This document shows, one piece after another, positions 1-49,502 of a stretch of DNA of 49,502 bases. This DNA comes from Thermoplasmatota archaeon (GTDB taxonomy: Archaea; Thermoplasmatota; E2; DHVEG-1): contig JAFGPP010000127.1 of the NCBI GenBank assembly GCA_016936135.1, positions 1 to 49,502 on the forward strand, given 5' to 3'. The position numbers were made by a program, and so were the translations under genes. A model generated the notes under the pieces. The model was not told the DNA's origin and made no database searches. It worked only from the letters and a program-made list of their open reading frames with translations. How positions within the stretch are numbered: the first letter of the stretch is position 1; each line of letters starts with the position of its first letter.

Positions 1-63
1 AAAGAAGACGAATTTTTGCAAATAGTAGACTCTATAATAAAAGAACAATTAAAGGTTGAATAA
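1..63 (+). CDS. 3' end of an unidentified CDS (partial, runs off the window)
   Basis: Frame 1 is open from the window edge (KEDEFLQIVDSIIKEQLKVE) to TAA at 61-63, directly abutting the ATG of the next gene at 64. Confidence 0.25.
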   Translation, partial: KEDEFLQIVDSIIKEQLKVE

Positions 64-288
64 ATGAAAGTTAAATGTGAAATTATAATAGACTGTGATG
101 ACGAAAAAAAAATTTCTGATATTATGAAATCAGTTGATGTTGACAACTACAATTTTGTTAAAACAAAAAAAGAGGGAAATAAACTTATTGCTGAAATCAA
201 TAGTACCTCAATTTCTTCAATGATTCATACATTGGATGATTATCTTGCTTGTATTACAGTTGCAAAAAAAATCGTGGATAAAGATTAA
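64..288 (+). CDS. pcc1: KEOPS complex subunit Pcc1-like (74 aa)
   Basis: Size and pattern match small archaeal Pcc1/CTAG proteins: beta-rich N-terminus, then KLIAEINSTSISSMIHTLDDYLACITVAKKI, resembling the Pcc1 C-terminal helix motif. Recognised by eye only. Confidence 0.5.
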   Translation: MKVKCEIIIDCDDEKKISDIMKSVDVDNYNFVKTKKEGNKLIAEINSTSISSMIHTLDDYLACITVAKKIVDKD

Positions 289-315
289 TAATTATTTCCT
301 ATTGCTGGTGACACT

Positions 316-1818
316 ATGGAATTTGATTTAAAGGCTAGATTTTCGTTTAGTGGAGAAATTTCTTCAAAAAAGGATGAGATAAATAAATTCCTAAGTCATA
401 TATCCGATCAATTTCTGAAAAATGATGAAAATAACAGCTCAACAATTGAAATTCTAAAACTGGAAAAAAGCTTACTAATTTTTAACATTAAATCCGAAGG
501 AGTATTTCGTCCCCACAGCGTCATTTTACAGATTAAAAATTATTTTAGTAAAGAATTTGGCAGTAAATATCACATAGGAATTAGAGAAATTATTGTTGAA
601 TCCTATCAAATTTCATTTGAATTGGAAAAAGAAATTTTAAAAAAATTCTCAATTCCTTTTGCGGACTTAGATTTTCAAGGAAAGCAGGTTAAAATAAATT
701 TAAAAGACCTTGACGAAGAGTTTCTGAAAAGAAACTACATAGACAGAATGATAAACCGGGTAAAGGAAAAGGTTGAGGATCAGTATTACGAAGGGAAAGG
801 AGAATTTTGGAAATTAATCTGGAAATCTGATGAAAAAACACCCGTTTGGGAAAAAGATCCAACGGTTGAAATGGTAAGACTTGAATGGCTTAAACAGGGA
901 CCAACCAAAGGAAAATGGTTTTTTCGTCCGCAAGCAGCAGCAATTATGGAGGCAATGGAAAAAATTGCGATAAAGGAAATTTTGCAACCTTTGGGTTTTC
1001 AAGAGGTTATCGAATCCCACATTGTTCCTTTCGATATTTGGCTTAAAACAGGTCATCTTGAAGGCATGCCCGGGGAATTTTATTATGTTTCAGAACCAGC
1101 CACAAGAGATGTTGAAAAATGGGAGAGATTTGTAGACCTTACAAAAATTACAAAGACTGTGCCATTTGATGAACTCAAAGAAAATTTAAGCATTCCTTCC
1201 GCAGGTATCTGCTATGCTCAGTGCCCGATGATTTATTGGTCTTTCAAGGGAAAAACGATTGCAGAGGAATCATTACCAATTTTAATTTATGATAAAACCG
1301 CAATTTCAAATCGATACGAATCTGGGGGCAGGCACGGTATTGAACGCGTAGATGAATTTCATCGTATCGAACCTGTTTATATCGGTACAAAAGAACAACT
1401 TTTAAAGCTTAGAGAAAAAATGCTGGAAAGATACAAGCACGTATTCAACAACATTTTTGATCTTGAATGGAGAATGGCTTGGGTTACACCTTGGTACATG
1501 CAGCAGGCAGGAAAGACACATGATGAAAGCACCCAAGAAACAGGAACAATAGATTTTGAAGCATATATGCCTTATAGGGGCAATAGAGCCGATTCAGAAT
1601 GGCTTGAATTCCAGAACTTAAGCATTCTTGGGGAAAAATACATCAAGGTATTTACAATAAAGGCACAAAAAAGTGATTTGTGGAGCGGATGCTCGGGAAT
1701 CGGTCTTGAAAGGTGGACCACAGCATTTTTGGCACAAAAAGGTCTTGATCCGGATAAATGGCCAGATGGTTTTAAAAAATATTTAGGCAACCTTCCAGAG
1801 GGTATTAGATTTCTATAG
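316..1818 (+). CDS. serS: Seryl-tRNA synthetase, atypical methanogen-type
   Basis: 500 aa with an N-terminal tRNA-binding-like domain. Stretches typical of the rare methanogen-type SerRS: DLDEEFLKRNYIDRMINRV, GRHGIERVDEFHRIE, GCSGIGLERWTTAFLAQKGLDPDKWP. It lacks the bacterial-type coiled-coil N-terminus. Confidence 0.85.
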   Translation: MEFDLKARFSFSGEISSKKDEINKFLSHISDQFLKNDENNSSTIEILKLEKSLLIFNIKSEGVFRPHSVILQIKNYFSKEFGSKYHIGIREIIVESYQISFELEKEILKKFSIPFADLDFQGKQVKINLKDLDEEFLKRNYIDRMINRVKEKVEDQYYEGKGEFWKLIWKSDEKTPVWEKDPTVEMVRLEWLKQGPTKGKWFFRPQAAAIMEAMEKIAIKEILQPLGFQEVIESHIVPFDIWLKTGHLEGMPGEFYYVSEPATRDVEKWERFVDLTKITKTVPFDELKENLSIPSAGICYAQCPMIYWSFKGKTIAEESLPILIYDKTAISNRYESGGRHGIERVDEFHRIEPVYIGTKEQLLKLREKMLERYKHVFNNIFDLEWRMAWVTPWYMQQAGKTHDESTQETGTIDFEAYMPYRGNRADSEWLEFQNLSILGEKYIKVFTIKAQKSDLWSGCSGIGLERWTTAFLAQKGLDPDKWPDGFKKYLGNLPEGIRFL

Positions 1819-1923
1819 AAAAATTGAAAAAAAAGATTTGGCATTTGAGAAGAAAACAAAGATAGAATTTAAACAAATTTAATGAGAAAAACCTTTAAAG
1901 ACTAAACGTTATCCAACCATCCC

Positions 1924-3168
1924 ATGGCCAAACGCAGGAAGGAAAAAACAGAGGAAGAGGAACTAGATTTTAAGTTCCCAAAATTCGACGAAGAAAATTT
2001 CATAAAAAAGGAACGCAGAAATATCAAGGCAACTTTTATTTCGTTTTTATTTGGAATTGTTCTGGCAATTATTTCTTTTGGCTTTTGGTCCTTGTTGAAA
2101 GGAAATCCATTTCGGTGGGAGTTAGCACTTTTGTTTGGGGTTTTCAATGCATCATGGTTAAAATATTTATTTATTAAGCTAAACATTGATCTTACCGACT
2201 TTGGAAAAAGTAAATGGTTGTCAGCGTATGCAACTTATTTTTTTACATGGTTTGTAGTGCTAATGGTTGTTGTTAATCCCCCGTTTTATGATGACGAAGC
2301 TCCAGTAATTGAAATTGTATTGCTTCCTGGAATTCAAGAACCTGGCGGGACAGTGAAAATTATTGGAAGAATTATGGACAATGTTGAGGTTAAAGATATA
2401 GATTTTAGTATTATTTCTCCCGATGGAAGCACTCAAAATATAAGTAATTTTGATTTTGAAAATGATATTTTTAACTATGTATATGAATATAATGAAAATA
2501 TCATTCTTGATTCTGAATATATATATAAAATAAAAGCAATTGACGTAAATGGTTTTTCTTCTGAAAAAGAAGGAAATTTCAAATTTTCAAAATCTACAAT
2601 TGTTTTAACAACACCTGAAAATAAAAGTGATTTGCATTCTTATACACCAATTGAATTTAGAGTAAATGAAAATGTGTATGAGCCCAGTTCGTTGGAAATT
2701 AGTGGAAATACATTTAAACCTGATTTCAGAGTTTACTACAGACTTAATCAGGGACCAGAAATCAATGTAAGTAGACTGGAGCCAAATAACCGGGTAAATT
2801 ACAGGACAACAGCCGAGTATGAAGGGTGGAATCAAAGCGTAAATGTTACATTAAATGCATATGTTGAGGTCACTCACTACTTCCCGAATTTACTTAGGAA
2901 ATTTAACAATACAATAAAAGATACGGATTACTATCAGTTTGATACTCTTGACGATCCTGCTATCGGGCAGAAAGATAAATTAATTCCTCCAAGAAGTAAT
3001 TTACCTCTTAATCATAAGGATCAACCCAGTAACATACTAAATTACTATGTTCCAGGACCACAGATATATGCAGTACCCGGCTTTGAGTTACTAGTATTTG
3101 TTGTATCTATTTGTGCAGTAGCTCTAATCTTTAAGTATAAGAAGAAGGATAAAAGTCGCAAACAATGA
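1924..3168 (+). CDS. Membrane/surface protein with a PGF-CTERM-like C-terminal anchor
   Basis: Charged N-terminus, about 3 predicted TM segments, and a beta-rich N/S/T/Y-rich ectodomain. The terminus is AVPGFELLVFVVSICAVALIFKYKKKDKSRKQ (PGF + hydrophobic helix + basic tail). Confidence 0.55.
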   Translation: MAKRRKEKTEEEELDFKFPKFDEENFIKKERRNIKATFISFLFGIVLAIISFGFWSLLKGNPFRWELALLFGVFNASWLKYLFIKLNIDLTDFGKSKWLSAYATYFFTWFVVLMVVVNPPFYDDEAPVIEIVLLPGIQEPGGTVKIIGRIMDNVEVKDIDFSIISPDGSTQNISNFDFENDIFNYVYEYNENIILDSEYIYKIKAIDVNGFSSEKEGNFKFSKSTIVLTTPENKSDLHSYTPIEFRVNENVYEPSSLEISGNTFKPDFRVYYRLNQGPEINVSRLEPNNRVNYRTTAEYEGWNQSVNVTLNAYVEVTHYFPNLLRKFNNTIKDTDYYQFDTLDDPAIGQKDKLIPPRSNLPLNHKDQPSNILNYYVPGPQIYAVPGFELLVFVVSICAVALIFKYKKKDKSRKQ

Positions 3169-4196
3169 AAGAATTAGAAAATTGGTCTAGAGAACTTAAA
3201 AAAAATTATACACCATACGAACAAGACTCATCAAAACCGGTAAGCTGCTGGAATGAAAAAGACGTAATTTCGGGAAAAATTGTTGATGCTTTTGTAATAA
3301 TTTTGAAAACAAGAGGTTGCAGTTGGGCACATAATTCCGGATGTTCGATGTGTGGTTATTTTAACGACAGCTTGTGGAGAGATAGTTCAAATGAAGAAAT
3401 TATCAATCAAATAAATTATGCAATGGAAAAATATTCAGATCAAAAGTTTGTAAAAATTTTTACCTCTGGAAGTTTTTTGGACGATGAAGAGATAAATCCA
3501 GAGCTAAGATTTGAAATAATTGGAAAAATTTCTAAAAAGGCAAAAAAAATATCCTTTGAATCAAGACCTGAATACATTACAAGCGAAAAAATTACTAGCA
3601 TTAAAAGCAAATTTCAAAGAAATATTTTTGAAGTAGGTATGGGACTTGAAAGTTCAAGTGACTATATAAGAGATCGTGCGATAAACAAAGGTTTTAACTT
3701 TAGCGATTATAAAGATGCGGCCTTATTACTGAAAAAATCTGGTTGGGAAGTAAAGACATATGTGCTTGTAAAACCACCATTTTTAACAGAAAAACAAGCA
3801 ATTGATGATTGCAACCAAACCATTAAAAAAATTAAAAATTTGACTGACACAGTTTCATTGAATCCAACAAATGTTCAAAGTAACACTATTGTTGAATACC
3901 TTTGGAAAAGAGGGCAATATCGGCCCCCGTGGCTATGGAGTATCGTTGAAATATTGAAAAATGCAAAGAAAACATTAAAAGATGTAAGAATCAAATGTGA
4001 CATTGTTGGTGGTGGGGGTATAAGAGGAGCACATAATTGCAGATTATGCGATAAAGGTTTTTTACAATCAATTAATGAATTTTCTCTTCTTCAGGATTTA
4101 ACATTATTTGATGATTTGAATTGCGGATGCTTCGATAAGTGGGTTGATTGTCTAAATTTCGAACGATTTGGATTTGGTTCGCTTGTGGATATGTGA
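3165..4196 (+). CDS. Radical SAM protein, TIGR01210/RaSEA-like (possible archaeosine biosynthesis partner)
   Basis: Cys cluster GCSWAHNSGCSMCGY, about 340 aa, archaeal context beside trmI. ATGA start/stop overlap with the upstream gene. The family call is from memory of the TIGR01210 pattern. Confidence 0.5.
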   Translation: MKELENWSRELKKNYTPYEQDSSKPVSCWNEKDVISGKIVDAFVIILKTRGCSWAHNSGCSMCGYFNDSLWRDSSNEEIINQINYAMEKYSDQKFVKIFTSGSFLDDEEINPELRFEIIGKISKKAKKISFESRPEYITSEKITSIKSKFQRNIFEVGMGLESSSDYIRDRAINKGFNFSDYKDAALLLKKSGWEVKTYVLVKPPFLTEKQAIDDCNQTIKKIKNLTDTVSLNPTNVQSNTIVEYLWKRGQYRPPWLWSIVEILKNAKKTLKDVRIKCDIVGGGGIRGAHNCRLCDKGFLQSINEFSLLQDLTLFDDLNCGCFDKWVDCLNFERFGFGSLVDM

Positions 4197-4201
4197 CAGT
4201 T

Positions 4202-4969
4202 ATGACTGAAGAAATTTCAAAAGGAGAAAGTGTGGTTTTAATTGATTCTTCTTATAAAAAAATCATTATTGACACAACTGAAAAAACTGATAAGTTCAAA
4301 GGCGTTGGAGTATTTGATCCTTCAATTCTAGTTGGTAAAAAATACGGCGAAAAAATTACAATTGGCTCAAAGGAATTCTGGATTTTTAGACCATCTGTAA
4401 TGGATAAGTTACATTCGTTAAAAAGGATGGCTCAAATTATTTTACCGAAGGATTCAGCACACATTATTTTGAATTGTTCTATAGAAAACGGGCAAACGGT
4501 TTTGGAAGCTGGAATTGGTTCCGGGTCTCTAACGATTGCTCTTGCAACTGCAGTTGCTCCGGATGGAAAAGTTATCTCATATGACACAAGAAAAGATTTT
4601 ATTAGTCACGCAATAAAAAATCTTGAAAAAGCCAGATTGGACCAATATGTAAAGACAAAACAAAAAGATATTACAAAAGGAATCGATGAAAAAGATCTAG
4701 ACGCAGTAATTATTGATATCCCAAATCCTTGGGATGCCATCAATCATTCATGGACTGCACTTAAACCAGGCGGCTATTTGTGTTGTTATTCTCCTCTTAT
4801 TTCACAGGTTGAAAAAGCTGTTTTTTCTATAAGAGAAAACAAGTTTATTGAAATAAAAACCGTTGAAAATATTCAAAGAGAAATGATAATCTCGGAACAT
4901 GGTACACGCCCAAGCTTTGACATGTTAGGTCACACAGGATACCTTACATTTGCAAGAAAAATAATCTAA
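4202..4969 (+). CDS. trmI: tRNA (adenine57/58-N1)-methyltransferase TrmI (GCD14 family)
   Basis: LEAGIGSGSLTIALATAVAPDGKVISYD SAM-binding motif, DAVIIDIPNPW, LKPGGYL, C-terminal HTGYLTFARKI; collinear with Pyrococcus TrmI as I recall it. I place the start at ATG 4202. The track ORF start at 4148 overlaps the previous gene. Confidence 0.85.
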   Translation: MTEEISKGESVVLIDSSYKKIIIDTTEKTDKFKGVGVFDPSILVGKKYGEKITIGSKEFWIFRPSVMDKLHSLKRMAQIILPKDSAHIILNCSIENGQTVLEAGIGSGSLTIALATAVAPDGKVISYDTRKDFISHAIKNLEKARLDQYVKTKQKDITKGIDEKDLDAVIIDIPNPWDAINHSWTALKPGGYLCCYSPLISQVEKAVFSIRENKFIEIKTVENIQREMIISEHGTRPSFDMLGHTGYLTFARKII

Positions 4970-4980
4970 AAATTTGAGTT

Positions 4981-5682
4981 ATGTATGATCCGATAGAATT
5001 GTCAAAAAAGACAGAAGAAATAGTTGTTCGTAATAAATCAAAAAAATACTATAGATTTAGACCAACGGGATTTTATGGAGGAATATCAACTGCTGATACT
5101 GTTGGATGTAATCTGAGATGTGTTTTTTGCTGGTCAAGTAACAGTGTCTGGAACGCACCCAATTCTAGTAATTTTTTCACTTCCGAAGAGGTTGCAAACA
5201 ATCTTTGTGAAATTGCATTCAAAAAAAATTTCCGCCAGGTTCGGGTTTCTGGTGGAGAACCTACAATTGGCAGAGCCCATTTAATCGAATTGCTAAAACT
5301 TATTCCAGATAACCTGCTTTTTATCTTGGAAACAAATGGCATTTTACTGGGTTATGATAAAAGTTATGCATCAGATTTATCAAAATTTAGTAACCTGCAT
5401 GTTCGTGTTTGTCTTAAAGGAGCAACTCTTGAAGAATTTAAAGTTCTAACTGGGGCAAAAAATGGATTTGAATACCAGTTGAAAGCACTAGAAAATTTAA
5501 GAGATGAAAAAATAAATTTCAATGTAGCATTAGTTTCAGTAAGTAAAGAAAAGCATTCTTTGTTTGAACGATTGCAAGATATGAAGTTGGGTAAAATAAT
5601 GATTGAAGATGAAGAAATTACATTATATCCAAAGGTAAAAAATAGACTTGAAAAACTAGGGATGTTAGATCTCTTTAGATAA
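4981..5682 (+). CDS. Small radical SAM protein (CX3CX2C)
   Basis: GCNLRCVFCWS 4Fe-4S/SAM cluster motif and the GGEPT glycine-rich SAM motif (VSGGEPTIG). 233 aa. Substrate unknown. Confidence 0.6.
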   Translation: MYDPIELSKKTEEIVVRNKSKKYYRFRPTGFYGGISTADTVGCNLRCVFCWSSNSVWNAPNSSNFFTSEEVANNLCEIAFKKNFRQVRVSGGEPTIGRAHLIELLKLIPDNLLFILETNGILLGYDKSYASDLSKFSNLHVRVCLKGATLEEFKVLTGAKNGFEYQLKALENLRDEKINFNVALVSVSKEKHSLFERLQDMKLGKIMIEDEEITLYPKVKNRLEKLGMLDLFR

Positions 5683-6159
5683 TTTAATTCCTCGCTGGTT
5701 TTGGTAATTGCCGGATTTCTTGTCATAAAGTTCAGAAGGACGTGTAAGTAGTTTTTCAAATACAATTTGACAGAATCTATCTCCAATTGGAATTTCGATT
5801 TCGGTATCGTTTGCATTAAAACAGCTTATTGTTAATGTACCGTGAAAACCTGCATCAACCTTTCCAAAACTCGCCATGATTCCCTTTCTTGCGTAACTAG
5901 AACGAATCCACAATTGTGATGTAATTTGTGATCCTATTTTTACATATTCTTTTGTACTAATTGCAAACCATGAAAGAGGAGGAATAATTGCAATACCTTC
6001 CTTTACGTGCTCATCTCTTTTTTTTATATATATTTCATCAATTGATAAGTCATATCCGTTTGGAGTAAGATTTGAAGAATTAAACGGCTCGATTCCCAAA
6101 TAATTTAAACTTATTGCTTCTTCTATGTCAGAATCTGAAAGAATTGCCATAAACATCAC
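5665..6159 (-). CDS. dCTP deaminase family protein, short form (likely archaeal dUTP diphosphatase)
   Basis: ILSDSDIEEAI...IEPF...PNGYDLSI N-terminus, VDAGFHGTLTISCFN, IGDRFCQIVFE and GNYQNQRG are typical of the Dcd/Dut trimeric fold. The start may be one of the internal Met codons (MMFMAIL). The 3' end overlaps the convergent radical SAM gene by 18 nt. Confidence 0.7.
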   Translation of the reverse strand: MMFMAILSDSDIEEAISLNYLGIEPFNSSNLTPNGYDLSIDEIYIKKRDEHVKEGIAIIPPLSWFAISTKEYVKIGSQITSQLWIRSSYARKGIMASFGKVDAGFHGTLTISCFNANDTEIEIPIGDRFCQIVFEKLLTRPSELYDKKSGNYQNQRGIKLSKEI

Positions 6160-6164
6160 AATTA

Positions 6165-6644
6165 TTATGATTTAATGTTAATGCTATTAATTATTACCTC
6201 TTTAAGCGGTCTATCATTACGGTCTGTTTGAATCTTGGAGATATTTGTTACAATCTCCATTCCATCTACTACTTTTCCAAATACAGAATGATGATTATCA
6301 AGCCAAGGAGTTGGAGCAACAGTTATAAAAAATTGAGACCCCCCTGTATTGGGTCCGGCGTTAGCCATTGAAAGCATTCCGGGAGAATTGTGTTTTAAAT
6401 CAGGATGAAATTCGTCAGGTATCGTATAACCCGGTCCACCTCTTCCGGTACCCTCGGGACAACCACCTTGTATCATGAATCCCTTTATAACTCTATGAAA
6501 AATAATTCCATTGTAAAACCCATCTCCAACAAGCTTTAAGAAATTATTAACTGTCTTTGGCACTCTATTTTCAAAGAGTTCTATTTCGAAATTTCCCATA
6601 TTTGTTTTAAACTCAGCTATTTTATTGTCCATATTTTTTTTCAC
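6165..6644 (-). CDS. Cyclophilin-type peptidyl-prolyl cis-trans isomerase (cytoplasmic)
   Basis: [50 protein letters not shown] and HSVFGKVV are classic cyclophilin motifs. Confidence 0.85.
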
Positions 6645-6652
6645 ATCCTTAA

Positions 6653-7321
6653 TTATTCAATAGTAATACTATTAATGATGATGTCCTCACTTGTAGGTCT
6701 TCCACCACCAACCGACCCATAACTACTATCATGTGGTTCATCAGCTATATCTCGAACAACATCTATTCCTGATATTGTAACACCAAAAACTGCATATCCT
6801 CCATCAAGACCACTTTGTGCACCATCACATATGAAAAACTGTGCACTGCCTCCGACACCCCAACCTGTGCTTGCCATTGATATCGCTCCATCAACATGAA
6901 GTAGGCTTGAATCAGATTCAAAATCAATATTTCCATAAGGGCTTTCTTTAGTACTGCCATCAGGATATGTATTCCCTGCTTGAATCATGAAATCATCCAT
7001 AACACGATGAAAGATCATACCATCATAGAAGCCGTCATTGACAAGCTTTTCAAAATTTTCACAGGTTTTAGGAACTTTATCTTTAAATAACTCAACTTTG
7101 AATTCGCCAAGGGAAGTATCAAAAACGGCAACGGGGTTTTTCACCTCTGGTTGATTATCACCACTATTTGCGTAAAGTAGTATCAATACAGATGCTATTA
7201 TTACTACAATTACCAAAGCAGCAACTGCTATATACTTTGAGCGCGAATTCATTTTTTTAGGTTCTATTGGTCTAGATCTCCTTCTATCACTACTGACTTT
7301 TTTAGCTGACATACTAAACAT
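6653..7321 (-). CDS. Membrane-anchored cyclophilin-type PPIase (extracytoplasmic catalytic domain predicted)
   Basis: Basic N-terminus, one TM segment ([21 protein letters not shown]), then a cyclophilin domain ([27 protein letters not shown]). Confidence 0.75.
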
Positions 7322-7445
7322 GGAAATACATAGTCTTATTAAAAATTATTTCAAAATTTTATTGGTCTATTTTTTCTTTAAAAATTTTAATACTTTTATT
7401 TAACCCACAGATACATATTTATTATAAATTTCCATAATACAACTA

Positions 7446-8729
7446 TTGAGAAACCAAACTATAAAACAAGTTTTAAAAGATAAAAAAATTTTCAACCAAC
7501 CAGAAGAAAAACCAACAAGCTTCTGTGCACTTTGTCGAGGAACAAAACTATTGTGCGGGAAAGCCCGATGTCCGGTTTTACTAAAATTCCACTCGCGTGA
7601 TAAGATCAAACCACTAGTTGATAAATTAACCATTGGTGGAGCTTCACCACCTAGTGTATTTATTGGAAGATACGGATATCCAAAAATCTCAATCGGACCA
7701 ATGATTCCACCAATTATGGGGGATACCTCTATTCTGGATTCGCCTGAGCAATGGATGAGCAGAAGTATCGATGAAATTGTAGATTTTCGCTCAATGCTGA
7801 TAAGAGGAAAATATACTGTAAAAGCAAATGATGTTAATAATTCCAATAAAATTGTAGAATTTACTAGAGAACTTGGTCTTTCAAAAAATAGTGTTTATAC
7901 AGAGGCAATATTTCAAAAAAAACCAAAAGGCAGGATAATTTTTTATGATGAAGTTCAGCCACACGGCCCGTCAGCACCCTTAAAAACATTTGATATATCA
8001 AATCCGAAGTATGATCAGAGAATCGAAAAAGCATTTTATGACACTGATTTAAAGGCCAAACCTGCAGTACTTGATTTGTTTAAAAATGGTGTTAATGTAT
8101 CTAAAATTCAAAGGGCATTTAGTGTGGGGGGATTTGGAGTCAATAAATATAGGCGGTTTGTTCCTACAAGATGGAGTATTACAGCAGTTGATGATATTTT
8201 AGGCAAAAACCTAATGGAAAAAACAAAAACAAAGCCATTGATTAATGAATATAGAACCTATTTTCTTAATCAATTTGACAACCGATGGATAATACTTATG
8301 ATGCCGACAGAATGGCAATATGAACTTATTGAAGCATGGTACCCAAATACTACCTGGAATCCGTACGGCTCATCTATATCTATTTTCAATAGTTTCGAGT
8401 TTTATAAGGGAAGAACAGATTATGCAGAAATTGGTGGATGTTATTATGCCGCTAGACTTGCAGTAAACGAACTACTAAATTCCGAAAATCACCAAGCTGG
8501 AATTGTAATTTTCAGAGAGGCACATCCCGGTTACATCATGCCAGTTGGGGTCTGGAATGTTAGGGAAAGTGTCAGAAAGGCTCTAAAAGTAACTTGTCAA
8601 AAATACCAAACCTTAACAGAAGCGTTTGATTTTATTCAAAAAAAAATGGACATTCCTATTGACAGATGGATTCGCAATAGTGCTATACTTAAAAACAGAT
8701 TACATCAGAAAAGACTTGAGGATTTTTAA
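7446..8729 (+). CDS. Nre-like protein (DUF650/DUF651 archaeal DNA-repair-associated family)
   Basis: N-terminal Cys cluster CALCRGTKLLCGKARCPVL, about 430 aa, C-terminal GGCYYAARLAV...PGYIMPVGVWNVRE. Apparent TTG start, with no in-frame ATG near the N-terminus. Family recognised from memory. Confidence 0.5.
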   Translation: MRNQTIKQVLKDKKIFNQPEEKPTSFCALCRGTKLLCGKARCPVLLKFHSRDKIKPLVDKLTIGGASPPSVFIGRYGYPKISIGPMIPPIMGDTSILDSPEQWMSRSIDEIVDFRSMLIRGKYTVKANDVNNSNKIVEFTRELGLSKNSVYTEAIFQKKPKGRIIFYDEVQPHGPSAPLKTFDISNPKYDQRIEKAFYDTDLKAKPAVLDLFKNGVNVSKIQRAFSVGGFGVNKYRRFVPTRWSITAVDDILGKNLMEKTKTKPLINEYRTYFLNQFDNRWIILMMPTEWQYELIEAWYPNTTWNPYGSSISIFNSFEFYKGRTDYAEIGGCYYAARLAVNELLNSENHQAGIVIFREAHPGYIMPVGVWNVRESVRKALKVTCQKYQTLTEAFDFIQKKMDIPIDRWIRNSAILKNRLHQKRLEDF

Positions 8730-8738
8730 AGTGGTGTT

Positions 8739-9536
8739 ATGAATATTTGTGAAATAACCTGTAAAACTGCATTATCTTTCTCAAGGTTACCAGGACTGGA
8801 TTATTCGTTGAACCCCTATGTTGGTTGTGAACACGGTTGCAAGTATTGTTACGTACCTAATGTTTTGAAAATTTCAAGAAATAATTGGGGTACCTTTGTT
8901 GATGTAAGAATTAATATGCCACTGATTCTAGCAAAGGAACTTAAAAACAAAAAACCAGGCGTTGTAGGTATCTCTACTGTAACTGATTCGTACCAGCCTT
9001 TGGAAAAAAAATACAAAATAACTAGATACTGTTTAGAGCAGCTTTTAAAATATGATTTTCCAATTTGTATACAAACAAAATCTTTGCTAGTTAATAGAGA
9101 TGTAGATTTGATTACAAAATTTTCTGATGCAGAAGTTATGGTAAGTATTGGTACAAGTGATGACGAACAAAGACTATTGCTAGAACCAAGATCATCAAGC
9201 ATATCAGATAGACTTGAGGTTTTAAAAAAATTTTCTGAAACAGGTGTGAAAACAAGCGTTTTTTTTGGACCGATTTATCCAACGGTTTCATTAAAACAAG
9301 CAATTGATCTAATTGATAAATTTGTTGAAAGTGGGGCATCGGAAATTATGATTGACAGCTTACATATGAAACCTGGAATTGAACAAATTATAAAAAATTC
9401 ACTTACCTCAAGACAAGACCTATTGAAATTTTTCCCAACAGATAAAATAGGATTAAAAAACCGATTTATGGAATTGAAAGCACCCATTCTGAATTATTCA
9501 AAAGAAAGGAATGTTAAAATCATCGAGGCTTTCTAA
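8739..9536 (+). CDS. Radical SAM protein, SplB/DNA-photolyase-like (COG1533-type)
   Basis: LNPYVGCEHGCKYCYVP is the typical COG1533 cluster motif. 265 aa. Lies 9 nt downstream of the Nre-like gene. Confidence 0.6.
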   Translation: MNICEITCKTALSFSRLPGLDYSLNPYVGCEHGCKYCYVPNVLKISRNNWGTFVDVRINMPLILAKELKNKKPGVVGISTVTDSYQPLEKKYKITRYCLEQLLKYDFPICIQTKSLLVNRDVDLITKFSDAEVMVSIGTSDDEQRLLLEPRSSSISDRLEVLKKFSETGVKTSVFFGPIYPTVSLKQAIDLIDKFVESGASEIMIDSLHMKPGIEQIIKNSLTSRQDLLKFFPTDKIGLKNRFMELKAPILNYSKERNVKIIEAF

Positions 9537-9623
9537 AAATATTTTGATTTATAGATTTTAGCGTGATTTTTAGCTTCTATATTTAAATACTACAAATTCT
9601 TTTTATTAAAGGGGAACTATATT

Positions 9624-10448
9624 ATGAATAAAAAAATAGTTATGTTTAGCATTTCGTCGACAATATTACTTATTTTGATCAGTTTTGCACCGATTGTTAT
9701 ATCAAAAAATCATGATTTTGAAAAAACCATCAAGGTTCAAATCAAGAAATTCAGTGATGCAGATGTTGATGATAATTCAATTGATCTTGATTATGAAAGT
9801 GCAGTAGAGCTAAAAAATATTCTGGAAGAATTAAATAAGGCAATTGAAGAGAGAAATTATCAAAAGATACCAGAATATGAAGAAATCCTAAGAGAAAAAG
9901 GAATTATTGAACGTAACTATAAAATACCTTTAGCATCCGATAAAGAAAGTACAAAAACTTTAGATTATAAAAATTTGCCTGCAAGTATCAAAAAAATTCA
10001 AAAAATCTTGGAAGATGACGAAGAAGGCGAATACAACGCCTTGTGTTATATACATGCAACCGGACAAGGAACAATGATTTTTACAATTGGTCTAATTCTT
10101 GGCATTTTATTTATTCTACTACTTTCAAAATTTGGATTTGGTGTAATTTCGGTTCTGGTCCCTTTTTATATTATGGTTATGGTTGCTACTCATGTAATTC
10201 CCTTTAGGATTATGCTTCCAGTTGGTTCTGTAACATTGAAACAAGGAAGTATTTCATCAATTGGATTGGGCGGATACGGAAAATTGACAACGGATAGCAA
10301 TTCCATACAAACAACCCTTGTTGGTTTTACTGGTCTTACGATCCATATTCCATTTGGTGATAGTGAAGAATCCGATCTCGGAGGTTTTTTATTTGTTTCT
10401 GGATTTTCAGCTATAGCTCATTCGAAATATGTAGAGAATTCTGAATAA
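9624..10448 (+). CDS. Hypothetical membrane protein (signal/anchor + acidic domain + C-terminal TM bundle)
   Basis: N-terminal hydrophobic segment, D/E-rich middle, several hydrophobic helices at 150-200 aa. No recognisable family. Confidence 0.45.
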   Translation: MNKKIVMFSISSTILLILISFAPIVISKNHDFEKTIKVQIKKFSDADVDDNSIDLDYESAVELKNILEELNKAIEERNYQKIPEYEEILREKGIIERNYKIPLASDKESTKTLDYKNLPASIKKIQKILEDDEEGEYNALCYIHATGQGTMIFTIGLILGILFILLLSKFGFGVISVLVPFYIMVMVATHVIPFRIMLPVGSVTLKQGSISSIGLGGYGKLTTDSNSIQTTLVGFTGLTIHIPFGDSEESDLGGFLFVSGFSAIAHSKYVENSE

Positions 10449-11174
10449 AATTGCATTTGTAAATTTTCATAAACACATACGTAAAATTAGACATTTAACG
10501 ATATAAAAAACGACAATTATTAAATACTGACACACTTTTTATTATATGGAGATAGAGGCATTTAGATAAAAATTAGTTTTAAAATTATCCTCCCTTAAAA
10601 AATCATATGTTTCCTCCTTTCTCCTCTACCTCCAAATTATTTTTGATTTCACTTTTGAATTTCCCTTTTTCAATTTCTGCAAATCTGAGTACAAAGAATG
10701 TAATAATGGTTGAAAATATTGCAATCAAATGTACTGCACAATCTAATAATTAGATCTATTAAAGCAACCACCCACAGATTTGCAATAATCGTAGATAAAG
10801 TAAATTGGATTGCACTAATAATAAGATCTATGAAAATAGTGATATGTCATTAAACAATATTCTACATTGTCTTTATTCTAACAATTTTAGAAGTTTAGAA
10901 GAAAATTTATCTTGAATTGAAATAAATTTTTGCTTTAGAAAAGAAACATTTTAATTATTAAATAAACGTTTTTGCGGGTATATTTTTTGCATTTCATTAT
11001 TATTATATTGACAAAAGTAGGCACGTCAAAAGCCTTGTAATTGTTAATTTTATTGGAGACCAATAAAACAGGATTACACTTTCGGAACTACTTCGATTCG
11101 GCATAATTTTAAGTATGGGGAGTGTGTTACCCAAAAAATTGTATCTATAATTAAGGAGAAATTAAAGGGATACT

Positions 11175-12074
11175 ATGGCAAAAGCACGTTCAAGGACAGC
11201 CGTACGAAAAGTAAAGGATAAATGGAAAGCAAAAACTTGGTATAACATTTTAGCTCCTCAAAGTTTTGACAATGTCCCCATTGCAGACACTTTATCGTCA
11301 GATTTAAATAACGTAATTGATAGAGTAACAGAAGTATCTCTTCAGGATTTAACTAATGATTTTAGAAAATCTCATATTAAACTTTTTTTTAAAGTATACA
11401 AAGTTGAGAACAACAATGCCTACACTCAGTTTATTGGGCACTCTTTAACATCGGATTATCTTAGAAGAATGATTAGGAGAAAAAGATCTAAAATTGAAGG
11501 TGTTTATGATGTTACCACCAGAGACAGTGCAACGATCAGAGTCAAGCCTTTTGCAACAACGGATAAAAGAATTCAGAATTCACAGAAAAGAATAGTTAGA
11601 GAGACAATGAAAAAAACTATAAGTGATAACGCAAAAAACAGCACCATGTCTGAATTCATAAAGGAAGTAATCGATGGCAAGGTGGGAAGTGACATTTATA
11701 AAAATTGCAAGAAACTCTACCCCGTTAAAAGAGTTGAGATTTTTAAAACACAAGTACTTGGATCTCCGTCAATTGAAATCGAAGAAAAAGAAACAACAAA
11801 AATAATTGAGCATAAAAAAGAAGAATCACCTGAAGATGAGAAAAAAACCAAATCTGAAAAAAAGGTTAAAAAATCCGAGGAAAAAGAGGAAATAGTAGAA
11901 AAACCAGAGGAACAAGCAGTTGAGGAAGAGATAGAACCAGAAGTTAGGAAAGATTTTGAAGAATCTGAAGAACCTAAACCAGAAGAAGAAAAGATAGAAA
12001 TCAATGCAGATGAGACAGAAAAACCTGCCAAGGTTTCTAAAACAAAGAAAAAGAAATCAAAAGCTAAAAAGTAA
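11175..12074 (+). CDS. rps3ae: 30S ribosomal protein S3Ae (eS1) with a ~100-aa Lys/Glu-rich C-terminal extension
   Basis: MAKARSRTAVRKVKDKWKAKTWYNILAP, VTEVSLQDLTNDF and LTSDYLRRMIRRKRSKIE are characteristic of S3Ae. Residues ~198-299 are a KE-rich low-complexity tail. Confidence 0.85.
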   Translation: MAKARSRTAVRKVKDKWKAKTWYNILAPQSFDNVPIADTLSSDLNNVIDRVTEVSLQDLTNDFRKSHIKLFFKVYKVENNNAYTQFIGHSLTSDYLRRMIRRKRSKIEGVYDVTTRDSATIRVKPFATTDKRIQNSQKRIVRETMKKTISDNAKNSTMSEFIKEVIDGKVGSDIYKNCKKLYPVKRVEIFKTQVLGSPSIEIEEKETTKIIEHKKEESPEDEKKTKSEKKVKKSEEKEEIVEKPEEQAVEEEIEPEVRKDFEESEEPKPEEEKIEINADETEKPAKVSKTKKKKSKAKK

Positions 12075-12137
12075 TTGGTGTTATCCCTTCAATAAATACT
12101 CTTTTATATATTTGATTTCATATTATAATCTGATATT

Positions 12138-13787
12138 GTGAATCTATCAAAAATTATTGCAGTCGCATTTATTTCAATATTGTTATTGCACTTTTTTGTA
12201 AGTTTAAAAGTTGAAGCATGCAAAGACATTATTGCCTGTGGAAATGCTACAGATGGAGATTACAATCTTCTTTTAAAGGTAAGGGACCCAAGTAGACCAG
12301 GACCTCAGCTACTTTGCATTATTCCAAAAGGTTACGAATACACATACCGTCATCCCTGGAATGGCAATTCTTTGAGTTTTGTAAATTTGCATAAATATAT
12401 TGGTGTGGCGACAAAAAACGACACAATCCCTAAAATAGTCAAGGCAGGTATGACTCTTACTGATGCCGGATTGGCATTTGGGGATGCCGATACAAATTCT
12501 AAATGGGTTAATCCAACAAGATATGCTTGGGATGATTTTGATTGGATCAGATATGCTTGTGAAAAAGCCAACAATTCAGATCAGGCAGTAGATTTGCTAA
12601 CCCATGATGTGGTGGATAAACTACATGCAACAGGTGTATCAGAAAATCTATTTCTCGTTGGGCCTGATAATGGATTTGTAATTGAAGCAGATGCTTACAG
12701 ATACCACATAACTGAAATTAAAGACGGAGTCGCAGTGATGTCAAATTATCCAAAACAATTATGGGCTAGTCAAATACTACAAAAAATTCCGATATCTCCA
12801 AATTTTTATACAGAAAAAATTACCAATATTAGGAAGGGAGATTTTGTCACAATTAATTCGATTTTCATGATTCATGTAAAAGAGGTTAAAAACCAATCTA
12901 TAGTTGTTGGTCACATTCCTTTTTTCAAATTTACAGGTTTTCCAAATATTAAAAAAATTAACAACGTGGAAATTGAAATTGGTGCTATTCAGACAGTAGG
13001 TGATTTTTGCGTTGAAGTATTAGATATTGATGGAAATAATGCAAAAATTAGAATTTGTAATGTTTTCAAGGCATGGGAGGATGAAATATCAAAGCACATA
13101 AGTCCTAGGATTGGCTCTATTACAATTACGGATATGATTGCTTGGTCTAGACTTCATAAGGATGATCTCAACGGTTTAAGACCTATGTGTCAAGATTCAG
13201 GCAGGTATGAGGCTGTAACGATTTTTAAGATTCCACGCAATCATTACAATTTATTGAGTATGGGTTGGTTTTCACCTAATCATGCTTGTACTTCAATTTA
13301 TGTACCCTTTCACATATGCATTTCGGATATTTATGATCCTTACGAGGGTGGAGAGGCAGCTGCAATTTCATTAGAACTGCTAGATTTTTACGGGCATTCT
13401 ACACTTGCTGGTTATTTTGAAAAAACTGAAGAGGTTTTCATTAGAGAGATGGAAGTATTTGAAAATACTTGTATTGATTTTCTTGAGAATAAAAGTAAAA
13501 TATCAACTTTTTTTACAACTGTTGATGTAGAAATGCAAAAGCAAGCACTTCTTACTGAGCAGATGTGGATTAATCTTAGTAAAATTTCAAACAGGAGTAT
13601 TATAGAATCAGTCTCAAATATTATTGGAGAAATGTGGGAAAGTAATTATTCCCTATCTTTAAATGCCATGAACAATTCTATTACTTTTCTTAAAAAATTG
13701 CCCGAAACAGAAGTTTTTATACAAGATATTGAATCAATAATGATTTCGATAGCAAAACTGCAAAATTTGAAATTTCAATTTAATTAA
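12138..13787 (+). CDS. Secreted Ntn-hydrolase-like cysteine peptidase/amidase (C45/C69-like), tentative
   Basis: GTG start and a signal peptide, then ACGNATDGDYNLLLKVRD. This resembles the N-terminal nucleophile Cys followed by a DG...RD pattern seen in C69/C45 families. The rest was not recognised. Confidence 0.4.
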   Translation: MNLSKIIAVAFISILLLHFFVSLKVEACKDIIACGNATDGDYNLLLKVRDPSRPGPQLLCIIPKGYEYTYRHPWNGNSLSFVNLHKYIGVATKNDTIPKIVKAGMTLTDAGLAFGDADTNSKWVNPTRYAWDDFDWIRYACEKANNSDQAVDLLTHDVVDKLHATGVSENLFLVGPDNGFVIEADAYRYHITEIKDGVAVMSNYPKQLWASQILQKIPISPNFYTEKITNIRKGDFVTINSIFMIHVKEVKNQSIVVGHIPFFKFTGFPNIKKINNVEIEIGAIQTVGDFCVEVLDIDGNNAKIRICNVFKAWEDEISKHISPRIGSITITDMIAWSRLHKDDLNGLRPMCQDSGRYEAVTIFKIPRNHYNLLSMGWFSPNHACTSIYVPFHICISDIYDPYEGGEAAAISLELLDFYGHSTLAGYFEKTEEVFIREMEVFENTCIDFLENKSKISTFFTTVDVEMQKQALLTEQMWINLSKISNRSIIESVSNIIGEMWESNYSLSLNAMNNSITFLKKLPETEVFIQDIESIMISIAKLQNLKFQFN

Positions 13788-13841
13788 AACAAAAGAAGAA
13801 TAGATATCAAAAGAAATAAAAAATTTATTTTGTTAGCCCAA

Positions 13842-15239
13842 ATGGGGATTTATTTGAATCAGGAAAGAAAAATTGCAATAGTGGGGTGTGGGGCAGGTGG
13901 GGGAACAGCTGCTCAATTCGCTAGAAAAACTGATCGTAAAGCAAGTGTCACGGTTTTTGAGAAAGGTGTTTATCCACAGTATTCAAAATGTGGACTACCA
14001 TATGCAATTTCCGGAAAAATTCCTAGATTTGAAGATTTAATAGAATTTTCTGAAGAATGGTTCAATAAAGCAAAAATTGATTTATTTTTAAGAACAAATG
14101 TAGAGGAAATTGATGCTGATGATAAAATTATAAAAGTAAACAATAACGGAAAATCTCTTGAACATCCCTTTACCTCCATTATATTGGCAACTGGGGCTGA
14201 ACCGTCAATACCGCCTATAAAAAATCTTTCACAGGGCGGTGAATTGGTAAAAGGTGTTGAAATAGTAAGAACAATTGATGATGCAAAAAAAATTAAATCT
14301 CTATTGAAACCCGAAAAAAAAGCGACTGTTATTGGGGCAGGATTAATCGGTCTTGAAATGGCAGACTGTCTTTATGAAAAAAAAATTAAAGTTACAGTTG
14401 TCGAATCACTGCCGGATATTCTGTCAAATACTTTGGATCCTGATATGTCTGCACAGATTAAGGATCAAATATCAGAAAACGTAGACATTTATTTGAATCA
14501 TTTTGCTAATGAAATCAAGCATGAAAATGGAGCGATAAAATCGGTTAATATTCAAGATAGAGAAAGCGGAGCAATTAAGCAAATCCCAACCGACTTGCTG
14601 ATAATAGCCACGGGAACAAAACCAAAAACATCACTTGCAAAAAAGACTGGATGCATGCTTGGAAAACATGGGCACATAATCGTAAACGAACGATCTGAGA
14701 CCTCTATAAAAAATTTGTATGCCGTGGGGGATTGTACAGAATACACGGATTTCTTAACAAAAAAACCTGTCCCGATTGGATTGGGAAGTGTTGTTGTAAG
14801 ACAAGCCATTGCAGCAGGCATTAACGCTGCAGGAGGCAGTTACTCACTGCCTAGTGGAGTATTACAAACCCGCACTACTAGTATTTTTGGATTTGAAATT
14901 GCAGCAGTTGGCCCGACACTTAGTTGTTTTGATAATGAAAACATCGTTACTGGAAAGTTTAACGGATCATCTCTTCCAGAATATTTTCCCGGAGGAAAAC
15001 CAATCACAATAAAGGTTTTTGTAAATGCAGAGTCTGGTGAAATAATCTCAGCCCAAGCAGTGGGTGACAAGGCAGCCCAAAGGATTAACACTTTGGCTTG
15101 TGCAGTATTAGGAAAACTTCAAATAGACTTATTTAAAAAACTCGAAACTGCCTACGCTCCGCCGGTTGCTCCTATCCTGGATGCTGTTACCTTAGCTTGT
15201 GATGTTGTGTCTATGAAATTGAATCGAAAAAAACGATAA
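13842..15239 (+). CDS. CoA-disulfide reductase / NADH oxidase family flavoprotein
   Basis: IAIVGCGAGGG (FAD GxGxxG), single redox Cys in YSKCGLPY, second dinucleotide fold VIGAGLIGLEMA, YAVGDC. I use ATG 13842; the track TTG at 13830 is possible. Confidence 0.75.
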   Translation: MGIYLNQERKIAIVGCGAGGGTAAQFARKTDRKASVTVFEKGVYPQYSKCGLPYAISGKIPRFEDLIEFSEEWFNKAKIDLFLRTNVEEIDADDKIIKVNNNGKSLEHPFTSIILATGAEPSIPPIKNLSQGGELVKGVEIVRTIDDAKKIKSLLKPEKKATVIGAGLIGLEMADCLYEKKIKVTVVESLPDILSNTLDPDMSAQIKDQISENVDIYLNHFANEIKHENGAIKSVNIQDRESGAIKQIPTDLLIIATGTKPKTSLAKKTGCMLGKHGHIIVNERSETSIKNLYAVGDCTEYTDFLTKKPVPIGLGSVVVRQAIAAGINAAGGSYSLPSGVLQTRTTSIFGFEIAAVGPTLSCFDNENIVTGKFNGSSLPEYFPGGKPITIKVFVNAESGEIISAQAVGDKAAQRINTLACAVLGKLQIDLFKKLETAYAPPVAPILDAVTLACDVVSMKLNRKKR

Positions 15240-15240
15240 T

Positions 15241-16380
15241 ATGAAAATTTTTCATGTCGCAGATACTCATTTGGGTTATTCTGCTTACAGGCGAGTTAGT
15301 GCAGATGGAATAAATCAACGTGAGATAGATGTATATGACTCTTTTTCAAGGTTTGTAGATTATTGCTTAGAAAATAAACCTGACTTAATATTGCATGCAG
15401 GCGATCTTTTTGATTCGGTAAGACCAAACAACAGAGCAATAACATTTGCAATAGATCAAATTTTACGTATTTCGGAAAAAAAAATTCCTTTTGTGGTTAT
15501 TGCAGGAAATCACGAACATCCAAAACTAAGAGAAACAGGACATATTTTCAGTATTTTTGATCATCTTGACAATGTCTATCCGGTTTATAGTTCCAGCCAT
15601 GAATCAATACAATTAGATATCGGAAAAGAAAAAGTAACCATTCATCCTGTTCCACAGTCCTCAACAAAAGAAGATTTTGAAAATAATTTAAGACAAATAA
15701 GAAAAGACAATTCCTCGAATTACAATATTTTAATGGTTCATGGCAGTGTCATGGGAATTGAATCATTTTGTATGAATGAGTTTAATGAATTAGTAATTCC
15801 TAAAAAATATCTTGATTCTTATTTCGATTACGTTGCATTAGGTCATTTTCACAAATTTTCAAAAGTTACAAAGAAAGCATATTATTCAGGTTCAACTGAG
15901 TGTTTTAGTTTTAATGAGGCAGGCGAAAAAAAAGGTTTTATTAAAGTTGAATTAAATAAAGAAAAGATTGATCATGAATTTATTCAATTGAAAACTAGGA
16001 ATGTGGTAGATTATCCTTCTATAGAATGCTCGAATTTAACTTTAAACGAGGTAATGAGTAAAATCTACAGATCAATAGAAGATATCGATCCAGCAAATAA
16101 AGTATTTAGAATTGTACTTGACGGGGTCCCATCTCATATATTCAGAGGTCTAGACTTTAGTAGTATCAGAAAGAAGTGTTCAGATTCAATTCATTTTGAG
16201 ATTAGACCTCGAATTTCCACGGAAATGTATAAGAATAGAAATTCCGGATCAAAAATTGATGCATTATCTGAAGAATTTACTCGTTTTATAAATGAAAATG
16301 AAATTCAAGACAAAGACAAATTACTGGCCTTGGGCCTTGATTACATTAAAAAAGTTGAATCAAAAAAAGAGGAAAAATGA
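15241..16380 (+). CDS. mre11: DNA double-strand break repair nuclease Mre11
   Basis: Phosphoesterase motifs HVADTHLG, AGDLFD, IAGNHE, MVHG, LGHFH. Lies 1 nt after the upstream stop and shares an ATGA overlap with rad50. Confidence 0.85.
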   Translation: MKIFHVADTHLGYSAYRRVSADGINQREIDVYDSFSRFVDYCLENKPDLILHAGDLFDSVRPNNRAITFAIDQILRISEKKIPFVVIAGNHEHPKLRETGHIFSIFDHLDNVYPVYSSSHESIQLDIGKEKVTIHPVPQSSTKEDFENNLRQIRKDNSSNYNILMVHGSVMGIESFCMNEFNELVIPKKYLDSYFDYVALGHFHKFSKVTKKAYYSGSTECFSFNEAGEKKGFIKVELNKEKIDHEFIQLKTRNVVDYPSIECSNLTLNEVMSKIYRSIEDIDPANKVFRIVLDGVPSHIFRGLDFSSIRKKCSDSIHFEIRPRISTEMYKNRNSGSKIDALSEEFTRFINENEIQDKDKLLALGLDYIKKVESKKEEK

Positions 16381-18482
16381 TACTGAAAAATCTGCAGCTT
16401 ACAAATTATCGAAAATTCAAAAAAACACGTATAGATTTTCCAGATGGCGTTACTGGTATCGTAGGATTAAATGGAGTAGGAAAATCAACTATTTTTGAGG
16501 CAATTTCTTGGGCAATATATGGGCCTAACGCAGCGAGAACCTCAGCTGATCAAATTAGATTAAACGGCGCTGATCCGTCGGATCCCTGTAGGGTTGAGTT
16601 GGAATTTGTTTTTTCAGATGATTATTACAGAATAACTCGAGAAATGTCTGGAAAAAATCTATCTTCTGCTGCGACGGTTCTTGTCAATGGTCAATGTGCA
16701 GCATCTAGTGTAGAATCTGCCAATAAATATATTCAAAAAAAATTGGGCATGGATTATAAATCATTTTTTACCTCAATTTTTGCAAAACAAAAAGAATTGA
16801 ATGCTTTATCAACAATGAATCCCAGCGAAAGAAGACCACTCATATTAAAAATGTTAGGAATCGATATTTTAGATGAAATAATCAAGACAATTAAGGATGA
16901 TCGGAAAGAAAAATCTGCAATAGTAGAAAAATTGGGTCAGAACCTTTGGGATGAATCAGGAAAAAATAAGATTCAAATACATAAAGACGAACTCAAAGAT
17001 CTTGAAAGCAAAAATAGAATTTTTGATGATACGATAAATGAAATTAATTCTAAAATTAGATTGTTAGTCAGTAGTGTAAAAGAAGCTGAGAATAGACATC
17101 AGGAAATCAAAAATCTATTTGAAGAATTGCAAAAAGAAAAAGACAAACTTGAAGAAATTAGACAAAAATTTGAATCTAAAAAAGCACTTCAAAAAGAAAT
17201 CACAAAATTACAAAATTCAATTCAGACCAGAGAAAAAATACTAAGTGAGACAAGGAATAAATTGAAGAATTTTTCAACAATTGACTCAGATATTGATCAA
17301 ATTGAGAACCGGTTAAAAAAAATAAACGACAGCATCTTGGATTTTGTAAAAAATATTCAACAAAAAAATACAATGGTTGATACAATAAAAGATGAAATTA
17401 AAATTCTAAGGGAAAAAAATATTAAAATTACTAAAATGGGTCCAGAGGCTTCTTGTCCGACATGTGAAAGAGTCCTTGGTAATCAATATAGTAAACTTTT
17501 GGAAAAATTCGGTATTGAAAAAACTGAAAAAGAAAAACGAATAAATAATCACTTGATAGAAATTCAAAAAGATAAAGAAAATCAAGAAAAAATTGATCGT
17601 GAAAAAAAAGCAATAGAAAAGAAAAGAAAATATTTTAATGAGCAATTAAAGGAAAAAGAAAGATTACTGGTAAACATAGACAACATAACATCTGAAATTG
17701 ACAAGGAGAAAAGGGAGAAAAAAGAAAAGGAAAACTTAATTATAAAATTAGATAAAATCACTTTTGATGAGAATCAACATTCAAGCCTGAAATCTAAACT
17801 AGATGAAACCTATGCTAAATATAAGTCTTGTCAAAAGGTTGTAAATGAAAAGAAAGATAATTTAAGTTATGCAAAAATCCATTTGGAACGGGTTAAAAGC
17901 ACTAAACAAGTCCATAATCACAAAATTCAAACGCTTAAGAAAACTATCAAGGAACTAGAAGATTTTGAAAAAATAATGAAAGAGGAGAAAAAAATCGTCC
18001 AGCAGCTCAGCATGCTTAAGGATTTAATGAATTCATTTCGAACAGATTTAATTTCTAGGATCGGACCAACTTTATCTTCATATGCTTCGGAATTTTTCGA
18101 TCTTTTTACAGAGGGTAAATATAGTCAAATCGAACTAGACGAAAATTATGATATTAAGGTTTACGATAGAGGAGAACAGTTTCCAATCAGGAGATTTTCT
18201 GGTGGAGAAGAGGATTTATCAAATTTATGCCTTAGACTTGCTATTTCAGAAATTATTACAGAACGTGCAGGAGGGCTTTTTAATTTTATTATTCTTGATG
18301 AAATATTTGGTTCCCAAGATTCAATCAGGCGTCAAAATATAATGCGAGCACTGAATACTTTATCATCCAAATTTAGGCAAATATTTCTTATCACACACAT
18401 CGATGATGTTAAGAACTACATGGAAAACATTATCTACGTAAGCGAAAATGAAGATGGAACAAGCACCGTAAAAATAGAATAA
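16377..18482 (+). CDS. rad50: DNA double-strand break repair ATPase Rad50 (short, 701 aa)
   Basis: Walker A GLNGVGKST, long K/E coiled coil, zinc hook CPTC at 17454-17465, signature FSGGE, Walker B FIILDEIFG. Confidence 0.85.
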   Translation: MILKNLQLTNYRKFKKTRIDFPDGVTGIVGLNGVGKSTIFEAISWAIYGPNAARTSADQIRLNGADPSDPCRVELEFVFSDDYYRITREMSGKNLSSAATVLVNGQCAASSVESANKYIQKKLGMDYKSFFTSIFAKQKELNALSTMNPSERRPLILKMLGIDILDEIIKTIKDDRKEKSAIVEKLGQNLWDESGKNKIQIHKDELKDLESKNRIFDDTINEINSKIRLLVSSVKEAENRHQEIKNLFEELQKEKDKLEEIRQKFESKKALQKEITKLQNSIQTREKILSETRNKLKNFSTIDSDIDQIENRLKKINDSILDFVKNIQQKNTMVDTIKDEIKILREKNIKITKMGPEASCPTCERVLGNQYSKLLEKFGIEKTEKEKRINNHLIEIQKDKENQEKIDREKKAIEKKRKYFNEQLKEKERLLVNIDNITSEIDKEKREKKEKENLIIKLDKITFDENQHSSLKSKLDETYAKYKSCQKVVNEKKDNLSYAKIHLERVKSTKQVHNHKIQTLKKTIKELEDFEKIMKEEKKIVQQLSMLKDLMNSFRTDLISRIGPTLSSYASEFFDLFTEGKYSQIELDENYDIKVYDRGEQFPIRRFSGGEEDLSNLCLRLAISEIITERAGGLFNFIILDEIFGSQDSIRRQNIMRALNTLSSKFRQIFLITHIDDVKNYMENIIYVSENEDGTSTVKIE

Positions 18483-18493
18483 AAAAGAGCGGT

Positions 18494-19474
18494 TTATTTT
18501 TTGAATCTTAACCGTCTTTTTTTAGGTTTAGAATCAGTTTGATCCGTTTCTTCGTCTTCTTCTAAGCATGGCGTTGTATCCTCTTCTTGGACAGTAGGCG
18601 GGGCTGTAAATTGCTTAGGGGTTGTACTTTTGTGTGTGGTACCTTTAATGGGCGGAACTGAAGAAAAGAGTTTATCAAATATCTGTTTATTTGAATTAAA
18701 CCAGTTTTGCCAGGATTGGTTTTCCTCTCTTAATTGTTTGCATTCACTTTCTGTTTCCTCGTAAAGGTGATAAAGTTTAGTTAGTCTCTCTTTCTCCTTT
18801 TCGTATTGGGCAGAAACATCCTCGAATTTTGTCTTGTATTCTGCATATTTTTCAAATTCCTTTGCCTTTTCTAGAGTTTGTTGGAGAGAGCTGATTGTCT
18901 GTGTTTTTTGATTTAGCTGATCTTTTAAAGTTCTATTTTCCTCTTCGTAGTGTTCCGACATATTGTTTAATTCTTCAAAGCGCTTTTTGTATTGATCAAA
19001 TTCCTTGACCTTGCTTTCATTTTCTTCAAGTTTTGCAGTAAGTGTGTTTATTCTTGTACTTAGATCTTGTTCAAGCTGTCTTTTGGACTCCTCAGCGATT
19101 TTGACCTTGTTTTCAAAATCAGCAAGTTTAGATTCTGTATTGGATAGTTCTTCCTCCTGATTTTTATATGCGTCCCAGAGCTTTATAAGCCTTTCCTTTT
19201 CCTTTTCAAGCTCTTCACTGTATTTTCTTGCACCTTGAAAAGCCTCATCCATTTTTCTCTCGGCTTCACTGATTTGGGACTCGTATTTGTTGATTAACTG
19301 ATTTATGTTACCTAGATTACCTACATCAAGCATAGTTTGGATTCTTGATAAATCCTCAGTACTTTTTGAAAAACTGGTTTTGATATTATCAATCTCAATT
19401 GTAGCTTGACGCAATCTCTCCTCAAGAGAATCTAATTGCTCTGTATTTCTCACAACCATATTTTCCTCACTCAT
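18494..19474 (-). CDS. Coiled-coil protein, function unknown
   Basis: Heptad-rich E/K/Q/L sequence over ~270 aa, with a C-terminal T/P-rich and basic tail (KPKKRRLRFKK). ATG 19474 is preceded by GGAGG; the track GTG at 19492 would include that SD. Confidence 0.5.
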   Translation of the reverse strand: MSEENMVVRNTEQLDSLEERLRQATIEIDNIKTSFSKSTEDLSRIQTMLDVGNLGNINQLINKYESQISEAERKMDEAFQGARKYSEELEKEKERLIKLWDAYKNQEEELSNTESKLADFENKVKIAEESKRQLEQDLSTRINTLTAKLEENESKVKEFDQYKKRFEELNNMSEHYEEENRTLKDQLNQKTQTISSLQQTLEKAKEFEKYAEYKTKFEDVSAQYEKEKERLTKLYHLYEETESECKQLREENQSWQNWFNSNKQIFDKLFSSVPPIKGTTHKSTTPKQFTAPPTVQEEDTTPCLEEDEETDQTDSKPKKRRLRFKK

Positions 19475-19698
19475 GACAAGTATGCCTCCCACTTCTTTGA
19501 GACAAGTATTAATGAAATTGTTGATATTTAAGTATTGTCATAAAATTTAATTAACCGTTGCGATACTTATCTACTCTGAAGCGTTTTGAAGAATCTGATG
19601 GCCTTTTGTTTACTTAACAACTGTACCATTAAACTAATAAACTAATTAAATTATACACAACATGTTAGGGATTCCTAGTTTCTAGGAGGATGAATTGG

Positions 19699-20355
19699 AT
19701 GGGATTATTTGGTATAGGAAGTTTCTCCTCGATTATTCAACGTATTTTTGGTAAAAAACATGCCAAGATCGGAATCTATGGACCACCCAATGTAGGTAAA
19801 ACAACTCTGGCAAATAGGATTTTAAGAGATTGGACGGGAGATATCATGGGGAGCGTATCAGAAATCCCTCATGAGACAAGAGTAGCAAAATGCAAAAAAA
19901 ATGTCAGAGTCGAAAACGGTTCTTCGTCACTGATGATGGATATAATTGATACTCCCGGAATAGCTACAAAAATTGATTATAAAGAATTTATGAATACCTT
20001 TGGTCTCAGTCGCGAAGAAGCTAAAAAACGTGCAAAGGAGGCTACAGAAGGAGTTATTGAATCTATTCGGTGGCTTGAAAATGTTGATGGTGTCCTTCTT
20101 GTTATGGACTCCACTCAGGATCCATTCACACAAGTTAATGTTACAATTATTGGGAATCTTGAAGCAAGAAATCTTCCCGTGCTTATTGCTGCAAACAAAA
20201 TTGATATGGAAGACTCCAGTCCGGCAACCTTGAAATCGGCATTTCCACAACATCCGGTCATTCCTGTTAGTGCCTTGACAGGTTATAATGCTGAAAATTT
20301 GTATTCTCACATGGTAAAACAATTTAGTAAACGGAAACGAAGACGGGGTAGATAA
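19699..20355 (+). CDS. Archaeal GTPase (TRAFAC class) of the GTPase/DUF2073/Zn-ribbon operon
   Basis: G1 GPPNVGKT, G3 DTPG, G4 NKID, G5 SAL. AGGAGG (19684-19689) abuts the first ATG (19690), so the second ATG (19699) is the better-spaced start, giving MGLFGIGSFSSIIQRIFGKK. Confidence 0.75.
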   Translation: MGLFGIGSFSSIIQRIFGKKHAKIGIYGPPNVGKTTLANRILRDWTGDIMGSVSEIPHETRVAKCKKNVRVENGSSSLMMDIIDTPGIATKIDYKEFMNTFGLSREEAKKRAKEATEGVIESIRWLENVDGVLLVMDSTQDPFTQVNVTIIGNLEARNLPVLIAANKIDMEDSSPATLKSAFPQHPVIPVSALTGYNAENLYSHMVKQFSKRKRRRGR

Positions 20356-20357
20356 TC

Positions 20358-20735
20358 ATGGTGAATAAGGATAAAGGAATCTCGGTCAATCTTGTATCAA
20401 GACAAAAATTGGAGGAATTTTCTACAGATGAAAAATTAGAGTTTATTCTTAATGAAATTAGAAACGGAAAAGTATTGGTTTTGGAAAATGGACTTACTTC
20501 TGTTGAACAGGCCAGTCTGATTCAACAGACAATGGAGAAAATCGAACAAGACACTTTTATAGGCATTGAAATGGAAGGCTATGGTGAGGAGAAAGCGTCT
20601 TTTTTACAAAAAATTTTGGGAAAAATAAAGAAACCAAGAATGACTGTTATCGGCCCGGCTGATCTATTAAAAACTGTTCGCAAGGATAGCAATATGATAC
20701 AAACTAGGATAATTCCAGGTAGAGGAGCTAGGTAA
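20358..20735 (+). CDS. DUF2073-like conserved archaeal protein
   Basis: 125 aa, starting 3 nt after the GTPase stop. I recall this size and genomic position as the COG3365/DUF2073 partner of this GTPase. No catalytic motif seen. Confidence 0.45.
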   Translation: MVNKDKGISVNLVSRQKLEEFSTDEKLEFILNEIRNGKVLVLENGLTSVEQASLIQQTMEKIEQDTFIGIEMEGYGEEKASFLQKILGKIKKPRMTVIGPADLLKTVRKDSNMIQTRIIPGRGAR

Positions 20736-21286
20736 TGCCCCATCAATGTTTGAAATGCGGCCATGTATTTGAAGAAGGTTCATCTCAGCTTCTAAAAGGT
20801 TGTCCACGGTGTGGGGGAAATCGGTTTTTCTTCACAAAAGAGCCCATTGGCGATGAAGAACGAAACGCAATAGTTGAAAAAGTTGGAAAGGACATAAATT
20901 CAACGATATTGGATTTGATGCAATTAGATCAGAAGGATGTAATTGATCAGTCAGGTAACTGGCTAAAATTGAAACCAAAGGACGTTCGAAAGGCTTTTAA
21001 ACAGCATTTGCCGGAAAAAAACGAGGAAAAAGAAGAAATTTTTGACTCAAATAAAGATATTGGCAATATAATCGATGAGGAATATAGAAGAAAAATAATT
21101 GACAAAATTAAGACGGAGTCAGAAGGACCAGATGTTCCTGAAACAATCGATATTGAAAAACCTGGACAATATAATATCAATTTGAAAGGACTGCTTGAAA
21201 AAGAGCCCATTATTATTCAGAAAGACGGGTCATACATAATTCATCTACCATCAATTTTTAAATTAATAAATGAAAAGAAGATATGA
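20735..21286 (+). CDS. Zn-ribbon protein (DUF2072/COG3364-like)
   Basis: N-terminal CLKCGH...CPRCGG zinc ribbon, K/E-rich linker, conserved-looking C-terminus. TAATG stop/start overlap with the upstream gene. Confidence 0.55.
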   Translation: MPHQCLKCGHVFEEGSSQLLKGCPRCGGNRFFFTKEPIGDEERNAIVEKVGKDINSTILDLMQLDQKDVIDQSGNWLKLKPKDVRKAFKQHLPEKNEEKEEIFDSNKDIGNIIDEEYRRKIIDKIKTESEGPDVPETIDIEKPGQYNINLKGLLEKEPIIIQKDGSYIIHLPSIFKLINEKKI

Positions 21287-21297
21287 TGAAGAAATTT

Positions 21298-21729
21298 TTA
21301 TAATCTCAGTCTTCGGTGTAGCTTTACAACTGCCTCTACTGCTGCTTTCGCTCTATCGATTCTTTCTTGGGCTTGTAACCTGCTCATGCCAGGTCCAGAA
21401 ATTCCCAAACCAACTGGTTTACCATATTCTATAGACAGATCGGCAATTTTTCGTGCTGCATGCTGGATAACAATGTCGTCATGTTCTGTTTCGCCTTCTA
21501 TTACAGCACCTAGGGTCACAACTCCATCAATATCTTTTTTTTCAAGGAGTTTTTTGATGGCCAGCCCCATATCAAAAACGCCCGGCACCTTTACAATATT
21601 TGTAATTTCCGCTCCAAGAAATTGTGCATGTTCTTTAGCTCTTTCAAGCATCATCATCGTGATGTCGTAGTTGAATTCTGCCACAACAGCACCTATTTGG
21701 ATTTTCTCATCTTTTACCATAGATATCAT
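21298..21729 (-). CDS. ribH: 6,7-dimethyl-8-ribityllumazine synthase
   Basis: [46 protein letters not shown]; collinear with archaeal RibH. Confidence 0.9.
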
Positions 21730-21736
21730 TACCTCT

Positions 21737-22646
<910 letters not shown>

Positions 22647-22659
<13 letters not shown>

Positions 22660-23339
22660 TTGCTCCACGCCTTCTTGATATCCTTTCCTTCAATAAAAAC
22701 TAGGCCTTTATCCTTTGCGTATTCTATCGCATTTCGCTTTGACAAGGCTTTGCCGTTTTCTCCCATCATTTCACAGCCGCTTCCAGCAGGGATAAGATTG
22801 GCCATGATAAGTAATGATACAACTAGTTCGGTATGGCCCTGTCTCTCGTCAAGAAGATGTTCTGCGGAAACACATATGGGTATGTGACCAGGTGAACGAA
22901 ACTCTTTTCCAAAAATTTCTAATGATTCGTTAGTGTCAATGTTATTAATTTTTTTTGCAAGTTCAGCAAATTTCTTCATTGTCAAGCTTCTGTCAATATC
23001 AGTTATACCAGTGTAGGTATCGCGATGATTTATATATACAGAAAATGAGGATTTCGTATCATAGGGTATGTCATTAGGTACAAGGTGCTTAAAGACAGGA
23101 TATTGATTTTCAATCTCTGAAAATAAATCAGAAAGGAAAGGAAGTTGCAATTTATTAGCAATGGAATGGGGAATCATTATAAATATAAGTCCTCCGCCAT
23201 CCTTCCTCATTGTTTTAATTGAAGATGGTTTTACAAATTCGCTGGCCATTACTATGTCTGTTTCACCCTCTCTTTTATCATCGTCATATATTAAAACGAA
23301 TTTTCCCTTTTGAAGGCTGGCTATCGCTTTTTCTATCAC
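22647..23339 (-). CDS. ribB: 3,4-dihydroxy-2-butanone 4-phosphate synthase
   Basis: YDDDKREGETDIVMASEF, MRKDGGGLI, NDIPYDTKSSFSV, FRSPGHI and RQGHTE match archaeal RibB. Confidence 0.9.
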
Positions 23340-23393
23340 TTCTTTACAGTCACCTAATATTGAATTTGCCCCCTATAAAATAATTATTGGTTA

Positions 23394-23615
23394 TTACTCA
23401 GAAATGGGTTGATGTTTTTTTCCTTTTTTAGATGCTACAAGATAACGAGTTATATAACCAGCAATGCGATTTCTCAATAATTTACTTGCACCATTAGTCA
23501 GTTCAGCTACTTTATCCTTATTATGCTGAAAATTGTCTGGCATAAACTGGTCAGGAAATTGTTCAATAAGATCCTTCGCAATGGTTTTTATGTATGTTGG
23601 TCTAATATTGCCCAG
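23394..23615 (-). CDS. rps17e: 30S ribosomal protein S17e (eS17), apparent CTG start; absent from the ORF track
   Basis: My minus-strand translation is (L/M)GNIRPTYIKTIAKDLIEQFPDQFMPDNFQHNKDKVAELTNGASKLLRNRIAGYITRYLVASKKGKKHQPISE*. This matches the S17e consensus MGxIRxxxIK...NK..V......SK.LRN.IAGY.TR. GGTGAT lies 3 nt upstream of the CTG. Confidence 0.75.
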   Translation of the reverse strand: MGNIRPTYIKTIAKDLIEQFPDQFMPDNFQHNKDKVAELTNGASKLLRNRIAGYITRYLVASKKGKKHQPISE

Positions 23616-23618
23616 GTT

Positions 23619-23624
23619 ATCACC
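23619..23624 (-). promoter_or_regulatory. Shine-Dalgarno-like GGTGAT upstream of rps17e
   Basis: The minus strand reads aaGGTGATaacCTGggc. The identical GGTGATAAC+start arrangement precedes purM (48451-48456, TTG start). Confidence 0.5.
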
Positions 23625-23903
23625 TTTTGATTGAGAGGCTGGAATACATTCTTGTTATTTAAATCCCTACCTTAGGATGAATTGGCTTGCAGAGTCACTA
23701 TGTTTTTTAGTTTATTCAGTTAAATTGTAGTTTTTTTGAAAATTGATTATAAATGTCTCTTAAATAAAATTTAATTAAGAAATGCAAAATCCACTCAAAT
23801 CGGCTGTTATAGACGTTAAAATCGCTTGATACTTAAACTTTATAAACATTAATATATTAATTGAACAACTGGGGTAAGAGATATTTCTTCAAAGAAACCT
23901 TCT

Positions 23904-24773
23904 TTGAGAACAATTGCAGGACATCAATTGTCGAAATTAGAAGAATATGCAATACATAGCGATGTAGCAAGAAAACTTGCTACAATGATTTTAAGTTCTG
24001 ATATTTACACATATGTGACTAGAAAAGTCAATAAGTTAAGGGATTTCAAACTTATAGAAGAAATAAGAAAAAGTCCAGTTCCGGGTCATGTTGCAATAAT
24101 TATGGATGGTAATAGGAGATTTGCAACAGGTCTAGGATTAAAACCAGATGCAGGTCACATATTTGGAAGGGATAAAATCGAGGAATTGCTCGATTGGTGT
24201 TTCGAATTAAAGATAAAAAATCTTACGTTATATGCATTTTCTACTGAAAATTTTCAGCGAGAAAAAAAGGAAATAAAGTCATTAATGAAACTATGTAAAG
24301 AGGAAATGGATAAAGCAGCAGAAGATCACCGAATTCACAAAAACAAGGTTAAGGTTAGGATAATTGGTCATATCGAATCTCTACCCGAGGAACTTAAAAA
24401 ATCTGCAAATATCTTACAAAATAAAACAAAAGAGTACGATGAATATTCACTCAATATTGCTATAGCTTATGGTGGAAGGGAAGAAATAACCAGGGCAATC
24501 AAAAATATAGCAAAAGATATTAAAAAAGGATCACTAGATGTAAATGATATTAAAGAAGCCGTTGTTTCTAAGTATATGTATACGGATGGGCTACCGGACC
24601 CGGACCTTATCTTAAGGACATCAGGTGAGGAACGTATCTCAAATTTTTTGTTATGGCAATTGGCTTATTCTGAGTTGTATTTTTCAGATGTTTTTTGGCC
24701 TGCATTTCAAAAAAGAGACTTTCTTAAAGCAATTAGAACATGGCAACAACGCAAAAGAAGATACGGAAAATAA
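23904..24773 (+). CDS. uppS: Undecaprenyl-diphosphate synthase family cis-prenyltransferase
   Basis: HVAIIMDGNRRFA, LTLYAFSTENFQR, AIAYGGREEI, DLILRTSGEERISNFLLWQLAYSELYF. Start uncertain: TTG 23904 or ATG 23985. Confidence 0.85.
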   Translation: MRTIAGHQLSKLEEYAIHSDVARKLATMILSSDIYTYVTRKVNKLRDFKLIEEIRKSPVPGHVAIIMDGNRRFATGLGLKPDAGHIFGRDKIEELLDWCFELKIKNLTLYAFSTENFQREKKEIKSLMKLCKEEMDKAAEDHRIHKNKVKVRIIGHIESLPEELKKSANILQNKTKEYDEYSLNIAIAYGGREEITRAIKNIAKDIKKGSLDVNDIKEAVVSKYMYTDGLPDPDLILRTSGEERISNFLLWQLAYSELYFSDVFWPAFQKRDFLKAIRTWQQRKRRYGK

Positions 24774-24776
24774 CAG

Positions 24777-25103
24777 TTACCATTCGATTTCATCATCTTC
24801 TTCAATTTTCTCTATTTCATCTGTTATTTTTGATAGTTTTGAAAACTGAATGTAAAAGAAATATGATATCAATCCTAAACCGATAAATATTATAGCAAAG
24901 GCAAGAATCGTTTCGGCAATTGATGAATTGGCAAGTTTTTGAATTATTGAAATAAGACCAGAATCTGTTTTTTCTGTTAAGTTATGAATCAATAGTAAGA
25001 TTATATAAAAAATTAGCAAAATTATTCCTAATAAAATCGAAATTTTGAAGAAAATTCCAGTTTTAAAATCTTGATGGGTCGAGAAATGTCTTTCTTTTAT
25101 CAT
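24777..25103 (-). CDS. Small two-TM membrane protein with an acidic C-terminus
   Basis: Two hydrophobic helices (ISILLGIILLIFYIILLLI; ILAFAIIFIGLGLISYFFYI) and an EEDDEIEW tail. No family recognised. Confidence 0.4.
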   Translation of the reverse strand: MIKERHFSTHQDFKTGIFFKISILLGIILLIFYIILLLIHNLTEKTDSGLISIIQKLANSSIAETILAFAIIFIGLGLISYFFYIQFSKLSKITDEIEKIEEDDEIEW

Positions 25104-25109
25104 CTTTTC

Positions 25110-25475
25110 CTATGTGTTTGCAGGTGAAAGATTTAAAGCATTTTTTACCTTGCTTTCCAATTCACTAACTTTTTCTTTTGTTCTGCCTTCTTGCTTTTCC
25201 AATGTACTTTTTCTTAGATTAAGTGTTTCCTTGTTAGAATTTAGCTCCTTTATTACCTCATTTTTACCCTTAGTTTTTAAGAGAATTGAACCTACGCTCT
25301 TGTATATTGGGGTTTTGGCATCAGCTTTATCTAATTCTTCTAGAGCATCATCGACTTCCTTTAACCTGATTTCAACTTGTTGGCGTTGTTGCATTATCAT
25401 CTGTAGTTGGGTTCTAATCTGTTGCAGTCTGTTGACTTGATCTTGGAGTTGTTTTGAAATTTCTTCTTCGGCCAT
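25110..25475 (-). CDS. pfdB: Prefoldin beta subunit
   Basis: 121 aa, two coiled-coil arms flanking a central beta hairpin (IYKSVGSILLKT). Typical prefoldin beta layout. Confidence 0.7.
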   Translation of the reverse strand: MAEEEISKQLQDQVNRLQQIRTQLQMIMQQRQQVEIRLKEVDDALEELDKADAKTPIYKSVGSILLKTKGKNEVIKELNSNKETLNLRKSTLEKQEGRTKEKVSELESKVKNALNLSPANT

Positions 25476-25684
25476 AATTCTTTCACTCTCAGCCCAACGT
25501 AATAAGCTGTTGGATTCTTAAAAGTATTGAATCAAAATAATATTAAAATAATCAAACTTTTTGTAGAAAATTTAGTAGGAAAAATATACAAGTTTTTAGT
25601 TAAAAAATGAATTCAATATTTATAATAGAAAATATTATATAGAAAGATGCAAATATAGATGAAAATATAAATTTATATCTTATA

Positions 25685-28591
25685 ATGGGGGATAGAAATA
25701 CAATGAGGAGGAATGATAAACTCGTCGTATTGATTGGAGTAATCGTGTTGATTTTGGCTTCAATAAGCATATACTTTTGGAGTCCTGTATTTACTTCTAC
25801 AGAGGTGGCAAACGTAGATGATATCTGTGGCGTTACTGGTAAATTTATTAGAAAACCCAATTCTATAACTGTTTTGGATGTATGTCCCTTCTATCCTCTT
25901 ATTGCTACTCCACTAGTAGTAAATTATGACGAAGACAATGTGCAATATATTAAACCTTTATATGTTAAGAATGCAACAGAAACCTCCCAAGCAATTTCAA
26001 GGGCAGAGTTTCAAATCGGATTACAGTCAGAAGAATTTATTGACGGATTGAAATCCCCTAAAGAACATTCTATTTATCTTACAAAAAAATATTGGGATAA
26101 AAGTGATGCTGCTTTGTTAATAAAATATGATAAAGAAGGATATGAGTTAGGTGTTGCTGCAACCCCTCTTGCTTCCTATCTGTCCATTCCAGTAATCGTA
26201 ACTGACGAGATGGACCAAGAAGTAAAGCATTTACTTGATGATCTTGAGGTAAAATATTCTCTTATCTGTGGAAATCTTTCAGGTTATGGAAAATCTCTTG
26301 AATTTTCAAATATTGATGAAATTGTTAATACATCAATTTCTATTGTAAGACAAAAATTTGGAAATGATCCACAGTATATCACAATTGCAAATCCCCGCGA
26401 TGCATGGCCACCAACTGTAATAGATGTTACTAATAAATTTTATGAGGGCACTTTAGAGTCGGGCAGTTTACTTCCTTCTCAGATTTTAACTGCAATCCAA
26501 CAAAAAACAGAAGTCATTAAATTTACAATTCCAGAAGATTACAAATACGCTTTGGTAAAAATAGAATTAAGAAATCTAGAGGATCCGGTAAATATTGAAA
26601 AATTTGGTGATGTTGTTACGATCCAAGGCAGTCTCATAGGATTTGCTAGAACTAGCGCAAGTCCAGCAGAACGAGACTTAAATGGCAACGTTGAATATGA
26701 CAGATTTTATTATGAAACTATATTGTATGATATGGGGGGAGAAGAATTTGACATAAAATTAAGTGCTAGTTTCCACACAGTTGATTCGGCCAAATACAAA
26801 CTTTTTGTTACAATGGAAGAATTGAGCGATCCGTATTATCCTCTAACGAAAGGCCTGTCTTCTATTGCACCGTATTTGACTGCGTATCATAAGGGAATTG
26901 CATTTGCAAAACCAGAATTTGCATTTGCCGCAGATGATGATGTATTATTGGATGGGGAAAAATTACCTGGAAATACACAAGTTATGAAAAATCCAATTCT
27001 CATACCAGTGGTTAACAGACATGTATATAACAATATTCACAAACCGTTCAATGAATTGCTTGCAAAAATTAGAGGAATAGATATATCCAATGAAAAGGGC
27101 ATCGAAAGCCTAACAAAGGATTGTAAAATAGATCCTTTTTATGTGGCGCTTGTGGGGGATACTACGATGGTGCCGCAGTACTACTATAGAAGTCCCCATA
27201 ATGATCCCTTTACCAGTCAGGACAAAATGTATGGAACTGGATGTCCTAGTGATTTCATTTATGGAAATATTGATCCTGAGACATACTTTATGCAACCATA
27301 TGTTGGTAAGAAAGATGTTGAAAATGATAAATATTCAAAATATCCTGAAGTAGAAAATATTGTAGGTAGAATCACCGGATGGGATATTCAGGATGCAAGT
27401 GCCTTAATTGTCAGAACCATTTTTTATAATGATGTAATTGATAAATTGGGAGAATGGAAAAATAATGCAGTAGTTATGTCAGGGGCAGGTTTAGAATTCC
27501 AGAAATTACCGTTTTTCAACACAGTTTATAACCTTCTCGATAAACATGAACCAATGAAATTCCCTACGGGGGAGCAACATTTCCTAAATATACGTACATC
27601 AAAAAATATACAGGAAGGGGATTTTAACGTTGAGATCGCTGAACGTGGGAAAGCTCAAAGAGTGGGTTATACAGACGAGGCTTTATGGGAAATTAAACAA
27701 GATGGTTTACTTAATATGCTTTTCTTCCCACGTTGGTTGGTAAAACTTGCTCAGGGATTTGAAAGCGTTAATTCACTTTTCAGCCCGAATTGGTGGAGGG
27801 AAGCATTGAGTGATCAATCTGGAGTTAGGGGAGGCGAATTACAGGAAAGCAGTAATTTGATTCTGACTAATTCACACGGAATATGGTTTGGATTTGAACA
27901 TGGAGATTCAATGATGTATCTTCTTGGCGGTCCACCGATTCTGTATCAGCTCATCGGTAGATTTTTCCCAGTTATAGGGAGATTTTCTACTCCACTAGAT
28001 AGTATTGGCAGTTATGACGTCCGCTCGGTTTCAGACATGGAGCTTGGGCCATCCGTAATGTTTGTGGAGGGATGTGGATGTGGAAAAATTGACAGTGTTC
28101 ATCCTGCAAATACAATTGCAAATGCGTATCTGCATTCTGGGGTAAATGCCTACATTTCCCCAACAACATATTCAGCTATTGGCGGATATCTAGAACCTCG
28201 TCCAAAGTGGCCATTGCTTGATGACGGAGTGGGTTTTGGGATCCTTGGATACTTAAATGCGGCAATTAACGCAAGAAAAGGAGTATATCCAGACGTACAT
28301 TTCTGTGGAGTGATATTTGAGGATTCATATCAGCAATTGATTAATGGAGATGTTGATGTTGGCACAGCTCTTAGAAATGCAAAAAATAATTTTCTACCAG
28401 AGCAGGTTAGTAAAAAATACTTATGGACCCCTCCATTGGGAGAACAACTAGATTCAGTTCCAACTTATACACTTACCACTGGTCAGAGAGGAGATGAGGT
28501 AATAATTGAGAAGTATTGTACAATTTATCAGTTGAATTTACTAGGAGATCCAGCCTTTAATCCATATGAGCCATGTAATGAGGGCAGCTAA
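25685..28591 (+). CDS. Membrane-anchored/secreted gingipain-like (peptidase C25, clan CD) cysteine peptidase, paralog 1
   Basis: N-terminal TM/signal (LVVLIGVIVLILASISIYFW). C25-like N-subdomain: YVALVGDTTMVPQYYY, PSDFIYGNID, VGRITGWDIQDASALIVRTIFY. Candidate catalytic His-Gly is LILTNSHG (His codon 27875-27877) and candidate Cys is MFVEGCGCG (Cys codon 28073-28075). Both are conserved in paralog 2. Confidence 0.6.
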   Translation: MGDRNTMRRNDKLVVLIGVIVLILASISIYFWSPVFTSTEVANVDDICGVTGKFIRKPNSITVLDVCPFYPLIATPLVVNYDEDNVQYIKPLYVKNATETSQAISRAEFQIGLQSEEFIDGLKSPKEHSIYLTKKYWDKSDAALLIKYDKEGYELGVAATPLASYLSIPVIVTDEMDQEVKHLLDDLEVKYSLICGNLSGYGKSLEFSNIDEIVNTSISIVRQKFGNDPQYITIANPRDAWPPTVIDVTNKFYEGTLESGSLLPSQILTAIQQKTEVIKFTIPEDYKYALVKIELRNLEDPVNIEKFGDVVTIQGSLIGFARTSASPAERDLNGNVEYDRFYYETILYDMGGEEFDIKLSASFHTVDSAKYKLFVTMEELSDPYYPLTKGLSSIAPYLTAYHKGIAFAKPEFAFAADDDVLLDGEKLPGNTQVMKNPILIPVVNRHVYNNIHKPFNELLAKIRGIDISNEKGIESLTKDCKIDPFYVALVGDTTMVPQYYYRSPHNDPFTSQDKMYGTGCPSDFIYGNIDPETYFMQPYVGKKDVENDKYSKYPEVENIVGRITGWDIQDASALIVRTIFYNDVIDKLGEWKNNAVVMSGAGLEFQKLPFFNTVYNLLDKHEPMKFPTGEQHFLNIRTSKNIQEGDFNVEIAERGKAQRVGYTDEALWEIKQDGLLNMLFFPRWLVKLAQGFESVNSLFSPNWWREALSDQSGVRGGELQESSNLILTNSHGIWFGFEHGDSMMYLLGGPPILYQLIGRFFPVIGRFSTPLDSIGSYDVRSVSDMELGPSVMFVEGCGCGKIDSVHPANTIANAYLHSGVNAYISPTTYSAIGGYLEPRPKWPLLDDGVGFGILGYLNAAINARKGVYPDVHFCGVIFEDSYQQLINGDVDVGTALRNAKNNFLPEQVSKKYLWTPPLGEQLDSVPTYTLTTGQRGDEVIIEKYCTIYQLNLLGDPAFNPYEPCNEGS
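26850..26941 (+). repeat. Near-identical nucleotide block shared with 29859-29950 (copy A)
   Basis: 51 nt (26850-26900) are identical to 29859-29909. The next 41 nt carry 3 mismatches. The block encodes GLSSIAPYLTAYHKGIAFAKPEFAFAADDD. Confidence 0.85.
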
Positions 28592-28651
28592 AACTATTTT
28601 TATTCTTAATTTTAAATTATTTTTCAATTTTGAATAACGTTTAAATAATAT

Positions 28652-31507
28652 TTGTTTAATAATAATTATCAGGTGATTCATTTGCATAAAAAAATAAGAC
28701 AACCAGCGACGATTCTTTTTGGAATGTTTATTATTTTCATGTCATTTGGTGCAATAACAGTTTTACCTCAGAAATCAAATGGCGAAGTTAAAGACAACTC
28801 ATTTGGGTATGTTAATTACGATATTAAATCAAATTTTTCACCAGATTTGTTATCCGCAATAACTGTTTCTGATAAAAATCCGTTTTATGCCCTAATTGCA
28901 ACTCCTCTGGCAGTCAGATATGATAATGAAGGAAACCAGTTTATTGCACCGCTGTATGTAAAAAATTTGACCAATCCTTCAAAAGCTATAATTAGAGCTG
29001 AACAACAAGTAGGTCTCTATACTGATTTTACAATTGGTGATACTCTCCCACCAAAGGACATCTCTTTGTTTGTTGCTGATATGTTTTGGGACGATACCAA
29101 TACTGCTCTGGTTATTAAGGACGACGAATCTGGCTATAATCTTGGTGTTGTCGCCACGCCAATTGCTTCATATTTGGGGATTCCTGTTATTGTAACGGAT
29201 GTTATCGATCATCATGTTAAATCAGTTTTAGACGCTCTTGGTGTAGTAGGTCTATATATTTGTGGCGATCTTCATACTTCATCTTATTGGGTTAAGGAAT
29301 TTGAAAGCACCGAAGAAATTATTGAAGAGTGTATGACTATAATACATCACATATTTGGCGATTCTATCCAATATATTACGATTGCAAACCCTTTAGATGT
29401 GAATCAACCAAAAGTTCTTGACAAAATCATATATGAGTTTTCTGGAAACCTTGGCTCAATGATGTTTCTTCCTACACAAACTATTGGTATGTTGCTTAAT
29501 GGCCAGATGAAAACCCATAGATTCGATATACCTTCAGATTACAAATACGCCAAACTAATTCTTGATCTTGAAAATAAAAATCCTGAGAATGCTGAGAGAT
29601 TGGGGGATAAGGTTTCGGTTATTGTGAGTAGTCCAGATGGCCCTAGATATTTTTTTGTCTCAACTGATGGAGGATTACCAGTTCGCGATATGAACGGTGA
29701 CATCATTGAAGATAAAATTCACTATGAAATAACCTTGTACAATAAACCTGGAAATTATGGTATTCAAGTACTTGGACAGTGGGGTGCACAAAAGGTAGGT
29801 TCCTATGAGGCAATTGTTACAATAGAAAAAATTGAATCGCCTGTTGTTCCTTTGATGGAAGGCCTGTCTTCTATTGCACCGTATTTGACTGCGTATCATA
29901 AGGGAATTGTATTTGCAAAACCGGAATTTGCATTTGCTGCAGATGATGATATTCTTAACAATGGTGAGCCATGTCCTGGCGTAACTCAACCTGGATCAAA
30001 TCCCTTGCTCGTAGAACCGTCCAATGCACATACTATGCAGATTCATCAGGAACTCAACAATCTACTTGCTGAAATGGCCGAAATTTCCACCTCAAATTTG
30101 CAAGGACTAAGGAATTATTACTATGATAATCCCGTATATATTGCCATAGCTGCTGATCCGACCATGGTTCCCATGTATTTTTATTATAACCCCGACGGAA
30201 GACTTGATGCAAAAGCTTACATGATGGGTTTTGCACTTCCAAGTGATTTTATGTGGGGGGATATTGATCCAAAGCCGGGTGATCTTGAAAATAATTCATT
30301 TAGTACGTGGCCCAGTATGGAAAATATTGTGGGAAGAGTAACCGGACGTGATGTACAGGATTGCAGTGCCCTTATTGCAAGAACTATCTTTTATGAAAAT
30401 ATTATTGAAAAAATGGATGACTGGAAAGACACTGCCCTTGTTCAAACTGGTTGCGGTCTTGAATTTCAAAACCTGCCAATTATAACAAAGTTAAGTCAAA
30501 TGTTGTTTAGTGGTAGAGGGGAACCTACTAAATTTCCGACTGGAGAAAGTACCTTTATTAATTTACGTTTAAAGGAAAAAATGGAGGGAGGCTACACCAA
30601 TGTTAAAAATACGTTTTTACTTGAATCCCAAAGAGAAGGTTTTACTGAAGATGAATTGAAGGACATAAAAAATGCAGGAATTCTAAATAGATTGCTATTC
30701 CCAAAGAAATTTATCGAGTTATTAATGTCTGATGAGAAAGTTACAGGTGGGCAATCACACCTTGACAGTAGCTTGATTTTCACCTTTGCTCACGGCTCAT
30801 TTAACCTTTTTGAACATGGTGACATATTTGTTGATTCGCGAGGTTTTCCTTTTGTTACTGCGATTTCACGTATATATCCACAGATTAGAAGCGGATTATC
30901 AAGCAAAGGATCTTACAGTATTCGTTCTATTGAAAATATGAATTACGGACCATCGGCGGTATTTGTAGAAAGTTGCATAACAGGTAGAACAGATGGAATT
31001 CCTGGTGAGAATGTATTGTCTCAGACATTTATACATGCAGGGGTAAATGCCTATATTGGTGCTACAAGAGTAACTGCGGACCCTGGCTACCTTGAGCCAC
31101 GTCCTTTACCTGGAGGGGTCGGCATTGGGATACTAGGATTAATGAAAGCAATGCTTGATTTAAAATTATATTCAAAATATCCCGATCTTCATTTTGGGGC
31201 GGTAATCGCAGAAGATTTTATCAACGAATTGATCGAAAATGATGCAACAACTGGTCTTGCGCTGAGAAATGCTAAAAATGTATATCTTGAAAAGGATGCT
31301 AATTCCACTTTTCTATGGACACCTCCTCTATCCCTCTCGACAGGCAACAGCATTATTGATCAACTGTGCTTATCTTCCTTAAACCTAGAACAATATAACG
31401 GGAATGTTAGAACCAAAGTTTTAGATAAAAAATATGTTGCACTGCACGAATTCACTCTTTATGGGGATCCAGCTTTCAATCCATATCAGTCGGTAAACGA
31501 AGGCTGA
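28652..31507 (+). CDS. Membrane-anchored/secreted gingipain-like (peptidase C25, clan CD) cysteine peptidase, paralog 2
   Basis: Collinear with paralog 1, with roughly half the residues identical by eye. Motifs: YIAIAADPTMVPMYFYY, PSDFMWGDID, VGRVTGRDVQDCSALIARTIFY, FTFAHG, FVESCITG, C-terminal GDPAFNPY. Start uncertain: TTG 28652, or TTG 28682 preceded by AGGTGA. Confidence 0.6.
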   Translation: MFNNNYQVIHLHKKIRQPATILFGMFIIFMSFGAITVLPQKSNGEVKDNSFGYVNYDIKSNFSPDLLSAITVSDKNPFYALIATPLAVRYDNEGNQFIAPLYVKNLTNPSKAIIRAEQQVGLYTDFTIGDTLPPKDISLFVADMFWDDTNTALVIKDDESGYNLGVVATPIASYLGIPVIVTDVIDHHVKSVLDALGVVGLYICGDLHTSSYWVKEFESTEEIIEECMTIIHHIFGDSIQYITIANPLDVNQPKVLDKIIYEFSGNLGSMMFLPTQTIGMLLNGQMKTHRFDIPSDYKYAKLILDLENKNPENAERLGDKVSVIVSSPDGPRYFFVSTDGGLPVRDMNGDIIEDKIHYEITLYNKPGNYGIQVLGQWGAQKVGSYEAIVTIEKIESPVVPLMEGLSSIAPYLTAYHKGIVFAKPEFAFAADDDILNNGEPCPGVTQPGSNPLLVEPSNAHTMQIHQELNNLLAEMAEISTSNLQGLRNYYYDNPVYIAIAADPTMVPMYFYYNPDGRLDAKAYMMGFALPSDFMWGDIDPKPGDLENNSFSTWPSMENIVGRVTGRDVQDCSALIARTIFYENIIEKMDDWKDTALVQTGCGLEFQNLPIITKLSQMLFSGRGEPTKFPTGESTFINLRLKEKMEGGYTNVKNTFLLESQREGFTEDELKDIKNAGILNRLLFPKKFIELLMSDEKVTGGQSHLDSSLIFTFAHGSFNLFEHGDIFVDSRGFPFVTAISRIYPQIRSGLSSKGSYSIRSIENMNYGPSAVFVESCITGRTDGIPGENVLSQTFIHAGVNAYIGATRVTADPGYLEPRPLPGGVGIGILGLMKAMLDLKLYSKYPDLHFGAVIAEDFINELIENDATTGLALRNAKNVYLEKDANSTFLWTPPLSLSTGNSIIDQLCLSSLNLEQYNGNVRTKVLDKKYVALHEFTLYGDPAFNPYQSVNEG
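29859..29950 (+). repeat. Near-identical nucleotide block shared with 26850-26941 (copy B)
   Basis: Same block in paralog 2, at an offset of 3009 nt. Confidence 0.85.
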
Positions 31508-31511
31508 TAAT

Positions 31512-33980
31512 TTACTCATCTGGTGCTACACATACATCGTCATCATCATTTCCATTGTTTTCCACTACTTTTGAAACTGAAACTACCTTGTCTGCTTCAT
31601 TTAAGCGCATTACTCTGACACCCATTGTATTTCGCCCTTGAACTCTAATACCTTTAACAGGAATTCTTACAACCATGCCCTCTTTACTTGTCAATATCAT
31701 TTCGTCATCTTCTTCGACTTCTTTTACAAAGATAACCTTTCCATTTCGCTCATTTACAATAATTGTACGAACTCCTTTGCTTCCTCGATGAGTTTTTCGG
31801 TATTCTTGTATCGGTGAACGTTTGCCAAATCCATTTTCCGTAATAGTTAATAAATTTCCCTCTTCCCCAACAATGGCCATTGAGACAACTTTATCTCCTT
31901 TTTTGAGTCTAATACCAATTACGCCTCTTGCTATTCTGCCCATGGGACGAACTTCTTCTTCTTTAAAGCGACACGCCTGCCCGTCTGCAGAGGCAATGAT
32001 AACTATTTGTTTACCATCAGAAAGTTTTGTGCTGATAAGCTCGTCGTCATTATCTAATTTGATTGCCCGTATACCGTTTACCCTTATGTTACTGTAAGCC
32101 GATAGCATTGTTTTTTTAATGATGCCCTTTTTGGTTACAAATACAAGATAGTGCTCATCATCAAACTCATGAATTGGAATTGCAGTTTCTACATATTCTC
32201 CTTCTTCTAATCGTGGAAGGAGGTTAATAATTGCTTTTCCCTTTCCATATCTTTCTCCTTCAGGAATCGCATATCCCTTCAGCCAGAAACATTTGCCATA
32301 ATTGGTAAAAAACATTATGTGATCATGTGTTGAGGTGATAAATGTGTTAACGACAACATCTTCCTCTTTGGTTTTTATGCCAATGAGCCCTTTACCCCCA
32401 CGTCGCTGAGTCTTATATACTTCACAAGGAATTCTTTTTATATATCCGCTGTCGGTAATGGTTATCATAACTTCTTGCATTGGAATGAGATCTTCCATTT
32501 CTATTCCAATTTCACCTTCAACAATCTCTGTTCGCCTTTCATCCCCGAACTTTTCCCTGATTTCAATTAATTCTCGTTTGATTTCATTAAGTATATTTTG
32601 CTTATCGCTCAGCAATATTTCCAAACGCGAGATTAATTCTGCAGTTGCCTGATGTTCCCTTTTTACCCCTTCAATTTCCATGCCTGTTAGTTTCTGCAGT
32701 CGCATATCTAAAATTGCTTTTACTTGTAATTCAGATAGCTCGAATCGATTCATTAATCGCTGTTTCGCTTCATCTACCTCTTTACTTTCTCGAATGATTT
32801 TGATTACTTCATCGATGTTTTTGAGGGCAATTATCAATCCTTCTAGAATATGCATTTTTTCCTTAGCTTTGTTCAAATCATAGGTTGTCCGTCGAGTGAT
32901 AACCTCAATACGATAATCAATAAAATGTTGGATAATTTCTTTTAGCGAAAGTATCTTAGGTTCACCATTCACAATTGCCAAATTTAAAATGCCAAATGTT
33001 GACTGCAATTCTGTATGGCCAAATAGTTGATTGAGAACTACGTCTTCCATAGCATCGCGTTTTAATTCAATAACGATGCTCATCCCCTTGCGGTCACTTT
33101 CATCTCTAAGATCGGAAATACCGTTAATTTTTTTATTTTTGACTAATTCTGCAATAGTTACGAGTAGTTTTGATTTGTTTACTTGATAAGGCAATTCTGT
33201 GACTACTATACGTTTACGATCCTTTTTTTCCTCGATAGTTGTTCTTGCACGAACACGGATAAGCCCTTTGCCCGTTGAATAAGCCTCTAAAATTCCTCCC
33301 CTCCCATAGATAATCCCCCCGGTTGGAAAATCGGGGCCCTGAATGACAGTCATCAACTCGGCCGATTGTATTGAAGGATTGTCAATCAACTTTATTGTCC
33401 CCTCAATTACTTCTGAAATATTATGGGGTGCCATATTTGTGGCCATTCCCACGGCAATTCCTGAAGCACCATTAATCAAAAGATTGGGAAGAATGCTGGG
33501 AAGCACGACAGGCTCTTTTAACGATCCATCAAAATTGTCGGTCCATTCTACTGTTTCTTTTTCGATGTCTTGTAGCATGAGGCCTGCAATTTTTGCCATG
33601 CGCGCTTCCGTATATCGCATCGCTGCTGCAGAATCACCATCAATGGAACCAAAATTTCCTTGCCCATCTACAAGTGGATAACGCAAGGAAAAATCCTGTG
33701 CCATACGAACCATGCTATCGTAAACTGCTTGATCGCCATGGGGATGGTATTTACCTAGTACTTCTCCAACCACACGGGCAGATTTTTTATAAGCTCGCCC
33801 CCCTGTAAGTCCCATGTCATTCATTGCATACAAAATACGGCGATGAACGGGTTTTAAACCATCTCTAACATCGGGAAGAGCCCTGCTCATAATCACACTC
33901 ATTGAATAATCAATAAATGCCCGTTTCATTTCTGATTCAATGGCTCGAATGTGTTCTTTTTTAACTGAGTCATCAGCCAT
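31512..33980 (-). CDS. gyrA: DNA gyrase subunit A
   Basis: [12 protein letters not shown], active-site [17 protein letters not shown], and C-terminal beta-pinwheel repeats. GGGTGATC SD upstream. Confidence 0.95.
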
Positions 33981-33991
33981 AGTTGATCACC

Positions 33992-35914
<1,923 letters not shown>

Positions 35915-36118
35915 TCACTTTATAACGAAAATAATTAATAGGTCTATTGTTGCTCCTGTACTTTGTTTAGTCCCATCACTTATTTCTTTTTTTCAAATAC
36001 TTATATGGAGTAAATGCTAATAAATGTTACTGTTTTCAACCCATTTTTTTTGCTAAAATCTTTAAAAAATGTTTTAAAATGATTGCTGTTACTTTGTTAA
36101 ATGCTGGATGGGCTTTAA

Positions 36119-37834
36119 ATGAACAGGAGATTGTGTAAAGTAGGCTATAGAAAAAATCTATATTTATTGATTGTAATTTTGATTTCCCTTCAATTTATTG
36201 GGATTTTTGCAGAAGCAGATGATGGCCTAGAAGTAGTTGAACAATACTCACCGATCTTTTATTTTGAAGGAGATGAGAAATGTTTCCCTGTAGATGCATC
36301 ATATCATATAGAAAATGCCAATTTATACAGGTTTTTAGAAGATGGCAAAATCTTGGTAACTGATGATTTATCTACAGTTAATCTTTCGTATTATACTAAC
36401 GACGATTATATTTTAGATAATGGATTGGGCACGGTTTATGATAATAACATAATAAACGATTATCAAAGCAAAATCGACCAGTTGGGCTACACAGTTTATT
36501 ATCGTTCAGTCAAAGAAAATGAAATCGAAGTAATTCAATATTGGATGTTTTACGCCTTCAATAAAGGAGAATTAAACCAACATGAAGGCGATTGGGAGAT
36601 GGTGCAAGTCGTACTTTCTAATGGAATTCCTACAGAGTGCATGTATAGTCAACACCATGGTGGACAAAAGGCAAGTTGGGATCAAGTAGAAAAAGAATCA
36701 ACTCACATTAAAGTTTATGTGGCCCGTGGAAGTCATGCAAATTATCTTAGATCATTTTCCGGAAAATTTGGAATTGCCAGTGATATTGTGGCAGCAAACG
36801 GATTTATTTTGAATCCTGGAGAATATAATCTGGTATCAATTGAAGAACATGATTGGTCACAATTCGGTGGAAGATGGGGAGAATTTAACAGTTATGAGGA
36901 CATTTTAAGGGGAAAGGCTGGACCGCAAGGTCCTAAATTTAGAGAAAATGGTGTTATGTGGAATAATCCCATTGTGTGGGGAAACAGTCTGACACAATCA
37001 ATTGATTTAATCTTTTTTCTAGAATGGTTCCTGTACTACATTGTAATCATATTTCTCTTGATAGCCTTAATTTCCTTTGTTTTAATCGGATTTAGAATTT
37101 TTAAAAGATACAAAAAAACAGGTTTGGGTCCAAGAATAGTCTCAATGCTTTATATAGATGGAATTAACCTAAAAAGCATAGGAAATATTGTTACAATCAT
37201 CGGAATTATTGTTGCATTTATTGCCCTTTTCAACCCCTGGTATAGTGTTTCAACAAACATTAGCCTCCAAGAATTTAATACCCAAGGCATGGTAAAGCTC
37301 GTGTCAGTTGATGGATTAAATGGTATAATGGTTAATTTTCTTGACCCGAATAGTGGTCCTGTTCAGCTGGGTGCGCTTTCTCTACCTTTTTCCTTATTCA
37401 TAGCTATTGGTATTGCTTATTTAGTAATCGCTACAATTGGTATATCCAACAGCAAAAAATTAGGTAAAAAATACATATTTAGAGGAATTAAATTGATAGT
37501 GCCGATAATTTTTATTATAATTGTAGTACTTTCGATTGGTTTTGTGATTGACAATTATCCGCTTGGTGAGTTAGACCCCGGAGTAGAACAAATCTTTGGT
37601 AGCATTACATCTTCTCCCTTGGGCGGTCAGAAAACAGTTTATCTAAATTCACTTGGGGGAAGCGAGCAGATCAGCATAAACTGGGGTTTGGATTTGGGCG
37701 GACAATTGTTGATTCTATCATCCGTAATGTTGATTATTGCCGGAATAATAGAAATTTTTGCCAATTCGGATTTTTATTTAGAAAAAACACCTTCTCCTTC
37801 AAAAAATATTCAAAATAAGGAAAAATTAGTCTAG
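36119..37834 (+). CDS. Vps62/DUF946-like domain protein with a C-terminal multi-TM region
   Basis: Signal/anchor, then YSPIFYFEGDEKCFPV, YWMFYAFNKGELNQHEGDWEMVQV, YSQHHGGQKASW, ARGSHANY. This matches my recollection of the Vps62/DUF946 signature (W.FY.FN...H.GDWE.V...SQH.GG.W...GSHA.Y). About 5 hydrophobic helices in the C-terminal half. Confidence 0.55.
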   Translation: MNRRLCKVGYRKNLYLLIVILISLQFIGIFAEADDGLEVVEQYSPIFYFEGDEKCFPVDASYHIENANLYRFLEDGKILVTDDLSTVNLSYYTNDDYILDNGLGTVYDNNIINDYQSKIDQLGYTVYYRSVKENEIEVIQYWMFYAFNKGELNQHEGDWEMVQVVLSNGIPTECMYSQHHGGQKASWDQVEKESTHIKVYVARGSHANYLRSFSGKFGIASDIVAANGFILNPGEYNLVSIEEHDWSQFGGRWGEFNSYEDILRGKAGPQGPKFRENGVMWNNPIVWGNSLTQSIDLIFFLEWFLYYIVIIFLLIALISFVLIGFRIFKRYKKTGLGPRIVSMLYIDGINLKSIGNIVTIIGIIVAFIALFNPWYSVSTNISLQEFNTQGMVKLVSVDGLNGIMVNFLDPNSGPVQLGALSLPFSLFIAIGIAYLVIATIGISNSKKLGKKYIFRGIKLIVPIIFIIIVVLSIGFVIDNYPLGELDPGVEQIFGSITSSPLGGQKTVYLNSLGGSEQISINWGLDLGGQLLILSSVMLIIAGIIEIFANSDFYLEKTPSPSKNIQNKEKLV

Positions 37835-37855
37835 CTATGCAAATAAAGGAAAATT

Positions 37856-39055
37856 ATGATAATTAATGCAGATCTTCACATTCACTCCATGTTCTCTGGC
37901 AGCAAGAGTTCGAAAATGGATCTTTGGACCATTTCGGTTGAGGCACCAAAAAAAGGAATCCAAATCGTTGGAGCCGGTGACTGTCTGCATCCCCAATGGT
38001 TGACCGAGATTGCTAAATGTAACAAAATTGATGAAGGTACATTTGAACTTAACGGTACCAGATTTATCTTAAGTGCGGAAGTAGAGACGAAAAATCGCAT
38101 TCATCATTTGCTCTATTTTCCTAGTATTTCATCTGTCAAAGAATTTAGAAAAATTACCAAACATTTTTCAAAAAACCTTGATAAAGATGGAAGACCACTT
38201 TTTAATTTTTCAGGAGAAGAACTTGCATCTATTGCAAAGGAAGTTGATGCGTTAATTGGACCTGCCCACGCCTTTACCCCTTGGACTGGAGTTTATGATA
38301 GCTACTCATCAATCAAGGAATGTTATGGAGATTTAACAGATTACGTGTCTTTTGTCGAGCTGGGGCTAAGCGCGGATACCAATTACGCTGACAGAATTAA
38401 AGAACTACATAGACTGACCTTTCTATCTAATTCGGATAGCCATACCCCCCATCCTGTTAGATTTGCAAGGGAATTCAACCGCTTTAAGGTAGAGGATTTA
38501 ACATTTAACGAAATAAAAAAGGCCATTTTGCGTCAAGATGGAAACAAACCGGTATTAAATGTAGGTTTACCGCCTGAAGAAGGGAAATATAACGAGTCCA
38601 CATGTAGGTCTTGTTTTACTCATTACAGATACGAAGAGGCAAAAAAAAGGAAATGGCGTTGTAAATGTGGAAAAGCAATAAAAAAGGGAGTAAAAGATAA
38701 AATTCTTGAAATTGGAAATTATTCAGAACCCGTCCATCCAGATCACAGGCCACCTTACGTAAATTTGATTCCACTTTTAGAAATAATTACAAAAGCCATC
38801 GGTTATAGAAATCCCTTTTCAAAAAAAGTAAATGATTTCTGGTGGGAACTTATTTCAAATTTCAATAGTGAAATAGATGTGCTGCTTGAAGCAAATATTG
38901 AAAATATTTCAACAGTTGCCGTTCCAGCAGTTACAGAAGCAATTAAGGCATTTAGAGAAGGAAAAATAATTGTAAAACCCGGTGGCGGAGGAAAATACGG
39001 AATTATTGAATTTCCTGGTGAGGAGAATTTTTTAAGAGTCAGTTTGGGTGCATAA
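37856..39055 (+). CDS. endoQ: Endonuclease Q (PHP-domain nuclease cutting 5' of dU/hypoxanthine/AP sites)
   Basis: ADLHIHS, GPAHAFTPWTG, ELGLSAD, SNSDSHTP, AREFNRF, a Zn-finger CRSC...CKCG, KKGVKDKILE, RPPYVNLIPLLEII, KPGGGGKYG. Collinear with Pyrococcus EndoQ as I recall it. Confidence 0.75.
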   Translation: MIINADLHIHSMFSGSKSSKMDLWTISVEAPKKGIQIVGAGDCLHPQWLTEIAKCNKIDEGTFELNGTRFILSAEVETKNRIHHLLYFPSISSVKEFRKITKHFSKNLDKDGRPLFNFSGEELASIAKEVDALIGPAHAFTPWTGVYDSYSSIKECYGDLTDYVSFVELGLSADTNYADRIKELHRLTFLSNSDSHTPHPVRFAREFNRFKVEDLTFNEIKKAILRQDGNKPVLNVGLPPEEGKYNESTCRSCFTHYRYEEAKKRKWRCKCGKAIKKGVKDKILEIGNYSEPVHPDHRPPYVNLIPLLEIITKAIGYRNPFSKKVNDFWWELISNFNSEIDVLLEANIENISTVAVPAVTEAIKAFREGKIIVKPGGGGKYGIIEFPGEENFLRVSLGA

Positions 39056-39086
39056 TAAAGATAAGTCAGAATTCCCATTTGAATTT

Positions 39087-39557
39087 ATGAAGATTTCATA
39101 TTATTTGGAAGTCAAGGAAAAAATCGACAAAATCTTGAAGGATAAAAAGGACTCTGACGTTTTAGATGGCATCATTGAAATTTTGTATTCAACCTTTGAA
39201 AAATATAACTGGATAGGTATCTATTTTGTAAAGGGCGATAATCTTTTGCTTGGTCCATGGAAAGGAGAAAATCCAACAGAGCATACAAAAATCCCGATAG
39301 GTATGGGCATATGTGGTTCAGCTGCAAAAACAGGTAAAACCGAACTTATACCAAACGTAAATCAAGACAATAGGTATCTTTCTTGTTTTGTTTCAACAAA
39401 ATCAGAGCTTGTTGTACCAGTAAAACATTCAAACAAAATAATTGCCGAGATAGATATTGATTCCAATGTTTCTGATGCATTTACAGCAGAGGACGTAAAT
39501 TTAATTGAAGAACTCGCTAAGAATAAAGAATTCATTAATATTATTCTACAATACTAA
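39087..39557 (+). CDS. GAF domain protein, free methionine-(R)-sulfoxide reductase-like
   Basis: NWIGIYFV, LLLGPWKG, IPIGMGICGSAAKTGKT, VPNV-like IPNVNQDNRYLSC, SELVVPV and AEIDIDS fit the YebR/fRMsr GAF family. ATG 39087 is preferred over the track GTG 39048. Confidence 0.7.
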   Translation: MKISYYLEVKEKIDKILKDKKDSDVLDGIIEILYSTFEKYNWIGIYFVKGDNLLLGPWKGENPTEHTKIPIGMGICGSAAKTGKTELIPNVNQDNRYLSCFVSTKSELVVPVKHSNKIIAEIDIDSNVSDAFTAEDVNLIEELAKNKEFINIILQY

Positions 39558-39859
39558 TAAAAAATAATTTTTCCATTTTGGAATTTCTCCACATTAATTT
39601 TATATACTTTGTTTAGAAGAAAGTATTTGAAGGTAAAGTGTTTTGAATGACGAAAAATAAGAATGGAAAGAAAAGTGTACCCCATGAAATTAATATTATT
39701 TGGGTAAATGTTGTAGATACTTTTGATTAATAGGCATTTTTTCGTTTAAATACTCAAACCGTTGTTAATAATTAAAAAACATTATTTTGTGTGTATCTAA
39801 ATAGAAAATAATCTTTTTTAGCGAGATAATACAAATCAAATGACATAACTATTATAGTT

Positions 39860-41875
39860 ATGCGTAAATTTTTATATTCAAGTTTTATATTAATTAATGG
39901 AGGTAAACATTTGAATTACAAATTGAGTTTCGTAATTGTTACGTTTTCAATTGTCTTAACCTCTGTAACATCTTCATCAGTAGTAAAATTTATTGATAAG
40001 GAAACTTATGAGGAACTATTGGATAAGTTATTTTTTGATTTTTACTACTGTAATTCTTCTGCGTATACCGAAGATATTGGTAATTATTTGAGCAAAGTTC
40101 AAATTACAAATGATGAATCAAACATTAATTCAACACTTTTTGAAAATGGAAATGAATGTGGGGTAAATCTTGGCGGCCTCATAGATTCGCCTTGGCCGAT
40201 GAAAGGGCACGACCTTTATCATACGGGGAGGAGTCCATATAGTACTGCTTATAACATGGGTGAGGAATTATGGCATTTCAATGTGAGTGATGGATGGATA
40301 AACGGTGGGGTTGTTGTGGACGATGATGGTACAATCTATTTCGGTTGTGAAAATTATTATCTTTATGCTATACGCTGCGATGGCACATTAAAATGGAGAT
40401 TCAGGACTGGTGATTGGATTTGGTCAACCCCAGCAATCGCCGATGATGGAACAATATACATTGGTTCTTATGACAATTACTTATATGCTATCAATCCTAA
40501 TGGTACATTGAAATGGAATTTTTATGCGAGAGGCTCAATATCTTCATCTCCCGCAATTGCCAAAGATGGTACGATTTATTTTGGCACAATGAGGGGATTA
40601 GATAAGGGCGATATATTTGCGATCAACCCGGATGGCACAGAAAAATGGCATTATGAGACTGGTTATTATATTGTTTCTGACCCTGCGATTGGTGATGACG
40701 GCACGATTTATGTCGGCTCAGGTGACACCCATCTTTATGCGTTGAGACATGATGGTGCTCTTCGTTGGCGTTTCAAAACAGGAGATTGGGTAAAGGCGCA
40801 TCCCTCTATAGCAGATGATGGAACGATTTACATCAGCTCGTTTGATGGCTATTTTTATGCTCTACACCCAGATGGCACTCTAAAATGGAAATATGGTGGA
40901 GGTGGAGACGAAGCCAGCGCTTCGATTGATAAGGATGGGACTATATATGTTGGCAACACCTATCTTCATGCAATATACCCAAACGGGACTCTGAGGTGGA
41001 AAATCGATGTTGGTCCGAATATCGACCATGCGTCTCCTGCTATCGGTGCTGAGGGAACAATTTATGTAGGAGCTGGTGTCTATATAATTGCTATCAATCC
41101 AGACGGAACTGAACGATGGCGTAGAACAATTGCCAACAGCGAAGTATTGTCTTCGCCTTGTATAGGAAAAAATGGAATAGTGTACATTGGTTCATATTCT
41201 CAGGTTTTTGGATACAACTACGGCCGTCTGTACGCTTTTGGTTACGGGAAGATAAATGCATTTTCTAATGGCCCTTACTACGGTTTGATAAACCAAGCAG
41301 TAGAGTTTAATGGCGATGTTACCGGTGGACACCAACCTTATAGTTTTCATTGGGAGTTTGGTGACGAAAGTACCTCAGATGAACAGAATCCCATACACTT
41401 TTATGACGAACCTGGGAATTACACTGTTTTATTAACAGTAACTGATAACGAGGGCAACTCGTCAACTGACACAACATGGGCTTGGATTCAGGAAACAAAC
41501 AATCCTCCAAACAAACCTTCAATTTTAGGAAATAAAAAAGGCAAGATTGACAACTATTACGAATACGCCTTTTCGGCAATTGATCCCGAGAGCAATATTG
41601 TCTATTACCTCGTTGAATGGGGTGACGGTATGTCAAGTGGCTGGAAAGGACCTTATAAATCTGGAGAACAATTAAATCTCAGCCATACTTGGAGTGAAGA
41701 GGGAAGCTATGATATAAGGGCGAAAGCAAGAGATATCTATGGATCTGAAAGCGATTGGAATACTCTAAGAGTCAGCATGCCAAAAAGCAAGCCATATAAT
41801 CCGTTATGGCAACTGTTGGAACGGTTGATAAACCGAGTTCCGATAGTGCAATATTTTTTTCATTTTTTAGAATAG
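39860..41875 (+). CDS. Secreted PQQ-like beta-propeller protein with C-terminal PKD-type domains
   Basis: At least 8 repeats of DGTIY(F/I/V)GS.D..LYAI.PDGTLKW. Then a PKD-like WEFGDESTS...GNYTVLLTVTDNEG, and a second Ig-like module VEWGDGMSSGW...YDIRAKARDIYGSESDW. Confidence 0.7.
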   Translation: MRKFLYSSFILINGGKHLNYKLSFVIVTFSIVLTSVTSSSVVKFIDKETYEELLDKLFFDFYYCNSSAYTEDIGNYLSKVQITNDESNINSTLFENGNECGVNLGGLIDSPWPMKGHDLYHTGRSPYSTAYNMGEELWHFNVSDGWINGGVVVDDDGTIYFGCENYYLYAIRCDGTLKWRFRTGDWIWSTPAIADDGTIYIGSYDNYLYAINPNGTLKWNFYARGSISSSPAIAKDGTIYFGTMRGLDKGDIFAINPDGTEKWHYETGYYIVSDPAIGDDGTIYVGSGDTHLYALRHDGALRWRFKTGDWVKAHPSIADDGTIYISSFDGYFYALHPDGTLKWKYGGGGDEASASIDKDGTIYVGNTYLHAIYPNGTLRWKIDVGPNIDHASPAIGAEGTIYVGAGVYIIAINPDGTERWRRTIANSEVLSSPCIGKNGIVYIGSYSQVFGYNYGRLYAFGYGKINAFSNGPYYGLINQAVEFNGDVTGGHQPYSFHWEFGDESTSDEQNPIHFYDEPGNYTVLLTVTDNEGNSSTDTTWAWIQETNNPPNKPSILGNKKGKIDNYYEYAFSAIDPESNIVYYLVEWGDGMSSGWKGPYKSGEQLNLSHTWSEEGSYDIRAKARDIYGSESDWNTLRVSMPKSKPYNPLWQLLERLINRVPIVQYFFHFLE

Positions 41876-42020
41876 ATATTTTTGTTATAAAAATAGGTAC
41901 CAAGCAAAATATGATAATTACTCAATTTCTATCTTTGTCTAATTGGACCATCAAATATTACAAAGATTTGTAAACAATTACTTTTTTACAGTTTGTTTGT
42001 AATTCAGCTGAGGACCAATA

Positions 42021-42515
42021 ATGAAAGAAGGATATTTGCAGACAAAAATTACAGAGATTGTAGATAAATGCAAGCAGTTGGAACAACTGATGACCATGGA
42101 AAGATCTAAAATTGCTTTACTGGAAGAAAGGGTAGGAGGAGCAAAAGAACTAATTAAAAAATTAAAAAATTTGGAAACTTTCAAAGAACAAATTGCTAAA
42201 GAGCTAAAAAGTGAAAATCAAAAACTAATTGATGTTGAACTGGAAAAAATTTCAAAAAATGTGTCAAAACAAGTTGACAAGATTTTAGCAACCAAATCAC
42301 AAGATCTGGACAAGACAGCAGACTATTTGAAAAATAAAGAAAGTGAGTTTAAGAAACAAAGCGCCGTGCTAAATGATATTTACAAGGAGATCATTTATCT
42401 CCGTGAACATAACCAGATTTTAATGATGAAACTAGTAAACAAAGGGATTTTATCTGATAGAGAAGTTGAAGAAACAGATAGACGATCTTTAAAAAAAGCT
42501 AAAGAGTCTAAATGA
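42021..42515 (+). CDS. Small coiled-coil protein, function unknown
   Basis: 164 aa, K/E/L-rich heptads throughout. No family recognised. Confidence 0.4.
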   Translation: MKEGYLQTKITEIVDKCKQLEQLMTMERSKIALLEERVGGAKELIKKLKNLETFKEQIAKELKSENQKLIDVELEKISKNVSKQVDKILATKSQDLDKTADYLKNKESEFKKQSAVLNDIYKEIIYLREHNQILMMKLVNKGILSDREVEETDRRSLKKAKESK

Positions 42516-42531
42516 TTTAATTTTAAGGAAA

Positions 42532-42561
42532 TTGCAGATATGTATTTCTACATACCTGCAA
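42532..42561. terminator. 13-bp-arm hairpin between convergent genes
   Basis: TTGCAGATATGTA-tttc-TACATACCTGCAA pairs at 12 of 13 positions. It lies 17 nt after the stop of 42021-42515 and upstream of the purL stop on the other strand. Confidence 0.3.
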
Positions 42562-42672
42562 ATCGATGACCATAATTCAGCACTCAAGATCTTCATCACT
42601 GCATTTTAAAGCTCAGAAAGGGTTCGGTCATCACCTAGATTAAAAATAGATCACAACATATAAGTATTGCGA

Positions 42673-45033
42673 TTAACCCATGGTCTTAAATATTGCATTT
42701 CTCCAAACAGCATCTATGTCTTTTATTGGTTGATCGATTAAAACTGAATTATTATTGGAAATGTGTAGTTTGTTTCCGCCTGTTTTACCAATCTTTAAAT
42801 GTGGTGTTTCAAGTCTTTTCAAAGTCTTTTCAAAGTCTTTCTCAAAACCATTTTTTACCTCAATAATCCACCTGGTAGTTGTCTCAGAAAATAGCTTTAC
42901 GTCTGAGCGTAGCTTATCGTTAACCTTTGAGATATCTACATTTGCCCCGATTTCTCCACCAATTGTCATCTCAGACAGACAAACTCCGATTCCTCCTTCA
43001 CTTACATCGTGGCAGGAGGCAACATATCCTTCATCAATTACAGTGTAAACGCCCTTCATACACTTTGCTAATAAATCAACATTTGATTTTGGAACAACAC
43101 CTCCATCTACATCCAATGCTTTGTAGTATTCGGAGCCATTGAGTTCATACTCGGTTTGATTGCCTACAAGATACAGACTGTTTCCTTGCTTTTTTATATC
43201 AGTTGTTACACATTTTCTAATGTCTTTCACGATTCCGACCCCGACCAAACCTGGTGTGGGGGGTACCGCACTTTTAATTGATTCATTATACAAACTCACA
43301 TTTCCAGAAACAAAAGGAAGATTTAGAGTTCTAGCCATATCCCCCAGTCCACGACACGCCTCGTAAAATTCTCCCATTCTTTCAGGTTTTTCAGGGTTTC
43401 CAAAATTTAGACAATCCAAAAGGGAGTCCGGCCACGATCCAACGGAAACAAGATTACGACATACTTCATCAACTGCTGCACAAGATCCAAAATACGGGTC
43501 TCTTTCCATGAATCTTGGGTTGACATCTGCGGTTACTGCAAGCCCCCTAAACGAGTGCTCGAGAGGTTTTACCACAGTTGCGTCTCCATGAGTTTCTCTG
43601 TTGATTTTTCCCTGCAATGGCTTTATCACCGTGTTACCCCTTACTTCGTGATCGTACTGATGAATTACCCACTCCTTAGAAGCGACATTGTGGGATGATA
43701 GTATTTTTATAAGAGCATCATTGAGATCTGGCATTGAAAAATTTGGATCATTTGTCTTTTTTCGATCAATTTCTTTAATTATAAAAGGTCTAGTACAGTT
43801 ATCATAAACAGGCCCGCCTGTTAAAAATTCCAAATCCATCTCAAGAATTTTTTTATTTTTGTAAAACACTCTGATAATTTTGTCTTTAATTACTTTTCCG
43901 ACTTCTACGGCAATTACATCCCATTGTTTACAGATATGAAGGACTTTTTTGACATTTTCCGGTTTTACCAAAAACATCATTCTTTCCTGACTTTCTGATA
44001 TCCATATTTCCCAAGGAGCTAGCCCCTCATCCTTTAGAGGAATATTATCGATATGGATTTCTGCTCCAAGACCTGCTGCATATGCCAATTCACCAGAAAC
44101 ACAGGATAAACCTCCCCCACCAAAGTCTTTCAAACCCTCCAATAAGCCTTTTTTATTACATTCCAAGGTGGCGTGAATTAGTGGTTCTTTAGTAATGGGA
44201 TCTCCGACCTGAACTGCCGATCTGCTGCTTTCCTCACTTTCATCAGTTAGCTCGGCTGATGCAAATGTAACTCCGTGAATGCCATCTCTGCCGGTTTTTC
44301 CACCAGCGTAGATGTAAATATTTCCAGGGGCTTTTGCTCGGCTATGAATTAACTCTTCTTTTTTGAGTATTCCAATACATCCAACATTTACAAGGCAATT
44401 TCCAGTATACCCTTCATGAAAATATACCTGGCCTGCTAAAGTTGGTATGCCTATGCGATTTCCGTAATCTCTAATTCCATCTACAACTCCCTTGAAAAGG
44501 AAGCGAGGATGTTTCACACCCTTGGGAATTTGTTTATAAGAACAATCCAATGGACCAAAAAATAATGGATCGATGTAGGCAACGGGTTGAGCACCCATGC
44601 ATACGACATCTCGGACAATTCCACCCACACCTGTTGCAGCACCCCCGTAAGGTTCTATAGCGGATGGGTGGTTGTGCGATTCTAGAGCAGCACAGTAATA
44701 ATACTCATCGTCAAAATCTATAATACCAGCATCTTCCCGTGCAACTATTCGATCTTCAGAAATGCCGAAAACGAATTTTTTTAAGGGAATTTTAGAGGAT
44801 TTATAGCAGCAATGTTCAGACCATGCCTGTCCTAATGCCTGCAATTCAATGTCTGTGGGTATTCTCTTTTTATTCTGAAAATAGTTTTTAATTTTATTTA
44901 ATTCATCAAGCGAAAGTGCAAGCCCCAATTGATTACTAATTTCTTTTAATTCGTCATCAGACGCTGAGAAAATATCGATTTCATAAACAGAATCTAAACC
45001 CTCTTTTTTTGAAAAAAAAACATTAATATCCAA
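42673..45033 (-). CDS. purL: Phosphoribosylformylglycinamidine synthase subunit PurL
   Basis: SEHCCYKS, ESHNHPSAIEPYGGAATGVGG, duplicated PurM-like domains. TTG start preceded by GGAGG with a 7-nt spacer. Confidence 0.9.
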   Translation of the reverse strand: MDINVFFSKKEGLDSVYEIDIFSASDDELKEISNQLGLALSLDELNKIKNYFQNKKRIPTDIELQALGQAWSEHCCYKSSKIPLKKFVFGISEDRIVAREDAGIIDFDDEYYYCAALESHNHPSAIEPYGGAATGVGGIVRDVVCMGAQPVAYIDPLFFGPLDCSYKQIPKGVKHPRFLFKGVVDGIRDYGNRIGIPTLAGQVYFHEGYTGNCLVNVGCIGILKKEELIHSRAKAPGNIYIYAGGKTGRDGIHGVTFASAELTDESEESSRSAVQVGDPITKEPLIHATLECNKKGLLEGLKDFGGGGLSCVSGELAYAAGLGAEIHIDNIPLKDEGLAPWEIWISESQERMMFLVKPENVKKVLHICKQWDVIAVEVGKVIKDKIIRVFYKNKKILEMDLEFLTGGPVYDNCTRPFIIKEIDRKKTNDPNFSMPDLNDALIKILSSHNVASKEWVIHQYDHEVRGNTVIKPLQGKINRETHGDATVVKPLEHSFRGLAVTADVNPRFMERDPYFGSCAAVDEVCRNLVSVGSWPDSLLDCLNFGNPEKPERMGEFYEACRGLGDMARTLNLPFVSGNVSLYNESIKSAVPPTPGLVGVGIVKDIRKCVTTDIKKQGNSLYLVGNQTEYELNGSEYYKALDVDGGVVPKSNVDLLAKCMKGVYTVIDEGYVASCHDVSEGGIGVCLSEMTIGGEIGANVDISKVNDKLRSDVKLFSETTTRWIIEVKNGFEKDFEKTLKRLETPHLKIGKTGGNKLHISNNNSVLIDQPIKDIDAVWRNAIFKTMG

Positions 45034-45054
45034 TTTTTTGCCTCCCCTGAAATA

Positions 45055-45306
45055 TTACACTTCACTTACTTTTATTTTATAGGTATGAATAACTGGATTA
45101 GTTAGCAATCTTTGACACATTTTTTCAACATCTTTTTCTACATTTTCTTTATTTTTTCCTTCGACTAATAGGTCAAACGTGTGAAAAGTTTTCGCATCTT
45201 TTACATTTTCAAAACCAAGCAGGTGCAGTGTTTTTAGTGTGTTTGCACCTTCGGGGTCAGAAATTCCTTTTTTTAATTTAACAATTACTTGAGCTTCAAA
45301 CATCAT
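45055..45306 (-). CDS. purS: Phosphoribosylformylglycinamidine synthase subunit PurS
   Basis: 83 aa with VKLKKGISDPEGANT, directly upstream of purL. Confidence 0.8.
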   Translation of the reverse strand: MMFEAQVIVKLKKGISDPEGANTLKTLHLLGFENVKDAKTFHTFDLLVEGKNKENVEKDVEKMCQRLLTNPVIHTYKIKVSEV

Positions 45307-45339
45307 CTTTAGCCTCCATCTATAAATTTGTAAATTAAA

Positions 45340-45891
45340 TTATCGTTTTTTAAATTCAAGAATTATTTCTTTTATCTTTTTTTGGAGATCCTTTATCGAA
45401 CCCTCATTAGTAATTGTTTCGTTAGCCGATTTCATAACAAGGTCTATTCCCCAGTTTTTTTCTCTTTGATCTCTTTTTAAAATTCTGTTTATATCTCCAC
45501 TGTCATCTTCACGATTTCTTGATAGGCCTCTTTCATGTCTTGTTTTATCTGAACATTTTACAGCAATCAATAAAAAATCTTTTCCTAATTTTTTTTTAAA
45601 AAAATCAATTTCCTCGATATTTCTAACACCATCGATTATAATTAATTCTTTATTTTCAAGCAAACGAACTTTTTCATATGTTTTTTTTGCCCAAATCTCC
45701 TTTCCGTATTTTATTCTCATTTCAGAGGCAATTTTTGCAACGTTTTCATCTGCTATTTCCAAACCACGTTTTTTTACCTCTTGCCAGATCGTATCCCCCA
45801 TTCTAACGGTTGGAATATTCATTTTATTTGCAACTTTAACTGCCTCAGATTTACCAGAAAAAGGCATGCCAGTAAAAGCAATTACTTTCAT
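45340..45891 (-). CDS. UPF0200-type P-loop nucleotide kinase (dephospho-CoA-kinase-like)
   Basis: IAFTGMPFSGKSE P-loop, VRMGD, IIDGVRN, LIAVKCSDKTRHERGLSRNREDD. Start taken at MKVIAFTG. Confidence 0.6.
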   Translation of the reverse strand: MKVIAFTGMPFSGKSEAVKVANKMNIPTVRMGDTIWQEVKKRGLEIADENVAKIASEMRIKYGKEIWAKKTYEKVRLLENKELIIIDGVRNIEEIDFFKKKLGKDFLLIAVKCSDKTRHERGLSRNREDDSGDINRILKRDQREKNWGIDLVMKSANETITNEGSIKDLQKKIKEIILEFKKR

Positions 45892-45921
45892 TCTGTTCCT
45901 CAACATAGAACAAATATAAGA

Positions 45922-46004
45922 TGCAGGGGGAGCGATTTGAACGCTCGAAGACCTACGTCACAGGGTCCTAAGCCCTGCCCCTTTGACCGCTCGGGTACCC
46001 CTGC
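45922..46004 (-). tRNA. tRNA-Leu (anticodon UAG), class II with a long variable arm, no encoded CCA
   Basis: The minus strand folds by hand as GCAGGGG-TA-CCC-GAGCGGTCAAA-GGG-G-CAGGG-CTTAGGA-CCCTG-T-GACGTAGGTCTTC-GAGCG-TTCAAAT-CGCTC-CCCCTGC-A. The 7-bp acceptor stem is perfect. Confidence 0.85.
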
Positions 46005-46063
46005 AGATTGAACCCTAATATAACATTAACTCAAAAATGTTATTGATAAGGTGGAATATTTTT

Positions 46064-46300
46064 TTATAATTTCCCCTTGATAAGCTTTTCTTGCCCGTAT
46101 TTTGAATAGCACTCTGTGCAAAATTCTCTAGCTATCAGAGAATGAAGATGCTTGCTAATTCCTTCCTCACGATGATATATTTCTCCTTCCCCAATTTTTT
46201 TTCTGCAATTTGTACACACTCTGGGGATTTTAGCCACCTTTTTTATAAGATGAGTTTCGATTTTTTCCATTTCAATTCCCCAAGATAACAAATCGGTCAT
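46064..46300 (-). CDS. Small zinc-ribbon protein (two CxxC pairs)
   Basis: CTNC...CTEC. 78 aa, or 68 aa from the internal MEKIETH start at 46270. No family recognised. Confidence 0.4.
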   Translation of the reverse strand: MTDLLSWGIEMEKIETHLIKKVAKIPRVCTNCRKKIGEGEIYHREEGISKHLHSLIAREFCTECYSKYGQEKLIKGKL

Positions 46301-46453
46301 CCATTATATTTATTTTGTAGTTTTTTGATTTATATTTTGACTATGGGAAAATATCGATTATGGAAATAATCTAGTTATCAAAAATTAAATCTTATTTATA
46401 TTAACGTTTAAGTATGAGAAACAGTATTCGCAACAATCAAAAAATTTAGCAAT

Positions 46454-46583
46454 AGCGGGGGGTTAACGCTTCCCATCATAGCGAGCAATTATCTAACGAT
46501 ATTTGCCTATAAGGGTGGGGTAGCCAGGAGATCCCGACGGGCCCATAACCCGTAGATCAGTGGTTCGAATCCACTCCCCGCTA
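46454..46583 (+). tRNA. Initiator tRNA-Met (CAU) interrupted by a 55-nt insert (putative non-canonical intron) in the 5' acceptor strand
   Basis: AGCGGGG (46454-46460) is perfectly complementary to CCCCGCT (46576-46582). After removing 55 nt the sequence folds as AGCGGGG-TG-GGGT-AGCCAGGAGA-TCCC-G-ACGGG-CCCATAA-CCCGT-AGATC-AGTGG-TTCGAAT-CCACT-CCCCGCT-A. A1:U72 and G29-31:C39-41 are initiator hallmarks. Confidence 0.8.
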
Positions 46584-46634
46584 CTATTTTAAAAAAGTTA
46601 TAATGTCTAAATAAATATCCTATTTACGCCAGAA

Positions 46635-47369
46635 ATGCCAACAGATAAAAATAGATATTGGGAAATCGATCTTATCAGAGGCCTAGCAGTTATATTGATG
46701 ATAGTTTTTCATATTTTTTTTGATCTAGATTATTACAATCTCTTTTCAATTGATTTTAATTACTTGCCAATCAAAATTTTTCAATATTCAGTCGCAATAA
46801 TTTTTCTAGCACTTGTAGGTATTTCCTTAACTTTGAGTTATAATAAAAAAGAAAGCATAATAAGTAAAGAAAAGAAAAATAAAAAATTCATTTTTCATGG
46901 TTTAAAAATTTTCAGTATTGGTTTGCTAATAACAGCGGTTACTTGGGTTTATCCAAATGACGGCTACATAATTTTTGGGGTATTGCATTGTATTGGTATA
47001 TCAATAATTATGGCTATACCTTTTCTGAAATATCAAAAAATCTCACTTTTCATAGGAATAATTTTTGTTTTTTTTGGAATTTTTTTAAGAACAATTACTG
47101 TTAATTTCGACTATTTACTTTGGCTTGGCCTCAGGTCCGATCAATTTTACACTCTTGATTATTTTCCGTTACTGCCATGGTTTGGTGTGGTTCTAATAGG
47201 TATATTTCTTGGAAATCTTTTTTATCCGGAAGGTAAGCGTAGATTTAATATTAGAAATTATTCAAAATCAAATTTTATTCATATTATCGAACTGATTGGA
47301 CGTAAATCTTTAATAATATATTTGTTGCATCAACCTATTATCGTAGGAACAATACTTTTACTATCTTAA
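46635..47369 (+). CDS. DUF1624 / heparan-alpha-glucosaminide N-acetyltransferase-like membrane protein
   Basis: RYWEIDLIRGLAVILMIVFH N-terminal motif and about 7 hydrophobic helices. Confidence 0.5.
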   Translation: MPTDKNRYWEIDLIRGLAVILMIVFHIFFDLDYYNLFSIDFNYLPIKIFQYSVAIIFLALVGISLTLSYNKKESIISKEKKNKKFIFHGLKIFSIGLLITAVTWVYPNDGYIIFGVLHCIGISIIMAIPFLKYQKISLFIGIIFVFFGIFLRTITVNFDYLLWLGLRSDQFYTLDYFPLLPWFGVVLIGIFLGNLFYPEGKRRFNIRNYSKSNFIHIIELIGRKSLIIYLLHQPIIVGTILLLS

Positions 47370-47421
47370 AATAGAAAGAACTTTTGAAAAATTGTTTAAC
47401 GCTTAAAATCAAATTGAGAAA

Positions 47422-48447
47422 TTAGTAATTCAGCCCCAAATCGGGAAATTCAACACCCTTACCTTCGGTAATTTTTCCAACAATTTTACAATTTGCTGTT
47501 GAATATTTTTTCAATAGATTAACTGAATCTTTAGCATCTTTTTCAGATACTATTATTGCTAATCCCATTCCCATGTTGAAAGTTTGATACATTTCTTTGT
47601 CTTCTATGTTGCCAATTTTTTGAAGAAAATTAAAAATTGGTTGAGGCTCTAACTGATTATCGATTACAAATTTTACCTTGTTATTTAATCTATTTAAATT
47701 TCTTAAACCCCCTCCAGTGATATGTGCGATTCCATGAACCTTTACCTTTTTAAATAATTCAAGCGTTTCTTTAACATAAATATTTGTTGGGGTAAGAAGG
47801 ACTTCTCCAATTTTTTTGCCAGGGTAGTATCCACTTGGGAATTCATTTTGATAATTAAGATTCGCATTTTTTAATACATATCTGACAAGCGTGTATCCAT
47901 TAGAATGTATACCACTGCTCGAAAGCCCAATAATAATATCGCCCGGGGTAATTTTATCCCCAATAACAATGTCTTTTTTTTTTACGTAACCCAAACATGT
48001 ACCAGCAAGATCAAAACCATTAATGATTTCTGGAAGTGACGCAGTTTCACCTCCAACTATCGAAACATTTGCCAGATTAGCCCCAACTTCCAAACCCTTT
48101 CCAATTTCCTTAGTAATTTCAGGTTTTGGGTCCTCTATTGCTAGATAATCAACAAATGCGATGGGTTCCGCACCAACGCATATTGCATCATTTACATTCA
48201 TTGCGATGCAGTCAATTCCTACGGTATCCCATTTTCTCATTGCATTAGCAATTTCTACCTTACTGCCAACCCCGTCAGTGCACAATACAAGGGCATATTC
48301 TCCAAATTCTATTAAGCCGGCATAATGACCTCCAAGTGACTTGCCGATTCCACTCCTTTTTGTTTTTATTGATGATAGCAGGCTTTTTATTGCTTCTTCC
48401 TCTTTGAAAATGTCCACACCGCTTTTTGCATAAGTTGATTTATTCAA
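47422..48447 (-). CDS. purM: Phosphoribosylformylglycinamidine cyclo-ligase (AIR synthase)
   Basis: YAKSGVDI, CTDGVGSK, IDCIAMNVNDAICVGAEP, SSGIHSNGY, AHITGGG. TTG start preceded by GGTGATAAC. Confidence 0.9.
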   Translation of the reverse strand: MNKSTYAKSGVDIFKEEEAIKSLLSSIKTKRSGIGKSLGGHYAGLIEFGEYALVLCTDGVGSKVEIANAMRKWDTVGIDCIAMNVNDAICVGAEPIAFVDYLAIEDPKPEITKEIGKGLEVGANLANVSIVGGETASLPEIINGFDLAGTCLGYVKKKDIVIGDKITPGDIIIGLSSSGIHSNGYTLVRYVLKNANLNYQNEFPSGYYPGKKIGEVLLTPTNIYVKETLELFKKVKVHGIAHITGGGLRNLNRLNNKVKFVIDNQLEPQPIFNFLQKIGNIEDKEMYQTFNMGMGLAIIVSEKDAKDSVNLLKKYSTANCKIVGKITEGKGVEFPDLGLNY

Positions 48448-48450
48448 GTT

Positions 48451-48456
48451 ATCACC
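48451..48456 (-). promoter_or_regulatory. Shine-Dalgarno-like GGTGAT upstream of purM
   Basis: The minus strand reads ttagGGTGATaacTTGaat. Confidence 0.5.
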
Positions 48457-48525
48457 CTAAATTAAAGTTGGGAAATTGATAATTCCGTGATAAACTTTTT
48501 GAATATAGATATCTTGCATATTAAC

Positions 48526-49502
48526 GTGGAAAATCTAAGTGATATTGGTGAAAGAAAAGCAATTGATATCATTAGTGACATAGTAAGTAAAGGATCAGAG
48601 GCTGTTGGTATTGGTGATGATTGTGCAGCGTTTGACAATGGTAATGATTTTTTACTGGTTTCAACTGATATGATTGCAGATGAAACACACATTCCAGAAA
48701 AAATGTCGCCTTGGCAAATTGGTTGGTATTCGATCTCAGTTAATCTTAGTGATATTGCTGCAAAGGGCGGATTTCCCCTTGGTCTGGTCCTTTCCCTTGG
48801 CTTACCAAAGAATACCTCGGTAAATTTTTTAAAAGAACTGGTGAAGGGGGCTGATGATTGTGCAAAAACCTATAAAACTTCAATTGTGGGCGGAGATACA
48901 AAGGAACACAGACACTTAACAATTTGCGGAACAGTATTTGGCAAGGTAAAGAAAAACGAATTTATGAGCAGGTACGGTATGAAATCCGGAGAAATTCTGG
49001 CAGTAACAGGACATTTAGGAAAGGCAGGGGCAGGATATTTGGCAATTAAATTGAAAAATAAAAACAAGAATTATTTTAAAGATCTTCTTGAACCAAAACC
49101 AAGGGTTAAAGAGGGCAGGCTAATGGCGGAAGAACAAATTATTACATCATGCATGGATATTTCCGATGGCCTTTCCTCGTCTCTATATCAACTGGCAAAA
49201 ATTAATGGCCTTGGATTTTGCATACACAAAGAAAAAATTCCCATTTCTTCTCTTCTTAAAAAAATTGCAAATGAAAACAAAAATATTGACATATTTGACT
49301 ATTCAATAAATTTCGGTGGAGATTTTGAGTTGTTATTTACTTTGCCAAAGAATAAATTTAAACAACTTCAACTCTCTTTAAAAAGAATTAATTGTCCCAT
49401 TACAGCAATTGGTGAAGTAACAAAAGAAACTGAAATTATTTTAAAAGATGGGAATAATTTTTCAAAAATTTTAAACAGCGGTTACGAACATTTCAAATCA
49501 AA
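48526..49502 (+). CDS. thiL: Thiamine-monophosphate kinase ThiL (3'-truncated by the window end; not in the ORF track)
   Basis: My own translation: (V/M)ENLSDIGERKAIDII...IGDDCAAF...LLVSTDMIADETHIP...ISVNLSDIAAKGGFPLG...IVGGDT...AVTGHLGKAGAG...CMDISDGLSSSL. This is the PurM-superfamily ThiL pattern. The start could be GTG 48526 or TTG 48514. The ORF is open to the last base. Confidence 0.7.
   Translation, partial: MENLSDIGERKAIDIISDIVSKGSEAVGIGDDCAAFDNGNDFLLVSTDMIADETHIPEKMSPWQIGWYSISVNLSDIAAKGGFPLGLVLSLGLPKNTSVNFLKELVKGADDCAKTYKTSIVGGDTKEHRHLTICGTVFGKVKKNEFMSRYGMKSGEILAVTGHLGKAGAGYLAIKLKNKNKNYFKDLLEPKPRVKEGRLMAEEQIITSCMDISDGLSSSLYQLAKINGLGFCIHKEKIPISSLLKKIANENKNIDIFDYSINFGGDFELLFTLPKNKFKQLQLSLKRINCPITAIGEVTKETEIILKDGNNFSKILNSGYEHFKS

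Follow-up and report, generated by a model that had tools for sequence, protein, structure and literature searches.

Three co-oriented genes from an uncultured sediment Thermoplasmatota archaeon are identified by sequence as the arvABC operon, i.e. the genes also named oapABC, dipABC and arcoABC. We consider it probable that the operon works in this organism as a self-organising oscillator of the Min type, by which the FtsZ ring is held off the cell poles. Oscillation, GTP-dependent membrane binding and FtsZ antagonism are functions that we infer for this organism from its orthologues; the basis seen in the genome itself consists of the identity of the genes, their conserved linkage, sequence elements for each step, and FtsZ. 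The source genome is a MAG, 86% complete and in 153 contigs (assembly GCA_016936135.1), and the window analyzed here is the whole 49,502-nucleotide stretch of contig JAFGPP010000127.1. This DNA occurs in sediment metagenomes, of which one is probably its source, whereas no RNA data set containing it was listed.

A preliminary description, made from the sequence alone, had regarded the triad as having no assigned function. This is outdated: the genes were named OapABC, then ArvABC in connection with vesicle formation (PNAS 2024; PMC10927574), and then DipABC or ArcoABC for their part in divisome positioning. The triad of Haloferax volcanii is HVO_3014/3013/3012 (PMC10927574; PMC13228585; 10.64898/2026.07.23.738820). 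DipABC/ArcoABC is described as a Min-like pole-to-pole oscillator in two preprints of 2026, which are not peer reviewed and cover Haloferax and Archaeoglobus only (PMC13228585; 10.64898/2026.07.23.738820); the peer-reviewed study assigned the same genes to the formation of extracellular vesicles (PMC10927574). Because the operon corresponds to this known conserved division-site GTPase system of the 2024-2026 work, the Thermoplasmatota copy is an ordinary one. A former 'conserved unknown' has since been solved: the triad is the archaeal counterpart of bacterial Min, the system that positions the FtsZ ring, and has an effect on vesicle release as well. The use of the present check is that the locus is filed correctly and kept from being reported as uncharacterised; the details that go beyond the published papers are the lack of origin linkage in sediment Thermoplasmatota, a polybasic tail of ArvA, and a HAS signature.

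The GTPase gene is a plus-strand ORF readable from 19690 or 19699 to 20355 (ORF list and raw sequence). Its stop codon TAA (20353-20355) is followed by the two nucleotides 'tc' and the ATG of arvB at 20358; the last A of the arvB stop codon TAA (20733-20735) is at the same time the first A of the arvC start codon. Both sources thus bear out the earlier description of three co-oriented genes, the first two separated by 2 nt and the last two overlapping in TAATG. A Shine-Dalgarno-like AGGAGG (19684..19689, plus strand) abuts the ATG at 19690 with zero spacer and lies 9 nt 5' of the ATG at 19699. Given this 9-nt spacing, and given that 12 of 12 class-level relatives use the equivalent codon for an MGL... 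start behind the same box, we place the start of arvA at ATG 19699 (MGLFGIGSF...), just as had been proposed; an (A)GGAGG box precedes that start in most of the 12. Inspection of the sequence points to the A/T-rich box TTAAATTATA (19646..19655, plus strand), 44-53 nt ahead of the start codon, as a possible archaeal TATA element of the operon.

The order A-B-C, with intergenic distances between about -4 and +6 nt, recurs at the loci of all 12 class relatives. Of 80 loci from other archaeal lineages, 77 have ArvB directly 3' of ArvA, and about 58 of the 80 have ArvC within 2.5 kb. There are exceptions to the triad, i.e. the flank lacks ArvC in Methanosarcinaceae, and ArvB is absent in Methanoregula; the same two are given in PMC13228585. 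The linkage is far beyond chance. A conserved archaeal triad of GTPase, DUF2073 protein and DUF2072 Zn-ribbon protein, named in the preliminary description, is therefore confirmed by Pfam matches and synteny, and the neighborhood census proposed there shows the linkage to be kept.

ArvA (also DipA or ArcoA, formerly OapA; 19699..20355, plus strand) is a 218-aa single-domain predicted membrane GTPase (Pfam MMR_HSR1, 7e-15). It is 55-87% identical to its orthologues in 80 loci from Thermoplasmatota, Archaeoglobi, Methanosarcinales, Methanomicrobiales and Altiarchaeota; the values are 59-63% for Methanosarcinales and 62-65% for Archaeoglobus sp. and Archaeoglobaceae, the latter being the sequences compared rather than HVO_3014 and A. 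fulgidus DipA themselves. The family is compact: 47 representatives score below E 1e-30, and the EngA-like proteins that come next reach only ~1e-11. In the AF2 model (pLDDT 86), a helical insert of about 35 residues (helices 94-101 and 105-128) follows G3, and the switch-I motif of the family reads (I/V)PHETR. The G1/Walker A element GPPNVGKTTLAN (residues 28-39; 19780..19815, plus strand) contains Asn31 and Asn39; a 15-member alignment shows no variation at G28, N31, G33, K34 and N39. The columns of GPPNVGKT (residues 28-35) and DTPG (84-87) are invariant in this alignment and in the 80 orthologues, and both the Walker A K34 and the Walker B D84 are present, as are all motifs quoted beforehand (GPPNVGKTT, DTPG, NKID). 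In G3/Walker B (DTPG then Ile, residues 84-88; 19948..19962, plus strand), the hydrophobic Ile88 occupies the position of the catalytic Gln of Ras and Arf, and all 80 orthologues have L, I, V or M after DxPG.

ArvA carries a HAS-GTPase signature (N31, N39, I88), all three positions of which are kept in 80/80 orthologues. According to PMC3466195, the HAS/K+ signature of the TEES (TrmE-Era-EngA-YihA-Septin-like) superfamily comprises three features: the Asn of the G1 motif GxxNxGK[ST], another Asn that follows the G1 Lys at a distance of five residues, and the replacement of the catalytic Gln by a hydrophobic residue. Because Asn31, Asn39 and the hydrophobic residue after DxPG match this signature in 80/80 sequences, we infer that GTP hydrolysis in the ArvA family may be K+-assisted, as in MnmE, FeoB and EngA. 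The signature offers a cheap testable idea of how DipB and the membrane stimulate hydrolysis.

The N-terminal amphipathic basic segment MGLFGIGSFSSIIQRIFGKK (residues 1-20; 19699..19758, plus strand) is predicted to target ArvA to the membrane on the basis of the model and the hydrophobic moments. In the AF2 model, residues 9-17 form a helix (pLDDT <50) that is set apart from the confident G-domain core, and the best 11-mer of the N-terminus has a muH of 0.64. This moment is only moderately unusual for ArvA itself; it is attained by 8% of shuffles, and the argument for the helix therefore rests on family-wide conservation, i.e. on the comparable amphipathic and basic segment that all 80 orthologues have (median muH 0.72). 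In the orthologues of A. fulgidus and H. volcanii, the corresponding helix binds membrane (PMC13228585; 10.64898/2026.07.23.738820). The amphipathic segment that the preliminary description had placed on the GTPase is upheld by these results, for which the amphipathicity analysis suggested there was run.

What is more delicate is the likeness to Arf that was claimed for this protein. As in Arf and Sar1, basic residues come after the N-terminal amphipathic helix of ArvA, immediately ahead of strand 1 and the P-loop; membrane binding is GTP-dependent in the A. fulgidus ortholog (PMC13228585), and Arl structures align to ArvA at Z 17.5-18.1. In a whole-family profile search of the PDB, however, the best matches are Der/EngA (6e-24), TrmE (2e-16) and Era (4e-15), all of them 6 to 14 orders of magnitude ahead of Arf/Sar1; the best structural match is Era (3iev; Foldseek E 6e-12, VIA Z 20.8), and there is no Arf among the top 50 Foldseek hits of the model. 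When residues 1-45 were compared with the PDB by phmmer, all hits were matches to the P-loop (RecA, adenylate kinase, Der, AAA ATPases), and neither Arf nor Sar1 was among them. In the family profile search, the best stretch of the 8oun chain ('GTP-binding protein') falls at query 8-40 with a weak E of 3e-9, and that of Sar1 (6vs4) at query 6-47 with a weak E of 1e-7, against 6e-24 for Der. Since phmmer found no such match and these E-values are weak, we take the N-terminal resemblance to Arf/Sar1 as analogy. Membership in the Arf family (PF00025) was considered and rejected: G3 is DTPGI, i.e. DTPG plus a hydrophobic residue, and not DVGGQ, and the Pfam Arf match is partial and weak (E 1.7e-5, residues 125-174 only, no stretch passing alone; MMR_HSR1 7e-15). 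Hence, what stands of the 'Arf-like' label is a functional analogy, the nucleotide-dependent amphipathic helix, because the G domain is Era/EngA-like and closest to Der/EngA, TrmE and Era; the accompanying remark that the G3/G4 motifs are not Arf-like was right, G3 being DTPGI.

ArvB (DipB, ArcoB, OapB; 20358..20735, plus strand) is a 125-aa DUF2073 protein that matches Pfam OapB (PF09846) with E 7.1e-34 and 116.3 bits (cut-off 27) over profile positions 1-103 of 104. The gene is single copy in the genome; OapB occurs in 35 of 41 related genomes, and the model finds its positive controls in H. volcanii and M. acetivorans. A basic amphipathic loop or helix is predicted from sequence only at residues 81-94 (SFLQKILGKIKKPR; 20598..20639, plus strand), with a net charge of +5 in the surrounding 20 residues and a muH of 0.68 in the best 9-mer; the element is kept in 13/13 relatives. 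Its counterpart is the membrane-binding element of H. volcanii DipB/ArcoB at residues 85-99 or 89-97 (PMC13228585; 10.64898/2026.07.23.738820). At the sequence level, SepF was not among the matches of an ArvB profile in the PDB, the best of which was unrelated (E 0.47).

ArvC (DipC, ArcoC, OapC; 20735..21286, plus strand) is a 183-aa Zn-ribbon protein matching Pfam OapC (PF09845, DUF2072) with E 7.9e-26 and 91.3 bits (cut-off 23); its Atlas look-alikes are all OapC clusters. The N-terminal Zn ribbon (20747..20821, plus strand) has four Cys that are invariant in the alignment (Cys5, Cys8, Cys23, Cys26), and residues 1-50 are modeled with pLDDT 72-80. A charged linker of variable length (about residues 60-130) leads to a C-terminal module conserved in the alignment (residues 134-175; 21134..21259, plus strand), in which P135, E136, G144, Y146, L153, L154, I159, I160, K163, G165, Y167, L171, P172, S173 and F175 are invariant or nearly so, and for which AF2 gives beta strands at low confidence. 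The whole model is of low confidence (pLDDT 59, pTM 0.31), which is not enough for fold searching outside the Zn ribbon; a profile search of the PDB gave a weak match to RNA polymerase subunit Rpo12/P (E 0.036) and nothing meaningful.

Prediction of the A+B+C complex lends weak support to the association of the three proteins. With ArvB as the scored partner, the score is 0.52 versus 0.00 for the best control, and it is 0.00 when an unrelated protein stands in for ArvA; contacts agreed between runs to at least 56%, and the pLDDT of the partner was at least 63. The mark used for such scores is reached by 58 of 80 solved complexes and by 2 of 110 mismatched pairs, and only 7 of the 80 solved complexes reach it with a score of 0.60 or less, along with both passing mismatches.

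FtsZ is encoded in the same genome, with two FtsZ_C matches (E 5e-37 and 2e-25) identified at the level of FtsZ. No SepF was found in the assembly (86% complete, 153 contigs); since SepF is present in 15/15 high-quality relatives, we ascribe this to incompleteness, and the idea that ArvB replaces SepF was dropped on the same count.

According to the model that we favor, GTP-bound ArvA/DipA, a small HAS-type GTPase, would sit on the membrane by means of the amphipathic helix at its N-terminus and carry the Zn-ribbon protein ArvC/DipC, which would bind FtsZ1 and block its polymerisation. ArvB/DipB, a putative SepF-like dimer, would bind ArvA, stimulate GTP hydrolysis and free ArvA from the membrane; through this cycle of GTP binding and release by ArvB the proteins would therefore travel from pole to pole, and FtsZ would assemble at the minimum of time-averaged ArvC. 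A pole-to-pole oscillator presupposes some cell geometry to sense. In experiments on orthologues, AfDipA binds liposomes in a GTP-dependent manner and loses binding in the L7R mutant, DipB takes DipA off membranes and stimulates its GTPase, and deletion strains of all three dip genes show minicells and mislocalised FtsZ1 or Z rings (PMC13228585). ArcoA binds ArcoB and ArcoC with KD values between the sub-micromolar range and about 1 uM, while FtsZ1 is bound by ArcoC and loses its filaments (10.64898/2026.07.23.738820). Across archaea, the system co-occurs with FtsZ1 (PMC13228585; 10.64898/2026.07.23.738820); the Arco preprint reports its absence from Poseidoniia (10.64898/2026.07.23.738820), a group to which the present genome probably does not belong in view of its sediment source and its gingipain genes. 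The early guess, a GTPase switch at the membrane whose Zn-ribbon effector binds protein, essentially matches these experiments in H. volcanii and A. fulgidus (PMC13228585; 10.64898/2026.07.23.738820).

In a rival reading, that of the name ArvABC, the primary role of the operon here would be the active budding of extracellular vesicles: ArvA would insert its helix like Arf1 and deform the membrane, with ArvB as exchange factor and ArvC as GTPase-activating protein. Vesicles of H. volcanii are indeed enriched in ArvA; knockout of arvA yields 2.9-fold fewer vesicles and its overexpression 3.5-fold more, and knockouts of arvB and arvC yield 3.1-fold fewer and 1.65-fold more, respectively (PMC10927574). 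The conserved N-terminal amphipathic helix of ArvA is also in agreement with this idea. Yet the stimulation of hydrolysis by DipB and its stripping of DipA off membranes are the opposite of what an exchange factor does, and ArcoC acts on FtsZ1 filaments rather than on the GTPase. Minicells and misplaced Z rings in all three deletions can alone change particle counts in the supernatant; co-occurrence with FtsZ1, and identities of 55-65% between phylum-level lineages, fit a core cell-cycle role better than accessory communication. We therefore regard vesicle budding as an improbable primary role; under the oscillator model, the changes of vesicle or minicell release in the Haloferax mutants would either follow from its action or be a further output of it.

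Slightly less likely still is that the oscillator is modified in this family by a C-terminal anchor and a fourth component and, separately, that the whole ArvA family is K+-activated. The polybasic C-terminal tail of ArvA (SKRKRRRGR, residues 210-218; 20326..20352, plus strand, delimited by alignment) is, on sequence comparison, lineage-specific: the last 14 residues have a net charge of at least +5 only in the 13 closest Thermoplasmatota loci, against -3 to +4 in all other lineages and -3 to +2 outside Thermoplasmatota. It might serve as a second, electrostatic anchor to membrane or DNA. The divergent coiled-coil gene upstream of arvA (18494-19492, minus strand, ORF list), which the preliminary description had reported, is real; it encodes a crescentin-like protein of 332 aa that ends in a polybasic C-terminus, likewise has an amphipathic helix (Trp/Phe-rich), and might be a lineage-specific fourth component, e.g. 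a membrane-bound landmark like DivIVA or MinJ. As a general component of the system the protein was rejected, because the gene is found upstream of arvA only in the 14 closest loci and is absent there in other lineages, and the Atlas look-alikes are generic coiled-coil rods. With K+ activation, ArvB and the membrane might stimulate hydrolysis by ordering the K-loop and not by an arginine finger.

Two further readings are very improbable, to the same degree. In the first, ArvA would be an ordinary Era/EngA/EngB-type ribosome-assembly GTPase and the downstream genes unrelated passengers. Its best Pfam match, MMR_HSR1, is a '50S ribosome-binding GTPase', the leading profile and structural matches named above are Der/EngA, TrmE and Era, and the HAS/K+ signature is shared: as in Era, EngA (Der) and MnmE, G1 is GxPNxGK[ST]xxxN with both K+-site Asn, and a hydrophobic residue stands at the catalytic-Gln position. 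Unlike these proteins, however, ArvA is a single domain without KH domain, tandem second G domain, tRNA-modification domains or RNA-binding extension, and it has the N-terminal membrane helix, the ~35-residue insert after G3 and its own switch-I motif. In NCBIfam it misses all equivalog cut-offs by far (Era 49 bits, cut-off 237; Der 56, cut-off 307); it forms its own family, its orthologues show membrane binding and a division phenotype, and the scenario named beforehand as a refutation, an Era/EngB-type GTPase with unrelated neighbors, is contradicted by the conserved linkage to OapB (77/80 loci).

The second takes the triad, after the Pfam names OapB and OapC, as 'origin-associated proteins' of replication initiation, as would suit the operon beside orc1/oriC1 in H. 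volcanii from which the Oap name comes (PMC10927574; PMC13228585) and the DNA binding of DipB in vitro (PMC13228585), but gene positions contradict it for this lineage, where arvABC does not adjoin orc1: there is no Orc1/Cdc6 gene among the large ORFs of the window, the Cdc6_C match of the genome is on another contig, the nearest orc1 in relatives is ~75 kb (G002, same contig), ~220 kb (G003, single contig, circularity assumed) or ~350 kb (G009, single contig) away, and the original mutant study, as cited in PMC10927574, reported no replication function.

Compared with the Dip/Arco/Arv system of H. volcanii and A. fulgidus, the locus has the same three families in the same order, tightly packed. 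Common to both are a GTPase of ~210-220 aa in which GPPNxGKT and DTPG come after an amphipathic helix at the N-terminus, a DUF2073 protein with a basic amphipathic loop, and FtsZ-based division in the host. The two-module layout of ArvC is as described for DipC/ArcoC (Zn ribbon, variable linker, C-terminal module), but the protein is short, with 183 aa as in other non-halophiles versus 330 aa in H. volcanii. In contrast to H. volcanii, arvABC does not adjoin orc1/oriC; the polybasic C-tail of ArvA is an addition of this Thermoplasmatota clade only, and the divergent coiled-coil neighbor is kept in this Thermoplasmatota family only.

The preprints see the same logic in bacterial MinD-MinE-MinC: the FtsZ antagonist is carried by a protein whose membrane binding depends on a nucleotide, a small activator that forms a dimer stimulates hydrolysis and sets this binder free, and amphipathic elements bring binder and activator alike into contact with the membrane. 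However, there is no relationship in sequence or fold. The binder is an Era/EngA-like GTPase here and a ParA/MinD ATPase in Min, and its membrane helix is N-terminal in ArvA but C-terminal in MinD; furthermore, in the Dip/Arco system the activator is SepF-like and the antagonist is a Zn-ribbon protein.

The three genes at 19699-20355, 20358-20735 and 20735-21286, all on the forward strand, are arvABC, a triad already described under four names: OapABC, ArvABC, DipABC and ArcoABC. The product of the second gene matches the Pfam family OapB (PF09846, formerly DUF2073) with an E-value of 7e-34 and that of the third OapC (PF09845, formerly DUF2072) with 8e-26, both far over the curated cut-offs. 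For the GTPase ArvA, the best Pfam matches are generic models (MMR_HSR1, 7e-15; Arf just 1.7e-5, over residues 125-174), and its score lies far under all NCBIfam equivalog cut-offs. Among 1.8 billion cluster representatives searched, ArvA forms a compact family of about 200-220 aa (47 matches under 1e-30); EngA-like proteins, 420-480 aa long, surface only near 1e-11. The closest named records belong to Thermoplasmatota MAGs (64-87% identity), and identity to Archaeoglobi, Methanosarcinales, Methanomicrobiales, Methanocellales and Altiarchaeota is 55-65%. Some longer cluster representatives (281-679 aa; P0123-P0129 and P0137) carry an ArvA-type G domain at the C-terminal end; these may represent fusions at the N-terminus or errors in gene calling. 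The source genome is itself a MAG (1.71 Mb, 86% complete), and the DNA of the window occurs in sediment metagenomes.

The three-gene operon proposed in the preliminary description is borne out, in junctions and spacing, by the ORF list and the raw sequence. The TAA stop of arvA (20353-20355) is separated by two bases from the ATG of arvB, and arvB and arvC overlap in TAATG, where the last A of the stop is the first A of the next ATG. The ORF list leaves two starts for arvA, 19690 and 19699: an AGGAGG box at 19684-19689 (+) leaves a 9-nt spacer before the ATG at 19699 but none before that at 19690. The downstream start, which had been favored from the sequence, is right, because all 12 same-class relatives start at the equivalent MGL... 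codon, mostly with the same box ahead. More widely, a Met-Gly start candidate stands at the expected position in 57 of 80 ArvA orthologues, including those of Archaeoglobi, Methanosarcinales and Thermoplasmatota (here 19699-19704). In Arf proteins, Gly2 is the site of N-myristoylation; to our knowledge, no archaeal N-myristoyltransferase has been described, and the frequent Met-Gly start of the ArvA family may merely reflect Met removal.

The linkage extends far beyond this contig. OapB is found in 35 of 41 related genomes, and all 12 loci of relatives that were compared keep the order A-B-C, spaced by -4 to +6 nt. In other lineages, ArvB lies directly downstream of ArvA in 77 of 80 loci, and ArvC falls inside the 2.5-kb flank in about 58 of them. 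The exceptions are Methanosarcinaceae, in which no ArvC is linked, and Methanoregula, in which ArvB is missing; in two Methanoregula loci (L090, L092), ArvC follows straight after ArvA. Both exceptions also appear in the census of a preprint, where Methanoregula is scored as a loss of DipB (PMC13228585), and our matching result is an independent check on it.

The orthologues have been studied experimentally. The OapABC proteins of Haloferax volcanii (HVO_3014/3013/3012) were renamed ArvABC in 2024: extracellular vesicles are enriched in ArvA, vesicle yield falls on deletion of arvA or arvB and rises on ArvA overexpression or loss of arvC, and ArvA was predicted to carry an Arf-like amphipathic helix at its N-terminus (PMC10927574). 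In a 2026 preprint on DipABC, deletion of any one gene leads to minicells and misplaced FtsZ1, FtsZ2 and SepF, and each of the three proteins shows pole-to-pole oscillation; DipA of Archaeoglobus fulgidus hydrolyzes GTP and attaches to liposomes in the presence of GTP, not of GDP, and L7R in its N-terminal helix abolishes this binding, while the dimeric DipB stimulates the DipA GTPase, detaches DipA and itself binds membranes via a basic loop (PMC13228585). A second 2026 preprint reports binding of ArcoA to ArcoB and to ArcoC with sub-micromolar to micromolar KD, binding of FtsZ1 by ArcoC, which abolishes its filaments, loss of membrane binding and function without ArcoA residues 1-20 or ArcoB residues 89-97, and co-occurrence of the Arco system and FtsZ1 across archaea (10.64898/2026.07.23.738820). 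Judged against these experiments, the mechanism guessed in the preliminary description, a membrane-associated GTPase switch with a Zn-ribbon effector, was a good one.

As far as sequence tells, the parts needed for oscillator function are present in the window copy. The ArvA motifs GPPNVGKT (28-35) and DTPG (84-87) are invariant alignment columns, and the AF2 model has a confident G domain (pLDDT 86) and a helix at residues 9-17 unpacked from the core (pLDDT <50). The hydrophobic moment of the N-terminus is 0.64 in the best 11-residue window, a value reached by 8% of shuffles and thus only moderately unusual; an amphipathic basic N-terminal segment occurs in all 80 orthologues (median moment 0.72). 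ArvB residues 81-94 (SFLQKILGKIKKPR) form a basic amphipathic element of net charge +5, kept in 13 of 13 relatives, whose position coincides with that of the membrane-binding element of DipB/ArcoB. ArvC, for which the structure model is of low confidence, combines a Zn ribbon of invariant cysteines (Cys5/8/23/26), a linker that varies in length and a C-terminal block under strong conservation, the layout reported for DipC/ArcoC. The genome encodes two FtsZ paralogues; SepF was not found in its 86%-complete assembly and is present in all 15 high-quality relatives.

When A, B and C were folded together with ArvB as the scored partner, the complex scored 0.52 versus 0.00 for the best control, likewise 0.00 when ArvA was replaced; contact agreement between runs was at least 56% and partner pLDDT at least 63. 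Of 80 solved complexes, 58 attain the mark for this score, and so do 2 of 110 mismatched pairs; only 7 of the 80 pass with a score of 0.60 or less, as do both mismatches. The prediction thus lends weak support to a complex, in line with the measured ArcoA-ArcoB binding.

What is more difficult is the placement of the GTPase. The preliminary description had compared it with Arf, and in function the comparison holds: a helix just before strand 1 is followed by basic residues, and an orthologue binds membranes in a GTP-dependent manner. As to family membership, profile, Foldseek and motif evidence point instead to the Era/EngA group. A PDB profile search ranks Der/EngA (6e-24), TrmE (2e-16) and Era (4e-15) ahead of Arf (4e-10); Foldseek places Era first, with no Arf among the top 50, and a search with the first 45 residues alone found no Arf. 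The VIA-align Z-scores (Era 20.8; MnmE and EngA 19.4; Arl3 18.1; Arl1 17.7) differ little, and therefore structure alone does not decide. The motifs do: all 80 orthologues possess a P-loop Asn, a second Asn five residues past the Lys of that loop and, following DxPG, a hydrophobic residue, the signature of K+-activated HAS-GTPases of the TrmE-Era-EngA-YihA-Septin-like superfamily (PMC3466195). This TRAFAC/Era-like placement conflicts with the Arco preprint, where ArcoA is sister to SR-beta in an Arf-related group; because the same preprint also terms it 'Era-like', the placement is unsettled (10.64898/2026.07.23.738820). K+ and the missing catalytic Gln go unmentioned in both preprints, whose assays were all run with 100-150 mM KCl (PMC13228585; 10.64898/2026.07.23.738820). 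We propose that ArvB and the membrane may stimulate GTP hydrolysis by ArvA via a K-loop.

Upstream of arvA, a divergent gene (18494-19492, reverse strand) encodes a 332-aa coiled-coil protein, kept at this place, with 41-65% identity, only in the 14 Thermoplasmatota loci closest to this one. It contains two copies of the motif E(L/Y)EKEKERLxKL(W/Y), an amphipathic helix rich in Trp and Phe, WxNWFxxNxxxFxKLF (WQNWFNSNKQIFDKLF), an acidic linker that varies and, at the C-terminus, the conserved polybasic stretch KKKKRLRFKK. It resembles generic rod proteins, crescentin among them, and its features suggest a membrane-associated filament-type protein. Farther upstream (13830-18482, +), a pyridine-nucleotide disulphide oxidoreductase gene abuts mre11-like (Metallophos) and rad50-like genes, the latter encoding 701 aa with AAA_23/SMC_N; Pfam scans of the flanking ORFs revealed no herA or nurA. 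Downstream, two proteins encoded in tandem, each of about 950-970 aa with Peptidase_C25 (gingipain-type) domains (25685-31507, +), are consistent with protein-degrading sediment Thermoplasmatota. A 571-aa protein (36119-37834, +) matches Vps62 weakly (PF06101, E 1.9e-5, 23.6 bits versus a cut-off of 22.1), and the next ORF, of 399 aa, has no Pfam match.

In this lineage, arvABC is not origin-associated. The large ORFs of the window yielded no Orc1/Cdc6 gene, and the Cdc6_C match of the genome lies on a different contig from the operon. Three relatives have their nearest orc1 at distances of about 75 kb (same contig), about 350 kb (single contig) and, circularity assumed, about 220 kb (single contig). 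The polybasic C-terminus of ArvA, SKRKRRRGR, is confined to the 13 closest Thermoplasmatota loci. Three points go beyond the known system: the K+/HAS signature of the GTPase, its polybasic tail and the lost origin linkage.

What the first reader, a model, noticed from the sequence alone, without database searches (positions are those of the whole stretch)
23394..23624. Hidden rps17e gene whose only plausible initiation codon is CTG
A clear S17e homolog (73 aa) lies on the minus strand in a gap of the ORF track.
- The position aligning with the universal N-terminal Met of MGxIR... is a CTG codon (23615-23613).
- Between the upstream in-frame TAA and this codon there is no ATG, GTG or TTG.
- A GGTGAT Shine-Dalgarno-like box lies exactly 3 nt upstream. 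This is the same GGTGATAAC+start layout as purM (TTG start).
- TTG and GTG starts look common here (purL, purM, Nre-like, uppS, 12138).
- The candidates are genuine CTG initiation of an essential ribosomal protein, or a single-base assembly error (ATG to CTG).
Basis: seen in the sequence. Interest (0 to 1): 0.6.

Follow-up and report, generated by a model that had tools for sequence, protein, structure and literature searches.

The report
Conserved CTG start of archaeal rps17e
The only ribosomal protein S17e gene found in this sediment archaeon (a Thermoprofundales/MBG-D genome) starts at a CTG codon, and all 68 distinct family orthologs examined do the same, so this is a fixed, selected non-AUG start of a core ribosomal protein gene and not a sequencing error.

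Summary
Observation confirmed. The minus strand 23615-23394 encodes a 73-aa S17e (Pfam PF00833). The codon at the Met1 position is CTG. An in-frame TAA lies 14 codons upstream, with no ATG, GTG or TTG between. GGTGAT sits 3 nt before the CTG.

It is not an assembly error. All 68 distinct orthologs from the same family have CTG, always 3-4 nt after GGTGAT. Sister families have TTG (one GTG), and more distant ones TTG or ATG. Conserved internal Leu codons of the same genes are CTG only 4-7% of the time. The codon is therefore constrained as xTG, and specifically as C.

The gene is not truly hidden. Public protein sets already hold the 73-aa M-start product of this contig.

New context:
- A conserved BRE/TATA promoter predicts a leader of about 20 nt.
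- rps17e is almost always followed by ribB, about 55 nt downstream.
- At least five other genes of this genome lack any canonical start (CTG, ATA, ATC).
- The initiator tRNA of the whole order carries C33, otherwise reported only for multicellular eukaryotes.

The scan flagged rps17e CTG starts before, on other DNA. I found no paper describing this. Interest is moderate to high.

The parts
23394..23615 (-). rps17e (eS17) coding sequence, 73 codons plus TAA stop; the only S17e match found in the genome
   Evidence: Pfam PF00833 E=5e-10. Synonymous variation across 68 orthologs shows that the N-terminal GNIR is translated.
23613..23615 (-). CTG initiation codon
   Evidence: Aligned to Met1 of the family. 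CTG in 68/68 family orthologs; TTG, GTG or ATG in other families. Internal conserved Leu codons are CTG only 4-7% of the time.
23619..23624 (-). Shine-Dalgarno GGTGAT, 3 nt before the CTG
   Evidence: GGTGA ends 4 nt (45 sequences) or 5 nt (23 sequences) before the CTG in all 68 orthologs. The 16S 3' end of the same-genus genome G001 reads GGATCACCTCC.
23655..23657 (-). In-frame upstream TAA that closes the frame
23656..23663 (-). TATA box TTTAAATA (inferred). In relatives it is preceded by a BRE-like ccaaagt.
   Evidence: Conserved at -50 to -43 in 67 orthologous upstream regions. The promoter function is an inference.
23641..23647 (-). Conserved (g)TATTCC box, read as a promoter-proximal element (inferred)
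23630..23637 (-). Predicted transcription start region, giving a leader of about 15-22 nt (inferred from TATA spacing; no RNA data)
   Evidence: Relatives have a conserved ccTTAca here.
23340..23393 (-). 54-nt rps17e-ribB spacer with the conserved (T)AACCCAAWATTTATTTTA box (window: TAACCAATAATTATTTTA), a second promoter or T-tract terminator (inferred), and the ribB SD AGGTGA
   Evidence: Spacer length is 54-56 nt in most of 72 loci. Consensus.
22647..23339 (-). ribB (DHBP synthase), GTG start here; followed by ribL 22201-22668 and ribC 21737-22204
   Evidence: ribB follows rps17e on the same strand in 65/68 CTG loci and 7/8 TTG loci, and in 0/20 ATG loci.
46480..46583 (+). Initiator tRNA-Met gene: exon 1 46480-46483, 29-nt intron 46484-46512 at position 4/5, exon 2 46513-46583; C33 at 46543
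   Evidence: Intron-less orthologs read AGCG|GGGTGGGG. C33 is order-specific.

Best explanation
rps17e of this Thermoprofundales (MBG-D) archaeon is translated from a CUG start codon. A conserved BRE/TATA promoter about 45-55 nt upstream should give a short leader of about 20 nt. Its GGUGAU box pairs with the AUCACC part of the 16S rRNA 3' end and places the CUG, 3 nt downstream, in the P site. There Met-tRNAi reads it with a first-position mismatch. The product would be MGNIRPTYIK..., and the Met is probably removed before Gly. A non-AUG start (UUG) for this gene is old and widespread in the class. In one family it changed by a single transition to CUG and has since been held fixed. So the weak codon itself is selected, most likely to set or feed back on eS17 synthesis, in the manner of the conserved AUU of bacterial infC or UUG of rpsT. 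Shown here: the gene, the codon, the SD, their conservation and the nucleotide-level constraint. Inferred: the promoter and TSS, decoding by Met-tRNAi, and any regulatory purpose.
For: (1) Anatomy. (2) Conservation: CTG in 68/68 distinct orthologs spanning at least 22 genera, down to about 52% protein identity. Other families have TTG (f2 x7, f3, f4, f7, f8), GTG (one f2) or ATG (f5, f6, and paralogs). (3) The N-terminus is translated: codons 2-5 vary synonymously (GGA/GGT/GGC/GGG, AAT/AAC, ATA/ATT/ATC, AGA/CGA) while GNIR is kept. (4) The codon does not behave like a Leu codon: conserved Leu16, Leu46 and Leu47 use CTG in 4, 3 and 5 of 68, and the genome uses CTG for 7% of Leu, against 68/68 at position 1. 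(5) The frame is closed upstream with no canonical start in most orthologs; stops lie 1-15 codons upstream. (6) The SD lies at a fixed 3-4 nt spacing, and the anti-SD GGATCACCTCC is present in the same genus. (7) It is the sole S17e match in G000, G001 and most genomes that are at least 90% complete. (8) NCBI annotations of related MAGs and the product of this contig already start with M at this codon. (9) CUG is used at other starts in this genome. Archease has CTG where the same-genus genome has TTG and others have ATG or GTG. HsdR and a GT2 gene have no other option. (10) The independent Logan assembly is identical.
Against: There is no protein or RNA evidence: no N-terminal peptide, no TSS, and no RNA run holding the locus. 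CUG is a very poor start in E. coli (established knowledge) and its efficiency in archaea is unmeasured. In 23 of 68 orthologs an in-frame GTG inside the SD could serve instead, though not in the window. The own genome lacks a 16S 3' end, so the anti-SD is taken from the same-genus genome. The regulatory purpose is pure inference. The genome is only 86% complete, so a second, ATG-type S17e paralog (present in some family members) cannot be excluded.
Confidence: 0.88

Rival explanations
1. Single-base assembly or consensus error: the true codon is ATG or TTG.
For: MAG consensus sequences can carry errors. Only the probable source run covers the base.
Against: The same C is present in 68 distinct orthologs from many independent studies and assemblers. 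The Logan contig of run X1 shows no other letter at depth 11.6.
Confidence: 0.01
2. Translation starts elsewhere. Candidates are the GTG inside GGTGAT (with a frameshift in the window), the upstream ATT 23645, or the internal ATG 23543, which would give a 49-aa product.
For: GTG is in frame at codon -3 in 23/68 orthologs, and some gene callers use it (P0110 VINLGNIR). A 49-aa call exists (P0008).
Against: In the window and 44 other orthologs the GTG is out of frame. Its distance to the CTG varies between 8 and 9 nt, so no conserved frameshift geometry exists. ATT is not conserved and lies upstream of the predicted TSS. The 24 N-terminal residues, including the invariant G2 N3 I4 R5, are under purifying selection and belong to the Pfam core, so a start at ATG 23543 would delete them. 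CTG stays invariant even where the GTG is in frame.
Confidence: 0.05
3. The invariant C is kept for a reason other than start-codon strength. Examples are a small SD-sequestering hairpin (G-9/G-8 pairing with C-1/C+1) or a binding site for eS17 or another regulator. CUG initiation would then be a tolerated by-product.
For: In single-sequence MFE folds, C+1 pairs with the first G of the SD in 24 of 67 leaders. C is never replaced by U, although UUG is the ancestral and canonical alternative.
Against: RNAalifold finds no consensus structure (0.0 kcal/mol). Position -1 is variable, and the mean MFE of the 70-nt leaders is only -6.5 kcal/mol.
Confidence: 0.06

Closest known systems
Conserved weak start codons of bacterial translation genes: infC AUU (IF3 autoregulation) and rpsT UUG (S20 autoregulation). 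This rests on established knowledge and was not tested here.
   Same: A translation-apparatus gene keeps a non-AUG start over long evolutionary time. The codon sits behind a good SD, and the weak codon itself appears to be selected.
   Different: This case is in the archaeal domain and the codon is CUG. [quoted passage not shown]
Near-cognate CUG initiation in eukaryotes, read by Met-tRNAi (PMC4705826, listed; otherwise established knowledge)
   Same: A CUG is read as a start by an e/aIF2-type machinery, and the initiator tRNA has a C33 anticodon loop as in multicellular eukaryotes (PMC8887486).
   Different: The start site here is chosen by an SD at fixed spacing, not by scanning and Kozak context. 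It is the sole start of a core housekeeping gene, not an alternative isoform or uORF.
Sporadic CTG starts proposed in archaea: Haloferax HVO_1510 (PMC8305020) and about 5% of the unannotated Methanosarcina mazei sORFs found by Ribo-seq (PMC11456600)
   Same: CTG is proposed as an archaeal start.
   Different: Those are single genes or small ORFs without deep conservation. Here the CTG is fixed family-wide in a ribosomal protein gene.
Earlier notes of this scan: rps17e with CTG in other genomes (e1-4917360, e1-4842569, e1-955258), ACG/CTG starts in Bathyarchaeota (e1-1108535), an AUA start in Asgard (e1-2929441)
   Same: The same gene and codon were flagged on other DNA, and conserved near-cognate starts were noted in other archaeal phyla.
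   Different: Those are AI notes on other windows. Only the rps17e, ribB and operon claims were re-tested here.

Membership tests
Ribosomal protein S17e/eS17 (Pfam PF00833) | Profile match above the gathering score that covers the N-terminal core | tested here: met
   39.8 bits against 22.8; residues 2-67 match profile positions 2-66. There are 271 homologs, named 30S ribosomal protein S17e.
Ribosomal protein S17e/eS17 (Pfam PF00833) | Functional housekeeping copy: the sole copy, under purifying selection | tested here: met
   One match in G000 and in most near-complete relatives. There are 32 invariant residues in a 10-sequence alignment (A1) and a synonymous-only pattern at codons 2-5.
Genuine non-AUG (CUG) initiation site | No canonical start is available between the upstream stop and the conserved N-terminus | tested here: met
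   for the window, and for relatives (most have none).
Genuine non-AUG (CUG) initiation site | The codon is homologous to ATG, GTG or TTG starts in relatives and is conserved at nucleotide level | tested here: met
Genuine non-AUG (CUG) initiation site | A ribosome-binding site at functional spacing | tested here: met
   GGTGAT lies 3-4 nt upstream in 68/68 orthologs. The anti-SD is present in G001.
Genuine non-AUG (CUG) initiation site | N-terminal Met (or a processed Gly2) observed on the protein, or an initiating ribosome footprint | not testable with these tools
   The organism is uncultured. No RNA holder was listed, and no proteomic data are available.
Autoregulated weak-start gene (infC/rpsT type) | The gene product modulates initiation at its own weak start codon | not testable with these tools
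   The only support is positional: eS17 lies at the end of the SD-duplex chamber (PMC7531240).

The most novel reading that the evidence does not exclude
The order that contains Thermoprofundales may have relaxed start-codon selection in a metazoan-like way. Its initiator tRNA has C33 instead of the near-universal U33. In bacteria and yeast, C33 blocks t6A37 formation, the modification next to the first codon-anticodon pair. If so, near-cognate codons (CUG, AUA, AUC) would be usable starts. Several genes of this genome use them, ribB of many relatives appears to start at AUA, and rps17e has fixed CUG as a tuned or feedback-sensitive start.
Probability: 0.25. Interest if true: 0.8.

Novelty: new variant of a known kind. 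Interest (0 to 1): 0.6.

Why it matters
Archaeal initiation is usually described as using AUG, GUG and UUG only. Here a CUG start is fixed across a whole family in a core ribosomal protein gene. The same lineage has an order-wide C33 initiator tRNA and several other genes that have no canonical start.

This gives a concrete, testable system for asking how the e/aIF1-aIF2 machinery sets start-codon stringency, and whether weak starts regulate ribosomal protein synthesis in archaea.

There is also a practical consequence. ATG/GTG/TTG-only gene callers truncate or miss these genes, as the 49-aa, MGDNL... and VINL... variants in public databases show. That affects marker-gene sets and completeness estimates for a very abundant sediment lineage.

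Tried and rejected
- RNA evidence: no RNA holder was listed. The metatranscriptome run X11 of the same study laid nothing on the locus.
- Independent runs X2 and X3 cover only 23397-23547 and 23350-23392, not the start codon.
- HsdR and Gmd, which lack canonical starts in G000, have almost no orthologs in relatives. Their CTG and ATA starts therefore could not be tested for conservation.
- The 16S 3' end is not assembled in G000, and the pattern did not match G003 or G009 at up to 3 mismatches.
- Rfam and ARAGORN do not see the tRNA intron. They fit a shortened tRNA from 46514.
- The codon-usage scan for start-less coding regions is noisy, with many antisense ORFs. Only Pfam-anchored cases were kept.
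- The S17e tree (73 columns) is too short to resolve the order of the ATG, TTG and CTG changes.
- Literature searches found no paper on an S17e CTG start or on C33 in archaeal initiator tRNA.
- No structure or complex prediction was needed.

Full report
**1. What is in the window**

On the minus strand the frame opens after TAA 23657-23655. It then reads CAA GAA TGT ATT CCA GCC TCT CAA TCA AAA GGT GAT AAC CTG GGC AAT ATT AGA CCA... and runs to TAA 23396-23394.

From the CTG (23615-23613) the product is 73 aa: xGNIRPTYIKTIAKDLIEQFPDQF... It matches Pfam Ribosomal_S17e at 39.8 bits (cut-off 22.8). Residue 2 aligns to profile position 2, so the CTG occupies the Met1 position.

There is no ATG, GTG or TTG between the stop and the CTG. 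GGTGAT (23624-23619) ends 3 nt before the CTG. purM at 48447 has the identical GGTGATAAC+TTG layout. This is the only S17e match in the 1.71-Mb, 86%-complete genome.

**2. Not an error: comparative evidence**

I extracted the homologous codon from 30 relatives' genomes, from 80 named GTDB-species loci and from 9 further outgroup loci.

- After removing duplicates, 68 distinct orthologs of the window's family (at least 22 genera, down to about 52% protein identity) all have CTG.
- Family f2 has TTG seven times and GTG once. Families f3, f4, f7 and f8 have TTG. Families f5 and f6 have ATG.
- A second S17e paralog present in a few family genomes also has ATG (for example CP070836: L041 has CTG, L061 has ATG).

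Record titles name Thermoplasmatales archaeon SG8-52-3 and SM1-50. These are Thermoprofundales/MBG-D genomes (PMC6461988).

A Logan contig of the probable source run is identical over 23350-23750 at depth 11.6.

**3. The codon is constrained as a start, not as leucine**

In the 68 orthologs, codons 2-5 vary freely at synonymous sites (GGA 39, GGT 14, GGC 13, GGG 2; AAT/AAC; ATA/ATT/ATC; AGA/CGA) while GNIR is kept. This region is therefore translated.

Conserved internal Leu16, Leu46 and Leu47 use CTG in only 4, 3 and 5 of 68 sequences. The genome uses CTG for 7% of Leu codons. Position 1 is CTG in 68 of 68.

GGTGA ends 4 nt before the CTG in 45 sequences and 5 nt before it in 23. In those 23, the GTG inside the SD is in frame at codon -3, and some gene callers use it (P0110). 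The CTG is still invariant there. In the window the GTG is out of frame. The variable 8 or 9 nt offset also rules out a conserved frameshift from that GTG.

The 16S 3' end of the same-genus genome reads GGATCACCTCC. GGUGAU therefore pairs with AUCACC, the part of the archaeal anti-SD seen in the P. abyssi 30S initiation complex (PMC7531240).

**4. Transcription context (inferred)**

Sixty-seven upstream regions share this layout: ccaaagtgTTTAWATAa(g/c)aaaaagATATTCC...ccTTAca...aaaGGTGATnnn CTG.

I read this as BRE plus TATA at -57 to -43, a promoter-proximal box, and an initiator about 20 nt before the CTG. That would give a short SD-bearing leader. This is inferred from spacing, and no RNA data exist.

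Downstream, ribB follows on the same strand in 65/68 CTG loci and 7/8 TTG loci, but in 0/20 ATG loci. The spacer is almost constant at 54-56 nt and carries a conserved (T)AACCCAAWATTTATTTTA box. In the window the order is rps17e, ribB, ribL, ribC.

**5. Is CUG initiation peculiar to this gene?**

It is not. In the same genome five other genes have no possible canonical start.

- Archease (C62:25904) has CTG where the same-genus genome has TTG and all others have ATG, GTG or TTG.
- HsdR (C84:1061) has AGGTGA plus CTG. The HSDR_N profile begins at residue 13, and the first canonical start is 172 codons downstream.
- A GT2 glycosyltransferase (C153:4023) must start at CTG or the preceding ATT.
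- GDP-mannose dehydratase (C36:40280, minus) must start at ATA, behind AGAGGTGA.
- A B12-radical-SAM gene (C121:2889, minus) must start at or near ATC, behind GGAGG.

In many relatives ribB has the layout GGGTGAAnnnATA, in some with an in-frame stop just upstream (L015, L017). About 20 of 65 family ribB genes lack any canonical start there.

**6. An unexpected correlate**

The initiator tRNA in the window (46480-46583) has the anticodon arm GGG-CCCAUAA-CCC, which means C33.

- All initiator tRNAs seen in families f1, f2 and f3 have C33. Those of f4-f8 have U33.
- In a 401-genome sample of the phylum, the C33 motif occurs in 48/53 f1 and 2/4 f2 genomes. Elsewhere it occurs in only 8 of about 343, which equals the hit count of the reversed-pattern control.

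According to PMC8887486, C33 in tRNAiMet is otherwise a trait of multicellular eukaryotes. It is also an anti-determinant for t6A37 formation by the E. coli and yeast enzymes.

The CTG clade is nested inside the C33 clade. This is a single evolutionary event, so it is a lead and not a correlation test. C33 is also not sufficient, because f2 and f3 keep TTG.

**7. Mechanism and rivals**

Best supported (0.88): SD-directed initiation at CUG by Met-tRNAi.

The direction of change is most simply UUG to CUG, one transition, because UUG is widespread in the class. The complete absence of reversion to U, or change to A or G, despite saturated synonymous sites nearby, argues that C itself is selected.

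Two explanations are possible. CUG may set a particular initiation rate or factor sensitivity; aIF1 is the factor that discriminates against non-canonical starts (PMC8211752). Alternatively, C may take part in a small SD-sequestering hairpin, for which support is weak.

An assembly error, another start site and a truncated 49-aa protein are each rejected in the rival explanations.

**8. Novelty**

Public annotation (NCBI MAG records and the product of this contig) already places M on this CTG. Other pipelines produce truncated or extended products.

The scan itself flagged rps17e CTG starts in other genomes before.

I found no paper describing the conserved CTG start of archaeal S17e or C33 in archaeal initiator tRNAs.

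I class it as a new variant of a known kind: a conserved weak or near-cognate start codon.

Noticed in passing
window 46480-46583 (+): The initiator tRNA-Met gene appears to be split by a 29-nt intron (46484-46512) at the non-canonical position 4/5 of the acceptor stem. Intron-less orthologs read AGCG|GGGTGGGGTAGCC. Nine other family genomes carry a 29-33-nt insertion at the same point, with a covarying internal hairpin and a conserved upstream cccatcat that pairs with exon 2. The fold shows a 4-bp AUAG/CUAU helix flanked by CGA and AAG bulges, which looks like a bulge-helix-bulge motif. ARAGORN and Rfam miss it and call a shortened tRNA from 46514.
   Followed up: partly
window 46543 (+); L148-L177, L190-L194: The initiator tRNA has C33 (anticodon loop CCCAUAA) instead of U33. 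This holds in all f1, f2 and f3 genomes seen, but not in f4-f8 or, above chance level, in the rest of the phylum sample. C33 is otherwise reported only for multicellular eukaryotes.
   Followed up: yes
G000 contigs: C62:25904(+), C84:1061(+), C153:4023(+), C36:40280(-), C121:2889(-) (loci L113, L112, L180, L178, L179): Five further genes have a Pfam-anchored N-terminus encoded where no ATG, GTG or TTG is available. They are archease (CTG), HsdR (CTG), GT2 (CTG or ATT), GDP-mannose 4,6-dehydratase (ATA) and a B12-binding radical SAM protein (ATC). Each lies behind an SD-like box.
   Followed up: partly
window 23340-23393 (-) and L003-L111: The rps17e-ribB spacer has a nearly constant length (54-56 nt) and a conserved (T)AACCCAAWATTTATTTTA box, which could be an internal promoter or a T-tract terminator. 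In many relatives ribB seems to start at ATA, 4 nt after GGGTGA, sometimes with an in-frame stop just before. In the window's genus an insertion of about 10 nt provides a GTG.
   Followed up: partly
G003 (CP070836), G023, M9B1D and other family genomes: L061, L012, L099, L089: Some family genomes carry a second, divergent S17e paralog (MGNIRPTYIKR...) with an ATG start behind GGTGACAAGAA and without ribB downstream. It was not found in G000 or G001.
   Followed up: partly
L079, L087, L038, L103: Contigs carrying this archaeal rps17e-ribB locus are filed under a Lutibacter sp. (Bacteroidota) MAG, an Aenigmatarchaeota MAG and Methanobacteriota MAGs. These are probably binning contamination or outdated labels.
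   Followed up: no

Follow-up and report, generated by a model that had tools for sequence, protein, structure and literature searches.

The window analysed here, a 49,502-nt stretch of contig JAFGPP010000127.1 from a Thermoplasmatota archaeon (hereafter G000), carries two tandem ORFs on the forward (+) strand spaced 3 kb apart. The upstream member, gene A (25685..28591), encodes a Peptidase_C25-like protein of 968 aa whose N-terminus includes a hydrophobic stretch, and gene B (28652..31507) encodes a 951-aa paralogue of A whose start codon is uncertain, the TTG at 28652 being the earliest possible. The Pfam profile PF01364 matches both products above its curated cut-off of 23 bits (A, E = 5.7e-17, 62.4 bits; B, E = 2.3e-10, 40.7 bits), and a His/Cys dyad, His731 and Cys797, is invariant across 24 homologues. 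Profile score and dyad together place A and B in peptidase family C25 (gingipain-like, clan CD) as predicted members, with a presumptive peptidase activity. No PDB relatives were found by sequence or profile search, and no NCBIfam model matched either protein. The two genes align over 918 codons with 43.7% amino-acid and 53.9% nucleotide identity, the protein figure ranging from ~42 to 44% depending on the alignment. The gene order prefoldin, A, B, gyrA is kept in three further species of the same genus (G001, M3 and M4), so that the A-B tandem is common to all four. An antisense ORF (29675-29989) lies opposite B only and was treated as spurious because it has no counterpart opposite A.

Within these diverged genes, positions 26850-26900 of A are identical at every base to 29859-29909 of B (51 nt, offset 3009), and near-identity continues to 26941/29950 with three mismatches, one of which is non-synonymous (26901, C/T, Ala/Val) and two synonymous (26914, A/G; 26929, C/T). 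A base-for-base comparison thus reproduced the island first described in a sequence-only reading of this DNA, and its estimate that identical runs elsewhere reach about 14 nt also held, the next-longest exact runs in the codon alignment being 15, 14 and 14 nt. We refer to the exactly identical stretch (A, 26850..26900; B, 29859..29909; both +) as the core, which encodes (K)GLSSIAPYLTAYHKGI, and to its continuation (A, 26901..26941; B, 29910..29950; both +) as the 3' sub-block, which encodes (A/V)FAKPEFAFAADDD; the two together form the block. Both copies occupy homologous positions of the tandem ORFs. The largest zone that could have been homogenised in A comprises 100 nt (26844..26943, +; B counterpart 29853-29952), in which four-sequence patterns with G001 include no orthology-supporting site; orthology-pattern sites at 26843 and 26944 delimit this zone, which matches in position the two longest runs of residues shared by A and B (16 and 13 aa). 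Across the 60-nt flanks of the block, A and B differ at 29-31 sites. The tract is therefore contiguous with discrete ends and diverged flanks.

The homogenisation covers synonymous sites and not amino acids alone. Where A and B of G000 share a degenerate amino acid, the codon is identical in 27 of 29 cases in the block against 157 of 366 outside it (Fisher p = 5e-8); amino-acid-specific rates from outside the block predict 12.2 identical codons of 29, and none of 200,000 simulations reached 27. In the core, A and B use the same codon at all 16 comparable positions, where 6.6 matches would be expected (P = 2e-6). When codon pairs were swapped among columns of the same amino-acid pair, so that the protein alignment stayed fixed, runs reached at most 38 nt in 5000 shuffles, compared with the 51 nt observed. 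GC-biased conversion was considered and rejected, as the block, with a GC3 of 0.13-0.32, is not elevated relative to the gene (0.24-0.29). Among 31-aa windows the block ranks as one of the two best conserved in the protein family, and it holds the only long identical-residue runs between A and B. Protein-level selection had been judged unable to account for the identical third positions, a view borne out by seven genomes of the same family in which non-adjacent paralogues carry the same motif with no excess of identical codons (P = 0.055-0.73); these pairs represent a different paralogue combination and control for the motif rather than strictly for adjacency. The second, equally conserved window (aa 551-581; 27335-27427) has 11 of 14 codons identical and was examined as a possible second tract, but the excess is not significant after correction and the window has no genome-pattern sites.

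A homogenised block is present in G000, G001 and M4, with longest exact A-B runs of 51, 69 and 78 nt respectively, and each species is homogenised to its own sequence. Identical codons number 28 of 30 in the block of G001 (151 of 357 outside) and 27 of 30 in that of M4. In M3, which was assembled four times independently (L064+L087, L100, L101 and L102), the A and B cores have 14 mismatches over 49 sites and share 4 of 15 codons, as expected at saturation, and likeness is kept only in the 3' 41 nt (2 differences of 41). A strain-level difference between L064 and L065 within the A block offers the sole hint of a recombination event visible inside a population. The 3' sub-block is near-identical in A and B of all four species, with 3, 1, 2 and 0 differences per 41 nt in G000, G001, M3 and M4 respectively and 11 of 13, 13 of 14 and 11 of 13 codons identical in the first three (P = 0.0006-0.002). 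Since the M3 core is diverged while its 3' sub-block is alike, the core tracts of G000, G001 and M4 are lineage-specific events. The left ends of the tracts vary by species (26850, 26858 and 26866), and the right end appears to be common to them near 26943. In more distant tandem pairs (G005, M5, M6, G011 and L071), the longest exact run is often located within the 3' sub-block (23, 26 and 18 nt), and the conversion signal there is weak or absent (P 0.03-0.4); recurrence is demonstrated within one genus only.

These comparisons bear on two explanations that do without recombination between the genes. Conserved sites often carry preferred codons and the block belongs to the best-conserved regions of the protein, so translational selection on the motif, for accuracy, speed or pausing, might have led A and B to the same codons independently. 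Related species of like GC3 (~0.27) should then prefer the same codons, whereas G000, G001 and M4 are fixed for different ones, and in M3 the codons of A and B disagree at 11 of 15 core positions. The second window (aa 551-581), as conserved as the block, lacks a significant excess, and none is seen in the control genomes. We consider convergent codon choice extremely improbable. The identity could also have been manufactured by the assembler, by polishing or by binning, for instance through the collapse of two loci of a metagenome-assembled genome (MAG), an option already raised from the sequence alone. The G000 genome is indeed a 153-contig MAG whose A-B identity rests on a single assembly, and an exact look-up found no record of protein A in other assemblies. 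However, A and B are complete and collinear with their orthologues on one 49.5-kb contig stretch, and a repeat-induced misjoin should delete or fuse genes rather than copy 51 nt. Independently assembled relatives moreover show the same phenomenon with other sequences and tract ends (G001, SPAdes, 172 kb contig; M4, JGI, 82 kb contig) and the M3 pattern is reproduced in four assemblies. With three sister species alike in this way, and each different in sequence, an artefact has hardly any probability left.

A further possibility put forward in the sequence-only reading was a nucleotide-level functional element within the coding sequence. Selection on the sequence of such an element, be it an RNA structure, a target of antisense RNA or sRNA, or a regulatory site internal to both genes, would hold third positions identical. 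The occurrence of the island at the same place in both genes of several species would fit such an element, as would a short hairpin (UUGCAAA...UUUGCA) in the predicted folds of the block. Across 12 orthologue pairs, however, synonymous divergence in the block is normal, with codon identity of 0.52-0.80 compared with 0.65-0.80 for the gene and never above the gene average, and the fold energies on both strands are no better than those of shuffled sequences (z = +0.1 to +1.7). Because of these two results a conserved nucleotide element can effectively be ruled out, and we rate it as very unlikely. Also against it are the species-specific versions of the block and the fully diverged M3 core, and the lack of synonymous conservation in the seven control genomes that share the motif. 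Rfam gave no match in A or B (its matches in the window are two tRNAs elsewhere), and the 1.71-Mb genome (86% complete) contains just these two copies of the block, with no third copy in either orientation to encode a complementary RNA.

Phylogenetic analysis separates the history of the block from that of the genes in which it lies. In the tree of the rest of the gene, the A and B clades are split with 100% support and the species order is the same in both, while the block tree, built from 93 nt and with modest support of 32-85%, pairs A with B inside G000, G001, M4 and G005. Applied to the block, the AU test rejects the topology expected from orthology (delta lnL 38.9, p = 2e-7). Sites grouping the sequences by genome rather than by orthology stand at 4:1 in the block and 2:951 outside for G000-G001 (p = 2e-9), at 14:1 and 17:755 for G000-M4 (p = 1e-20) and at 12:1 and 18:744 for G001-M4. 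The clade support outside the block, the kept synteny and the site patterns there (951 by orthology against 2 by genome) together show that the A/B duplication predates the species split. Within the tract, same-genome paralogues are closer to each other than to the orthologues of a related genome: core differences between A and B number 0 in G000 and 2-3 in G001, compared with 5-6 between G000 and G001 orthologues.

Had conversion happened just once, in the common ancestor of the genus, with point mutation alone thereafter, the 3' sub-block would look much as it does, near-identical in all eight genus sequences with within-genome differences (0-3) similar to those between species (1-5). For this sub-block one such event may suffice, but for the core it is contradicted. 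Four clustered sites (26863, 26869, 26872 and 26884) group by genome, G000 A matching G000 B and differing from G001 A and G001 B, which match each other. The 12-14 genome-grouping sites relative to M4 include replacements present in both M4 copies (Y to F and V to I), and the left tract ends differ. Furthermore, G000 has 0 of 51 nt differences although ~20% of codons have changed since its split from G001 (0.8^16 = 0.03). The clustered sites, the M4 sites, the differing tract ends and the absence of G000 differences require at least three separate core events, and as an account of the whole island a single ancestral conversion is accordingly very improbable.

We conclude that the island was very probably left by interlocus (ectopic) gene conversion, recurrent and with very short tracts, between tandem paralogues that were duplicated long before the genus arose. 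The sequence-only reading had offered a recent short-tract gene conversion among its explanations; conversion stands, but a single recent event does not, since homogenisation recurs at this place in no fewer than three of the four species over an older 3' layer common to all four. These patterns suggest that A and B evolve in concert at the block, amino-acid replacements included. The core at 26850-26900 is the youngest conversion tract in G000, and the 3' sub-block, a tract that is either older or renewed continually, is the likely homology anchor. The core sequences of G000 and G001 lie at similar distances from M3 A (9-12) and M3 B (10-12), too similar for a donor to be assigned to the conversion.

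As to how such events may arise, purifying selection on GLSSIAPYLTAYHKGI(V)FAKPEFAFAADDD would keep DNA divergence in the block low and confined to synonymous sites, which could allow the homologous-recombination machinery to pair A with B. A break or gap in one copy would then be repaired off the other, and the heteroduplex or synthesis tract would stop at the ~50%-identical flanks, so that only 50-100 nt would be copied. Every event would renew perfect identity and make the next one easier, rendering the island self-perpetuating. The molecular pathway we infer is strand exchange of the RadA type, anchored in the 41-nt 3' sub-block; the genome encodes a RadA/RadB-type protein, Hjc and a MutS-domain protein, and Mre11-like and Rad50-like genes lie inside the window. 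More speculatively, the island may be a self-perpetuating micro-hotspot in which the 41-nt anchor has stayed near-identical through the history of the genus and conversion spreads 5'-wards to a variable extent, a proposal that we regard as rather unlikely. Alternatively or in addition, homogenisation could be favoured by selection for a matched motif in both proteins, for example at a common interface or partner, as hinted at by the Y-to-F and V-to-I changes that both M4 copies share.

Conversion between paralogues has known precedents. Gene conversion has reportedly taken place between paralogous subunits of the archaeal chaperonin (thermosome), where the exchange likewise affects diverged archaeal paralogues, focuses on their most conserved part and leaves conflicting phylogenetic signal along the gene, though over longer segments than those found here and in another gene family. 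Domain-restricted concerted evolution is known from the tandem genes mtrA-1 and mtrA-2 of methanogenic archaea (Wang et al. 2015, PMC4632066). As in A and B, these are archaeal tandem paralogues of old duplication in which repeated conversion has homogenised part of the gene while the rest diverged, and they too were detected via within-genome similarity set against kept synteny. In mtrA, however, a whole domain has been affected across orders and over very long times, whereas here the tracts span 50-100 nt in 54%-identical genes of one Thermoplasmata genus. Long-lasting, recurrent concerted evolution has also been described for tufA/tufB and amoA/B (Wang and Chen 2018, PMC6053082), in which, similarly, paralogues are closer within a genome than to syntenic orthologues, synonymous and non-synonymous sites are both homogenised and the process recurs across lineages; those genes are near-identical over all or nearly all of their length, unlike A and B, which share 43% protein identity and a micro-tract at a conserved motif. 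Short-tract segmental conversion is also described for bacterial antigenic variation and gene-family concerted evolution (PMC11276520). Antigenic variation draws on silent donor cassettes and diversifies the sequence at an expression site, whereas conversion between A and B removes diversity at a conserved motif. Nothing suggests a programmed conversion system at A/B.

Gene conversion itself is a well-known process; the A/B island is notable only for its shortness and recurrence and opens no new biological question. For annotation, an identical island in diverged paralogues of this kind is to be read as a recombination footprint and should not be labelled a hidden regulatory element. In phylogenetic work the motif region should be masked when orthology among C25-like proteins is inferred, because it groups sequences by genome. 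Comparable figures for homology and tract length come mostly from experiments in a few model archaea. Should the micro-hotspot proposal prove true, these genomes would serve as a natural gauge of the minimal homology length and the tract length with which uncultivated Thermoplasmata carry out homologous recombination. Our results indicate that ectopic conversion in one such lineage can act on ~40-50 nt of near-identity in genes that are otherwise ~54% identical, with tracts of just 50-80 nt recurring at least three times in one genus.

Genes A (25685-28591, 968 aa) and B (28652-31507, 951 aa) are tandem ORFs on the plus strand, each with a Pfam match to Peptidase_C25, that share 42 to 44% protein identity and 53.9% DNA identity (918 aligned codons). 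At homologous positions, and in frame in both, lies an island of near identity: direct reading of both places confirmed the 51-nt match reported from the sequence-only reading (51/51 nt, 26850-26900 against 29859-29909; the core) and its extension to 26941/29950 with only three mismatches (26901 C/T, Ala/Val; 26914 A/G; 26929 C/T). The exact runs next in length in the codon alignment are 15, 14 and 14 nt, in keeping with the ~14 nt that reading had given for the rest of the genes. Where A and B encode the same degenerate amino acid, 27/29 codons are identical in the block compared to 157/366 outside (Fisher p = 5e-8); amino-acid-specific outside rates predict 12.2, and 27 was reached in 0 of 200,000 simulations. 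In a further null, codon pairs were exchanged only between columns sharing an amino-acid pair, so that the protein alignment stayed as it was; over 5000 such shuffles, exact runs reached at most 38 nt, versus the 51 nt observed. The island thus far exceeds chance expectation. A block search of the 1.71-Mb genome carrying it (G000) returned the two known copies only, with no third or complementary copy. An antisense ORF (29675-29989, minus strand, 104 aa) overlaps the island copy in B and is probably spurious, since it has no counterpart opposite A.

The A-B tandem is also present in other species of the genus, namely G001 (91% protein identity in A; found by genome search), M3 (88%; L064 and L087, which overlap by 1338 nt with 0 mismatches, and L100, L101 and L102, each a single contig from a separate further assembly) and M4 (85%; L099, a JGI contig of 82 kb), and in the more distant lineages G005/L069, M5, M6, G011 and L071. 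A maximum likelihood (ML) tree of the genes outside the block separates an A clade from a B clade with 100% support, each with the same species order of (G000,G001), then M3, M4 and G005, so the duplication is much older than the genus. In one M5 assembly (L105:3404-4014), two short genes of 73 and 131 aa are called after A where B would be expected, possibly through a frameshift in B or an error of assembly; B is intact (946 aa) in a sister M5 assembly (L104).

Within each genome the block has its own sequence, common to both paralogues, with the exception of the M3 core. Differences between A and B in the core and 3' part (26901-26941), respectively, number 0/49 and 3/41 in G000, 2/49 and 1/41 in G001, 3/49 and 0/41 in M4, 14/49 and 2/41 in M3, and 16/49 and 4/41 in G005. 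Exact runs, expressed in window positions of G000 gene A, extend over 51 nt in G000 (26850-26900), 69 nt in G001 (26858-26926), 78 nt in M4 (26866-26943) and 23 nt in M3 (26918-26940). The four-sequence alignment of G000 and G001 contains 952 sites that group A with A and B with B (orthology pattern) and six that group by genome, four of which fall in a 22-nt stretch of the island (26863, 26869, 26872 and 26884), and no orthology-pattern site falls between 26844 and 26943. The ratio of genome- to orthology-pattern sites is 4:1 in the block and 2:951 outside it for G000-G001 (p = 2e-9), 14:1 and 17:755 for G000-M4 (p = 1e-20), 12:1 and 18:744 for G001-M4 (p = 1e-17), and 7:0 and 19:735 for M3-M4 (p = 2e-11). 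In a tree of the 93-nt block, A joins B of the same genome in G000, G001, M4 and G005; each partition rejects the other's topology, the block rejecting that of the rest of the gene with a delta lnL of 38.9 (AU p = 2e-7). Two replacements, Y to F and V to I, occur in both M4 copies (L099:4501-10330; TAYHKGIV to TAFHKGII), indicating that conversion transfers amino-acid changes as well as silent ones. These patterns argue strongly that the island arises from recurrent, short-tract interlocus gene conversion. The sequence-only reading had named short-tract conversion as one of three options, and the AU test and genome-pattern sites bear it out, but not as a single event.

The M3 core has no excess of identical codons (4/15 versus 5.7 expected, P = 0.9), and its 3' sub-block does have one (11/13, P = 0.0016). 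M4, the outgroup to G000, G001 and M3, has a core homogenised to its own sequence, and G000 and G001 differ at four shared core sites and in their tract ends. Together, these observations require three or more independent conversions of the core, one on the way to M4 and no fewer than two in the lineages of G000 and G001; the 3' 41 nt are an older or continually renewed layer common to all four species. One ancestral conversion followed only by point mutation is rejected, as it cannot yield these core patterns and fits poorly with 0/51 differing nt in G000 given divergence from G001 at 20% of codons since the two lineages separated (0.8^16 = 0.03). Two M3 strains (L064 and L065, 97% identical over 5.5 kb) differ in gene A at four core and two 3' sub-block positions, at one of which L064 has the M3 B-gene state (GCC) and L065 does not; this difference could be a polymorphic micro-conversion.

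A nucleotide-level functional element, also proposed from the sequence, would hold the block constant between species. Orthologue pairs instead show normal synonymous divergence there, block codon identity being at or below the gene average in 12/12 pairs (e.g. 24/30 in the block and 671/837 in the gene for G000_A and G001_A; 15/28 and 515/772 for G000_A and M4_A). Synonymous sites in the block are thus free to change, but do so in both copies together. Predicted RNA folds of the two copies, computed for both strands, are no more stable than those of dinucleotide-shuffled sequences (z = +0.1 to +1.7), and an Rfam scan gave no match within A or B. In seven genomes of the same family with two non-adjacent paralogues and the same protein motif, no excess of identical codons was found (P = 0.055-0.73) and the longest exact runs fall outside the motif, in line with the earlier remark that protein selection leaves the identical third positions unexplained. 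Between-species divergence, folding, Rfam, the copy search and these control genomes exclude such an element, and together they likewise rule out convergent codon choice by translational selection on a conserved motif. The remaining suggestion, that an assembly artefact wrote the identity, is very unlikely: neither gene is truncated and both are collinear with their orthologues, misassembly at a repeat would fuse or delete genes rather than insert 51 identical letters in one, the independent G001 and M4 assemblies have homogenised blocks with other sequences and tract ends, and the M3 pattern is repeated in four assemblies.

The block protein, GLSSIAPYLTAYHKGI(A/V)FAKPEFAFAADDD, has a mean majority fraction of 0.836, which makes it one of the two 31-residue windows where the family is most conserved, and it holds the longest two stretches of residues identical in A and B, of 16 and 13 aa, ahead of one of 8 aa. 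The other such window (aa 551-581, 0.837; ENIVGRITGWDIQDASALIVRTIFY, 27335-27427/30302-30394) has 11/14 identical codons between A and B, a slight excess that is not significant after correction, and no genome-pattern sites. His731 (27875-27877) and Cys797 (28073-28075) of A are invariant across 24 aligned homologues and kept in both paralogues, matching the expectation for a clan CD dyad, so both proteins are probably active cysteine peptidases. PDB sequence and profile searches with the C25-like family detected no relative of solved structure, and an NCBIfam search found no model. At least three clades are told apart in the family (window 25685-31507; loci L012 and L041-L053) by residues just past the block: LPGNTQV (A type), CPGVTQPG (B type) and PGFYMPR or PGYYSVR (third type). 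Many family genomes have two C25-like types on separate contigs, the tandem being limited to some lineages. A distant third paralogue in G000 (G000:C65:9449-11035), a 769-aa open frame with ~31% identity to A residues 56-523, lacks the island. The gene order, comprising an undecaprenyl-diphosphate-synthase-like gene, a small ORF, prefoldin beta, A, B and convergent gyrA and gyrB, is repeated around the orthologues.

We infer that protein-level constraint keeps A and B most alike at the block motif (DNA identity in the unconverted M3 pair is 71% in the core and 95% in the 3' part), so that nowhere else would the recombination machinery be able to pair the two genes, which are 3 kb apart in the same orientation. 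A tract copied when one gene is repaired from its paralogue would be unable to enter the ~50%-identical flanks (29-31 differences in 60 nt), and each event would restore identity and ease the next. The shared right end near 26943 and variable left ends fit a 3' sub-block anchor, and are equally explained by protein conservation stopping abruptly after DDD. No GC bias of conversion is visible in the block. Genes for a RadA/RadB-type protein, for Hjc and for a MutS-domain protein are present in G000, a MAG of 153 contigs that is 86% complete; a NucS gene was not detected in it. Adjacent genes for an Mre11-like metallophosphoesterase and a Rad50-like ATPase (15241-18482; Pfam Metallophos and AAA_23/SMC_N) lie ~8 kb upstream of A-B.

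The A-B block shows all sequence-testable defining features of interlocus gene conversion and resembles the concerted evolution or conversion of mtrA-1/mtrA-2, tuf/amo and chaperonin subunits. Gene conversion among archaeal chaperonin subunits was reportedly described by Archibald and Roger in 2002, a study that PMC6053082 cites. In archaeal mtrA-1 and mtrA-2, the MtrA domain alone is homogenised by concerted evolution (PMC4632066), interlocus conversion or concerted evolution is documented for tuf, amo and further prokaryotic paralogues (PMC6053082), and very short tracts are described in antigenic variation and gene-family evolution (PMC11276520). The present case is particular in its tract of only 50-100 nt, its deeply diverged host genes (43% protein identity), its recurrence (three or more conversions among the four species) and its lineage of uncultivated Thermoplasmata. 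The process is therefore an already known one, interlocus gene conversion, to which the A-B block adds a further example.

Follow-up and report, generated by a model that had tools for sequence, protein, structure and literature searches.

Non-canonical tRNA introns have been reported almost entirely from Crenarchaeota, with a few from thermophilic methanogens (PMC3218864), and reviews describe them as concentrated in Crenarchaeota, Thaumarchaeota and Nanoarchaeota. According to the account of Sugahara et al. 2008 in PMC4090602, the extreme 5' position of such an intron is 3/4, in Thermoproteales. The alpha4 and alpha2 splicing endonucleases of Euryarchaeota act on canonical bulge-helix-bulge (BHB) motifs only and need the strict hBHBh' form (PMC4033280). 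The window analysed here, a single stretch of 49.5 kb with a G+C content of ~33%, very probably carries the initiator tRNA-Met orthologue of a Thermoplasmatota archaeon from marine sediment, interrupted between tRNA positions 4 and 5 by a 29-nt BHB intron.

The intron belongs to the known BHB kind and is distinct in its lineage, tRNA, position and leader architecture. Like the non-canonical BHB introns of Thermoproteales (PMC4090602), it would be spliced by proteins, lies outside the anticodon loop in the 5' acceptor strand, and has a BHB that draws on leader bases. Unlike them, it occurs in Thermoplasmatota, at position 4/5 of an initiator tRNA; its motif is the strict hBHBh' form and not a relaxed one, its leader carries a candidate surrogate acceptor strand, and it recurs at one locus in many species. 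The split tRNAs of Nanoarchaeum equitans (tRNAiMet split at 37/38) and Caldivirga also build a BHB from an exon and a non-tRNA leader or trailer, and in N. equitans too an initiator tRNA depends on BHB cleavage (PMC3218864, PMC4033280). In contrast to these, the present gene would give one cis transcript with a strict BHB and a break at 4/5, from which the leader would be removed only later, at the true 5' end. A BHB step before RNase P and tRNase Z form the termini would be shared with the permuted tRNAiMet of Thermofilum pendens and the permuted tRNAs of Cyanidioschyzon merolae (PMC3218864, PMC4090602), from which the present gene differs in its normal exon order and lack of a circular intermediate. 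The D-loop intron of Methanopyrus kandleri tRNA-Glu likewise lies outside the anticodon loop in a lineage of the euryarchaeal side. M. kandleri matures the ends of its tRNAs first and removes introns last (PMC3695527), whereas the BHB described here holds leader bases -1 to -12, so that the order should be reversed. In archaeal pre-rRNA (PMC7714728), flanks that are later discarded also pair and present a BHB to the same endonuclease; here, however, a tRNA is cut, and mature tRNA sequence supplies one strand of the stem. In the literature searched, the coverage of which is incomplete, we found no precedent for an intron of this type in Thermoplasmatota or Thermoprofundales, for an initiator intron at 4/5 or for a leader-encoded surrogate acceptor stem.

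Both ARAGORN and Rfam call a tRNA-Met(CAU) gene in the region (...AAUAGCGGGGGGUUAACGCUUCCCAUCAUAGCGAGCAAUUAUCUAACGAUAUUUGCCUAUAAGGGUGGGGUAGCCAGG...) as an uninterrupted gene of 70-71 nt at 46514-46583/4. The first-pass annotation had instead proposed an initiator tRNA gene interrupted in its 5' acceptor strand by a 55-nt intron, 46458-46512, having noticed that AGCGGGG at 46454-46460 is the exact complement of CCCCGCT at 46576-46582 and that the D-arm starts only at 46516. Both observations are true of the sequence: U8 and the D-arm begin at 46516, and deletion of 55 nt at each of the four candidate junctions gives one and the same 75-nt sequence. These two sites are the only matches to AGCGGGG on either strand of the window; since ~1.1 matches are expected per window, chance does not explain a copy on the right strand that lies ~60 nt before the tRNA. 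A second ATAGCG at 46478-46483 had been overlooked, which uses the same CTAT and AAG and has strong flanking helices. Because this proximal copy is invariant, the first base of the distal copy is variable, and relatives all begin AGCG, the 5' exon is placed at 46480-46483 and not at 46454-46457, and the intron is 29 nt (46484-46512) instead of 55 nt. The coordinates of all features are given in Table 1.

Table 1. Features of the initiator tRNA-Met locus, with positions in the window
Feature	Position	Strand	Basis or remark
Putative archaeal TATA box TTTAAGTAT	46407..46415	+	Conserved columns at the 5' end of the 20-locus alignment
Distal leader element UAGCGGGG	46453..46460	+	Pairs with 46576-46583 in the unspliced precursor (predicted fold)
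Leader strand of outer helix h GCUUCCCAUC	46468..46477	+	Pairs with exon-2 46514-46524
Central BHB helix H, 5' strand AUAG	46478..46481	+	Pairs with CUAU 46507-46510
5' exon AGCG (tRNA positions 1-4)	46480..46483	+	Invariant in the 107 listed interrupted sequences
5' bulge C G / A, predicted cut 46483/46484	46482..46484	+	Three unpaired bases between H and h'
Intron AGCAAUUAUCUAACGAUAUUUGCCUAUAA, 29 nt	46484..46512	+	Comparative alignment, fold
Intron hairpin h' GCAAuUAUC / GAUAuUUGC, loop UAAC	46485..46506	+	Fold, covariation
Central helix H, 3' strand CUAU, within the intron	46507..46510	+	Pairs with AUAG
3' bulge A A / G, predicted cut 46512/46513	46511..46513	+	Junction geometry, fold
3' exon (tRNA positions 5-73), 71 nt	46513..46583	+	Sequence, ARAGORN, Rfam
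Oligo-T run TTTT, inferred transcription stop	46587..46590	+	Sequence

Joining 46480-83 to 46513-83 yields AGCGGGGUGGGGUAGCCAGGAGAUCCCGACGGGCCCAUAACCCGUAGAUCAGUGGUUCGAAUCCACUCCCCGCUA, the 75-nt product that the first-pass annotation had predicted, and the uninterrupted gene of MAG locus L007 has exactly the same sequence and is aligned by Rfam over the full model length at 56.8 bits, compared with 42.4 bits for the uninterrupted call in the window. Archaeal initiator tRNA-Met is marked by the anticodon CAU, an A1:U72 pair and three G:C pairs at 29-31:39-41. In the spliced tRNA, A46480 pairs with U46582 (A1:U72), GGG at 46539-41 forms three G:C pairs with CCC at 46549-51 in the anticodon stem, and CAU lies at 46544-46546 in the 3' exon, which ends in the discriminator A73 without an encoded CCA. 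The initiator identity proposed earlier was thus borne out by the features used to define archaeal initiator tRNA-Met (CAU anticodon, A1:U72 and consecutive G:C pairs 29-31:39-41; PMC8450103). The TATA-box block TTTAAGTATGAGAAACATTATTC is conserved across interrupted loci and the same motif occurs upstream of uninterrupted orthologues; if this putative promoter is used, transcription may start at ~46430-46440, and the TTTT run is likely to act as an archaeal transcription stop. As a separate observation, the anticodon loop is CCCAUAA, with C33 (46543) in place of U33, both in the window (46542-46548) and in loci L002-L077. U33 is near-universal in tRNAs. The C33 pattern was matched in 76 species genomes, mostly of Thermoplasmatota, with a few DPANN archaea and four bacterial MAGs.

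The predicted splice motif has the form of a BHB, with a 4-bp central helix that is followed on the 3' side of either strand by a 3-nt bulge, and the presence of both flanking helices h and h' makes it a strict hBHBh'. The 5' strand of helix H consists of leader bases -2 and -1 together with A1 and G2 of the tRNA. Helix h comprises 7 bp, a one-base bulge (U46521) and 3 bp, in which the leader pairs with exon-2 GGUGGGG-u-AGC, its UCCCAUC facing GGUGGGG, and helix h' spans nine positions (46485-93 with 46498-506), eight of them base pairs and one a U.U mismatch. By the known BHB rule, cleavage would occur at 46483/46484 and 46512/46513; cuts placed two bases into each bulge, followed by exon joining, give a standard mature tRNA. 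The BHB-constrained fold is at or within ~1 kcal/mol of the minimum free energy in 17 of 20 species, and the local fold has z=-3.7. A domain search of the ORFs of the 49.5-kb window found no EndA or RtcB domain. An intron-encoded C/D-box RNA was also considered and dismissed, because the intron is merely a 23-42-nt hairpin.

To place the locus among its relatives, one genome per species was scanned with an anticodon-arm pattern (C33). The resulting 76 loci, almost all from Thermoplasmatota MAGs of marine sediments, seeps and similar habitats, included 44 uninterrupted (...AUAGCGGGGUGGGGUAGCC...) and 19 interrupted genes, and the latter together with the window form a 20-species alignment. Metagenomes were also searched for the interrupted 3' junction; the pattern, in which AA and exon 2 were fixed, matched at least 120 contigs. 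The 19 MAG species and the matches listed among these contigs give 107 distinct interrupted sequences. Among the matches listed, 93 of 94 distinct metagenome upstream sequences fit the architecture. In the exception, L094 (SMTZ1_10001325), part of the intron and the start of exon 2 are repeated (...CCTATAAGGGTGGGGTAGCAAATTGAATATCGCCTATAA); faulty assembly or a local duplication is the probable cause.

The exon boundaries and bulges are nearly invariant. The proximal ATAG-CG|A (46478-84) is present in 107 of 107 distinct listed sequences, ATAGCGA being invariant in the 20-species alignment and the 5' bulge CGA occurring in 93 of 93 distinct metagenome sequences among the matches listed. In the interrupted genome loci an invariant CAU-AGCG-A(G/A) stands ~30 nt upstream of A(A/U)-GGGU(G/A)GGG. 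The partner of helix H is CTAT in 102 of the listed sequences, CTAG in four and TTAT in one, and the 3' bulge is AA in 19 of the 20 genome-derived loci and AT in the remaining one (a feature free to vary there and fixed in the metagenome pattern). Exon 2 starts with GGGUGGGG in 19 of 20 interrupted loci and with GGGUAGGG in L074, and uninterrupted relatives begin AGCG without exception. Intron length ranges from 23 to 42 nt with a mode of 32 (107 listed sequences).

Pairing of the motif is retained in 96.6% of cells of the 20-species alignment, compared with 40-49% when the partners are slid. All four outer pairs of h' show compensatory changes in these 20 species. Across the 107 listed sequences, the first three pairs of h' form in 97-100%, with GC/AU, CG/UA and AU/GC swaps; in shifted registers pairs 2 and 3 fall to 0-46%, and pair 1 remains high in some of them. 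In helix h, the six core pairs are 98% paired in the 20 species and changes on the leader side are wobble-only, as expected because the partner is constrained tRNA sequence; over the 107 listed sequences pairing is 94-100% at most positions and 80% at pair 3. Two-sided covariation is impossible for helix H and most of helix h, because the exons are almost invariant. At pair 10 of h, the leader covaries with D-loop nucleotide 16 (G:C 45, A:U 30, A.C 20, G.U 10; Fisher p=1.7e-5).

The model of the first-pass annotation, in which the distal AGCG(GGG) from 46454 is the 5' exon and the 55-nt intron is excised through a relaxed BHB formed by ATAG 46452-55, accounts for several features of the window: the distal copy is a perfect ATAGCGGGG that pairs fully with the 3' acceptor strand, ATAG can be paired with CTAT at 46507-10 to leave CGG and AAG as 3-nt bulges, and the mature sequence is unchanged. 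However, the equivalent of position 1 is A in just 16 of the 107 listed sequences, and many of them carry an extra U (GCGGUGG), whereas the proximal ATAGCGA never varies among the 107. Most species would then possess a non-A1 initiator, at odds with the AGCG of all intron-less relatives. When the four junctions of the 55-nt intron were compared, 4/5 alone gave a 4-bp central helix, which upholds an interruption at 4/5 in the 5' acceptor strand, but this helix is without flanking helices, G46460 standing opposite G46505 and A46451 opposite G46514. The weakness of the flanking helices, which had been noted for the distal copy, does not apply to the proximal BHB, where 10 outer pairs and a nine-position intron hairpin complete the strict motif. 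These data make a distal 5' exon very unlikely; CTAT and AAG, and with them the 3' splice site after 46512, serve the proximal motif as well, so the earlier BHB-like geometry holds on its 3' side and fails in its choice of the upstream ATAG copy. Still less credible is the absence of any intron, with a 70-nt tRNA-Met at 46514-46583 whose acceptor stem is GGUGGGG/CCCCGCU. Such a gene passes the thresholds of ARAGORN and Rfam, but at 42.4 bits it falls 14 bits under the spliced sequence, and the covariance-model fold that might have explained the region without an intron leaves the D-arm unaligned. In the ARAGORN call the anticodon falls at position 31, the stem would hold G1.U72 and U3.G70, and the conserved, covarying upstream structure would be left without explanation. 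It is likewise highly improbable that an insertion broke the gene and left a pseudogene, with a working initiator tRNA elsewhere in the genome. MAGs are incomplete and the window is part of a genome, which leaves room for a second gene, and uninterrupted tRNAiMet orthologues do exist; these were found in sister MAGs, whereas no second scan-pattern match was present in 19 of 19 interrupted assemblies (incomplete MAGs, searched with the C33 anticodon-arm pattern); as far as MAG completeness and this pattern allow, the result speaks against a pseudogene. Moreover, a disrupted gene would hardly retain the architecture in 107 listed sequences, with compensatory changes in its pairs but none in exon 1 or the splice bulges, at a locus syntenic with the normal gene.

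With the 5' exon at the proximal copy, the distal G-rich element calls for another interpretation. Its partner is the 3' acceptor strand CCCCGCU(A), both in the minimum-energy folds of 20 of 20 species and in 96 of the 107 distinct listed sequences. In the folds of the 20 species, the anticodon and T arms are native and the h-BHB-h' rod takes the place of the D-arm. At the first base of the element, 63 of the listed sequences have G, 20 have U, 16 have A and 8 have C, and for this reason the element is not the mature 5' end; its variants in the 20 loci include AGCGGGG, GGCGGGG, UGCGGGG, GGCGGUGG, GGUGGGG and others. All interrupted genes have the element and uninterrupted ones almost entirely lack it: the duplex between leader and 3' strand averages -14.2 kcal/mol in interrupted genes versus -4.0 in the 44 uninterrupted ones (p=3e-10), and leader complementarity to tRNA bases 5-16 is -13.1 versus -8.8, statistics that phylogenetic non-independence weakens in both comparisons. 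We read the element as a surrogate acceptor strand that would block the 3' strand from pairing with exon-2 GGUGGGG, the very misfold that ARAGORN and Rfam report, and would leave GGUGGGG free for helix h. On another account the intron is real but the element is functionless, a second copy of the original 5' end that remained when the intron arose and is now decaying. The element does look like the true 5' end, reading ATAGCGGGG in 5 of 20 species and ATGGCGGGG in others, its invariant partner strand rules out two-sided covariation, and the pairs that extend into the trailer do not covary, no covariation of the element with discriminator or trailer being detected in the 107 listed sequences. 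Against decay, it is kept in 107 of 107 listed sequences at -8.6 to -17.5 kcal/mol beside a spacer that varies freely in length and sequence, its changes are mostly compatible with pairing (G.U, U.G), and it has decayed in intron-less relatives that keep other leader relics, such as L062. A functionless relic is therefore conceivable but rather doubtful.

On the reading of the element as a surrogate acceptor strand, processing could proceed as follows. A precursor of ~150 nt would be transcribed from the TATA box near 46407-46415. In this precursor the leader strand GCUUCCCAUC (46468-77) would pair with exon-2 bases 6-16, and AU with A1 and G2 (46478-81) would pair with CUAU (46507-10), leaving CG|A and AA|G as bulges; the intron hairpin would complete the strict hBHBh' motif and displace the D-arm, while the G-rich upstream element (46453-60) would hold the 3' acceptor strand as a surrogate acceptor stem. 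A splicing endonuclease would then cut after 46483 and after 46512, and an RNA ligase would join AGCG to GGGUGGGG, so that spliced RNA with the leader still attached would carry the junction CAUCAUAGCGGGGUGGGGUAGCC. Removal of the intron hairpin would tip the balance towards the native cloverleaf, and the leader would fold on itself. The true RNase P site (46479|46480) would be exposed only after splicing, and 3' trimming and CCA addition would finish the 75-nt tRNA.

The order of these steps, which like cleavage, ligation and refolding we infer, follows from the position of the motif; order and refolding rest on thermodynamic predictions. The RNase P site of the precursor falls within helix H, and splicing should precede RNase P cleavage because H and h use leader bases -1 to ~-12 and 5' cleavage would wreck the motif. 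When the intron is removed in silico, the fold of lowest energy has the native acceptor stem in 10 of 20 species; in the other 10, where the pre-splicing fold is slightly favoured, the native stem lies within 0.3-4.4 kcal/mol of it. The self-folded leader consists of the distal G-run paired with the leader C-run. It is quite possible, if short of probable, that two conserved leader decoy strands, one imitating the 5' acceptor strand and one complementary to tRNA bases 6-16, force the precursor into a splice-competent, RNase-P-incompetent form and that intron removal triggers strand exchange to the native cloverleaf.

Interrupted and uninterrupted loci have the gene order purL-purS-P-loop kinase-like ORF-78 aa ORF-tRNAiMet-HGSNAT-purM in common, and since the flanking genes are the same in both locus types, these are one gene with or without an intron. 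A purM neighbour-joining tree and nearest-neighbour identities show the two types interleaved (a single gene, without support values and poorly resolved); the interrupted L030, for example, is nearest to the uninterrupted L002 at 84.5%. One gain followed by several precise losses is tentatively the simplest reading, because the architecture is clearly homologous in all carriers. In intron-less L062 (..AAUGGUAAAAGGCUACUCAUCAU-AGCGGGG) and L065 both leader elements can still be recognised in degraded form, and decayed element copies are present in the leaders of the uninterrupted L062, L065, L046 and L036 (GCTACTCATCAT; GGCGAGG...CACCCATC; GGCTACC). Such copies suggest precise intron loss followed by decay. 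A separate case was seen in L051 1-90 (JAPDLS010000003.1, Candidatus Haiyanarchaeum thermophilum), where ~30 extra nt lie in the T-loop of the initiator tRNA (GACGGTTCAAAT-GGCTAAGCTCTAATGGGCTAGCCTGAAATT-CCGTC); this insert looks like a different non-canonical intron near position 60/61, and the 5' part of the gene is missing at the contig end.

The genes of the window include a methanogen-type SerRS domain, Nre, OapB, OapC, gyrase, purL, purS and purM. A conserved cysteine-rich ORF of 78 aa without a Pfam match (46064-46300, minus strand) has orthologues in ~37 loci and in every case adjoins the initiator tRNA gene, and a divergent, ordinary tRNA-Leu(UAG) with a long variable arm (45920-46005, minus strand; 55.3 bits) lies ~450 nt upstream. 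On the plus strand, a SerRS-like ORF with the methanogen-type tRNA-binding domain tRNA_bind_4 spans 316-1818 and a GCD14/TrmI-type tRNA m1A58 methyltransferase spans 4148-4969. A GTPase-like ORF is followed by genes for the origin-associated proteins OapB and OapC (19690-21286, plus strand), because of which a replication origin may lie nearby. Two adjacent ORFs of 968 and 951 aa (25685-31507, plus strand) are both Peptidase_C25 (gingipain-like), a pair that fits a protein-degrading sediment archaeon. Together with the sample sources of the matching loci, these peptidases hint at a benthic, MBG-D-like group of Thermoplasmatota.

For annotation, what ARAGORN and the general Rfam tRNA model give is a shortened 70-nt gene with a wrong 5' end, and tRNA annotation and completeness estimates of these MAGs may suffer; tRNAscan-SE 2.0 may well detect the present intron, because it lengthens candidates by 60 nt in order to find introns close to their ends. 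The close relatives, some with and some without the intron at the same syntenic locus, provide a natural series in which the gain and loss of tRNA introns can be studied. An endonuclease restricted to the strict BHB can serve introns at the 5' extremity of a tRNA if half of the motif is leader, and this design predicts a testable order, splicing before RNase P, as well as a leader-encoded surrogate acceptor stem. If the leader strands do act as decoys, splicing before 5' maturation would be obligatory, the reverse of the M. kandleri order, and could provide a checkpoint on the supply of initiator tRNA in widespread sediment archaea. Translation initiation in these archaea would hinge on tRNA splicing at an unusual site.
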